DNA of 64,000 nucleotides from Octopus vulgaris (lineage: Eukaryota): NCBI GenBank assembly GCA_951406725.2, contig OX597823.1, positions 33,852,001 through 33,916,000 on the forward strand, read 5' to 3'. Of the stretch, positions 1-64,000 are shown piece by piece (positions within the stretch are counted from its first letter, which is position 1; every line of letters begins with the position of its first letter). The translations under genes and the position numbers were made by a program. The notes under the pieces were generated by a model. It had not been told where the DNA came from. It did no database searches and saw nothing but the letters and a program-made list of their open reading frames with translations.

Positions 1-105
1 TCAATGGCCATTGACTCTGTCCATTGTTGGGGTTCGTTTTCTATGCTTGTTTGTTTGCATGTGTGTCCGTCAGTATGCATGTGTATACACATATGCATGT
101 ATTAT

Positions 106-725
106 ACAAGGTGCATGAGATATCTGAGGACAGATTTATGTTTATAACAGATAATAACTTTATTTATCAAAATATGCTATGAGCATAAAAATAAACCTTT
201 TCTATAATGTTATTCAATAAAACCACCTTCAGCTTCAACAACTGCTTCTATATGAGATCTAAATAATCTACATGCTTGAATCAAGTGGTGCTAGTTCACT
301 TTGGACATTATTCTGACTATGGTAGCTTTCAAAGAATCTATGGTGAAATGGGTGTGTTCATTGACCTCTCTCTCAACAACGCTTCACATGTAATAGCCCA
401 ATGGATTGAGATCTGGGGAATTAGGAGACCATATGTTAGGGGTTATGTGATCATGAAAATTTTCATCCATTCCTGTGTTAGTAGAGCCATTTGTCATAGT
501 GCAGTCTTACCGAAACACATATGGCCTTCCATTGCATACACTGTCTATCCAGGACTTAACAATTATTTCCAGGACCTTAATGTGGGTGGCAGAGTTAACT
601 CTAAGGTCTTGTGGAAAGAAATAAGGAGGCATCACATGCCCTTCATTGCTGACAACCCCTAAAACCATGACAGTTGCAGGAAATTTTGTATGCATAACAC
701 TTGGAATTTCAGAAGCAAGAGACCT
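106..725 (-). mobile_element. Tc1/mariner (DD37D/maT-like) transposase remnant, 3' half plus terminus
   Basis: Minus-strand translation gives TKFPATVMVLGVVSNEGHVMPPYFF...RPYVF and, after a stop, ENFHDHITPNIWSPNSPDLNPLGYY (WPPNSPDLNPLDY motif); inactivated by stops. Confidence 0.85.
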
Positions 726-857
726 GCTTGAAGTCCTTTAGGGTGGGAGGAGTGAGGACAGAGGTGAGGGGAAGGGGAAGAGTATTGTCTAATATTAATA
801 TGAAGGAGACAGAGGGAAACCTGTTCCTTCAAATCTTCAAATCACTTTCAGATAGAA

Positions 858-921
<64 letters not shown>

Positions 922-1001
922 ATATGTATATATATATATATGTATATATCTATATCTCATCATCATCATTGTTTAACATCCGCTTTCCTTGTTAAACAAT
1001 G

Positions 1002-1035
<34 letters not shown>

Positions 1036-1058
1036 GTATGTATCTATGTATGTATGTA

Positions 1059-1772
1059 AAGTATATTTGCCACTTAAATGTGGCTCACCACTAAGGGTGG
1101 ATGCTATTGTAGCTTGTAACCCCAGGAGAACATCTTCTCCAGCTGGCTATTGACACACTTTCTGTGCCCTATCAGTATTTGCAAAGGGAAGCCACCCTTC
1201 CCATCGTTGACCTGACATGATATGCATGGACCTGGGTTTCTGAGTATTTACCCAACGTCAGCACACAACAATCACTGGTCTTCGATGTGAAGGGGTCCCA
1301 ATGCAAATACATATATCCTTTTTCCAGTGACGAAAAGTCATTGATCTCAAAAAAGTGTAAACAAGGAATAATAAATCTCTGAACGAGGTATAAACAGTAG
1401 CTGCATGACAATGTGAAGTATATTTGCCACATAAATGAGGCTAACCCCTAAGGGGGGATGCTACTGTAGCTTGTAGCCCCAGGAAAGCATCTTCTCCAGC
1501 TGGCTATTGACACACTTTCTGTGCCCTCTGAATATTTGCAAACCTGGTTCCGTGCGTATCACGTCAGGTCAACGATAGGAAGGGTGGCTTCCCTTTGCAA
1601 ATACTGATAGGGCACAGAAAGTCTGTCAATAGCCAGCTGGAGATGATGTTCTCCTGGGGCTACAAGCTACAGTAGCATCCACCCTTAGTGGTTAGCCACA
1701 TTTAAGTAACAAATGTACTTCACATTGTCATGCAGCTACTGTTTATACCTCGTCCAGAGATTTATTATTGCT
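1059..1772. mobile_element. Hammerhead-bearing PLE-derived element, family A (partial tandem plus inverted copy)
   Basis: The segment starting gtatatttgccac at 1061 recurs at 1418 (period 357 bp); 1541-1772 is its reverse complement; flanked by TA-rich microsatellites. Confidence 0.75.
1224..1266 (-). ncRNA. Minimal hammerhead ribozyme motif, one core substitution
   Basis: Minus strand gtgtg-CTGACGT-tgggt aaat actca-GAAA-cccagg-TC-catgc; stems I and II pair with G-U wobbles; core A9 is replaced by T. Confidence 0.55.
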
Positions 1773-1806
1773 TATATATATATATATATACACATACATA
1801 CATACA

Positions 1807-1880
<74 letters not shown>

Positions 1881-2040
1881 CATATATATATACGTATATA
1901 TTTTTATACATATATATATATGCATATATATATATACATATATATATACACATAAATATATATATATACATATATATATATATACATATATATATAAATA
2001 TGCATATATATATATATACATATATATATATACACATAAA

Positions 2041-2072
<32 letters not shown>

Positions 2073-2080
2073 CACATAAA

Positions 2081-2112
<32 letters not shown>

Positions 2113-2163
2113 GACATACATATATATATATATAGATATATATATACATACATATATATATAC

Positions 2164-2210
<47 letters not shown>

Positions 2211-2272
2211 TACATATATACATATATATATATGTGTGTGTGTGTGTGTGTCTATATATATGTATATATATG

Positions 2273-2306
<34 letters not shown>

Positions 2307-2330
2307 TTATAAATAGATAGATAGATAGAT
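1773..2330. repeat. Compound (TA)n/(TACA)n/(CA)n/(GATA)n microsatellite
   Basis: Directly visible; source of the YIYI ORFs. Confidence 0.95.
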
Positions 2331-2499
2331 AGACGTGTGTGTATGTGTGCATGATAGCCATATGTTTGTGTCTCCTCGTCTTGACATTATGTAAGAATGG
2401 TGACAGGAAGGCCATCCAGCTGTAGAAAATCTGCCTCAATGAAATTCTGTTTGACCCATGCAAGCATTAGAAAGTGGACTGTGATAAATCACTGTTGAA

Positions 2500-2792
2500 G
2501 AGATGATGAAGACGATGGTGGTGGTGGTGGTAGCTGTGGTGTTGGTGGTGGTGGCTGTGGTGTTGGTGGTGGTGGTGATGGTGGTGGCCATGGTGCTGGT
2601 GGTGGTAATGGTGATGGTGGTGGTGGTGCTTTAGTGGTGGCAATGATTGTGGTTATGTTGGTGATGATAATGATGATGATGATGGTGGTGGTGATGGTGG
2701 TGGTGGTGGTGGTGACAGTAGTGATGACAATGATGATGGGGAGAGTGATGATGGTGGTGTTTATGATGCTGATGCTAATTAAATGTATAATG

Positions 2793-2845
<53 letters not shown>
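2500..2845. repeat. Compound (GGT)n/(GAT)n/(AAT)n microsatellite
   Basis: Directly visible triplet runs. Confidence 0.95.
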
Positions 2846-2846
<1 letters not shown>

Positions 2847-3212
2847 TGTTTATAGTATTCAGTGCTCATCTATTCCATCGGCTAGCTCTATTCTTCTTTA
2901 ATTTTTCCTCAGATCCTAGTTTTATTTTATATGCGTTGTTTCGTTTGTTTTTCATTGTTGTTTGTTTTCACCTGGTCTTGTGTCTGCTTCGTTCACTGTG
3001 TAGAGTTTGCTTCTGCATTGTTATATAATTAATTATATCAATTAATTGATATGAATAGCCATTATCAGAAACTCATTAAAGGAACACAACACTTATTTTA
3101 CGCACAATCATCAATATTATGTTACAAGAACAACGTAAACGTAAAACCTTTTCAGTAACAACAAAGCCACAATCGTCGAATATGTTTCTTTATAACCGAT
3201 TCTGCAATAAAT

Positions 3213-3260
3213 ATGAAAGTGGTGAATTTTCTGATTCTTGCTGCTATATTGCTATTTTTG
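3213..3260 (+). CDS. Candidate first coding exon encoding a signal peptide (MKVVNFLILAAILLFL)
   Basis: aatATG start, K plus hydrophobic core, phase-0 donor TTG|gtatat (weak); upstream DNA is non-repetitive, retains CpGs and has TCAGT at 3152-3156. No homology recognised. Confidence 0.35.
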
Positions 3261-4009
3261 GTATATTAGGTATCTTAGGCATCTTAGTATCCAATTTATA
3301 TAAACAGACAACAAACACACGTAAACACACACACACGCATCAATATATATATATGTCTTTGTGTGTGTGTGTGTGTGTGTGTGTAAGTTGTAGTATCGTC
3401 CTCATTGCCATCATTTTATATTTGTCTTTTATGCTGGTATAAGTTTGACAATGTGTGAGGGTCCAATAGAACAGAAGACTACATTTTGTTCCGCTGTCTT
3501 AGTTTTGGTATGGTTTCTACACTTGGATCGTCGTCATCATCATTGCACATCGATGTCCTTAATGCCAACCACTTTACAAAGTGTACTGGGTGTTCTTTTC
3601 GTGGCACTAGCACAAGTGGGGTCACCATGTAAGTTGCAAAACTAAAGTGGCCCTTCAACCAAGAGAAGGCATAGCGGGGAGGGCAGTGGCTTTGTGTGAG
3701 GAATGATAGAAAAGAGAGGAACAGAGACTGCTCCATGTCTTAAGTGTATCTATGTGAGGGACGCCATGTCACATCATATGAGGATGGATGGGAATGAATG
3801 GAGTGGTGTCAGAAAGAGAGGTAAAGGTGTTGGTGGCATCATGCCAGAACATAGCTCTGAAGGTAGAAGAAGGCGGGAAGAAGTAGGCTAAGGAAAGGAG
3901 AGCATGAAGGGTGAGTAAAGATTGCAAGAAGATGGTGGGAGAGTGAGAAATAGTTAGAAATGGTGAAGAAAAGTGGGAAGATTTGATGGTAAATATGAGT
4001 AGGGGCATG

Positions 4010-4210
4010 CTTTCTACACCTGAAATCTTTTGGGGAATAAGGGGCCAGTCAGTTACTTTGACCCCGGTACTCAGCTGATACTTATTTCATTGACCCTGAA
4101 AGTATGGAAGGCAAAACTGGCCTCAGCAGAATTTGTACTCAGCATATAGAGATAGGCAAAATGCCACTTAGCCCTTTGCCCAATGTGTTAACAATTCTGC
4201 TAGCTCTTGG
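4010..4210 (-). mobile_element. tRNA-derived SINE family 1 copy
   Basis: Reverse complement matches the 11241-11458 copy (gagctagcagaattgttaacac...gccttccatactttcagggtc). Confidence 0.75.
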
Positions 4211-5917
4211 CACCATGATGACTGGTAGAGGATGGCCAGCAAAATAATACAGTAGATGGAGAAGGGATGAATAGATGATGGATAGAGAAACGAGGGTTGG
4301 GATTGGGGAAGTATATATTGCAAGAGTGTGGGATGTTGCGAGAGAGGTAGGGAGATGGGAGGGTGGGTGAGGGGTATAGGAGTGAACACAACGAATGGCA
4401 AATAAAGGTGGGCTGAAGTCAATGGTAGATGTGAGACAGTGTGAAGAATGTGAAATGGATGCCAATAGGAACTGGCTTGGAGAAAGAGAGTGGTGCCAGT
4501 CACCACTGAAAGGGTGATCAGTGAAAAACACAAGTGATGAGTGACAATGTTAAAGACAAGAGATTATATATAGTTTACCATTCTTTTATTGATCTACAGT
4601 TTACCATTCTACCACTGATAGAATTTACCATTCTCTCATCAATATACATCTTACTATTCTACCATTGCTATAGTTTACTAATCTACCAATGATATACAGT
4701 TCACCATTTTGTCACTAATATAATGGTTGCTGTTCTATCCAAGTATTTATTTGTAAGGACTACAGAAATGACGATCAATATTGAAAGCATGTTCAGCTGT
4801 GTTAAAGATATTTATATTAATGCTTACAGATTACACACTTCTGCATTTCAGACAGAACGTTGAAAGCATTGAAAAGACGAGGAAAGGAAACAAGGAATTC
4901 TGAATAAATAAAGGACTGTATAGAGATAGGTGGAGGGAAAGAAAGACAAAATGTAGATCTGAGGATGAATAATAGGTGAAACGAAATATTGATAGAAAAT
5001 AGTTGCATTCCATTTATGTAGAGACAAGAATAAAATAAATTCAATTAATATGAAAGACAAGTTTTAAAAATATGTTGCTGTTTGTGTGAGTTATGAGGGA
5101 AAAAAATAGATTGATAAGTGAAAATGGTTGAAGGAAATATGCTAGATACTTGTTAAGAGAAAATAACTTAGTTAATCAGCTGAAGACCATTAAATGTCGG
5201 TGAAATTAGGAAATTTGAAATTAAATTTAGCTGTGTTAAAATATTTAGTTACATATGAAGACATTAGAAAACTGTTGGACCAGAAGCCATGTAAATGTGG
5301 ATAAATAAATAAATAAGGAATACATGGGTAAACATGTTTAATGACTCATAAGTATCTGAAGGCAAGAAATTTTTTAGCATTCATAAACAAATTGAGATGA
5401 TTATAATTGTGTTTGTGTGTGTGAGAGCTAGGTATAGTATTTAATAATTGAATAATAAGATAGAATATAAAATTGTATTGTAAAGTGTTAACTGCATTAA
5501 AGAGTTTTGTAAGGGGAAATAATTGACTGAATTAAAGTGTGACAGAAATTGTCATTGAAGAACTGGTGAAGATGTGTAATGGAAATTTCAAAATGGTTTA
5601 AGATAGGATAAGATAAGAAAGCAGAAAATGGGAAGATTAGTAATAACAGAGTAGAAATAAATAAGTGGTTAAATAAAATGTGAAAAGAAATAAGCTTAAA
5701 TATTATAAAATATACTACAATGTGACATCATTAGAATTTATAAACTTTTGAATGAATATGGAATAATTCCTCTTTGAAATTGGTTCTCGAAGTACACATA
5801 AAGCTATGAATAATAAACATTGAGTAGAAAACTCCTTTTGGATAGAAAAAGCTGAAGGCTGTCCATGAAACTCAAACATACATTTATAGGCATGCTATTA
5901 TTTGTTCTTTGCTAATC

Positions 5918-6098
5918 TAGGCAAATGCCCAAAATTTTTGGGGAGGTGGAGTAGTCAATTAGATCGACCCCAGTATGCAACTGGTACTGAAAGGATGAAA
6001 GGCAAAGTCGACCTTGGCAGAATTGGAACTCAAAACATGAAGACAGATAAAATACCGCTAAGCATTTCGCCGGGCATGCTAACATTTCTGCCAGCTCC
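5918..6098 (-). mobile_element. tRNA-derived SINE family 1 copy
   Basis: gaaaggatgaaaggcaaagtcgacc...ctgccagctc is the reverse complement of the family head and core. Confidence 0.8.
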
Positions 6099-6575
6099 AC
6101 CACCACCTTCATGCTGTTATTTATTAGCTTTGTGTGTACTTTGAGAACCAATACCAATGAAGAAATATTCCACTATAATGTGAAATTAATTGGAATGACT
6201 TGTAGAAACCATGCCAAAGCAGAGATTGGGCTATGACGCAGTCTTTGGAACTGTCAGATCCTGTCAAGCAACCCAACCTATGCCATTTAGCATGAATGTT
6301 AAATGATGATAATGATGGGGGATCATACGAGGAAAAGTAATTGATTGAAATAAAACATGGAATGGTGGATCAGCTGCAGGGTTGTATGAAAGAGAATGTT
6401 ATAAAGGAAACCGTAATAAACTAGATGAGTTAAATGAGTTAAATATATGCATATATATTTAAATATACATGAAATAGTGAAAAAGAAATGTCAATGTAGA
6501 ATAATATGTGAAAGGGAAATAACTAAAATATCTCCTTTGGAAAACAGTTTCATACCACTCTCTTTTAACATTTTG

Positions 6576-6635
<60 letters not shown>

Positions 6636-6783
6636 CCTTTCTACTGAGGACACAGGACCTGAAGTTTTGGGTGAGGGTACTAGTTGATTACATCAACCCC
6701 AGTATTTCACTGGTAATTGGCGACGCTCACAACTGTATAGCATGTGTATGTGTATATGTGTGGGAGCGTACACACACAAAAAA

Positions 6784-6821
6784 CTGTCTGATGAACGGCA
6801 ACGAGAAACTCAGAGTAACAG
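6784..6821 (+). ncRNA. Minimal type I hammerhead ribozyme motif, intact core
   Basis: ctgt-CTGATGA-a cg GCAA cg a-GAAA-ctc a gag-TA-acag: stem I ctgt/acag, stem II closed by a GNRA loop, near-palindromic stem III, GUA cleavage triplet; AATAAA follows at about 6848. Confidence 0.8.
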
Positions 6822-7199
6822 ATTTTGTTGAATTTTCTGCTGCTTAAAATAAAGTATATATATATATATAGGAAAAATCAAATGACAAAGGGATTTTTTA
6901 GATGATTCATCACCATCATCATCATTTACTGTTGATGTTCTATGCTGGCATGGATTAAATTTCATGTATTAATATAAACCAAGTTCTATCAATATCCGAG
7001 TAAAGAAGACTAGTCTCCCTGTGCAAGCTTGGCTAAATGAACATAAAAATACATTAAAACTGTTGAAAACTAGAGGCTGAGAGGCTTCTATTTATGTCTC
7101 GTCCAATAATCACAGCTAAGTCTATATATGATGTCTTCTCTGCTTCTTGATGTTCTCTCATTTTCCCCTCAATTGTCTCTCTTCTACTATCCACTGTAT

Positions 7200-8480
7200 T
7201 ATGCTACTCATGTAGGCATTCATCAGAGTTCAGTTCTCAGTCCCCTCCTATTCCTCATCGTCCCCCAGGCCATAACAGAAGAATTCAAGACTGGCTGTCC
7301 CTGGGAACTCTTATCTGCTGATGATCTTGCTCTTATAGTAGGTTTTGTAACAGAACTAGGAAGGAAATTCCAGGTGTGGAAGCAAAACCTGGAATCAAAG
7401 AGCCTTAAGATTAACTAAGCAAAGATTAAGGTAAGCAAGAAAACGGACAGGACCCTTCCCCCAACAGGTAAATGGCCCTGCTTGATATGTTGTAAAGATG
7501 TAAGGAGAAAAATTCCATTCAGTGTACCCAGTGCAAGCTTTGGATGTACAAGGGATGCAGAGGAATGTTTTCAGAGAACGTAGTGTTTGTATGTGGAAGA
7601 TGCACAGGGGCCATAAAAACTACAGATACTCAGGAAATTCATTTTCTCAAATGCCCCAGAGGCTCTTCAGAGGTAGTGGACAATTTCTGCTACCTGGAGG
7701 ACTTAATTAGCTGTGGTAGAGGATGCACGGAAAGTGTAATCACTAGAATAAGAATAGGATGGAGAAAATTCAGAGAGCTGTTACCTATGTTGGCAACCAA
7801 AAGTTTCTCTCTCCAATAGAAAGGAAGATTGTACGATGCATGTATAAGAACAGCAATGATACATGGTAGTGAGATGTGGGTCCTGAATGCAGAAGACATG
7901 CAAAAGCAAGAGAGGAATGAAGCTAGCATGCTGCACTTGATGTGTCATGTGAGTGTACATGTGTGGCAGTATGCCAGTGTGTTGAGGGAAAAGTTGGGCA
8001 CAAGAGGAATTAGCTGCAGTGCGCAAGAGAGAGAAGACTTTGTTAGTTTGGTCATATGATGCAGATGGATGTTGATGATTGCATACAGAAGTGATGATCA
8101 CTTAAAATGGATGGAACTTGTGGAAGAAGGAGTCCCAGGAAGACAAGGGACAAAGTATTGAAGGACAATCTGAAGACACTGAGCCTTATGAAGGAGATGA
8201 CTAAGGACTGAGATATTTGATGCCTTCTTGTACGCAAGAAGACCCGTCCACCACAGAAAAATCAATACCGGTGTTGGTTCCACATGAAAATCATTCATGC
8301 TGGTGCCACATAAAAAGCTCCCAGCACACTCTGTGGAGTGATTGGTATCAGGAAGAGCATCCAGCCATAGAAACCAAGCCAGAACAGACAGTAGGGCATG
8401 GTGCAGCCCCTGGCCTTACCAACTCTGATCAAGCTGGCCAACCCATGCTAGCATGGAAAGCAGACGTTAAAGGATGATGG
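7200..8480 (+). mobile_element. 5'-truncated, degenerate RTE-clade LINE (RT domain to 3' tail)
   Basis: HVGIHQSSVLSPLLF, CPWELLSADDLAL (YADD), YDACIRTAMIHGSEMW; ends in the ccatgctagcatggaa...(GAT)n tail. Confidence 0.9.
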
Positions 8481-8939
8481 TGATGATCATGATAATGTCA
8501 CTCTCTCCTACCAGTCTATCTTAATCCGTCAGCTTCTACCAACATACTATCGCTCCCACCACCCATCCATCCTTCCTGGCTCTTCTTCCTAACATCAATT
8601 TCTCCATTGTTCATTTTCTCAGTCTATTCCTTGAGCAAACACATCAAAAGTAGTGAGGACTCGTTAGTGTTGCTGAGTAGTTGGCAACTCCACTAAAGCT
8701 GGTGCCATAGTGAATGCATTCGGTACACTTTGTGAAGTTGTTGGAGAACAAGCGGAGAGGATCCATTAACGTTGTTGAGGACTTGGTGATCTCTCTAATG
8801 CTGGTGACTCTATAAAAATACGTCCAGTATGCTATGTAAAGGGGGTCGGTGTTAAGAAGCCAGCTATAGAAATGAAGCCAAAATAAAACATGCCTATGCC
8901 AGTGGGTGTAACCATCCCACTTATGAGCACCCCTCATTC

Positions 8940-9436
8940 ATTGGACAATAAACTTTGCTTGTGAAGACCTATTGAGGCAAGTGAAATCAAAATCAAAATC
9001 ACTGATGTGGCCTTATTGCCACTCATGCCAGTGGAACGTTTAAAGCACATCCGAACGTGATTGTGCCAGGGCTGTGGATTGGCTCCTGTGCCAGTGGCAT
9101 GTAAAAAGCACCATTTGAGTGTAATCATTGCCAGCATCGCCTTACTGGCACATGTGCTGGTGGCATGTGAAAAACGAACATTCAAGCGTGGTTGTTGCCA
9201 GTGCTGCCAGATTGGCTCCCATGCAGGTAGCATGTAAAATCACCTTTTAAACATGGTCATTGCCAGAACCACCTGACTGGCCAAGCACCCACTACAGTGA
9301 TTGGTGTTAGGAAGGGCATCCAGTTGTAGAAACTTTGCCAGATCAGACTGGAGCCTGGTGTAGCCTTCTGGCTCACTAGTCCTCAGTCGAACTGTCCAAC
9401 CCATGCCACCAAGGAAAGTGGACGTTAAGCGACAAC

Positions 9437-9480
<44 letters not shown>
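8940..9480 (+). mobile_element. RTE 3'UTR or RTE-tailed SINE-like repeat with internal tandem units
   Basis: Repeated gtggcatgtaaaaagcacc units, then ggaagggcatccag...gacgttaa(GAT)n, as at the RTE 3' end at 28500-28866. Confidence 0.8.
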
Positions 9481-9484
<4 letters not shown>

Positions 9485-10344
9485 GACGTGGTTTGCTGAC
9501 CTGACCTGTTTGGGAGAGCAAGTAACTTGCAAGAAGGACTGATAGATTGTGATGATCTGGCCAACTTATGTCAGCGTGGAATGCAGACATGAAATGATGA
9601 TCATGATCATGATCATGATGATATCTAAACACTAATGACACATTAAAGTACTTTTTGAGATAATTCTATTTCTTAAATTACTGGTTCAAAGATAAACTAA
9701 AATCTAGCTACACACACACATATGCTTATATATATATATATATATATATATATAGATAGATAGATAGATAGATATATATCTATCTGTCTATATATATATA
9801 TATACATGTCATATGTATATATAATATATACATATATGTATATATTATATATACATATGACATGTATATATATATATACACACACACACACATATATATT
9901 AATATAAGTACACATCTTCCGTTGTCGGTGTTCTTCTTTCATACAACTAGACTCTCTGAATCTCTGACAAATGCTTCTTCTATTTACCTTTGTAACAGCA
10001 GCAACAACCTTTTGTTCAAACATATCCTCCTTAGTTTACATATCTCTGCCTTTATTTGTCAGTCTGTCCTCTTGTCCTCACCTAATATTCCTTCTACGTA
10101 TGAAATCCACCCAACTTTATGTTAACAGATCCATTCCAATGTATATACATCTACTGTGACCTGTCAATACCCTGTCACGTCATCATTCCATATATGGCCA
10201 CCCCTAATTCCTCCATACCTGTCTATCCCATCTTAAGCATATCTACCTTCATTTGCCTTGCTACCCCCACCTACATGCCATGTGTAGGAAACACCTGAAA
10301 AATGAAGTTTATGCTCTCTGCTGATCGTTTTGAAGGCACAGCTT

Positions 10345-10357
10345 ATATGTGTGTGTG

Positions 10358-10409
<52 letters not shown>

Positions 10410-10540
10410 CGTGTGCATGTGCATATGTGTGTATGTGTGTGCATGTATGTGTGAGTGCATGTGTATGTGTGTGTGTATTTGTTTGTGCGTATGGGCGTGT
10501 GTGTGTGTCTGTGTGTATGTGTGTGCGCGTGTGTGTATGT

Positions 10541-10578
<38 letters not shown>

Positions 10579-10615
10579 ATGTATGTGTGTTTGCATGTGT
10601 GTGTGTGTATGTGTG
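10345..10615. repeat. (TG)n-rich microsatellite
   Basis: Directly visible; a CA-rich tract follows at 10860-11070. Confidence 0.95.
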
Positions 10616-11240
10616 ATTCCAAAACACAAACAAACTGAAGACCCTTCCATTGTTTCTGTTCTCTTTATTTTTCATTTGTCCCAGCCATTAGACTGTGGCC
10701 ATGCTGGAGCACCACCCTGAAGCATTCTAGTCAAATGAATTGACCCAGTGCTTAATTTTTTTTGCAATGCCTATTGGTGTCTTTTGCTGAACCGTTACGT
10801 TGCAAAAACATAAACCACACCAACACTGGTTACCAAATCATTGTGGGGACAAATGCAGAGACAATCACACACACACACAATCACACGCATACAAAAAATC
10901 ACACACAATCACTCACACACACAGTCACACAGATACATACACAAAATCACACACACACTCACATACATACACACAGAATCACACACATACAATCACATAC
11001 ACATATGCACACACACACATACAATCACACATACATGCACACACAATCATACACACACACACACACTGTGTGTTAGAAACACATGGTAAAGAAGTGCATA
11101 TTCTCTCTCTGGTCATATTGAATCTGATGCTTCTGTATGGCCATGTCCTGTGATGGCTAAAATAAATTAAAGAACCCCATTTTTGTTCCTTGAGTTTATT
11201 GTTATTTAGCCATATACCGTGTCATAATGATTACCTCACA

Positions 11241-11458
11241 AAGGCGGCGAGCTGGCAGAATCGTTAGCACACCAGGTGAAATGCTTAGCAGTATTTCATC
11301 TGTCTTTACATTCTGAGTTCAAATTCTGCTGAGGTCGATTTGCTTTTCATCCTTTCGGGATGGATAAATTAACTACCAGTTGCATACTAGGGTTGATCTT
11401 CTCGACTGCTCCACCCCCACCCCAATTTTGGGCCTTGTGCCCAGAGTAGAGAAGAATG
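11241..11458 (+). mobile_element. Near full-length tRNA-derived SINE family 1
   Basis: ggcgagctggcagaatcgttagc (A-box-like)...gagttcaaattc (B-box-like)...ttttcatcctttcgggatggataaattaactaccag central domain; many copies in the window. Confidence 0.8.
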
Positions 11459-13984
11459 ATTAGCTCAACAACAATGTTCCACTGAGACATGAGACATGAT
11501 GGCTGAGTGGGTAAGGTATTTGATTGGATGCTTATTGTAGGCTCCAAGTTCGAACCTACAGCTTGTATCCCATTGTGTTTCTATATAAAATGTAAGAGTT
11601 GCCTCAGATTCACAGAAACCCATTCTTAAACGCCTGTGTTACAATGTATAGAACTATAATAGAGAGGAGGGGATAAAGAACTGCACCCTGGTGGACCCAT
11701 ATCTGCGTGCTCAATTCGTTGCTGCACTCTTTCTGTTAATTCTTACCTTGTTGTATGTACCTCTTCACATAGCTTTCACAGACCCTAACTAGCTAGTCGT
11801 ATACCCTTAGTCACAGACCTTAACTAACCTGTCGTATACCTTCAGTTGCCTTAGGGGTCACTCCACTACACAGGAGGAGTTATGGTAAACACTGATGACT
11901 GCTAGTACAGGCACTTCTCCAGGAGTTGTCAGAAAGGATTTGGTACAACCTGTTCTTGGCATCAAACTAGCTTGTAAGTACTTCTCAGTTGTGATACTAG
12001 GAAAGTGAGTCTTCATTGTACTTGACATAAAACTGAACTGCCACCCTTCAACAGTCTGTGATTCCTTAATTTTTAAAATCTGCCTCATCATTATGATTCC
12101 TTCTTTACTTTGTTGCTTTATAATGCATCGCCTTTGCCCCTGTAGCAACTGATGATGATCATGATCATGATACCACCACCTCCATCACCACCACCACCAC
12201 CACCACCACCACTACTACTACTACAACTTCTCAATTTCCAGTGTTGGCTTCATCTTTCATTCCTGTAAGATGATAGCGATAATACAAGTGTGATGGAATT
12301 TCTCTTGCATTCCTATAAAATGACACAAGCAATACAAGAGGGAGAGAATTTCCCTTAGTGGTTCTTTAGTGATTTCTGACTTTGACACAGGACCCACCCA
12401 ATATGCTGAGCAGTGCAGAAAGACCTAAAAACAGACTTGGATAAGAATTCAATGGGGGTTAAGTGAGATAATTACAGCCTTCTTTATAAATATTGAAACT
12501 TGGTCCTCTCTGTTGTTGTTGTTGTTGTTATTGTTGTTGTTGTTCAACCCCAAGTTAGACCTGATTGAGCAGAGCCATGCCAGCCATGACCATCCTGTAT
12601 TATTAGGGTCTCTCCAACTACATTACTCAATGTGCCTTTCTTTGTCTAATATGATGAAAAAGGTTTAGCCACCCAGGGGCTCTATTATTGCTTGTCTTAG
12701 CCACCCAGGGGCTCTATTATTGTTTGTAGAGATTTGATGACAGAATATCTAAATCAATAGGTTGTAGGTTCAAATCTATTGCAGGTTTTTGTTGAACAGT
12801 AGAACACTATATTCTACATTAACCCCTGCTGCTGAGGGAGTAAACCTTATGGAAAATCTGAAGGAGGGATCCTAAGACAGAAATGTATGGCTAACAGTCA
12901 TACTTAACTAATATCTGGTATCCCCTATGGTTCCATGGATATTGATTTGTCTTCTCTTCATGGCATATCCAGAAGTGGAGTGATGACACGTGTGTGTAGT
13001 TGTGTCTGGGTACTTGTTTCTAGAAACAGCCCTGGCACAACAGAGGTGGTTGACAATAGCGAAAAAGCTCAATCATATTCTACAGTGCTTCAATTGTAAT
13101 CTTGGTGCATACATTGTCATCTGTGGGAAAAGATAACCTGTGATAGACTAGTGTCCTATCCAGGTGAGTATTTGTTTCTCATTACTGCATTTATGAGACA
13201 TAAGCTAACAGTCTATGTTACCTCAGTTGTTGTGTGCATGTGTATTGGGGTAAGGGTTGATAAACGCCATCTCACCTTTAATGAGTATTATCTGCAATAA
13301 AGTGGTACCCTATCTGGTGTGAGTAGGAGCATGTTGATTGGCGCCTGCTCATCTGTAAACAATGTCACTTGTAATTAGGGCTTCTCAATTTCCTGGAACT
13401 TATCATTCTTTGAGAATCAGTGGGATAACACAAAAGAAAAAAAATCCAGGGTTCATGGAATTAGATCCCAATATTTACTCTTTAAATGTTTTTTCTCTTA
13501 TTTTAGGGTTTAGAGTTTGTAATAATACAAAGCAAGAATCAGGAACATAAAAGAATAAAAGAAGATAGAGTAGACTTTTTTCAGTTTTTGTCTTCAAAAT
13601 TCATTCACCAGTGCCACTCTTTTAAGTGGTTGGCATTTGGAAGGGCATCCAGCTATAGAAACCATACCAAAACAAACAAATAGATCATGGACAGCTTTTA
13701 GCTGGTCAATTCCTGTCAAACCATTCAACCTATGCCAGCATGGAGAATGGACATCAAAATACATGAGTATGCATGTGTGTACATGTTTGTGTGTGTATGT
13801 GTGTAAGTGTGTGTGTTACTGTCTCCTTTCCTTGACATTGTGTGACAGTTGTAAACAGATGTCACTGTCATGTAAGCATTGAAATGTGAACATTGTTTGT
13901 GATATTTTGCTGTGAAGATTTGGATGATGGCAATTAAAAATGAATCTAGTGCATCCAAAAATTATTAATGGATTATTTAAAATA

Positions 13985-14366
13985 TGACTGGCTTCCGTGT
14001 CAGCGACACATAAAAAGTGCCAACCGATTGTGGCGATGCCAGTACTCCCTGACTAGCTCTTGTGCTGGTGGCATATAAAAAGGACCATCCAAACATGGCC
14101 GATGCTAGGTCTGCCTGACTGGCTCCTGTGCCGGTGGCATATAAAAGTGCCAACCGATTATGGCGATGCCAGTACTCCCTGACTGGCTCTTGTGCTGGTG
14201 GCATGTAAAAATCACCCACCACATTCTTAGAGTGGTTGGTGTTAGGATGGGCATCCAGCTGTAGAAACACTGTTAGATCAGATTGGAGCCAGGTGCAGCC
14301 ACTGGCTTTCCAGACCTCAGTCACACCGTACAACCCATGCCAGCATGGAAAACAGACTTTACATGG

Positions 14367-14425
<59 letters not shown>
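13985..14425 (+). mobile_element. RTE 3'UTR-type repeat with tandem units and (GAT)n tail
   Basis: Same motifs as 8940-9480 and 54820-55185. Confidence 0.8.
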
Positions 14426-14599
14426 AATGTCATCAATCAAATCTGATGTTTTATTCTTTTACCATTTGATTGTTTAGAAACATTCGCCTGGAAAGCGGCA
14501 CATTGGAGTATTTTGCCAATTCAATTTTTCTAGAGTAAAACAAATGATTTTTAGAGAAGTAATGGGAGAACCTTTTAGAGCGTAGTTTTCAAAATTTCA

Positions 14600-16070
14600 G
14601 TTATCAATTGGTTCTGGCACAACAACTTCAATAACATTGAATCCATTGTCTAAAAAGTCAACAAGTGGTTTTATATCAATCATAACTTTTGGCATATAGC
14701 TTTTAAGGAGCAACAATCATTCTAACATTACAAATGAACTTCCCTAGCTTGTCTTTAATATTTTTTATTAATTACTATGTGCGATCATGTTCTTCTCTAA
14801 TGTGTTTCTGAAGTATTTGTTGTTTAGTTTTTTTGTTTGTTTTTTATGGTGACCTGAAATGAACTGACAATTATTCTCATCTTCATCTTCATCATCATCA
14901 TCATCATTGTCATCATCACACTGGCATGGGTTGGACAGTTCGGCTGGAATGAGGGAGGTGGCCTTTGTGCCAGACACTGAGAGGCTCAAACATGGCAGAA
15001 GCCATGGCAGAACAGGTGTCTTGCTGGAAAGGATACCAATGCTTGAAGAATTTCCAGCAAAACGGTCTTCTGCAACAGGAAGTATTTCACTGAATTTTAG
15101 TTTGTTGCAAACCAACATTGTTATCAACCACATTGATAACATTGGAATCTACCTTTTGATCATCATCCTGGAATGTATCTTCAACCTTCTCATCATTATT
15201 GCAAGGGTCGTTAATTAAATTGAATTCATCAGAATTTAGTTCAGTTTTCATGTAAGCATCATCACAAACAGCCAAGTGAAGACCATGTGCATTACACAGA
15301 CGATGCTCATAGTTCCAATCCTTACCAATTTTAACTATGAAACTTGGTCCATCAGTTACAACTGCAACTTTATGTTCTTTACTAAATCAAGGAAGAATTC
15401 AGGAAGTTTCTTTTCAAAAAATTCAAAGATTTCTTTTACGGTAGGCTCAGCATGGCTGGGATTGAAGCTCAGTCTCACTGTCTGGTTCCTTGGGCAAGTG
15501 TCTTCTACCATAGCCTCAGACTGATTAGTGCCTTGTGAATTTGGTAGCCAGAAACTGTTATGTGTGTGTGTGTGTGTGTCCCACCACCACTTGACACTGG
15601 TGTTGGTTTGTTTACATCCCTGTAGCTTAAGTGTTTGGCAAAGGAGTCTGAGAGAATTAATTATCAGACTTAAAATAAGTGCTGGGGTTGATTTGTTTGA
15701 CTAAAATCCTTCAAAGTAGTGCTCTAGCATGGCCACAATCCAATGATGGAAACAAGTCAATGATAAAAGAAGAAAAGCTTTCATAAATTCTAATTATTCC
15801 TAAACTCCAGAATTTACTAAACGATGAATAAAGATTCAAATATCTGCAATTACACAAAGATGCTTCTTCAGCTAAACTTTTCAGAGTCCTTTCTTTTAGT
15901 TATTTCTCAAAGATCTATTATATTTTTTAAAAAACCATATTGATATTGCACCATTTTCTTAATGAGAACCATTCTTTGTTAAAACCAAGCCTTCATCTGT
16001 AATAGCTTTCTAAAGAAAAGCATTTTTAATTATCACATTCATAGAAAATCCATTAATAGCAACACATCTG
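14600..16070 (-). mobile_element. Fossil hAT-superfamily transposase, split by two younger insertions
   Basis: Minus-strand pieces in order: CVAINGFSMNVII...; SLAEEASLCNCRYLNL...FWSLGIIRI; VAVVTDGPSFIVKIG...HRLCNAHGLHLAVCD (hAT TDG and CxAHxLHL motifs); KTS*GSSFVMLE*LL (TRWNS-like). Confidence 0.8.
15441..15775 (+). mobile_element. tRNA-derived SINE family 2 inserted in the hAT fossil
   Basis: ccttgggcaagtgtcttctac...gcatggccacaatccaatga matches the 48503-48916 copy. Confidence 0.75.
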
Positions 16071-16085
16071 GAGACTATTTCTTTT

Positions 16086-16402
16086 GTGGTGTCAGTCTAA
16101 TTTTGTCTATGGTGTCAGTCTAATTTTGTCTGTGGTGTCAGTCTAATTTCGTCTGTGGTGTCAGTCTAATTTCGTCTGTGGTGTTAGTCTAATTTCATCT
16201 GTGGTGTCAGTCTAATTTCATCTGTGGTGTCAGTCTAATTTCTTCTGTGGTGTCAACCTAATTTCGTCCGTGGTGTCAGTCTAATTTCTTCCGTGGTGTC
16301 AGTCTAATTTCTTCTGTGGTGTCAGTCTAATTTCGTCTATGGTGTCAGTCTAATTTCTTCTGTGGTGTCAGTCTAATTTCTTTTGTGGTATCAGTCTAAT
16401 TT
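16086..16402. repeat. 23-bp minisatellite, about 14 copies
   Basis: Unit gtggtgtcagtctaatttcttct; first two units start at 16086 and 16109; no spacers. Confidence 0.95.
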
Positions 16403-16569
16403 TCCATAAGGCTGTCTAATTCCTAAGCTTCTTTTCCAACCATGTGTTTATGAGTTCAGTCTCACTGTGTAGTATCTTGAGCATATGTCTTCTATAGCTC
16501 TGGATGAAGCAAACTGTTGTGAGTGGATTTAGCAGACAGAAACTGAAAGAAGTCTGTTGTATGTGTGTA

Positions 16570-16606
<37 letters not shown>

Positions 16607-19600
16607 TGGGGTGCATACATTCTTTTCTTCACATCATGGAATGATTGTAGGAAAGCATCACCTTTACATAAGATGTCATTTGTTTCAAATTCTTTGAGGA
16701 AAATCGTGGGGAAATATTATCTTCCTTAGAAACAGGTGACGTTTGGTGACAAAAAGAATATTCAGCCATAAAAAAAACTACACCTCAAACGAATTCCATC
16801 TGACTAATGCATTTCTAGAAAAATGGATGTGAAAACAATGATGATGATGATGATGATGATGAAGTTATTTCTGTTGGTTTTGTTCTTTGCAAAAGAAGTC
16901 CATCTGTTCCAAATGTACTAATATCTGAGAAAATGTCTTAGAGAACATTTTTTAACTGATGCCACAGCTATTTGCTGAACCACCTGAGCACTTTAAAATG
17001 GTCTTGGAATTTATAATTAGTTTTTAAATGACACAACCGGGAATTCCTTGGAAATAGAATACAAGCCTGGGAATTCCTGATTGCATTTGCAGCCAAATTT
17101 TCTTGGAATTCAGGATCCAGGAACCGTAGGAGAGAAGCCCTACATATGATAGACACCCACACTATCCAGGGGGAGTTTTATCACTCATCCACTTTACATC
17201 ATGAAACTAGAACTAATTGATAGCCTTTACAAGTCCTTTTAGAGTGTTTAGGAGATATTTACAAGCATCATACATTGTTGAAGGTCTGATGAAACTTGTC
17301 TCAGTTTTTGTAAGAGAAATAGGTAGGTTTGAGCCCACAAAATGCACTAAAGTTGTTGACGATGAGAAGGGCATCCAGCCTTAAGGACCGTGCCAAAAAA
17401 GGAGAGCAGGCATGGACTTTGTAAATCTGAGAAAAGGCAACTGCTAGAAGGACAGAGACTTTGGTAAAGGAACAAAAAGATACATTATGGCCATCTACAT
17501 GTTACACTTAATGCAAATACATGATGGAATGCCAAATTAACTGCACAGCTAGCATTCTCTCCACCACTATTCGATGAATTTCATCTGCTACTGCTATATC
17601 TTTTTGTTATTTAATACTGTACATTCATAAGAGATACTATTTCCAGATGAATATTGCTGTTAATTTGCCTTTTCACTAAGTATCTGCATTACATATCTTA
17701 CACAGATTGCTATTTTAATCTAATACTGCTTCTGTTGTTCATATCAATATATAACAGACATTTTAGTCCTGGCACAGACAACCTCTTTAGTATTGTAGCA
17801 AGGTATAATAGACAGAGTTCACACTGTAAAGTGGTTGGCACTAGGAATGGTAAAGAGCTGTAAAGACCTTAACAAAATGTATCATTTACTTCAACTAAGA
17901 TTGGCAGGTTTTGTTGTGTGTCAGATGCTGATGGAACATGACAAATATGGCAAGGAGGAGCTGCGGGAAAATGCACAGAAAATGGTGGTGGTAGTGTTGT
18001 TGTTGTTGGTGGTGATGGTGATGGTAATGGTATTGGTGGTGTTGGCAATAGTGATATTCATGGTGGTAGAGATGGTGGTGATGGTAGATGACAGTAGCAG
18101 TGGTAGTGGTGGGGATGATGACGATGATGATGATGGTGGTAGTGGTGGTGATGATGATGATGATAGTAGTGCTAATGATTGTTGTTGTTGTTGTGATGGT
18201 CATGGTGGTGATGTTGATGGCAAACTAACAAAATAATTGCTAGTTTCCTAGTAAACTGAATTTCTCCAACTTGATGGACTGAGCCATTGATTATGATGGA
18301 TCATTCAACCATCAATACATAACCACAACCACCACCACCATCACAACAATCACTACCACTACCACCACCACCACCACCACCACCACCACCATCACCACAA
18401 CCACCACAACCACCACCACTACCACCACCACCACCACCACCATTCTGCCACCACCACCACCCATGGTGATGTGTTCATACTCTCTAATACTTACTGCTCT
18501 TCAAAACTAGCGTCCAATCTGTGTATTATCTGATTCACTCACCTCTCCTCCCAACCTTCTGCTCTAACCCTACCCACCATCCTCAGCAACTTTGCCGATC
18601 CAATATGTTGCTTCTCACAATTACAACTGTGTGAAAATCTGTCTGAGTCCATACTTTACCAAACTGCAGAAATTCAAACAGTTTGACTTTGCCATTTTGG
18701 GAAGGATACCAAAAGATGTGGTGTGATAATGCAGAACCGTGAACAATGGAAGTGGAGATATGTTGTCTGTCTTGTCTCACCAAATGAGGATTCATTTAAT
18801 TTTGCTTTGACTCTTTTTATATCGTTCCTTACATTGGACAACATTAACAGACCAATAATAACATTGATGATTATCAATTAACTCTTTGGCTGGCAGTTCA
18901 TTTTTTAAAAATATTCTTGTGGTGTGAACAAATAATTTTCTGAAAAATGGTTCCACAATCATACATCATAATTCATTACACACATCAACCACATTGTCAT
19001 CATTCAATGCCTTCCATACTGGCATGGGTTGGATAGTTTGACAGGATCTAATGAGCTGGGGAACTGTCAAACTCCAATTTCTATTTTGGTATGGTTTCTA
19101 TGGTTAGATGCAGCACTTTCTAACACCAACCATTTTTGGATGTTTTTTTTCCCCATGATACCAACATTAGTGAGATCATCAAGTAATTCAGAAGACAAAG
19201 TTACTTTTGAGCATTTAAATCTATCACTATGTCATAGTAAATGTATGTTGTAACAACATGTAAATCATGGCAATTCTACAGGAATGGATGTAGTGGAACC
19301 CTCTAGTGATGTTTTGACACATTTAATATTCAATGATCAGCCAATACAGATATGCTTTAACATTGAGCTATGGCAAAAATGAGCCAAGGCAGAATTGACC
19401 CAAAGCTGAAATGGCCCAAATATCATTCTACTTGCAAGAAGGTTAAGATATCAACCAACTTGTATATTAATTATTCCACTAAGCAACCATTGTAAACTGT
19501 ATATTATCATCATCCTCACTCTTTAATGTATGTTTTCCATACTGCTATGGATTGGATGGTTTGACCAGAGATGGCAAGCAGAAGAGTTGAACCGAGTTCC

Positions 19601-20766
19601 TGAATCTGATTCAACTTGGCTTCTACGGCTGGATGCTCTTCCTTATGTCAACCATTTCAAACTGTGTGCTGGGTGCTTTTAACATGGCACTGGTATGTGG
19701 GGCCAGTGCAAGAGCTTTTTACATAGTACCAGCACAGGGCTGTCAGGACACTCCTCTTCATCAGCAGGAGTGACATTAACACTTCTGTTGTGGAGAACAG
19801 ATCTTCTTGAGTATATATATAAATTAAGCAGAAAATGGTGAAAATTCTTGATCAATAAATTAACTACCATCGATTATTATTTTTCAATACTAAACTTTAT
19901 CACTTCTAACAGCCGTTTCTGCTTCCAATGTCCCTCAGCACTGCCAAAGAAAATTCTGAGAATAATATTTGTCATATTCTATAACACACCCGATCTGGTA
20001 CATGGAGCTTCATCAGAGTGAAGACAAATGCATAAAATAAAAGAAGAGAAGAGAAAAGAAAAGGGCCTTGAGATGAGGAAAGAAGGCTTAATATATTTGA
20101 ATCATACCATTTTGCAATGTAAAGATTGAAGTCAATGAGCAAATGGCTAAACAAGAAAATTAATTGGTGGGTTACTGTTTCTATAGGGGTAACAGGGTGT
20201 ATAAATAATAAAATAAGTGCTTTAGTATAACAGGATTTACCAATAGGTCTAGAAAAAGAATAGTACTTAAGATTTTGTAAATAGTACTAATTAATATTTA
20301 TCTAAATTACATGCTCATAAATTAATTACATTAATATACTTACTGATATATTTTAAAGACCAACCACCTATTGTCCGTAATGGGATTGACCAAAGTCGAA
20401 CCATCAGACTTTGGCAAAGATAGAGAGATAAATATATAAAGGGAAAAAAATAAGTGAAATGAGGAAGGTTATAAGGTGAGGATGAAGCAAAAACAAAAAA
20501 AAGAAGATGAAGTTAATGAAATAAAACATGTGGTGGATGAAGTGCAAAAGTATGAAATGAAACAACAATTGAAGAATGTGTACAATGAAAATGAATACAG
20601 AATGAAAAGAAAAGAAAAGGATCTAATGCTTTGAATTTTACCTTTTTGAAAGAAAAAGAAAAGGAAAAAGGAAAAGTCTGACGAACAGAAATAGATTTTA
20701 TACCAAATTTATGACATATGTTTACATTGCAGGCGTTTGTGTTTATATGTGTGTGCATTTACATAT

Positions 20767-20817
<51 letters not shown>

Positions 20818-21235
20818 ATTATCCAACGATCTGTCTCTCATTCTGTATGTGTGTGTGTGTGTGTGTGTGTGTGAAGAATGAAAAAATAATTGTGAAGGGA
20901 AGTGAATCTCCTAGATCTTATATCTCAACTCAATGGAGAGATGTCAGGAATCTATCACATCTTATATTGATTCTTTTTACCGAATATGATGAAAGAAGAA
21001 GAAATAATAGCAAGACCCAGCAATGTGTAAGGGTCGATTTGCAATGATGTATATGCAAATATATGGAATTCTCCATCAATTTTCACTTGCCTTTAGTTTG
21101 TTGTTGCTATGCGAAGGAACTGTTTACTGCATAATCCTTGCATTTAAACGCATCAGTGTTATACTCCCTCTTTTAGTTGCCCCTGGCAACTGCTTCTGAT
21201 GATGATGTGGGAGACAACAACAACGGCGACAACAG

Positions 21236-21415
21236 CAGAAAAAGAAGAAAAAGAAGAAGAAGAAGAAGAAGAAGGAGAAGGAAGAGAAGAAGGGGAAGGA
21301 GGAGGAGAAGAAGAAGAAGAAGAAGAAGGAGAAGAAGGAGGAGAAGAAGGAGAAGAAGAAGAAGACGAAGAAGAAGAAGAAGAAGAAGAAGAAGAAGAAG
21401 AAGAAGAAGAAGAAA
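21236..21415. repeat. (GAA/GGA)n polypurine microsatellite
   Basis: Directly visible; gives the poly-R, poly-E and poly-L ORFs. Confidence 0.95.
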
Positions 21416-21619
21416 GGGAGAAAATAAATTGGAAGTATTTCGAATGGAAGGGAGAAATATTCTCTCGGTATTTATTTCTTTTTTATTTATTGATTCACTG
21501 AGTGTGTACTTAAGAAATATGATGTACTCTATTCCATCATCCACCATGTCCTACCTTCAGCCTCACTTATCTCTTTCTCCATACACAGTTTGTACTAACA
21601 CATGTATATAAACCCACAC

Positions 21620-21664
<45 letters not shown>

Positions 21665-21677
21665 CATACAAACATAT

Positions 21678-21708
<31 letters not shown>

Positions 21709-23369
21709 TATATATACATATATATATATATGCACAAGCACACATGTATGATATACATCATAGTTGAAAGGCTAGATGCATTCACACACATGGATTCACA
21801 TACATACATAAAATGTATACCATAGCTGAAAGCTTAGATGCTACACACAACAAACATGTGTATACACCTGTTTCTGTTTCTCTCCAAAAATGGAATGTTT
21901 TGAAGCACCATGGAAGTTTTCTCATTATTCCCAAATGTATGTTTTTGTGTCCAAAAAGACAAAGGAGAAGCGGTTCATGAAATCATGAAGGATATTTATT
22001 AAAAGATGTGTGTAGGAAGTGTGTACAACTATTTCACAAGAAAGAAAGGAACAGAAAAAATAGAAGAAGGCCGATACATTGAATTCTGTCAGTTAATTGC
22101 CGTTTGTAGTTTTCCAGTCAGTGGTTTGTTCGTTTGCTTTCGGCATTCGTTCATATATCTATTTTTCCATGCTAGCATGGGTTAGATGAATAGGTTATTG
22201 AAATATACGGCTGGATGCCCATCTTGTTACTCACCATTACCTGTTTTCCAAGTAAGGTATTTCATATTCCACATGGCTTTGAAGGCATGAAGCAAAGGGG
22301 TGATTTGTTGACAGGAAACATGACAACAACTTCACCAACCAAAACTTACAAGCTTCTTTGAAGAGGGGACAAATGCAATCACACACACACACGCATGCAT
22401 ATATACATATATGTACATATGTATCTATATGCAAAGGGCTTCTTTCAGTTTTCATCCAACAAATTCATTCAAAAGTTATTTGAACTGGGGCTATGTTAGA
22501 AGACAATCACTCAGGGTGATGTGCATTAAGATTGAATCTGAAATCATGTCGTTAGGAAGCAAACCTCCCAACCACACAGCCATGAGTACACCTACATTTT
22601 CCACATTTAAAGATTTCCTCCTCTTTCATCCATTGGCTTACCATAATCTGAAACCTACTTTTCATTAACAGAAATGAAGACGGAAAACTGTGGGAGATAT
22701 ATTTTAAGTTATAAAATTCCATTTTATGGCAAGATTTTCAGGAAAGCAATGCTGCTGTAATGAAGTGGATCCATGCACTGATTTACGATATAAGACGAAA
22801 AAGAAAACAGTTATTATAAACACATAAAGAATAATATATATTATATTAAAATATTAATGGTGTTGACCTTAGTGTAAGTTATGATGTTGGTGAATGTAAT
22901 GTGCAAGTATGACATGATGCAAATATAAAAACGAGTGAGTGAATAATTTCAGGGAAATCTGGGGCTAATGCGTACTTTTTTTTTATAGCATTGACCTTTA
23001 GATTACATTCATGGAATAACCTCCATGCCAGCATGGAAAACAAACATTAAATGATGATGATGATAATGATGATGACAATGATGATGACGACGACAACGAC
23101 GACGATGATGATGATGATTTGTAACATTTACATTAGTTTCTCAATCTCCCAAGTAGAGTCAACCATGTTATTTTGATCTCTTTCATACAAGTCAAACTGT
23201 CATTTATATGTAAATATGATGTGGATGTACATATGGTTTTGTGTTTGTGTCGTGGGACATCAATATTCTAGGAGTGTTGTGTATGAGAATTACATTGAAC
23301 ATGGTGGAATTGGTATATTTTTGGTGTGTCTATTTGTGTATATTGTAATGGTAAAGCATCAATAAACTG

Positions 23370-23860
23370 GAATTTGTTTTGAGTATTTGAGAGTGAATGT
23401 GCATTTTTTATAAGAGGTAGTCCAATATATTTCTGTTGTATGTAAATTACAATGTGTTTTTATAACCATTGTTATGTTAAAGGGTGTATGATGACTTTTC
23501 AAGACCAAATGATAGAAGATAATTAAACCTTAACTTTGTGTTACAAAAGGTTTGGCTATGTTGGTTGTAATGAGTTTTGGAAGGATTTGATGTAAGTCCA
23601 GTATATGACGTTGTTCAGATGCTGGTTTATTTCTCATTGGTTTTACTTTCACATTTCATGTTTTCTTAAAGCATTTAGACTTAAATGCATTGTGCACTTA
23701 AAATTGGGGAGAGATGAGGATCTCATCATATTGTGTCTCTTTAATGTACTTACACTGTAGCTTTAAAAAGATTTAATAAATTCTTTTGGCAAGTTTAATT
23801 GAAAAACTACTGTGAATATTACAATTAAAATTGTTCATTTCTTGGCTGCCACTTTAGTTT
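23370..23860 (-). pseudogene. Fossil Penelope-like element, GIY-YIG endonuclease region
   Basis: Minus strand across frameshifts: SYTGLTSNPSKTHYNQHSQTFCN, IWS*KV/KSHHTPFNITMV, CNLHTTEIYW; fits the PLE pattern YIGxTxxxFKxRYxxHxxSF...IWxLK...CxLCxxEK. Confidence 0.7.
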
Positions 23861-24339
23861 TAAATGCTAGCTATAACTTTCCCTATAGAATTTTTAAGGA
23901 AAAGTTCCTCTATAAGTATAAAAAAAATAACATTCTAATAATCTTTAAAACAATGTCAGCATATTTCTGATGCTTTTAGGATTAAAAAAAAAAAAATCCT
24001 GTCTCATTATAATAATACTGTAGCAGAGACTCATTCGAAAGACAAAATACAATTTGGACCACCCCAACAATATGCTTGTATGTAAAAATAGCAGAAGGAA
24101 CACTTTTAGTCTAAATATTCTTTGTAATACAGTAAGAAAGAAAGACAGAGAATTCCTATATCTAATAAATAGGCACTTCTGCAAGTTGGACAGAAACTGA
24201 ATTCTTTAACACAAATACAGTGGAGGTTGCTACTTTAATATCAAAGACTAGCAAAAGAATTCATATAAATGTAACCATCTCAATGTAACTACTATATTAC
24301 TTTTTTTGCCCTTTCAATAGAAACTGCTTTCTATGAAGC

Positions 24340-24640
24340 TTTGATAGGTTTATTGTGCTATAGTATCTTTGAAGGATATGGACAGAAGCTATATCAGTCT
24401 CACAGTTAACTCATTCAAAAACCAGTACACCCAGTATCTATTCTCCTTTGGACATCCAAAAACAGAAACACCACATCATTGTATGAATATGTCTTGAGCT
24501 TCAAAAGCAAAAACAATAACCAAAATATTAAAATAGAACAGGGCAGTTATTGAAAATGTTTACCATTTTATCAGCAGTTCTAGAAGATACCAATGCTGTT
24601 TTGCTGAGAAATTTAATTGTTTAACGATGATTAAGAAACT
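24340..24640 (+). pseudogene. Second fossil Penelope-like GIY-YIG endonuclease fragment
   Basis: SYISLTVNSFKNQYTQYLFSFGHP, RNTTSLYEYVLSFKSKN, SSRRYQCCFAEKF across frameshifts. Confidence 0.7.
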
Positions 24641-24849
24641 GGAATCAATTTGAAAGTGTTACTATGAAGTGTGTTACCATCTCAGATTGAATTGCAAGTG
24701 GGCTAAAATTCTTTGATTATCAAATTCATAGTAATCTTCAATAAAATAGAAAAGCATTTTACCAGCAAAAATCAAAACAAAACATTTATATTAGGAATGG
24801 TATAGGCATCGTATGGCTGCATGACTAAGATGTTTACTTCCTAATTCTA

Positions 24850-26020
24850 GGAATCCTCCCATTCATCATAGTCCTTCAGAATATAACAGAAGTTTAAGTC
24901 CATTTGTCTGTGAGAATTGCTATATGCTGATGATCCTGTTCTTGTAGCTAAATCTGTAGTAGAATTAGAAAAGTAATTCCAAGTGTGGAAGCAAAGCCTG
25001 GAATCAAAAGACTCAAAGTTTACTAAGCAAAATCAAAATTTTAGTAAACAGGAAAACAGACAAGACACTTGCTTTTGCTTTCATTGGGGAAATGGCTTTG
25101 ATATAGAGAAAAAGATTAGATATAAATTACATACATTTCACCCAATGTAAACTTTTGACACACAAATAGTGCAGTGGTGCCACAGGCATATCACCAGAGA
25201 AAGTAGGCTTTGTATGTGGAAGAGACATGAGAACAATAAGTACTAAAAGCACACAGGAAATAGATTTCTTAAAGTCCTGTCAGGAATTCTAGGAGCAGTA
25301 GATATCTTCTGTTATGTAGATAGCCTAATTAGCAGTGGAGGAGGTTGTTCTGAAAGTATTGTTGCTAGAATAAAAACAGGATGGAGTAAGTACAGATAGC
25401 TGTTATTGCTGTTGATAAAAGGTTTCTCTTTCAAAATGAAAGGCAGATTGTGTGATGTTTGAGCATGAACTGTAACACTACATGGTAGTGAGATGCAGGC
25501 CTTGAATGCAGAGGACAGAGGACAGGAAGAAACAAAGCTAGCATAAAAATTGTTTGCCAACATAACATGGCAGTCCTGGTTTAGGATGAATGTTGCTGTA
25601 ATTTAGCCCCAGGAGACATCTTCTCCAGCTGGCTATACGACATGATCTGTGTCCTTATATTTTCAAACAAGAGCATTTAACACCTCCACTCAGCTCAAAA
25701 CAATATCTGTGTATCATGATTTCTAAACCAGGACTGCCATGTTATGTTGGCAAACAATCTTTACTCTAAAGTACTGTTGCTGAATGTATCTCTTGTTATA
25801 AGATTTTAAAATAGTAATTTTCTAAAGCTAGCATACTCCATCAGATGTACAAAGTCAGTGAACATAAACAGCAAAATACAAATGTGTTGAGAAAAAATTT
25901 GAGCATAAGGGGAATGTGCAAGAGAGAAGACTGTGCTGATCAAGTGATACATATTGATGGAGACAACTGCATAAATAAATACTGATTGCTTAAGGTTGAT
26001 GGAATTTGTGAAGAGGGAAG
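24850..26020 (+). mobile_element. Degenerate RTE LINE fragment interrupted by a fold-back element
   Basis: ctatatgctgatgat (LYADD), caagtgtggaagcaaagcctggaatcaaaa and catggtagtgag match the other RTE copies. Confidence 0.8.
25546..25823. mobile_element. Fold-back element family B, short copy with 12-bp TSD
   Basis: Arms ttgtttgccaacataacatggcagtcctggtttag / ctaaaccaggactgccatgttatgttggcaaacaa; aaagctagcata duplicated at 25534-25545 and 25824-25835. Confidence 0.85.
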
Positions 26021-26307
26021 CTTCACCATTTCATCCTTTTGAGATTCATAAATGAAGTAACAGTTCTATACTGGGGTTAATTCTTCTTTTTCTCTCACTC
26101 ATTCTTTCTGTCTTTCATCAATCTAACTTCCTTTCTTCTAGATGAAATCTGCAGTGGTCAGGCCTGTAGAAGGGTGGGATCCGCTAGGTCCAACAATGTC
26201 CAAGACATGCCGGTTATGGTATTAGTGCCTCTACCACTCCATCAAAGAGTTGAGGGCCCAAGACTAGGCAAGAACTACATACATACATACATACATACAT
26301 ACATACA

Positions 26308-26341
<34 letters not shown>

Positions 26342-26449
26342 GGTATATATACATACATACATACATACTTGCATGCATGCATACCTACGTACGTACATAT
26401 GTATGCACGCACACATGCACACACACACACACATGCAGACACATACATA

Positions 26450-26792
26450 TGGGATATGTAACACACTGCTTAAATACCAATTCTTGAAAAGTTATACTTC
26501 TCAAAATCAGAAAGGAGAAAGCTAATTCAAAGACTACAGATCAAATCCATCACTGGAATTGTAAAAATCTGTAAAACTTTCCAGAAGTTTATCATTTAAA
26601 TATATATATATGAGCATGTCTAGATATGCAACTATATGCATGGGAATACACACGTAAAACATACAAATCTGCACATACATACATACAAAAATACTCTGTT
26701 GTTGAAGTTGAAATTCCAATGAAGGAACCTTGAGTCTAGGTTAGAAACTGGTTCTTTCTCTATTGGCAAGAAATCTTGAAATAAACTGAATA
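26450..26792 (+). mobile_element. 3' end of an R4/Dong-like RLE LINE
   Basis: Closely matches 30335-30680, the ORF end and 3'UTR of the larger copy. Confidence 0.85.
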
Positions 26793-28866
26793 GAGAGAGG
26801 CTTGGAAAAGCCATTATGAAAGACTGCTGAACATGGAGAGTGAATGGGAGGAGAAGAGCCTGCCAAATGTTGACCCAGTAGAGGAACCAGCTATCCGAAT
26901 AGACACCTCCCTGGTAGATAAAGCAATTAAGGGTACAAAGCCAAGAAAAGCACCTGGCCCATCAGAAATCACTGCTGTGATGCTTAAAATATCTGGTAGT
27001 GTGGGCTATGGCCTAGTCACCCACATTGTAAACCAGGTAGTTCATGATGGAGTCATACCCAATGACTAGTGTAGCAGCACCATAGTCAACTGCTACAAAG
27101 GTTATGCTCTAGATAGAAAAAAACTACAGGGGTATAAAACTGCTTGATCAGGTGATGAAGGTCGTGGAGAGGGTCATAGCCCATCTCATTAGGGAGAGAG
27201 TCTGCTTAGATGAGATGCACTTCAGTTTTGTGCCAGGTAGAAGCACCACTGATGCTGTATTCCTAGCTAAAGATAAACCCCTATACTTAGCTTTTGTGGA
27301 CTTGGAGAAAACCTTCGACAGGGTCCCCCAATCCCTTATTTGGTAGGCAATGCCGAAACTGGAGATTGACAAATGGTTAATAAGGGCTGTACAGGCCCTA
27401 TACAGAGAGGCCGTTAGTAAGGTTAGGATTGGCAATGAGTATAGTGAAGAATTCCAGGTAGAAGTAGGGGTCCACCAAGGATCATCCCTCAGCCCTCTTT
27501 TATTAATCATAGTCCTCCAGGCAATAACAGAGGAATTCAAGGCGGGTTGCTCCTGGGAGCTCCTCTATGCAGTTGACCTGGCCCTCATAGCAGAATCACT
27601 ACCAGAACTAGAGAAGAAATTTCAGGTTTGGAAGCAAGGTTTACAATCAAAAGGCCTTAGAGTCAATGTAGCAAAGATCAAAGTTCTAGTAAGTAGGAAG
27701 GTGAACACATCACACACCCCTGCTGGCCCTGCTCGATCTGTAGAAAAGGTGTAGGCAGAAACTCTATCAGATGTACCCAGTGTAAGCTATGGACACATAA
27801 GAGGTGCATCAATATCAAAGGAAGATTAACCGGGAAGATAGCTTTCATGTGCGACAGATGCACAGGGGCAATAAACACCACAGATGCTCAGAGAAGAGAT
27901 TCCATCACACTCCAGGGGGAGAAACTTGAAGTAGTTGATAGCTTCTGCTACCTAGGTGACCAAGTTAGTAGTTGGGATGGATGCTCAATAAGAATAGCCT
28001 GGGCAAAGTTTAGAAAGCTTCTACACCTACTGGTGACAAAGGGCTTCTCGTTCAGAGTGAAAGGTAAATTGTATGATGCATGTGTGTGAACTGCCATGCT
28101 TCACGGCAGTGAAACATGGGCCATGACTGCAGAGGATATGTGTAGGCTCAAAAGAAATGAAGCTAGCAGCTGGATGTGTAATATCAGTGTGCACACAAAA
28201 CAGAGTGTAAGCGCCCTGAGAGAAATGTTAGACATAAGAAGCATTGAATGTGGCATGCAGGAGAGACGTTTGCGATGGCATGGTCATGTATTAGGGATGG
28301 ATGAGGAGAGATGTGTGAAGAAGTGCCACTTCCAAACAGTTGAAGGAATCCGGGGTAAAGGTAGACCCAGGAAGACATGGGATGAGGTGGTGAAGCTTGA
28401 GTTCTGAACGTTGGGCCTCACAGTAGCAATGACAGACCAAGACCTCTGGAGATATGCTGTGACTGCGAAGACCCAGCAAATAAAGTGAGTTCACAGCTGT
28501 ATCCTACACCAGTACCTTGGATCATAGGGCGACCTGCTATGCTTGAGGAGACCTATTGAGTCAAGTACATCAACATCAAAATAAAAATCAAATGGAAATT
28601 GTAGTTGTGATATCCATGCTGGTGGCATGTAAAAAGCACCAACCGATCATAGCCATTGCCAGCCTCCTCTGGCTCCTGTACCAGTGGCACGTAAAATGCA
28701 CCCACTACACTTACGGAGTGGTTGGCATTAGGAAGGGCATACAGCTGTAGAAACACTGCCAGATCAGACTGGAGCCTGGTGCAGCCTCCTGGTTTCCCAG
28801 ACCCCAGTTGAACCGTCCAACCCATGGCAGCATGGAAAATGGACGTTAAATGATGATGATGATGAT
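26793..28866 (+). mobile_element. 5'-truncated RTE-clade LINE, RT ORF pseudogene plus 3'UTR
   Basis: KAPGPSEI, FVPGRSTTDA, LAFVDLEKTFDRVP, GVHQGSSLSPLL, LLYAVDL, RRLRWHGHV, GRPRKTWDEVV; several stops and frameshifts; (GAT)n tail. Confidence 0.95.
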
Positions 28867-28869
28867 ACA

Positions 28870-30685
28870 TAAGGAAGTCTGAAGGATATCTCACTGGTTC
28901 ACAAGGAAACAGAAATACCAAAATTACACACTGTTTCTTTGGAACACTTGAAACTTTATGCAAAGAATACGGATGAAATAAAAAAGAGCCTTGACCTAGT
29001 GACAACATTCTCAAAGGATATAGGGTTGGGGTTTGGTCAGGATAAATGTTGTTATATGGCTGTGAAAAGAGGGAAAACTATAAACCAAACTAGTAACATC
29101 TCCATCAATGATTTGACTGTTTTCCCTATATCTGACGAGGAATGTTACAGGTATCTAGGGGTGGATGAAAACACATCTTACAAAGGTATCTGTAACAAAA
29201 CACGTGTCACTAAAGAATATTACAGCTGAATAAAGAAAATTTGGACCTCAGAACTCTCTGCATTCAATAAAACAGTGGCCCACAATGTGTTTGCAGTGCC
29301 AGTAGACATACCAACATTTGGGCTGCTTGATTGGGCGCTTGATCCATTGACGTGAAAACCCGAAAAATACTAACAAGCTCACATAATTTCTACATCAACA
29401 GTGATGTAGACCACTTCCACCTAAAACGAAAACAAGTTGGCAGAGGCTTAACATTAATCCAAAATGCCTTTGAATGTCATATCATATCCCTTCAGCAACA
29501 TCTTTTAACCTCCAAGTATCAAAGTGCATCCTTTGACCAAGTCTGCATAAGACTGATAACAACATAAGACTTGGGAGGCAGCTACTTGAGAAGCATTCCT
29601 TTTCTGATAACCTTAAATACACGCCCAAAGAAGATGCACAACTCTACCACAACATAATATCAGATGAAAGGATGAGCATTTATGAGCAGATGACCATGCA
29701 TGGATATGTTAGTAGAAAGCTCTGAGATGATAGTGACATTGATCATCAAAGCAGTCTATCATGGACCAACAAGTGGACTACTACCTCACTCTTTGAAGGG
29801 TATGTGTTTGCAATCAAGGAACAGGAAATATCAACCAAATACCTTATGCACAAAAGGTACAGAGATTCGAGAAAAGCAGTTAAATGCGACAACCAATACA
29901 GACTTTGTGGAGTTAACACCAAATATATCACCCGCATCATAAGCAGTTGTCTGAAAATGTCATCACGGTATATCTACTGATGAGACATGATGTTGTAGCT
30001 AGGACACTCTATAATGAAATCTGTCAGAAGGATAATTCTGTGGACAAAGAAATAAGAATTCACAGTATAGTAGAAGCCATAGCCACTCATAATAAAAAGG
30101 AGTACTGGTGGAATGTCCCAGTGAAAACCTCAATGTAAGCACAATAGACCTGATATAATGATTTGAGATAGAGAAGAGAAACTGTGTATAGTTGCGGAAA
30201 TCTGCTGCCCAGTGGATGTTAACATAAAGCTGAAGATTAGTGAAAATGAGAATACCTATGCTGAACTATTGAGAATCTGCAGTTACTCTATCCAGATTAC
30301 AAGTTCAGATTTATACCTGCAATTATTGGGGGCCTGGGATATGTAGCACACTGCCTGAATATAAATCTTGAGAAATTAGGCTTTCAAAACCAGAAAGGAG
30401 GAAGCTAATTCGAAGACTACAGATCCAGTCCATCACTGAAACTGTAAAAGTCTGTAAAACTTACCAGAAGTTTATCATTTAAATATATATGTGAGCATGT
30501 CTAGGTATGTAACTATATGCATGAGAATACATACATAAAACATACAAATCTGCACATATACATACATACAAACAAAAATATCCTGTTGTTGTTGGTGTTC
30601 AAATTCCAATGAAGGAACCTTGAGTCTAGGTTAGAAACTGGCTCTTTCTCTATTGGCAAGAAATCTTGAAATAAAACTAAACAAT
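28870..30685 (+). mobile_element. Degenerate non-LTR retrotransposon with restriction-like endonuclease (R4/Dong-like)
   Basis: LKLYAK, FGQDKC, YRYLGVDE, degenerate CCHC region followed by MRHDVVA, YWWNVPVKT, HNRPDIMI...EICCP (PD..E/D motif). Confidence 0.85.
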
Positions 30686-32234
30686 GACATACATGCATAC
30701 ATACATACATACATACATACATACATACATAAATATATCTGTATGTATATGTACATACATACCTATATATATATATACATACACACAGGCATATTATACA
30801 TATGTGTGTGTGATATATTATATATATGTGTGTGTGTCTATGAGTGTGTAAAACATATTTCCCAGCTCATAGGACAGGACTTGTCACAAAGATTAATACC
30901 TAAAGTATCTGGGGAAGATTCTACACACTCTCTCTCTCTCTCTCTCTCATCCAGTTAATGCCACACCATCAAGAACTAAACCTCATCTATACTAGCCTCC
31001 ATAGCTCAGTCCAACCGTTATCTAATCTCTAATATTCTTTGCATATTCCATTCTACTTATTTAGTCCATTTGCAGACACAATTCTTGCTTTTCCTCTTAA
31101 TACAACTTCATTTTCCTTTCCATCTCTTCTAATACTGGAATTTACATTTCCTTTAATGCTTTTACCATTATCTTCTAGATTTCCTGATATTAGTTCTTTA
31201 TATGTCGAACTTAGCAGCATTATATCTGATGGATTTATTTCAGATAAAAAACAAAACAAAAAAAAAAACACTACCAATTTTTTTTTTTTTTTATCAGGAT
31301 ATCTAAACTTAGATCTAAGCTAAGTGAATCTATTGTTTCGGGTTTTTCTTGTGTTTCTTCACTGTAAATAATATTGAACAAGAAAATGGTTAAATTACCT
31401 ACACTCATCCTGAAGACACTTTCTAATCAAATAATCACTACTCTGCTGGTCTATTTATTGTTTGTAACTATGGTAGCCATTGTTATTACAGCTTGACCCT
31501 TCCACTCACAGACTAGTGAAAGCAGAACGTCGATTGTAACAGCATTTAGACAAGAGGGACATAGATTGGGTTGATACGACATGATAAAGTATCATGTAAC
31601 AGCAACACACAGCTGCTACAGCACCATCATGCAGTTACTACAACACCAACCACTACAACATCAACCACTCAACCACTACAACACCAACACATACAGTCAC
31701 TAAATCTCCATCACACAACCAGTATTGCAACATCAACCACAACAATACTTCAACGCTAACACAAAATGATTTCAACTATTACCTTCTAAATTGAATGGAT
31801 ATTAACAGAAACCTCAACAATTGCAATAACAATGAAGATATTAATATCGGTTAAAATAATTACAGCAATAACAAAAACTGTAACCTTAACAACATTACCA
31901 GAGAACATTAGCTAGAACCAACCATTCCATTCAACAACATAAATATACTTTACAAAGAGGAGACATTAGAAGACACCATAGTAGAGAAATTGAGAGAATA
32001 GCATATATGGCTATTGGACAGTGGAAAGGAATAACAACAATGCTGTACAAGCTATATCATAGAATCTATGCCAGTTCTACTTGGACTCCAGTCTCTCCAC
32101 ATTACACAGAATACAAACAGTACCAGAACACATCGTCACAAACTGTACACACGCAACACCAAATGAGCACATATGCAATGAAACAAAATTATAGAAAATT
32201 AAGATTCTGTTAGGCATGTGAGGGATACAGTTCG

Positions 32235-32320
32235 TTACTGAAATAGGCTGTAGTAACTGCACTTGGGACTGCAGCCCGTTGCAGTTCTCACAGTCTCTGC
32301 CATTACTTGAACAATCACTT
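32235..32320 (-). CDS. Candidate secreted 68-aa peptide, last coding exon (E)VIVQVMAETVRTATGCSPKCSYYSLFQ*
   Basis: Strong acceptor ctgattctttctctttcttttttctcag| with a CTGAT branch-like motif; phase 1 matches the upstream donor; TAA at 32237-32235. Confidence 0.5.
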
Positions 32321-32446
32321 CTGAGAAAAAAGAAAGAGAAAGAATCAGCCATATCTATAATTACTACAACATCAGCCTAACTTAGACAAACCTGAAGAAA
32401 CAACAATATCAACATCAACATTATGCTGGTCAGGATCAGGCATTAC

Positions 32447-32567
32447 CGAAGAGAAATGATTGTATCACTTGCACTGTGCTGCCTATTTCATCGCTCTGTC
32501 CTTTGGCCAAAACCAGAATACATGCACACAATAACAGGACAGTGAAGGACAGGATCGTCTTGTCCAT
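32447..32567 (-). CDS. Candidate secreted 68-aa peptide, first coding exon MDKTILSFTVLLLCACILVLAKG-QSDEIGSTVQVIQSFLF
   Basis: aagATGG Kozak context, typical signal peptide with an A-x-G cleavage site, donor G|gtaatg at 32446, 126-nt GT-AG intron. Confidence 0.5.
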
Positions 32568-33294
32568 CTTTCTTGTAATTTTCATCAGGACATGTCCACA
32601 CACAAGAGAACAAAAGAACACACATGCACACAAGAACAGATTGAGCCATAGATAATATGCAACTGAGCTTACCTTGTTGCATTGCTACACTGCCCTGCTG
32701 TACCATTCACATAAACTACTGCACATTGTAGTGTACATAATGACATGTCCACACTGCAATACTGCACCATGAACAATAAGGTTTAGGATGTTAGAGTGTG
32801 CAGTGTGACATGTCCACATTATCACACTGCACCGTACACAAACTACTGCATGCATATTGCAGTGTTGGCCAGTGGGATGTCCACCCTGTCACACACCCAC
32901 AATAAATTGTTGCATGTTGCTGTGTGGTCCTCGACAAGAGAAATGCGGAATATCCAATTCCCTGGCCCTGTTGGGTGCACACCAACGTTTGTTTTGCTAC
33001 CAGTGCATGGAACCAGGAGCTAGTAACAATGACAGCAGTATTAACAATATCAGTAATAATTCCTTCAAAGTTTGACACAAAGCCAACATTTTTTATGGGT
33101 TGGGGGTCAGTCAAGCCCCATGACTTGATTTGCATTTTATTTCATCACTCTAAAAAGGATGAAAAACCCTTTCAACCTCAGCAGCATTTGGACTCAAGAA
33201 CATTAAGAGCTGGAAGACATGTTGCTAAGCCTTTTCTCCAATATGGTCAGGATTCTGCTGATGCTTGCCTTAACAACAACAGTAATAATGGTTT

Positions 33295-33490
33295 TCAATT
33301 TTGCCACAAGGCCAGCAATTAGGGGGAGGGGATGAGTCAGTTACATGGACTCCAATGTTCAACTGGTACTTAATTTATCAACCCTGACAGGATGAAAGGC
33401 AAAGTCGACCTTGGCAGAATGTAGCGATGGGTGAAATATTGCTAGGCATTTCATCCAGCACGCTAATGATTCTACCAGCTTGCTGCCTTA
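33295..33490 (-). mobile_element. SINE family 1 copy
   Basis: ggatgaaaggcaaagtcgaccttggcagaat...ctaccagcttgctgcctt. Confidence 0.75.
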
Positions 33491-33501
33491 ACAGTAATAA
33501 T

Positions 33502-33816
33502 AACAAGAGCACTCAGAGAGCACAAACCTCCACCAAGGTAACATCAGTGTCCTCTGCTCTCACAAACGAGAATACTAAAAATGAACCCGACTGTTCTCAA
33601 AAATTAAGTAAAAAAAACGGAAAAATTATCCAAAATCCTTGTACGGTACCAGATTGATCCCAAAATCTAAACAGTTTGTGCCAGTCATGAGGCCAAACAT
33701 CCCAAAAAGTTTTGTCCAAATCCATGCAGCAGTTCTTGAGATATCTTGTCCATGGACAAACAAACAAACAAATGTGACTGAAAACAATAACTCTGCTTTC
33801 ACTAAGGTGGAAGTAA
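33502..33816 (+). mobile_element. Probable non-autonomous Helentron/HINE-like element
   Basis: (ACAA)n tract, then gaaaacaataactc...aaggtggaagtaat terminal hairpin-like end, in TAA context; class assigned from recalled architecture only. Confidence 0.4.
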
Positions 33817-33819
33817 TAA

Positions 33820-34033
33820 TCCTTCTACAGTGGACACAAGGCCTCAAATTTGCAGGGAAGGGGGCTAGTTAATTACATTGACCCCAGGTTTTTACTGGTT
33901 CTTAATTTATCGACCCCGAATGGATGAAAGGCAAAGTCAACCTCAGCAGAATTTGAATTCAGAACATAGCAACAGGTGAAATACTGCTAAGCATTTTGTC
34001 CGGTGTGCTAATGATTCTATCTGCTTGCTACCT
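33820..34033 (-). mobile_element. SINE family 1 copy
   Basis: Full reverse-complement match to family 1. Confidence 0.8.
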
Positions 34034-34092
34034 TACCAATAATAATAATAATAATGATAATAATGATAATAATAATAATAATAATAATAATA

Positions 34093-34136
<44 letters not shown>

Positions 34137-34889
34137 CATCATTATTATAACTAATACAAGAACAATTGTAACAATAACAATAAGAAGAACAAGATACCCA
34201 AAGCATCACCTGTAACAATGACAGCAATTACCAACATCAGCATCAGCACCACCATCACCACCAACAACAATAGTAACATCAACAAGAATAACAACAAACA
34301 GAACCATAACATCAAACTGCAACAATAACAACAACCACCACCACCACCACCACTATCTATACAACTGCAGCAGCAAGAATCAGATTAACAGCAGCCAACA
34401 TGGAAAACATTAAGCCACAACATCAACAATAGTGACAATAGGAAGAAGAACAACAACAATACATTGTTACTTTTCTGGCAATTAAACTGTTGTGCAATTA
34501 ACATAATTAGTATTTATATCTCACAATAATTATGTTTATATTATTGTGATAATTGAATGTTTTGGATCATTTTAATTAATTCCAGTATATTTGACAATAT
34601 TCGTCTGTAATCACTGAGAAGTCGTGTAATTATCTGCTGTGAGGTGATGTGAGTACAAGACAAGTGAACAAATCTGCAATGAGATACAAACAGAATCAGA
34701 TGACTCTCTGTGTTTTGTCTGACGACCATACAACAAAGGTATCAGTGTGTGTGGTTATCTTTCTGTCTCTCTGTCAGCCAGTCTGTCTATCTATCTGCCT
34801 ATCATAAATGAGAAGTGAGTTTCTCAACCACACAGCCATACATGTACCTATAAGCATGGTTGTTCCTGAAAATATAAATTCCATTCACC

Positions 34890-35210
34890 AAAACTTTTGA
34901 TAATATTTTGAACTGCGCCACCACCACTAATACTGAGCCACTGTGAAAGAAATCTGAGTCAAATTCATCAATTTTCTTTTACAATTTTTACTGAAGAATC
35001 CTTAAAAGTTTTCCTGGTTTTCTTGTGGTTGACTTGGCATTTTTGTCACCATTAGCGGTATTTCTTCCACTTACGAATGTCTTAACTCAATATTTTCATA
35101 TTTCTAAATGATAAGACATCATCTTTGTATGTCAGCTGGAGTTCTTCAAAGATTTTTTCCTTTGCATTTTTTGCTTTAAGTACCAAATACTTGATAATAC
35201 TTCAATATTC
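34890..35210 (-). mobile_element. mariner transposase N-terminal HTH fossil
   Basis: EY*SIIKYLVLK...KIFEELQLTYKDDVLS resembles mariner EYRAVIKFL...EI...L...Y.D.A.S. Confidence 0.55.
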
Positions 35211-36132
35211 TTAGGACTTGCCTGTAAAGGTGTAAAAATGTCAATTTTGTTATACACAAATAAGGATACACAGAAACAAGTTGATTAATATTTTTACGTT
35301 GTTATTTAATAATAATAATGATAATAATAATAATAATGAAATTATTGTGTATAGTGCTCAGGTGCACTACAACCCATCAAAGGTACATATATAGGACATA
35401 GAATTATGTACAAATGTCAGGAAAGTGCGTGTGTGTGTGTGCATGTGTATATATTTGTGTGTATATGTGTGTGTGTATGTATGTATGTGATATGGTATTT
35501 CTTCTATACAAATAAATGTCAGGATATTATTTCACTATTTGGTTAAACACTTGTTGAATCAACTACAAGCACACACACACACACACATGTACAAACAACA
35601 CATACAAGTATATACACATGCACACTCATGCACAAATATATACATACATACACACATTCTCAAATACACACACGCATTCATGCAAACACACACATACCCA
35701 CGCAGGCACATATACACATACATATACAGATATACACACATGCACCTACATACACACACACTCATAAATATATACTCATATGTGTAATAATTTTTTTCTT
35801 TTTCAAACATATATTAAGATATAATTAAAGTATAAAACATTGAGAAAGAACTCAATACATGCAGGGGACTTAGAAATATAGATAAAAACAAAACAAAACA
35901 AAACAAACAAAAACAGAGATTGCAGAGTTTCTTCTGGAACAGACTTTTCTCTGTATTGCAACAGATTTAAGATTCCATTTGTTAAATTTAATTAAAGAAG
36001 CCGAAGAAAATAATTGATAAAAGAGAAATCTGAGTGATACAGAGAAAAGAGGGTTATTAGGGGTCAGTAATAGATGGATAGAAAGGGTCAGATGTGAAAA
36101 AGAGTGAAATAGCAAGGTAGGTGCTGAATGCA

Positions 36133-36181
<49 letters not shown>

Positions 36182-37049
36182 GCAATTGTGTATGTGTGTG
36201 TGTGCAATTGTGTGTGTGTGTGCAATTGTGTGTGTGTGTGCAATTGTGTATGTGTGTGTGTGTGTGTGCAATTGTGTGTGTGTGTGTGTGTGAGAGCATG
36301 CATGCATGTGTGTGTGTGTGTGCTCAGTGGAGATAAGTGAGTGGTGGTGTTATTTTAACAGTTGGAATTGAGCAGAAAATTCTAATTCTTGCTTGTTTAT
36401 AATAAATAAAATGAACTCGTTATTAAGTCCTGCATAATTGTGTTTACATGCAGGGTGGATATTGATTTTGGGTGTTATTAAGTTATTTTAGTGAAACACG
36501 AACAGGTAACTTTTGTACTGCCTCTTTGTCTTTTTTACCTTTTTAAAAATTTATTCATTTCTTTTTAAGTAGGAAAATAATTTATTTCTATATTTAAACT
36601 GAAATCATAAAAATATGCGAATTAATTTTAAGATCTTAGAAAGAGTTATTAATGACATTATAAAGGGAAATTTTATCCAATAATTTGTTATAATAATTTA
36701 TAAATAATGCCTAATGTTAGTGCTATGGCAGAGAAATGTTAGATGTTTGGCAGGAAGGTAAACATGTTAATACTTGCCATGACATTTTTTGGTTCTGAAG
36801 AATATATACAAATAACTTAGGCTCAAATTACAAAGATGAACCACTTAGTATCTGGAGAAAATATTTTAAATGTTTTCAAGAGATGGTTGTGTAGTTAAGA
36901 CATTTGATTCCCAATCATATGATCTCAGGTTCCATCCTGTTGCGTGAAACCTTGGGCAAGCGTTTTTTACTATAGCTCTTTGCCAACCAAAGCCTTGTGA
37001 ATGGATTTGATAGATGGAAACTGAAAGAAGCCTGGTGTATATGCATGGC

Positions 37050-37975
37050 ATCATCATCATCATCGTTTCACGTTCGCTGTTCATGGTGGCATGGGCTAGA
37101 CGATTTGACTGAGGACTGGAAAACCAAATGGCTGCACCAGGCTCCAATCTGATCTGGAAGAGTTTCTACAGCTTGATGCCCTTCCTAATGCCAACCACTC
37201 AGAGTGTGTAGTGGGTGCTTTTATGTGCTACCGGCATGAGGGCCAGTCAGGCAGTACTGGCAACAGTCATGCTCAAATGGTGTTTTTTATGTGCCACTTG
37301 CACAGGAGCCAGTCCAGCAGCATGTGCCACCAGCATGGAAGCCAGTCGGCTGCTCTGGCAACGATCATGCTTGTATGGTGCTCTTAGTGCTCCACTAGCA
37401 CAGATGCTGGTCATGCTGTGCTATCATTGAATTTGATTTCAATTTCGATTTCACTTGCCTCAGCAGGTCTTTGCAAGCAGAGTTTAATGTCCAGTGAAAG
37501 AAAGGTATGCAAAAGCGGGCTGGTTACACTCCTGGCATAGGCCATGGGTTATGGTCTCACTTGGCTTGCTGTGTCTTCTCAAGCACAGCATATTTCCAAA
37601 GGTCTCGGTCACTAGTCATTGCCTCAGTGAGGCCTAATGTTCAAAGGCCATGCTTCACCACTTCATCCCAGGTCTACCTCTTCCACAGGTTCCTCAACCG
37701 CTAGGGTGTGGCACTTTTTCACACAGCTATCCTCATCTATTCTCACCACATGACCATACCAGTGCAGTCATCTCTCTTGCACACCACATCTGATGCTTCA
37801 TAGGTCCAACTTTTCTCTCAAGGTACTTACACTCTGACGAGTATGCACACTGACATTACACATCCATTGGAGCATACTGGCTTCATCCCTTGCAAGCTTA
37901 GACATGTCCTCAGCAGTCATGGCCCATGTATCACTGCCATGTAGCATGGCTGTTTGTACACATGCATCATACTGT
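37050..37975 (-). mobile_element. RTE LINE 3' fragment
   Basis: YDACVQTAMLHGSDTW...LREKLDL plus 3'UTR and (GAT)n on the minus strand. Confidence 0.9.
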
Positions 37976-37984
37976 CTAGAATGA

Positions 37985-38222
37985 GATAACAAAGCCAAAG
38001 CTGTGAGGAAGGAGTTTTCAGGACATTTATAATGAAATAGTCTTACAGTTGTTTCTGGGATATTACGGATATCCCTTCATCAGAGATGGTGTGAGAAAAT
38101 ATTTGAGTTCAAATTATTATGGAAAAGGATATCCATAATATCCCAGAAACAGCTGTAAGACTATTTCATTATAAATGTCTTGAATACTCCTCACAGCCTT
38201 GGTTTTGATATTTCCTTCTGTC
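37985..38222. mobile_element. Fold-back hammerhead element, family C
   Basis: About 80-bp inverted arms (gacatttataatgaaatagtcttacag... / ...ctgtaagactatttcattataaatgtc). Confidence 0.8.
38041..38086 (-). ncRNA. Minimal hammerhead ribozyme motif
   Basis: tct-CTGATGA-a gggatat ccgta atatccc a-GAAA-caactg-TA-aga; the opposite arm keeps the palindromic acagctgt in stem III. Confidence 0.75.
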
Positions 38223-38367
38223 TAATATATATATGCATGCTAATTACAAGACCCACATTAGACTCCTCGCTTGTATCATTATCGAACCAAGAGTTTAACT
38301 ACGGTCTGTCCTTAGCACTTACTTAGTGTTACCTGACACTCTTTGGGTCTTCTAGATACCAATATCA

Positions 38368-38401
<34 letters not shown>

Positions 38402-39261
38402 ATAAGGCAATGAGCACAAAGAGAAAACAGCATGTGATTGACAAGTCTTAGAAACATATCTGTCCATGAGAGAAAAGAAATGTACTTTGCCTCAAAACAG
38501 GTAAATGGTTTGGCCACAGGAAGAGTGTCCAGCCAAAGAAAGTTTGCCTCAACAAATTCTACTTGACCCTTTCAAACGTGGAAAAGTGGACGTTAAAACA
38601 GCAACAATGATGATGTTGATAACGTTGGCGGCAGCGGCAGTGGTGGTGGTGGGGTGGGTTTGGGAAGATATATATTTGTACTTTTAGTCAAGTTGATAAT
38701 CATTTAGAAAAGTAAGTTTGGCTTAGAGAATTAGTTCCTAGTTACCAAAATATGATGGAAATATTAACCACAAAACTATGTTACAAAGTTGTAAGTCTAA
38801 CAATTTATTGAATCAAAGCATCAGTTATGAGATTTCTTCGTTATTGTAATTCTTTACTTAGAATAATTTTTATCTTGTAAGGGGACTGGTTGTAATATTA
38901 AGAAATTAATCACAAGGTTTTAGAAAGCAATGAATGAGGGTTTGTATGAAACAGAAAAATATTTTGTTTGTTGTTATCGAGTCTTGAAACATTCCAAATA
39001 ATCAAATAATATCTAACCCTCTGTTATTATGTAGTTGGGATAATCATGAGATTTTGGAAGATAGCTTAAAAATATCATATATATATACATACATATACAT
39101 ACATACAGGTTTCAAAGGGGTGATAGGTAACTGCGATTATGTAAGTTTGTACTCATCAGAGGTAGCCATCATGTAATGAAATATGGCAACTGCTCTCTAT
39201 TGTTGGAGATGCATATATTTATATATACATACACACACACACATTTGCATATGAATATATG

Positions 39262-40620
39262 CAAAGTGTCCCCCGAATAGTGTATACACACATTGAATGA
39301 TTATAAAGTCAGTGTTTATTAAAATACAATTCATTATCAAAATTTGATAAAATCTACAGAATTTATTTTTTGCTATGAATGCCTGTTTTTAAACTGATGG
39401 CTGGTCTCGTCCAGGAGCTGTTGATAAACAAAGCAATGCATTTGCAAACATCAAGAGTCATCATTCTTTTCAGTTTTTGTGTGTACTCTTGTTCAGTGGC
39501 TGCCCCCAATTCATCAAGTGTTGCCAGTTTTGTAGAATAAACTTCATCTTTTAAATATTCCCATAAAATAAAGTCTAGTTTTGCAAGGCCCAGTGAATGC
39601 AGGTCATGTTCTACTGAACCTTTTAACCCAATCCACCTATTTGGCAAAATATCATCAAAGTAGGTCCTTACTTTACTATGGGTGTCATGGGTTGTCCCAT
39701 CTTTATGAAATAAAACTCCACATCTTCAAAGCCCTCTTGAATGCTTGGCATGACAGATTATTGCAGCATGTTATGGCACAAGTAAATGGCATCAGTTCTG
39801 GTACTACAAAAAAAAGAATGGTCCAATTAGTTCTTTTAATGATAAACCACATGCTACTGTAACTCTTAGTAAATTAATATGACGTTCTTCCTTCATAATC
39901 AGATTCTCAGGTCCCCAGTAGGGGCAATTGTGGAAGTTAACTGAATCATTTAATTTAAATGTAGTCCCATCACCTAAACCAATTTTTGTTGAAAAGTGTG
40001 CATCTTCTACGCATCTCACCAAGCACCACTCATAAAACTCCACTCTTCAATCTGGATCATCTTCATTGAGAGAATCAGCTACTCATGTTATCTGGCTTTT
40101 CTCATGACAATGCTTCAAAATACGATGGACGCTTGATTTTGACATTGCTATCTCACAACTCATTCACCACCCAAATGTTCAACTATTATTACTTAATATT
40201 CTAAAAAATCATACACTACAGTCAATTTAAAAACCATAAAAAACAATAAACATGATACATTTATATAAAATATTATTACAAGTATTATACAATATATCAA
40301 ATAATTATTATTTTATTATCATTTAATTAAATATAAATAACATATAATCATAACAAACATATTATCAATCATACAACAATAAAATTAAATAACTTATTTT
40401 ACACTCAAAATAAATATAAATATATATACCAAACAAATTTTCTTGAAATCAGCCTATATGTTTCTACTGACTTTTCTTGCCTTGCTTCTTTGTATCCTTA
40501 GTCTTCAAGGATCTCTCTTCTGCACATTCTTAACAGTTATGTCTGCTCCCCCAAACTTCCAGTGGTACTCTAGGTTAAATTTCCTTTCTTCAAAGCTTAG
40601 TCTGGTCTCCTTTATTATTT
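39262..40620 (-). mobile_element. Tc1/mariner (DD41D/rosa-like) transposon remnant
   Basis: RLSFEERKFNLEYHWKF (N-terminal HTH), DGTTFKLNDSVNFHNCPYW, GLSLKELIGPFFF, PNRWIG, LDFILWEYLKDEVY. Confidence 0.85.
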
Positions 40621-41184
40621 CTAATGGGTTAAAACAAAAAAGAAATGAAAATTGAGTTATCAGCTACTAAAATGTATAGAAATATTTTGTGGTGGGGGAG
40701 ACCCTGTATATCAAATGTTCTATTCATAATATCTTGTGAGATAAATTGGTAGATAGAAACTGCATGAAAGCCTCTTTTATATATGTACGCATATATGTAT
40801 GTATACATACATATTTGTGTGTGTGTGTTTGTGCAGATGCATGTGCACACATGGGCATGAATGTTAACATCCCACAGGTTTCGTTTGTCCCCATTTCTGT
40901 GAAGTAGTGACATACTGTTTACATTACTTGTTGACATTATGACCACTTACTTTGTGCTTTCAAAGACTGCTGAAATAAAGCAAAACCCTTCACTTAAAAA
41001 GCAGTTAAGCATTTGTAGCAGAAAGGGCCTCCAGCCATAAAATGCTGTTGCAGATAAGTTCCTCTCTAACACATGCCAGCATGCAAAAATGTATGTTAAA
41101 GAAACATAGAAATGAACAAATATATATGTCTATGTTTATATATCTATGATTATCATTCAACTAAGGTATAGACATATCTCTAGC

Positions 41185-41202
41185 TATCTATCTGTCTCTC
41201 TG

Positions 41203-41277
<75 letters not shown>

Positions 41278-41315
41278 GTCTGCCTGTCCGTCCATCTGTC
41301 TTTCTGTCTGTCTGT

Positions 41316-41359
<44 letters not shown>

Positions 41360-41625
41360 TTATCTATCTATCTTTCTGTCTGTCTGTCCATCCATCCGTC
41401 TGCCTGTCTGTCTATCTATTTATTTTTCTGTCTGTCTGTCTATCCATCCGTCCTTCCATCCAGCCACCATTCCATCCATCCATCCTTCTGTCTGTCTGTT
41501 TGTCAATCTGTCCGTCCTTCCTTCCATCCATCCATTCTTCTGTCTGTCTGTTTGTCAATCTGTCTGTCCTTCCATCCATCTATCCTTCTGTCTGTCCGTC
41601 CATCTTTCTGTCTGTCTATCTATAC
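41185..41625. repeat. (TCTA)/(TCTG)/(TCCA)n tetranucleotide tract
   Basis: Directly visible. Confidence 0.95.
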
Positions 41626-42279
41626 GTACAAACATGAATTGCATGAATGTGTGTGGGTGTGTGGTTTTATTTAAACCTGTAAAAATTCTTTAAGCAGATT
41701 TATGATAATAGTTTATGGAGTGTTGTGGGTAAGTTGTTAAAGAGGAAATCAAACTCTAGAATTATAAAAGAAAAAAACAAAAATATCCAACGAATAAAAT
41801 GCTTGAAATCAATTATAAATATCTGCAAAAATGAAAATGAAATATATTAAAAATGCTACAAGATATATCTCACTTGTTATAATGGTTACATAGAATTATA
41901 TCTGGTGAAAAAGCGTGCATGGTAGAAAATGGAAATTAGATATATCTGAAGTGTAAAGCATTAGAATTTCAAAGTGATTATCAAGTTGCTAATTGAGGGA
42001 GACCAGCAGCAACATGCTTGGGGACATTGTATTTAGTTAATTAGTAAATTAATAAAAGGTATACATTGAATATTTGCGCTAAAAATAATACACACAATAT
42101 GTATGTGTATATATATATATATATATATTATCGAAAAATATAGTATTAAATATCCATCACAGCTAATCTTACCAATCAGTTTCATGTAAAAGTACAACGG
42201 AATGTTTGGTAACAATCCAATTATACACCTTTACACTCATCAGAGTTAGCCAATATGGAAGGGAATATGGTGACTAAGT

Positions 42280-42940
42280 ATATCATCATCATCATCATCA
42301 TCATCTTCATCATCATTTAACATCCGTTGTTCATGCTGGCATGGGTTGGAGGGTTTGACCAGGCTGGCACGCTGGAAGAGTGCAACAAACTCCAGTCTGA
42401 TTTGGCATGGTTTTCTATGGATGGATGCCCTCCTTAGCACTAACCACTCCAAGAATGTAATGGGTGCTTTTACGTGCCACCGACATGAGTGCTAATTTGC
42501 ATGACACCGGTATCTGCCATGACTGTGATTTTACCTGGCTTGGTGGGTCGTAAGCACGACATAATGCCAAGGGTCTCCATGAAGCACAACACTTGAAAGA
42601 AACTCAGCCACTTTGCCTCCATGAGGCCCAATGCTCAAAAGGTATTCTTTACATGTCACCAGCATGGGCGCACATTGCTAAAGGTCTTGGTCATTAGTCA
42701 TTGCCTCCATGAGGCCCAAAGTTCAAAGATCATGTTTTGCCACCTCATCCCATGTCTCCCTGGGTCTACCCTACCACGGGTTCCTCCACTGTTAGAGATT
42801 GGCACTACTTTACACAGCTGTCTTCATCTATATGCATCACATTACCATACCAGTGTAGTCATCTCTCTTGCACTCCACATCTGATGCCTCTTATGCCTAA
42901 CTTTTCCCTCAAGGTGCTTACACTGACATTGCACATCTAC
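42280..42940 (-). mobile_element. RTE LINE 3' fragment
   Basis: Reverse complement of the RTE C-terminal region (ggtagacccagggagacatgggatgaggtgg) and tail. Confidence 0.8.
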
Positions 42941-44153
42941 CAAAATGTATATCATCATCATCATCATCGTTTAACGTTCGTTTTCTATGCTGGCATGGGT
43001 TGGACAGAAATATATATATATATATATATATATATATCATCAGCATATACACACACACATATGTGTGTGTGGTTGGGTGGGTGGGTAGTTGGGTGCAGGA
43101 ATGGCTGTGAAGTTAAAAAGCCTGTTTAGAACCACATGGTTCTGGGTTCAGTCCCACTGCATGACACATTGGGTAAGTGTCTTCTATTATAGCCTTGGAC
43201 CAACCAATGCCTTCTGAATAAATTTGATAGATGGAAACTGTGTGGAAGCTCATCATATGTGTGTATACATGTGCACACGTGTGTGTGTATGTTTGTTTTC
43301 CCTCCTCCTCCCCCTGCTTGACAGCCAGCGTTGATTTATCTACCTTGCCTTAACTTACCAGTTCACCAAAAAGGAATGACAGAATGACAGAAGTAGCGGA
43401 CTTGAAAGAAAGCAAGTCTTGAAGTCGACTTGTTTGGTTCAACCATTGAAGGTGGTTCCACACCATAAACTCAACCCATCACCACCACCCTCACCCCACC
43501 ACTACAACCACCACTGCCAGTCAAGGCAGCGCTGGCATCGGCCCCATTTGGATAGCACTTTTTATGTGCCACTAGCACGGGGATCACAACTACAATTTCC
43601 ATTTCATTTTGATGTACTTGACTCAATAGGTCTCCTCAAGCACAAGGTACTTTTGAGTGGGCTGGTTATGTGACTCTGGTGTAGGTTGCAGCTGTGAACT
43701 CACTTTATTTGCTGGGTTTTCTCAGTCACAGCATATCTCCAAGGTCTCGGTCTTTAGTCATTGCCTCTATGAGGCCCAATGTTTGAAAGTCATGCTTCAC
43801 CACCTCAACCCATGTCATCCTGGGTCTCCCTCTACAACGATTGTAGAACTGAATAAAGACTGCTGCTAAATCTATTTTCCATTTCCTTCATCAATTATTA
43901 TATATATATACGTGGATTAGATAAAACAGGAGACAGCTGATGAAGGGATTGTTCTTTGTGTTGTCTGTCTTGTTTCTCTATTTGTTTCTTTTGTTGTTCA
44001 AAAACAAAAATTTACTTTCCATGCTTTTGTTTTTTTATGTTCTTGTTTTTCATTTTGTTCAGGTTTTTTTTACTTCCTGTACCCATATATGCATCTATAT
44101 ATACATATATATGTAGGTATGTACATATATGTATGTATATATGCATATATATA

Positions 44154-44193
<40 letters not shown>

Positions 44194-44338
44194 TAATCAG
44201 CCGAAATTGCAAGGATGATCCGGTTCTTGACTGAAGACTGAAGGCTTTGAATGTCCCATCCGTGTTTTTTGTATTGTCTTCTAAATGTTTTGCGTTCTTG
44301 TCCCAGTTTGTATTTTTTTACATATACATATATATATG

Positions 44339-44377
<39 letters not shown>

Positions 44378-44381
<4 letters not shown>

Positions 44382-45232
44382 TCATCATCATCATCATAAT
44401 TTAGCATCCGCTTTCCAGAAGGCTGCATCAAGCCCAGTCTGATCTGGCAGTGTTTCTACAGCTGGATGCCCTTCCTAACGCCAACCACTCCGTGAGTGTA
44501 GTGGGTGCTTTTTACGTGCCACCCGCACAGGTGCCAGACAGACCTGGCAAACGGCCACGAATGGATGGTGCTTTTACGTACCACCGGCACGGGGACCAGG
44601 CGTGGCTGGCAACGGCTACGAACAGATGGTGCTACATGCCACCAGCACGGGGGCCAGGCAAGGCTGGCAACGGACACGAACAAATGGTGTTTTTATGTGC
44701 CACCGGCACGGAGGCCAGTCGGGGTGGTGCTGGCAACGGCCACGATCGGATGGTTCGCTTACTTGTCTCCGGCACTGATACCACAGCTGCAATTTCCATT
44801 GATGTTGATCGAATTCGATTTTGGTTCTGCTTTCTGATATCTAATTTGATTTGGTTTGATTTTGATTTTGATTTTGATTTTCACTTGCCTCAACGGGTCT
44901 TCACAAGTGGAGTTTTGTGTCCCAAGAAGGAAAAGTATGTTGGCCACAGGTTATGTTCTCACTAGTCTTGCCGGGTCTTCTCACGCACAGCCTACTTCTA
45001 TAGGTCTCGGTCTCTAGTCATTTCCTTGGTGAGACCTAAAGTTTGAAGGTCGTGCTTCACCACCTCGTCCCAGGTTTTCCTGGGTCTACCTCTTCCACAG
45101 GTTCCCTCAACTGCTAGGGTGTGGCACTTTCGCACACAACTATCTTCAGCCATTCTCGTCACATGACCATACCAGTGCAAACGTCTCTCTTGCACACCAC
45201 AACTGATGCTTCTTAGGTCCAACTTTTCTCTC
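44378..45232 (-). mobile_element. Young RTE LINE 3' fragment with full 3'UTR
   Basis: LREKLDLRSISCGVQERRLHWYGHV...GRPRKTWDEVVKHDL; the CpG-rich UTR suggests a young copy. Confidence 0.9.
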
Positions 45233-45252
45233 AAGTTGGACCTAAGAAGCAT

Positions 45253-45326
<74 letters not shown>

Positions 45327-45743
45327 CATACACACTTTATATATGAGAGAGAGAGAGACAAACACACACCACTAAAATCTTTCACACATACATGTATGTG
45401 TATCTAATCAGCTCTGCTTGTAAAATATTAAGCAAACTGTAAAAAGAATCTGACCAAACCATTATCAAATTTCAAAGTGAATTGTTGTCGATGATGATGA
45501 TGATGATGATATGATAATTTCGGTTGTGGTGATAACAGACATGGTGAGGGAGGTTGTCATTATTGTAGTGGTGGTAATAACAATAACAGCAGCAGCAGCA
45601 GCAGTAGTAGTAGTATTTGTGTGTTGGTGATGGTCGTGGTTGCAGTGTTGGTTGTGGCAAATCCAGTCCTTCAGAGAAAGATATGCCACTGCTGAAGATT
45701 AGCAAATCTGTCAGAAGATAAGTAGCAAACTATTATGCATAGG

Positions 45744-45780
<37 letters not shown>

Positions 45781-45905
45781 ATATTTCTATGAATATATAT
45801 ATATATAGGTATATATGTATGTGTATGCCTAAAAACATATACATTTTTATACATTTTTAAATATATGCATAAATATACATAAGGTAATGTATATAAGAAT
45901 GAAAA

Positions 45906-45943
<38 letters not shown>

Positions 45944-46122
45944 GTGTTATGTGGGTGTGTGTGGGGTTAGGGTAAGTAGCTGCTTCTTAAATAATCCATT
46001 AGTATTTTATTTCTCTGCTCAACACCACCACCACCACCACCACCAGAACCACTACTACTGCTACTGTTGCTAATACTACAATTACTACTACTAGTAATAC
46101 TATGTGTTGTGTATATATGTAT

Positions 46123-46161
<39 letters not shown>

Positions 46162-46237
46162 CATATATATATTTATTTATTTATGTGTGTGTGGGTATGC
46201 ATATGTACGTGTGCATATACACACACACACACATACC

Positions 46238-46269
<32 letters not shown>

Positions 46270-48289
46270 CACACATCATCATCATTGTATGCATTGTATA
46301 TACATTTCTATTATAGTTATACATGTGTGTATATAAATATCTTACATATCAGAACAGCATAAGAGAATTAAAAAAAACTGCAATATTCTATATTTTGTCA
46401 CTATTTTTGCCAGAAAAATAATTTTAAAAGGTATGGAAAAATGCCAAAGAAAGAGGAAAATATGTATTCAGTGAAATGCATAAAAATATAAATAATATAT
46501 ATGCCACCAAAATTGACTTTGCTTTTCATCCCTTCAGGGTTGAAGAAATGAGTACCAGTGGTTACTGGGGTCCATGAAACTAGCTAGTAACCTCCCCGAC
46601 ATACGTCTTCAAAGTCGTTTACTTAGAATGTGATTTCTTCCTGGATTTACCCAACAGTCAGGTTCTGGAATGTTCAGACATCCACTCATAGTATAATAAA
46701 AGATGGTTTGTCTTTAGAGAATTTATTGTGTACATATATTTTGCAACAAACATCCATTTTGCTTTGTTTATTAGAACTTCAATCTGTAGTTTCAGGAGAA
46801 CATGCAACATACAATGGTAACACAATCGCAAAGTTTTTGCAGATATTGCATGTAGACAGTTAAATATGAAAGAAAACTATGTTTAAAAAATTTACATTTA
46901 AACAATCAGACATAGTTATAGCCATAAAGGATTAGAATTTGAGAAACACAAAGGTAAAAATGGCATAAACCATGATTTAAATGGCAGTAAAACAGAGATA
47001 CCATCAATAACAGTGTGTAATGAAAGCATTCTAGCAAAGCTAAGCAAGTGTTAACTTCCTGATCTTCACCATCAATATAATTCATTTATATGCTGCATAA
47101 ATCAAAGACAACATATAATTTCTAAAGGTTCGTTAAAATGATATTAACCTCTGCAACAACAGCTCATATTTTGCTAGCATTACTAGGTAAAAGTTGTACT
47201 AAACATGAACAAACTACAGGTAAAACAGTGAAAAACATACATGAAGAATGTCAAAGACATAAAAGCATAGAAGAGAGATGTTAAAGAATTTCTACGGCAG
47301 CAGCTTACCTTTTGCTAGTATTGCAGGCTGAAATGATGAACTTGACAAAAGTAAACTGCAGGTAAAAGAAAAAAAATCTAGAAGTATATCAAAAAGAGAA
47401 GTACATCTTTGCCCCAGAAATTTATCTAAAGAAAGGATGAAGAGGAAAGTGACTTAATCCTGTTTAGAAAAAAAAATGGCATAGGGTTTTCATGTATTCC
47501 CAAAAGGGAATTGAAGGGAGCTCTAGCTGATGTATGATAAATTTATGCTCCCTTGACAGGAACAAGACATAGATGTGTGTGTGTGTGTGTGTGTGTGTAC
47601 ATAATTTTTAACAATAAAGATGAAGTTTTCCTGAACATGGAATCCGCAGAGGAAGTCAGTAAGACTGGGGCAGATAGCAGAAATCCTACATGTTACAAAC
47701 ATTGGTGTACAAACTACATAAAGGTCGCAGCCCAGGAAAAAGATAAATGAAAAACAGAAAAAGAAAAAGGATGATGACAGACAACAATAGTTATAGTTGG
47801 CTGCTGTTGACTGCCCCACAAACCATGAGTAAAAGCATCTATGGATGTTCAGAATGGAAAGAAACAGAATCAGCTCAGTATCTTCAGCATCAAGGGCTGA
47901 CAAGGAGAAATAAGTGAGAGAAGGTTTTTTTTTTTTCCTCTACCAGCAGAGAGGCAGTCAGAGGCTTTGAACAAGTAGTTCAGCCTCTTCATTTTGTGGT
48001 CATGGGAATTAATGGTAGTGATGGTGGTGGTGACAGACTCTGAAAATGAAACTATCAGAGACAAAAAAAGGAAAGGAGCAAATTTTGTTTTTAAACTTAA
48101 TCCAGATTAAAGGCAAGTAGGATACTGGAATGCCACATGGAAAGGAACTCGACTTCCCAGAAGAACCTGGATTTCATGGTTGCACTTAAGTGAAAACCAG
48201 GAACTTTCCTTTTATTGAAGCAGCTAAAAAATGACTGGCACAAGAACCAGTCACGTGGCACTGTCACTGGCCATGTTCGGATGGTGCTT

Positions 48290-49494
48290 TTTAAATGATA
48301 ATGGAAAGAAACACACAGAGGGGTGTGTGTATGTACACAGGTTTGCTATTTTGGAGGATCGCTGCAACAAGAAGTGAAGATAAGTGTAGGGTCCATGAGA
48401 AAAAATCATTCATGACCATTTGCACATGCGGAAGTTGTCTGCAAGATGGATTTTCCGGATGCTCACATCTTTTCAGAAGCAGGAATGAGTCAATTGCACC
48501 CAGGCGTAGGAGTGGCTGTGTGGTAAGTAGCTTGCTTACCAGCCACATGGTTCTGGGTTCAATCCCACTGCATGGCACCTTGGGCAAGTGTCTTCTACTA
48601 TAGCCTCAGGCTGACCAAAGCCTTGTGAGCGGATTTGGTAGACGGAAACTAAAAAAAGCCTGTCTATATATATGTATGTGTGTGTATATGTTTGTGTGTC
48701 ATGTATGTGTGCGTATATGTTTGTGTGTCAACATCGCTTGACAACCGATGCTGGTGTGTTTACGTCCCCGTAACTTAGCGGTTCAGCAAAAGAGACCGAT
48801 AGAATAAGTACTAGGCTTACAAAGAATAAGTCCTGGGGTCGATTTGCTCGACTAAAGGCGGTGCTCCAGTATGGCCACAGTCAAATGACTGAAACAAGTA
48901 AAAGAGTAAAAGAGTAGGTTCTTTTGGCAATGTGCCAAGAAAATGAGGAGGACTTTTTCGGCAGATTTATCGCACAAGATAAAACATGGATCCATCAATA
49001 TGATCCTGAGACTAAAGTCCAGTTGAAGCAATAGAAGCATGACAACTCACCACCTCCAAAGAAGGCTTGTGTCCAATCCTCAGCAGGCAAGGTGATGCTC
49101 ACAGTCTTTTTGGACCAGCACGGAATAGTGATGATGGATTTTCTGGCAAAGGGCATCACATTTAATGGGGCATATTATGTTTCCCTGCTGCAGAAATTGT
49201 GGGACACCATCAAAATCCTTCCTCATCCCCCTTTCTCTCCCAGCCTCGCACCTCTTTCCAACAATGAAATCCTTTTTGAAGGGAAAGTACTTTTGGATGA
49301 CGATCAACTTATTTCTCCAGACGCAACCTACCGACTTGTAAAGATGAAGTCTTCACAGCTGCATATAGCAATGGGAGAAGTGTGTCACTATTGGAGGTAG
49401 CCATGTAGAGAAGGACTGATTATTATGACAAGTTTCGTTTATCCCAGTCCTTGGGAAGTGGGTCAGGTGAAATCTTTTATGAACACCCCTCGTA
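48290..49494 (+). mobile_element. mariner (DD34D) transposon remnant, internally deleted and split by a SINE
   Basis: HDHLHMRKLSARWI, DKTWIHQYDPETK, SAGKVMLTVF, PHPPFSPSLAP; terminus ttatgaacacccctcgTA. Confidence 0.9.
48503..48916 (+). mobile_element. Full-length tRNA-derived SINE family 2 (CORE-like ccttgggcaagt)
   Basis: tggctgtgtggtaag A-box-like, ggttcaatccc B-box, internal (TG)n, (AAAAGAGT)n tail. Confidence 0.85.
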
Positions 49495-49496
49495 TA

Positions 49497-49672
49497 CAGT
49501 TTTATATTTAAGAGATGAGGAATTATTTATATTATTTACATTTGATGGATATTTGTCCTCATCTTGTTTGTTGTTAACACAACGTTTCAACTGATATACT
49601 CTCCAGCCTTCATCAGGTGTCTTGAGGAAATTTCAAACCTGGGTTCTCATTCCTAAGGTATTTTCTATGTTG

Positions 49673-49735
<63 letters not shown>

Positions 49736-49970
49736 TCACTGCTTGGAATTCAACTCTTGGATTTCGAGTTCAATTCCAGGCAGTGACCTGAACAACAATA
49801 ATAATAATAATAATAACAACATAGAAAAATACCTTAGGAATGAGAACCCAGGTTTGAAATTTCCTCAAGACACCTGATGGAGGCTGGAGGGTATATCAGC
49901 TGAAGCGTTGTGTTAACAACAAACAAGATGAGAACAAATATCCATCAAATGTAAATAATGTACGTAATGT
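49497..49970. mobile_element. Fold-back hammerhead element, family D, with 12-bp TSD
   Basis: About 200-bp inverted arms including (ATT)n/(AAT)n; acccctcgtata at 49485-49496 versus acccctcctata at 49971-49982. Confidence 0.85.
49576..49621 (-). ncRNA. Minimal hammerhead ribozyme motif
   Basis: gacac-CTGATGA-a ggctg...cagtt-GAAA-cg-TT-gtgtt, stem III palindrome aacgtt; the plus-strand mirror at 49869-49914 has a mutated core. Confidence 0.8.
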
Positions 49971-50930
49971 ACCCCTCCTATAGTTATATTTCCGTTTTTA
50001 AGTGAAACTTGAACAAATTGATGAGAAGAAAGTGTTTGCCTTCAGTCTTTTAAGTCTAGTCCACTTCTCTTTTCCCTAAGGTCACTAGACAGATGGACAT
50101 TACCTGTCCTTCACAGCCAAATGAATGCAACAGGGTGGTCTTTAAATTGGAGTTAGTGGATAGCTAGATCTGCTCTACACATGATAGCAAGTGTCTGACA
50201 CAACTCCATAAATCAGCAATGCTTAGGCACAAGACAAGTGCATGCAGAACAGTTCTGTCACTCTGCATGCACCTCATGCTGGTCTAATGTAATATTTCCT
50301 ATATAACAATAGCTGATATGGTTGGGTGGTTGGTTGATTGGTTTCTCTAGTCATGCCATTATGAAGAGAGTAAATGAGAGATACAGAGGTGGAGAGAGAG
50401 AAATACAGAGAGAAAGGGAGAGAGAACATAACAAGTTAAATTCAAGAGAGGAGTGTTGAAATTGACAAGCCATGGTAGGAGCGGGGAGGTGAAGATGCTA
50501 AAAGTTTGTAGTTGACGAACAAAATACATGACATACACACACACACACACACACACACATACATACATACACACACAAAGAATCATAGAGGAGGAGGAAA
50601 TGACGTAGTTGTTGGTTGTTACTGAAAAAAGGCTCTGCAATAGTCAATATTTATTGCAAAGAATGGTTTCCTTTGATACTTTCCAAATTATGCTGTTCAT
50701 TGTCAGAGTAAATTTCTTTTGCTCCAATCCCAAGAGTATTGACTTACTTAAGAATTAATAACAAACTCTTCCAAATGAAGATATCACTGCAATTGCCACA
50801 ATAATACTATAACACACTTTTTTCTACATTGGTTGTATGAGAAAACAAGTACCAGTAGTATACTGGGGTCAATGGAATCAACTAGTCCCCCTTCCCCCAA
50901 ATTTTAGGTCTTCTGCCTATAGTAGAAAGG

Positions 50931-50986
<56 letters not shown>

Positions 50987-50989
<3 letters not shown>

Positions 50990-51192
50990 GGTAGTGAGCT
51001 GGTAGAATCATTAGCACAGCAGGCAAAATACTAAGCAGCATTTTGTCAATCTGAGTTCAAATCTTGCTGAGGTCAACTTTGCCTTTCATCCTTTCGGGGT
51101 CTATAAATTAAGTACCAGTTGCATACTGGAGTTGATCTAATTCACTGGCCCTCTCCCCCAAAATTTCAGGCTGTCTGCCTATAGTAGAAAGG

Positions 51193-51195
<3 letters not shown>
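50987..51195 (+). mobile_element. SINE family 1 copy within (ATT)n
   Basis: Matches family 1 head, core and tail. Confidence 0.8.
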
Positions 51196-51233
<38 letters not shown>

Positions 51234-51273
51234 GATCATCATCATTATTATTATCATTATTATCATTATTATT

Positions 51274-51785
51274 GAGTGAGAGAGCAGTGCATGCCATCAA
51301 AGTGACACTGGAGTAAAATATATGAAGCCCAGTATACCCATCAAGACTACCCGTCTGATAAGAGTACACCAGGCACATGCATCACAACCATATATGCGTG
51401 CAACGTGGTGATCTCAGAATTTTCTTCTGGTCAAGTAGCCCATCCTGCTCAAAAGGTCCCTGAATGAGGAGTGTTTAAGGATGTTGAACGAACCACCCAT
51501 GTTTCCAAAGGTGAATTATCCAAACCTCAAAGAATTCCTTTCAACATGCAGCTATGATGCTCCCCTACTACTTCTGCTCATGATCAGAGATGCACATATC
51601 GTCAGCCACTATGGGACATACTCAACTGGTTAAGGTCAAACAACCGACAAGCAAATCTATGGTATTGAGCAGAATATTTGCTGTAGCCCATCTTTTATAC
51701 CATGACAAAACAATGTACATGATAACACTTTCAATCAGTTAAGATCAGAAGCCACGAGAGCCACTGTCTGGTACTGCATCAGGGC
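51274..51785 (-). mobile_element. About 0.5-kb non-coding interspersed element abutting (AAT)n
   Basis: Reverse complement of 59809-60355 with an internal deletion near 51415. Confidence 0.85.
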
Positions 51786-51964
51786 TTAATCATTATTATT
51801 ATTATTATAATGCTCCAGCATGATCATAGTGCCCAGGATGGAATAAGGTAAATAGAAAAGGAAAAAAATATAAATATTGTTAAATTATGAAAGTAAAAAC
51901 AGACTTTACTGTTTGTTATTGTTTTGTGACAGGTTGTGAGTCTGGTGCTATAAGGGTATATTCT

Positions 51965-52177
51965 TTTCTACTCTAGGCACAAGGCCTGAAGTTGTTTTTT
52001 TTTTTGGGGGGGACAACCGATTCGATCGACCCCAGTATGCAGCTGGTACTTAATTTATCACCCCTGAAAGGATGAAAAGCAAAGCTGACTTGGACAGAAT
52101 TTGAACTTCGAATGTAAAGACAGATGAAATACTGCTAAGCATTTCATCCATGTGCTAACGTTTCTACTTGCCGCCTT
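51965..52177 (-). mobile_element. SINE family 1 copy
   Basis: Reverse-complement match to family 1. Confidence 0.8.
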
Positions 52178-53013
52178 AGTATAAGGGTATATTGTGAATG
52201 TAGGGTGACATGATGTGACTAAACTGTGACATGTAACTGTATGATGGTGGTATGAACGCCTGGAGATGTGGGTGACATGTGACTGAATAGTCATGTGACT
52301 GTATTGTGATGTGATAAATCACAGTTGCTCAACTAGATAAGGTGTCATGTCTCAACTGAAAAGTTGTCAATGTTTGATATTCTGTTGCTATGACAACAAC
52401 AACATTACAAACACTGAATACAGTCAGAAACTGATGTTTTTATTGCATAGAGAAGAAAGTTTATAAAAATGAAATAAGAAATACATCATTAAGTAATGTT
52501 TTGACAAAATAAATTGTTGTTGTTGTTGTTTAGTTCTAGATCAGTCTTGCTCCAGCAGACTTAGAATCATTTGTTCCAATGTGACCATTCCATCTGTTAT
52601 TCAGGATTAGAGCTATCCAGGACTACATTGTACTATATGCTCTCTTTTGAAGATAGCATGGTGTGTTTTTGAGACAGATTTGACTGCTATTTCAAACAAA
52701 TTAAGGAAGCTCATAATTGGCTTGCTAATTTGAATTCCTGATAATTTTTAATAGCTTAATCAGAGAATGAAGGGATTTCCATCCCCACTCCATTACTCTT
52801 TCCAGTGCCACTGAAACCTGGCCCAAATATTTGCATCAAGGTAGAATTCTCCAGCTAAAGGCATTGAAAAGCTGTGTAGCGGTGTTCAACTGAGTGTTGG
52901 ATTAATTAAATGATAATGTTTTAGAGTTTTAATAAAAGGAACGTTTATGTATAGAACCAACCATTAAACATTATATTCTTTGTTCTAAAAGTTCCTCTTT
53001 ATATTTTTTACAG

Positions 53014-53067
53014 ACCTGTGATTACGCTATGTTTGGACCGATGCGACTGAAGCATATCAAATTGTCA
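53014..53067 (+). CDS. Probable internal 54-nt coding exon (TCDYAMFGPMRLKHIKLS), host gene unknown
   Basis: Acceptor ttcctctttatattttttacag|, donor |gtaagt; only frame 0 is open; length is a multiple of 3; three CpGs retained in CpG-poor DNA. Confidence 0.6.
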
Positions 53068-54573
53068 GTAAGTACCATTTTGTTCTTCTCAGATGTAATT
53101 TTTTTATAGCCAAGAACTCTAAACCACATTCCAGATTCAAAGTGTTGTGTTCAGATTTTTTGGCTAAAAGTAAAAATAAAAAGGAAATTTCTGTTAAAAA
53201 TCATTTGAACTTACTACTATGGAAATCATATTCTGTATTTGATGGCATTGAAGATGAACAAGCGTATCAGGTGCAACCTCATTTCAGCAGGAAATATTCA
53301 GGAAAAAACATTTCCAATGCATTAAAGCACATAATATTGCTAAACTTTGCATATAGGACCCAGGAAGATTTTTGGGTTTTTTGAGACATTTTTTGGTGGG
53401 TAATAAAGTGTCTTATATGCCATTAAATACAGTAATTTCTGAAATTAATATGTATTTTTGTTTGGAATCATCTAGTTTATTGTCTTTGCAACTGTTTCTG
53501 ACATCAGTGTCCATATAAAAACCACTTTTTATTTAATTGTTTACACACAGACTGTGCATATATTTATTCTGTTACTGTTAGCTTGGTTTGTGATGTGGTG
53601 AAGTTCAGCCATGTCTACAACATGTTGAATGATTGAGTAATATATTTTTATTGGATAAGGTCTCTTTCTATAACAGTTTTCTGCCCACTCTAGGATTTGA
53701 ACCTATCACTCCAAAGTAAAGCCTTACCAATTATCGGTTTATTCACTGTTACAAGCAGCCATTGTTGTATAGTGACATTAACAATTAATGTCTTTCCCAG
53801 AAATGGGATCCCCTGCATTGACATGATATGAACCATCAGTCACTTTGTCAGAATATTAATAACCTATTGGCTTTAACCAGCTGCACCTGTCATTCTGTTG
53901 CACCTTAACTTTTCAAAGACAATATTCTAGTTTCCCAGTTGTTATCTGCTTTCAGTTTGATTTTCTAACCAAGCATTGCACATTTTGTTTCCAATAGCAC
54001 TGGAAGCAGATTAAGGATTAAGTGTGTGTATGGTGGGCTAAATCCCTGCAGACACCTGAAAATAATTATGCAATATATTCTGCTAATTTAGATAGGTTGC
54101 AATGACAAACATACCCCATTCCAGTTAATTATACAAGTTGTATGACTGGGTATTGAACCTGTGTAGCTGCATTTAAGGCTTCCAGTTCACATCTCTTGAA
54201 TTATTTATGGTTTATATGTTGACCAACTTATTGTCTCGAAAGTCTTGTACTAAATTAATCAGGGACTGAGATTTTCTTACCGATTTTCCTTTCAAGCTTA
54301 TCCTTTGTTTCTGTTCATTTATTTTAGTTTTTCTGTGTTTTTTTTAACTCTTATCTAAACTTCTTTTATTGTACTTAGCTTCTAGCGTGGACTTATTCTC
54401 CATCATCCCTCTCTCTCTTTCTCACTCAGCAAATACACACACACACATTATATATATATATATATATATCAACAATTGAGGGTAAAATTAATTAGTTATT
54501 AATCAATTTCACCAAGTATTCAGTATGTAAAAGGACCATTTAAGGCGAATTCAAAATTTTACTAAGCCCTAAT

Positions 54574-54656
<83 letters not shown>

Positions 54657-54819
54657 TGTATGTATGTATGTACAGGGAAAAGTGTTTTGCTTTTTTTTAT
54701 TTGTTTCCTTCCTGTTCTTTTATTATCCAAATCAGTTCCCTTTCCTTGCTTCTGACTATTTTTATAATCCTGTTCCTGTTATTTTACAATAGATTATCAT
54801 CATCATCATTGTTCAGAAT

Positions 54820-55185
54820 CAAATCAAATTACATTCAAATGGAGATTGTAGTTGTGACCCCTGTGCCAGTGGCACATAAAAAGCACTACCCAAACGTGGT
54901 CGATGCCAGTGCTGCCTTGACTGGCTTCTGTGCCGGTGGCACGTAACAAGCACCATCCAATCGTGGTCGATGCCAGCTCCTCTGGCCTCTGTGCCAGGGG
55001 CACGTAAAAAGCACCCACTACACTCTCAGAGTGGTTGGCATTAGGAAGGGCATCCAGCTGTAGAACCTCTGCCAGATCAGATTGGAGCCTGGTATGACCT
55101 CCTGGTTTCCCAGACCCCAGTCAAACCGTCCAACCCATGCCAGCATGGAAAACGGACGTTAAACGATGATGATAATGATGATGAT
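54820..55185 (+). mobile_element. RTE 3'UTR-type repeat
   Basis: Matches 28585-28866. Confidence 0.85.
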
Positions 55186-55414
55186 CTTCTTGTCATCATC
55201 TTCAACATCATTTCTCTTATGTGTTTTACTGCATGATAGGGTGCAGCAATGTGCACGCTGGTTATGTGCAATGTTTTGTTTTATTTTATTTATTTCTCAT
55301 TGTAATTGCAATACTCTGCACATTGTATGCATCCAGTGCCTAGGAAATGCGACCGCCTCCCTATATTGTGCATGTTTTACTTCTGGGATTTGGGTTGTGT
55401 ATTGTTATTATCCC

Positions 55415-55737
55415 TTATCTTTTACTTGTTTCAGTCATTAGACTGTGGCCATACTGGAGCACTGCCTTGAAGAATTTTTAGACAAATCAATCGATCCCAT
55501 TGTTAATTTTCTTTTTTAAGCCTGACACTTATTCTATCAGTCTCTTTTGCCAAACTGCTAATGTTACAGGGATGTAAACACAGACACACACAATGGGCTT
55601 CTTTCAGTTTCCCTCTACCAAATCTACCCACAAAGCTTTAGTTGGCTGAAGCTCTAGTAGAAGACACTAGCCCAAAGTGCCACGCAGTGGGACTGAACCA
55701 TGTGGTTGGGAAGCAAGTTTCATACCACACAGCCACG
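55415..55737 (-). mobile_element. SINE family 2 copy
   Basis: Reverse complement of 48503-48916. Confidence 0.8.
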
Positions 55738-57806
55738 GTGGTTTATATGTTTTTACACATTCTCAAGACATCTATCAGTTTAGAGATTGTTTTTTTGGTT
55801 CTGTTTTTTGGTTATCTTTATTTACAGATCTTTACATTTAGATAATTTCTCTGTATTTCCTTTGGAGACACATTATCATTTGTTGAAATTGAGATTTTGA
55901 TTAGGAAGTATTTCCTTTCCTGCTTGTCCTTGACAACAATATCTGGTCAATAAACATTGATCACTTAGTCTGTTTTGGATTGGCATAGTCCAGAGTATGG
56001 TCTCTTTGTCATTCTCTGAGACCCTTTTTACCTAGTGTATGTTTCTACATATTTTCTCTGGTTTAGCATTGTTGTTGTTGCTTATCCCTGGTCAAGCAGA
56101 TAAAGATGATGAAAAACACTTCAGCCTTAAACATCCCTTCTTCATTCAGATATGGGGTATGTAAAACTTCATTATCTATTGTGACTTCATTTGAAGGAGA
56201 TCTGACTGCTATTTATAGGAGGTTGAGCAACTACATAGAGATTGCACCTTGGTGGCATTAACATCAACTGCACAAAAGCCCGCAACCGTATTATACCTGA
56301 ATATTTATTCTCTTGCAACCAAGAATCAGCAGCCAGTGAGTATCTGATTGATTTATTGCCATCTTCACATTTTCTGCTTCGTTCAGTGGAATTTGATGGG
56401 ATCATTGTAACCTTGTGTTGCAGTCAAAAATCAATTAATGTCAATTTTTGCTCTTAAAATTCCTCTGGTGCTTTCTCAGTATAAATCTCCCAATCTTGTT
56501 AGAAACTGGAGACATCGATGAAATGCTGTTAGTCCAGTATAAATATCATAAAAATATAACTCTCAGCTGAACTTGGGTGAATTTTGATGTTATGATATAA
56601 TGATTGTTGATGTACATTGAAAAGGTGGTTCTTACCTTTTGTCGATTTTTATCTCATATGTCACTTTCACCTGCCAAGGTACATTGAATACAGTTGTGTT
56701 GATTACACATAAGTGTTTTTAGATATATTTACAAGACATTGATTACTGAGCATTGATTTCCTGTCTCAAAACTGAATTTCTGTTCCAGTTAGTCTTTGTA
56801 ACATTTAAATTACATCAGTAAATTTGTATGTATTTTTTAATCCTTACCATTCACTAATGAAAGCATTGATTCAGTATCAACTTCATGGTAACTCCACTCC
56901 TATCTACAATCGATAAATCCCGATATCACTTGCTTTGTTAGCATTTATAGATGACATAGAAATATTGCATTAATTATTTTCTCCAAGTCCAAGCTCCCTT
57001 TCTCTATTTAAATCATTTATAAACAATTAATATCTTAAATCAATCAATAAATAGTATCAATGAATTCTAACTCACTGCTAGAGGAATTAGCCACCATGAT
57101 GCACAAAAATCGAAGCCAGAGAAATTCAATTAATAAAATACAAAAGACACACATGGTGCAAACAGGAATTCTTTTGACAAGAAGTTCTCTCTAAAATAAA
57201 GTTAAACTTTGTTGCCCCACCACCACCACCACTCTGTCACCACCACCACTCTGCCACTACCACCACTCTGCCACTACCACCACCACCACCACCAATCTGC
57301 CACCACCAAAGAGTGCTTAGTTTTTGACTCCAGATAACAACACTATTTTTTTTATTTTGGTTGCATCTCATCAATATGTAACATCTCATCTGATATGTAA
57401 CTGCATCATTAAATGGCCTTGTCATTTTGTTACGGACCCTAACCTTCCCTAGTATATTCTATACCTTGCTGAAGTACCTTGCTGTAGAATAGCCAAACAA
57501 CAGAATAACCTCAGTCAATGTCTTCCTTCTCCTACGAGTGTCTCAGAGTGTACCTAAAGGTAAAAAGGTCCCCTGTTCTTTACTCAAAACAATCAGGGAG
57601 ATTCTGATTTGGAGAGGTAATAGAAACCAGATGGCTCCCTTCTGTCTTATCACTGCAAAGCATCCTTTATCTCAACCCACCATATCACATTATTTATGAA
57701 GAAATAAGATGGCAAGCTGGTATTTCCTCTGTTTTTATGTTCCTTCAAATTCCACTGATGTTGACTTTGCCTTTCATTGTTTTTTGGGTTGATAAATTAA
57801 GTACCA

Positions 57807-58290
57807 TTAGAAATTACTATTTTTAAATCTCACAACGAGAGATCTTCAGCAACAGTACTTTGTAGTAAAGATTGTTTGCCAACATAACATGGCAGTCCTG
57901 GTTTAGGATGAATGTTGCTGTAATTTAGCCCTAGGGGACATCGTCTCCAGTTGGCTATACGACACGATCTGTGTCCTTATATTTTTGAACAAGGGAATCT
58001 AGCACCCCCATTCAGCTCAAAACAATATCTTTGTATTGCAATTTCCAGGTTATTTCCCTTCATCTAGCCAAACATTTATTTTGTGCTGATGAAGGGAAAT
58101 AACCCGGAAATTGCGATACACAGTTATTGTTTTGTGCTGAGCGGGAGTGCTAGATTCCCTTGTTCAAAAATATAAGGACAAAGATCGTGCCATATAGCCA
58201 GCTGGAGACGATGTCTTCTGGGGCTAAATTACAGCAACATTCATCCTAAACCAGGGCTGTCATGTTATGTTGATAAACAATCTTAACTCC
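57807..58290. mobile_element. Fold-back hammerhead element, family B, with 13-bp TSD, inserted in a family 1 SINE
   Basis: About 195-bp inverted arms; aaattaagtacca at 57794-57806 versus aaattatgtacca at 58291-58303; the SINE resumes after the insert. Confidence 0.9.
58082..58122 (+). ncRNA. Minimal hammerhead ribozyme motif, intact core
   Basis: tgtg-CTGATGA-a ggg aaataa ccc g-GAAA-ttgcga-TA-caca; stem I tgtg/caca; near-palindromic stem III. Confidence 0.8.
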
Positions 58291-59070
58291 AAATTATGTA
58301 CCAATTGCATACTGGGGTCGATCTAATCGACTGCCCCCTCCCCCAAAATTTCAGGATTTGTGCCTAGAGTAGAAAAGATTATTTATGAAGAAATGTTGAG
58401 AAATATCACTTTGTTTCATTTATGTTGAGATGTCTTTAGTTATTTGGTGATAAATCCTTTCTTATTGATCCATATTAACTTTAAGCATGATATCCACTAG
58501 CTAATGTTGATGTGTCTTTAATCATGCTATAATAATGACTCTCATAATTTTATATCTTAATCTTGTCATCAAATCCTGATCTTACGTTGATGTCTCTTTA
58601 ATCATATTACAATCAAAAATAATTTCTCGACAAAGATAATCTAATTACTCTCTTCTCTACTCTCTCATGACATGGTTTTAAAATTAATTTAGAGTTATAA
58701 TAAGTACACGTGATGTCCAGCATGATAATGATTCTGCAAGCTTGCCATAATGATGACAACAATGATGATGATGATGATGATGATGATGACGACGACGACG
58801 ACGACGACGATGGTGATGCTGATGCTGATGATCTCCTCGTCCTTCTCCTCCTATGAAATTGTTGGGTGGGGGGTGAATTACATTGACCTTAGTGCTCAAC
58901 TGGCCCTTATTTTATTGACCCTGAAGAGAGGAAAAGCAAAGTCGACCTCAGTGCGATTTGAACTCAGAATGTAAAGATGGAGGAAATGCTGCTGAGCCTT
59001 TTGTCCAATGTCCTAATGACTCCGCTAGCTTACTGTTTTAATAATAATAATGATGATGATAACAACAACG

Positions 59071-59146
<76 letters not shown>

Positions 59147-59322
59147 TAATAATGATGATGATGATAATAATAATGGTTTTAAATTTTTGCACAAAGCCAG
59201 CAATTTGGTACTTATTTTATTGACCCCGAAAGAATGAAAGGCAATGTCAATGTCAGCAAAATTTGAATAATGATGATGATGAGGAGGAGGAGGATGACGA
59301 CGACGATGACGATGATGACAAC

Positions 59323-59357
<35 letters not shown>

Positions 59358-59444
59358 CGACAACGATGATGACGACGACAACGATGACAATGATGACAAC
59401 GATGATGATGAAGAAGAAGAAGAAGAAGAAGAAGAAGAAGAAGA

Positions 59445-59640
59445 AGAAATAGCAAAGTACAAGGACCTAGCTAGTGAATTACAGAGACTAGGGAAAGTGC
59501 AGGTAAAATGTATCCCAGTAGTTGTAGGTGCATTGGGAACAATCCCTAAAGATCTGAACAGATGGATAGTTTAGTACAGCTGCAGAAAACAGTGTTATTA
59601 GGGACAGCTAAGATACTTAGGAGGGTTCTTGGCATTTAAG
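59445..59640 (+). mobile_element. C-terminal fragment of a second RLE-type non-LTR retrotransposon
   Basis: IAKYKDLASELQRL...IPVVVGALGTIPKDL...LQKTVLLGTAKILRRVL. Confidence 0.8.
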
Positions 59641-59720
59641 GTTACTTGTTGTAGCCCAATGTTAGGATTTTTTCTTTTCCAACAGTCTTGCCTGTTGTGT
59701 GTATGTGAATGTGATGGTGG

Positions 59721-59754
<34 letters not shown>

Positions 59755-59808
59755 GGTGGTGGTGGTGGCGGCGGCGGCGGTGGTGGTGGTGATGCAGCAG
59801 CAGCAGCA

Positions 59809-60355
59809 GCAGTACCAGGCAGTGGCTCTCATGGCTTCTGATCTTAACTGATTGGAAGTGTTATCATATACATTGTTTTGTCTTGGTATAAAAGATATGC
59901 TACAGCAAATATTCTGCTCAATACCACAGATTTGCTTGTCAGTTGCTTGACCATAAGCTAGTTAACCATGTCCCTTAGTGGCTGACAATATGTGCATCTC
60001 TGATCATGAGCAAAAGTAGTGGGAGAGCATCATAACCGTGTGTTGAAAGGAATTCTTAGAGGTTTGGATAATTCGCCTTTGGAAACATGGATGGTTCATT
60101 CAACATCCTTAAACAATCCTTATTCAGGGACCTTTTGAGCGGGATGGGCTACTCGACCAGAAGAAAATTCTAACTGGACCCCACTTGCAAAGTCATGCGC
60201 TGTTTTTCTTGATATGAGATCACCATATCGCGCACATATTGTTGTGATGCATGTGCCTGGTGTACCCTTACCAGATGGGTAGTCATAATGGGTATACTGG
60301 ACTTTGTATATTTTACCCCAGTGTCACTTTAATGACATGCACTGCTCTCTCACTC
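59809..60355 (+). mobile_element. About 0.55-kb non-coding interspersed element ending in (AAT)n
   Basis: Second copy of 51274-51785. Confidence 0.85.
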
Positions 60356-60380
60356 AATAATAATAATAATAATAATAATG

Positions 60381-60414
<34 letters not shown>

Positions 60415-60705
60415 TAATAATAATAATGATAATAATAATAATTAATAGCAATTAGCACATAGCTGGTCATAATATATGGTTCTGTGACTAAAACATATCC
60501 TCAATAATTTCTATAGACTTTATACTGCATAACTTCTAAAAAAACTGTACTGTATATATTACATAGAAAACTCTGAAAGTTAGTGATTGTAAATTGATAA
60601 AAGAAAAGATTGTCAGAGATTAATGAGTTCTAAGGAAACACTTCTGTTACCAAATTTCTACTGGAATATACTTTGTTTCAATTAATTTTGAAAATAATGA
60701 AGAAA

Positions 60706-61311
60706 GGCACAGGAGTGGCTGTGTGGTAAGTAGCTTGTTTACCAACCACATGGCTCCAGGTTCAGTCCCACTTTGTAGCACCTTTGGCAAGTGTTTTCTA
60801 CTATAGCCTCGGGCCGATCAAAGCTGTGTTAGTGGATTTGGTAGGCGGAAACTGAAAGAAGCCCATATATATATATATATATATATAAATAGATTAGTGG
60901 TACAACAAGGCACCAATATTTACTGGAAATAGCAGTCGATACATATAACACACTATAGTAAAGCTTCACTGCATATATACTGGCAAAGATGTGTGAGTGC
61001 AACAAACATGAAAAATTTGTCTTACCTCTAGGAAGAACATTTGATAAATGGACACCCAGAATCAGATAATGCAGGACCGGTTTCTGACTCTTCAAATACG
61101 TTTGTCAACATACATTTGATCCGTCTTCATCAGGTACATTTACCTAGACAATTTTTCAAATGTTGCTACATTAATGCCAGTACACTCACTTGAATGCTAA
61201 GCCATTAACAGAATGAGAACAGTGAAAAAGTTTTCAATGAAGTATAAAATATTGCAATACAATTGTATTACTTTCCAGTAAAATAAAGTACTGTATATAT
61301 ATATGTGCGTG

Positions 61312-61347
<36 letters not shown>

Positions 61348-61510
61348 TGTTTGTCCCCCCACCATCACTAGACAACCGATGTTGGTGTGTTCACGTCCCC
61401 GTACTAGGCTTACAAAGAATAAGTCCTGGGGTTGATTTATTCGACTAAAGGCGGTGCTCCAGCATGGCCACAGTCAAATGACTGAAAGAAGTAAAAGAAT
61501 AAAAGAATAA
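60706..61510 (+). mobile_element. SINE family 2 split by an insert of about 400 bp at its (TA)n tract
   Basis: Head 60706-60890, tail 61292-61510. Confidence 0.8.
61068..61140 (-). ncRNA. Hammerhead ribozyme motif with long stem II
   Basis: aatgtac-CTGATGA-a gac...tcaaatg...tatttga...gtc a-GAAA-ccgg-TC-ctgcatt; stem III palindrome accggt; GUC site; one mismatch at the first pair of stem I. Confidence 0.7.
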
Positions 61511-61704
61511 AAGAAAAACTATTAAAATAACTCTGTATTAAGCAGGTATAGAGAACATAAATTAACATGAAGGTTTGATTGAAGGTTTTAATTAAAATCA
61601 TGTTAAAACAAGAAGTTTTTCTTATTGGAACAAGGGCAGTCTCAGGCAGGTTGTTATCAAAAGGGTTAAGAAGAATGTGACTAATGTTACTCATTGATTT
61701 TACA

Positions 61705-62064
61705 TTAGAAAATTACTATTTGTAAATCTCATAACAAGAGATATTCAGCAGTCCCGGTTGTTCTAATTTAGCCCCAGGAGACTTCGTCTCCAGCTGGTTA
61801 TGTGACACAATCTGTGTCCTTATATTTTCAAACTAGGGAATCTAGCACCCCAACTCAGCTCAAAGCAAATCGCAATTTCCAGGTTATTTCCCTTCATCAG
61901 CACAGAGTAATTTGTTTTGGGTTGAATGGAGGTGCTAAATTCCCTTGTTTGAAAACATAAGGACACAGATCATACTGTATAGCCAACTGGAGACGATATC
62001 TCCCGGGGCTAAATTACAGCAACATTCATCCTAAACCAGGACTGTTGGCAAACAATCTTTTCTA
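61705..62064. mobile_element. Fold-back hammerhead element, family B, with perfect 13-bp TSD
   Basis: cattgattttaca at 61692-61704 and 62065-62077; minus-strand core ctgtgCTGATGAagggaaataacctgGAAAttgcgaT at 61868-61905, lacking the 3' strand of stem I. Confidence 0.9.
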
Positions 62065-62814
62065 CATTGATTTTACACTTCACAAAAGAGCCTCCTATGA
62101 GTACTTACTGACTAAAAGTGTTAAGAAAAAAAGCAGTAAATCAATTACTGCTGCAGCTACAAAAGTTTCCCTACAAATTACATTTTGAATTGTTGGACTG
62201 TAAACATAAAGCAGCAGTAAAAAGGCATTAAGATCTCTATGGTGTCTGGGCATAAAAGCATACCTTTATATGATCACTGACGTTTTTGTTGAATGTCCCA
62301 TTATATAAATAAAACTACTTCTGACCTGGATGAACAAATGTATTCAGAATGCTATCACAGAAACAGCAGCATAATACAAAAAGAAGTCATCCCTACCAGG
62401 TATATTGAAAGCAATATCTTCCATTCCTACAGATGTTACCTCAGCAGAGCATTTCTCAAGACAATACACCATTTTATTAACGAATCTACTGCAACTATTC
62501 TTAGGTGTGTCATGAATCCCAGAATCCAAAAGACTGAGTTTAACCTGGTTTCCCTGTCATATAAAATGTGATTGGGCTTACAAACTCTCCCTGGATGGTA
62601 TGCCAGTCTCCTGTTGTGTTAACTTCCCAGCTCTTCCTGGAACTCATCAGAGTGAACTGGAACAACATAAAATGAAGTGTTTTGCTCAAGAACACAATTT
62701 GCATCTGTGTTAGGAGTGCAACAGACCAAACAGGCCACATATCCTGCAACCAGCTCCAGCCAAATAATGTAAGCATAATTTTACAATACTGTAACAAAGA
62801 TGCTCCACGTATAG

Positions 62815-63236
62815 GTGCAGGCGTCGCTGTTTGGTAAGAAGCTTGCTTTCCAACCACATGGTTCCAGGTTCAGTTCCACTGTGTGGCACTTTGGACAAGT
62901 GTCTTCTACTATAGCCTTGGGCTGACCAAAGTTTTGTGTGTGGATTTGGTAGACGGAAAACTGGAAGAAGCCCATCATGTGTATACACACACACACACAT
63001 ATATGTATATATATATATATGTATGTATATATTTGTATGTCTGTGTTTGTCCTCCTACCATCACTTGACAACCAATTTTGGTGTGTTTGCATCCCTGTAA
63101 CTTAGCAGTTCAGCATAAGAAACTGATAGAATAAGTACTACACTTACAGAGAGTGAGTCCTGGGATTAATTTGTTTGACTAAAAGCAATGCTCCAGCATG
63201 GCCACACTCAAATGACTGACACAAGAATAAAAGAAT
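62815..63236 (+). mobile_element. Full-length SINE family 2 copy
   Basis: Matches 48503-48916 end to end. Confidence 0.85.
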
Positions 63237-64000
63237 ACCCTTGACTACCTAATCTCAATTCCCTTCGACAAAAGCATTCTGTGATATTCACATTAAACTT
63301 AGAAAATAGCAATGTGTAACATTTATGGAGGAACTTTAACATTGAGACAATTCATCTTCATTGACAAACAGGGAATAACTGAGAACATCTTCCTACAAGA
63401 CTGCCACTATTAACCATCTACAGAATGTCAGGATTGAAGTTCCACAGACCATTTTGCATGGCTGGGTAGTTGACTGTGAATATTAGACAAGAATCCGAGT
63501 GACAGGTGCCCTCTTTCTTGAACCACATGTGACCCTAGGGAGACTATACCTGTTCACCATCCAGAGATATTCCAGTTACAGTAGCAGTACAAAAATGCCC
63601 ATCACTGATAAGAGCATGTCAAGACATCTTCTTTATCAATGTAAGCAGTAGATTGACCACCTGTTTCTTTCATGGGAAAGAAATAGAGCAGAAATTTTAA
63701 TCTGAGAGTAAATGTCTTAATCAGAATACCACTGTTCACTATGTTGTTAACCTACCAATAATGTATACTGTGTTGTTAATTCAAAACTTCTGTACACTTT
63801 GGTGTTAACTACCGCTGCCACCACCACCAACGACAACACCACCACCGCCGCCGCCACCACTCAAGTGTCAACTACATACACCACAGCACTGTACCTTCAT
63901 ATCATCTTCCTAGTTAAAGCAATAATGACTGTCTATCTTTTCATTAAACAAGTAACAGAGTGACTTTTCATGAAATTGTAAGATTATAAACTATGATGAA

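Follow-up and report, generated by a model that had tools for sequence, protein, structure and literature searches.

A non-coding fold-back repeat with a predicted hammerhead in Octopus vulgaris has the insertion anatomy of Penelope-like elements

Insertions of Penelope-like elements (PLEs) typically include an inverted, 5'-truncated copy of the element and a tail of 30–40 bp at one end (Craig 2021, PMC8557442). In rotifer PLEs, inverted pLTRs are accompanied by a 31-bp tail and target-site duplications (TSDs) of 8–10 bp (Arkhipova 2013, PMC3846280), and inverted repeats of varying size with an end repeat of 34–37 bp have also been described (Schostak 2008, PMC2377424). Inverted pLTRs and 3' extensions are known peculiarities of the group (PMC8969392). 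The origin of the inverted repeats has been called "undefined" (PMC8557442) and "yet to be validated" (PMC11167929). In vitro, the protein of PAc (Poseidon, Anolis) cleaves and extends both target strands (Frangieh 2024, PMC11167929). On the RNA, synthesis begins at either of two sites flanking the tail, with no difference in start site between the target strands, and hammerhead cleavage is unnecessary (PMC11167929).

The hammerheads of PLEs are of type I, with a short stem I, an unpaired base 5' of stem II, a palindromic stem III and a highly conserved G10.1–C11.1 pair (Cervera and De la Pena 2014, PMC4209133). They are thought to act as dimers (PMC4209133, PMC6765202). Non-LTR retrozymes form head-to-tail tandems and circular RNA (PMC7229834; Li et al. 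2026, 10.64898/2026.07.22.740005). Coleoid expansions of Penelope have been described, in the passages of PMC8967140 cited here, with no mention of ribozymes. Our literature search found no publication that describes a fold-back family with a hammerhead from octopus; Repbase, Dfam or the supplements of Craig 2021 may nonetheless contain it.

Here we describe such a family in a 64-kb stretch of Octopus vulgaris DNA, the whole of which is called the window below. Three copies occupy positions 25546–25825 (copy 1, reversed), 57807–58290 (copy 2) and 61705–62064 (copy 3), and match one another at 84–91% identity in ungapped blocks. A BLASTN search of the window with all three returned no other full match, just a partial match of ~55–70 nt in another family, located at 1.1–1.7 kb. 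We propose, with a probability of about 0.8, that each insertion consists of two head-to-head, 5'-truncated, non-coding units of ~270 nt, likely written by a PLE reverse transcriptase/GIY-YIG protein acting in trans. This insertion layout is already published for PLEs, and the octopus family is a further example of it, not a new kind. With EN+ PLE insertions it shares the head-to-head arms, the variable inner truncation, the tail on one arm, the variable TSD and the hammerhead in the terminal repeat; it differs in that its arms enclose neither an ORF nor a direct pLTR, and no direct pLTR (partial tandem) was seen in any window copy. The tail is also longer, ~52–59 nt against 30–40 in PLEs, and the TSD measures 10–13 bp against 8–10 bp in rotifers (PMC8557442, PMC3846280). 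The positions of the features are collected in Table 1.

Table 1. Positions in the window of the three fold-back copies, their flanking duplications, host repeats and the predicted hammerhead
Feature	Position	Strand	Remarks	Basis
Copy 1 TSD, main-arm side	25534..25545		within decayed RTE-like LINE	direct repeat, paralogues
Copy 1 main arm	25546..25723	-	starts ~12 nt upstream of cut site; GAAA half-hammerhead only	arm alignment
Copy 1 tail arm	25723..25825	+	~101 nt	arm alignment
Copy 1 TSD, tail side	25824..25835		2-nt overlap with element end	direct repeat
Host SINE-like repeat, one part	57720..57806	-		window similarity and paralogues
Copy 2 left TSD	57794..57806		12/13 match to 58291-58303	direct repeat; single in SINE paralogues
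Copy 2 tail	57807..57858	-	absent from the other arm; fixed end at 57807, the ribozyme strand's 3' end	arm alignment, contigs
Copy 2 tail arm (inverted copy)	57807..58076	-	broken-core hammerhead; cut-site equivalent 58034/58033	arm alignment
Copy 2 main arm	58077..58290	+	ends at second preferred 3' end (57859-equivalent)	arm alignment
Predicted type I hammerhead, copy 2	58081..58123	+		descriptor and fold
Copy 2 right TSD	58291..58303			direct repeat of 57794..57806
Host SINE-like repeat, other part	58291..58383	-		window similarity and paralogues
Copy 3 left TSD	61692..61704			direct repeat
Copy 3 tail arm	61705..61905	-	internal deletions; hammerhead core at 61900 without stem I 3' strand	alignment
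Copy 3 main arm	61901..62064	+	start is cut site or 5-nt microhomology with stem I, indistinguishable	alignment
Copy 3 right TSD	62065..62077			direct repeat

Read on the hammerhead strand, the six arms align as parts of one ~270-nt unit; arm ends are given below in the coordinates of the copy 2 left arm. The layout is the same in all three copies: TSD, tail (~50 nt) with inverted arm, main arm, TSD. Exactly one arm of each copy carries the tail (3/3), as is characteristic of PLEs, and all three tail arms end at the equivalent of 57807. The main arms have their outer ends at 57866 (copy 1), 57859 (copy 2) and 57861 (copy 3). On its outer side the unit ends preferentially at two sites ~55 nt from each other, and its inner ends are variable. 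The inner (5') ends are 57907 and ~58046 in copy 1, 58076 in both arms of copy 2, which is symmetric with a 7-nt loop between its arms, and 58072 and 58035 in copy 3. An earlier reading of this DNA from sequence only (the sequence-only reading) had described one fixed terminus and an inverted arm of variable length. The terminus at 57807 is upheld in 3/3 copies, and arm length does vary, at the inner ends only; the second outer end, itself nearly fixed (57859–57866), had been missed. This second preferred end and the tail, both overlooked there, are the most diagnostic features of the repeat.

The same ends recur outside the window. Sequence matches were found in 20 sequencing runs with five organism codes, none recorded as RNA. 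We aligned the contigs of four runs to 57740–58090, three from organisms B, D and E and one from B that we guess to be RNA (X10), and obtained 12889, 7533, 8303 and 1551 aligned contigs, part of them on the flanking SINE. In the three DNA runs, 141, 119 and 149 contigs depart at the tail end (before 57811) into unlike flanks. Among the 32 contig pieces listed of 30,611, 12 continue for at least 50 unlike letters at the low end; by hand count, nine of these 12 ends fall at the two preferred sites (four at 57811–57814, five at 57859–57866) and three elsewhere. Inverted, 5'-truncated copies, another PLE signature, are present in 3/3 window copies and at 13 of the 15 joints listed (of 60), where opposite strands meet at inner ends from 57811 to 58065; the other two are one skip and one go-back. 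The repeat is very abundant, with thousands of pieces in the contigs of three organisms. Its summed depth peaks at 24,000–50,000 times the single-locus depth, a ratio that is not a copy number. One 21-nt pattern had 0 matches in metagenome contigs.

The direct repeats that flank the copies are flush with the element ends and identical at 12/12 (copy 1), 12/13 (copy 2) and 13/13 (copy 3) positions. Random boundary pairs gave a comparable direct repeat in 65 of 20000 cases. In the paralogues of the RTE that hosts copy 1, the TSD stretch is single (2/2), and it is single in four of the five aligned paralogues of the copy 2 host, the fifth being gapped there; the direct repeats of copies 1 and 2 are therefore true TSDs. 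One RTE-like paralogue, at 27113–27751, carries RVT_1. Most named relatives of a neighbouring RTE protein are Octopus sequences, which makes an octopus host likely. For copy 3, a host match was sought within the window and none was found. These results confirm the three real copies with flanking repeats that had been claimed from the letters, as well as the resumption of the interrupted hosts, an RTE and a repeat that we take to be a SINE, beyond two of them. The claimed TSD length of 12–13 bp agrees with repeats of 12, 13 and 13 bp, but the edges share 2–3 nt with element sequence in copies 1 and 2, which extends the range to 10–13 bp. The three TSD sequences are unrelated to one another (n = 3), and 28 of their 38 bases are A/T compared with 63% A/T window-wide, a difference from which we claim no AT-rich target preference.

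Fold-backs are a known artefact of assemblies and libraries. It is scarcely credible that the present ones are assembly artefacts or chance palindromes, since the arms within a copy diverge by 5–21% and TSDs lie on either side. Runs X2 and X9 both cover the centre of copy 2, too, and have six of the 13 listed inversion joints in common. A DNA transposon with long terminal inverted repeats, whether a MITE or of Foldback type, would likewise have long inverted arms, no ORF and a very high copy number. We consider this origin very improbable, because the ends are asymmetric, the TSD varies, arm length varies at the inner ends, and a PLE-type hammerhead lies on one strand. That the repeat is not a MITE, as the sequence-only reading held, is borne out by the one-sided tail, the variable TSD length and the lack of symmetric TIRs. 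In annotation, it would be labelled a MITE or unknown.

The Penelope-like origin suggested earlier is supported, in that a non-coding, hammerhead-bearing unit shows PLE insertion anatomy. We propose that a PLE protein nicks the two target strands ~10–13 bp apart, and that cDNA synthesis along the hammerhead-strand RNA then starts from each free 3' end. One cDNA would be primed at the tail end (57807) and the other ~55 nt upstream, at the internal site (57859–57866). The two cDNAs would halt at variable points and then be joined, often through 0–6 nt of microhomology, before repair fills in the TSD. Staggered nicks together with dual priming would give exactly the order TSD, tail arm, inverted main arm, TSD. 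The template would often be uncut RNA, with the hammerhead serving as a family badge whose cleavage is dispensable for insertion, and the source would probably be a short ORF-less transcript that starts just upstream of the hammerhead.

The repeat resembles PAc in its two 3' start sites around a tail downstream of the hammerhead, in the use of both strands and in an uncut RNA template. A small stem-loop predicted near 57854–57865, loosely like the AC-rich stem-loop of PAc, carries the second start site of the repeat. The two systems differ in that this region is the start of the ORF in PAc, whereas the octopus repeat is non-coding, and in that the octopus sites are deduced from anatomy and those of PAc were determined in vitro. 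Furthermore, and against the proposed route, the start site in PAc is alike for both strands, while the octopus repeat has exactly one tail in 3/3 copies.

Alternatively, with the same PLE enzyme, one cDNA or RNA could snap back and prime synthesis of the second arm on itself, a route proposed for rotifer Penelope (PMC3846280). The symmetry of copy 2 around a 7-nt loop would suit this route, and offsets of ~40 nt between inner ends, described below, fit a fixed fold-back loop. However, each arm of copy 1 contains sequence that is missing from its partner, so neither arm is a copy of the other and simple snap-back is excluded for copy 1. Arm-unique sequence is also present at three joints whose lower inner ends (57811, 57843 and 57843) lie inside the tail. 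The arms differ at 41 of 342 non-CpG sites, compared with 1 of 38 in the TSD pairs, a weak contrast (p 0.048) that is subject to bias from the picking of TSDs. On this evidence snap-back seems unlikely, and we retain dual priming as the proposed route.

The hammerhead that gives the family its badge was located with a strict type I descriptor, which matched two sites in the window, 58086 (+) and 49616 (−), both within fold-backs, and matched once in 60 shuffled windows. A second fold-back family, at 49497–49970, has the same layout. The whole motif is present in one of the six arms, the right arm of copy 2 (58086, +). Here the predicted hammerhead has intact core boxes, with a 5-bp stem I, CUGAUGA at 58086 and GAAA at 58107. 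Stem II has 3 bp and, at its base, an A and a G that do not pair, and stem III has 2 bp and a near-palindromic loop; the predicted cut is at 58118/58119. The core is defective in the other copies (Table 1) and, through an indel, in the left arm of copy 2. The claim that a hammerhead stands at the fold-back centre each time thus holds loosely as to its placement, but the strict descriptor is satisfied by one arm in six. No hammerhead family of Rfam was found in the window (E up to 1) or in copy 2 (E up to 10), and the Rfam matches obtained were to microsatellite or hairpin miRNA models, below threshold.

The motif is like the hammerheads of PLEs (PMC4209133) in being of type I, with a short stem I, an unpaired base on the 5' side of stem II and a palindromic stem III that is unstable as a monomer. 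It differs from them in its 3-bp stem II and in the absence of the G10.1–C11.1 pair that closes stem II, an A·G mismatch standing in its place in copy 2. The monomer fold has a calculated energy of +0.4 kcal/mol, and is therefore unstable, whereas self-pairing of stem III gives −4.3 to −9.2 kcal/mol (−6.5 for the self-duplex compared with this monomer). Apart from the missing pair, these calculated values fit the dimer action proposed for PLE hammerheads. The arms carry three stem III variants, TTGCGA, TTGCAA and TCATGA, each of which may be one or two CpG-type changes away from a single perfect palindrome. Conservation of the core relative to its flanks is a weak test in genomic copies, because inserted copies decay neutrally.

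Four of the six arms run upstream past the hammerhead cut site, so uncut RNA was the template at least in those cases. We could not substantiate the earlier suggestion that the RNA is processed by the ribozyme before insertion. The summed depth in run X2 falls across the hammerhead from 527k through 222k and 52k to 21k, with a roughly tenfold drop at the cut site. We rejected this drop as a proof of cleavage, since the reference has private changes there and the core is present in only three of the six window arms.

A retrozyme-like cycle would involve tandem or read-through RNA cut by dimeric hammerheads, with a monomer of ~227 nt, possibly circular, as the template. The main arm of copy 3, whose start may be the cut site (Table 1), would agree with such a cycle, as would the depth drop and the single go-back contig, which returns from 58064 to 57851 over 214 nt as in a short tandem unit. 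The stretch from the cut site to the tail end also folds as a closed RNA with a z of −3.36 (0 of 200 shuffles; −1.64 for the other strand). Against this, four of the six arms pass the cut site, the other four arms folded give z values of −0.03 to −2.63, and the depth drop is confounded by the private changes of the reference. No go-back joint was found among those listed for the RNA-like run. The copies are, moreover, inverted and not tandem. Like non-LTR retrozymes, the repeat has a non-coding unit within 170–400 nt, a type I hammerhead, self-paired RNA, a TSD longer than 4 bp and a proposed dependence on PLEs; in contrast to them, a tandem layout is seen in none of the three window copies, and of the joints listed, 13 are inverted and one is tandem. 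We regard a cycle of this kind as improbable, and insertion from RNA that is often uncut as the better account.

The predicted RNA fold was also compared between copies. Within the family, 0 of 16 pairs of the downstream fold show compensatory changes, and comparison of the downstream block with the sister family gave covariation at 1 of 10 and 1 of 7 pairs, which is uninformative. The idea that the two arms come from different subfamilies was dropped, as 11 shared-state columns conflict. The DNA copies have no strand bias of G>A versus C>T (16:12, p 1.0).

The nature of the source element is less certain than the anatomy of its insertions. Three of the six arms stop within a 5-nt span (58072–58076) just upstream of stem I, as expected were the RNA to start there, and none extends beyond it. 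Because of these stops, the closed RNA fold and the 214-nt go-back contig, a short ORF-less source is favoured, related in kind to non-LTR retrozymes although their defining tandem layout is absent. The repeat is likely to be non-autonomous. No ORF with PLE-type RT and GIY-YIG lies between the TSDs of the copies, and a Pfam scan of 150 of the 237 stop-free frames of the window detected no PLE-type domain, only RTE-type RVT_1, PHD and a transposase. Non-autonomous PLEs of Chlamys such as MRC1 (PMC8557442) are likewise ORF-less and moved by PLEs; they differ in having pLTRs and head-to-tail arrays, in belonging to an alga, and in a 3' end like that of autonomous families.

The most serious competitor to a separate non-autonomous family, though we give it clearly less than even odds, is that an autonomous PLE left the copies as short end pieces (pLTR fragments) that lack their 5' part. 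Truncation at the 5' side affects most PLE insertions, and minimal hammerheads occur mostly singly or as opposite-strand pairs 100–700 bp apart (PMC4209133). In addition, our contig view ends at 58065, at a lesion and edge of the reference, which would hide sequence farther upstream. The common stop of three arms at 58072–58076, with none longer, argues against truncated ends, as does the one contig that goes back in the manner of a short tandem. Stops also interrupt all frames of the arm on both strands, including a stop common to the arms that ends a 28-codon frame.

The inner ends of the proposed non-autonomous unit may hold a further regularity. Their offsets at the 13 listed opposite-strand joints are 39, 40, 40, 43, 64, 96, 105, 134, 135, 137, 138, 151 and 157 nt, and those in copies 1 and 3 are 139 and 37; copy 2, with an offset of 0, was excluded. 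Ten of these 15 offsets gather around 40 or 136 nt, inside two windows of 8 nt (p 0.00005–0.07 over four data choices and two nulls), where the pattern and the window width were picked post hoc and the joints come from the 15 listed of 60. Both peaks would result if one arm were ~80–95 nt longer than the other; the arms measure 101 and 181 nt in copy 1, and 266 and 175 nt in copy 3.

With a short, abundant, ORF-less family of this kind, thousands of insertions can be compared in their start sites, TSDs and inner ends and in the subfamilies of their arms, which makes it a useful test set. It is a rather speculative reading, taken as a whole, that the repeat is a dedicated ORF-less parasite of PLEs with more than ten thousand insertions, whose hairpins come from two coupled primings with a built-in ruler. 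If this were true, the family would be a high-resolution record of those steps of PLE insertion in vivo that are still unsolved and, together with its sister fold-back families, a major source of dsRNA behind octopus hyper-editing.

In octopus an exceptional proportion of loci could give long dsRNA, and the hyper-editing signal is strongest in octopus and frog (PMC5625713). The frog signal is partly explained by a palindromic repeat, and no such repeat is named for octopus in the passages of that study cited here (PMC5625713). It is possible that the present repeat is relevant to octopus RNA editing. A-to-I editing has a motif preference, which we compared with the base found 5' of each change. 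The DNA copies show no excess of A>G on the ribozyme strand (3:10), and so no sign of edited templates. For eight of the 35 differences listed within the element, the frequency in the guessed RNA run exceeds that in every DNA run by a factor of 12 or more, the RNA and DNA samples being different ones. These changes look like A-to-I editing of hairpin transcripts: four are A>G and four T>C, at levels of 5–24%, and none has a 5' G.

The organization of family B, the abundant ORF-less fold-back repeat with a predicted type I hammerhead, recurs in a second fold-back family at 49.5 kb (see table below). The direct repeat flanking this element is 12 bp long, with 11 of 12 bases matching, and the tail, present on one side only, measures about 30 nt. 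Each arm carries a minimal hammerhead motif (one at 49616, minus strand), the core being altered in the right arm, and in both arms a (TAA)n tract lies upstream of the ribozyme motif. A Transposase_1 remnant (partial DDE; 49035-49397, E 3e-11) lies a short way to the left of the element.

Further fold-back and related features in the window
Feature	Coordinates	Characteristics
Second fold-back family	49485-49982	Layout as in family B; direct repeats, one-sided tail; minimal hammerhead in both arms
Third fold-back	37978-38219	Hammerhead-like motif at 38083 (-)
Sister family of family B	1054-1778	Three arms; ~70-nt block common to both families
Decayed RTE-like LINE	27113-28404	RVT_1, then PHD finger

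In the third fold-back, stem II of the hammerhead-like motif comprises 7 bp with an A.A mismatch at the stem base, and the flanking repeat is just 7 bp. At 1261 (minus strand) the sister family contains what looks like a decayed hammerhead of type I, oriented as in family B. The block that the two families have in common may be the protein-binding signal.

Comparison of sequencing-run contigs with family B revealed eight A>G / T>C differences (57885-57956) specific to one run, which is guessed to be RNA; A-to-I editing of family B is their likely source. The inversion joint 57843/57980, a contig breakpoint linking opposite strands, reaches about 5x the single-locus depth in two organisms. One family B fold-back may therefore have been copied again, either as a unit or within a larger duplication.

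Relatives of the RTE-like LINE with the same domains carry Octopus names. Another repeat of about 600 nt occurs at 51193-51777 and 59809-60436, in opposite orientation and 8 kb apart, the copies being 83% alike. A minisatellite with a 23-bp period occupies 16008-16467.
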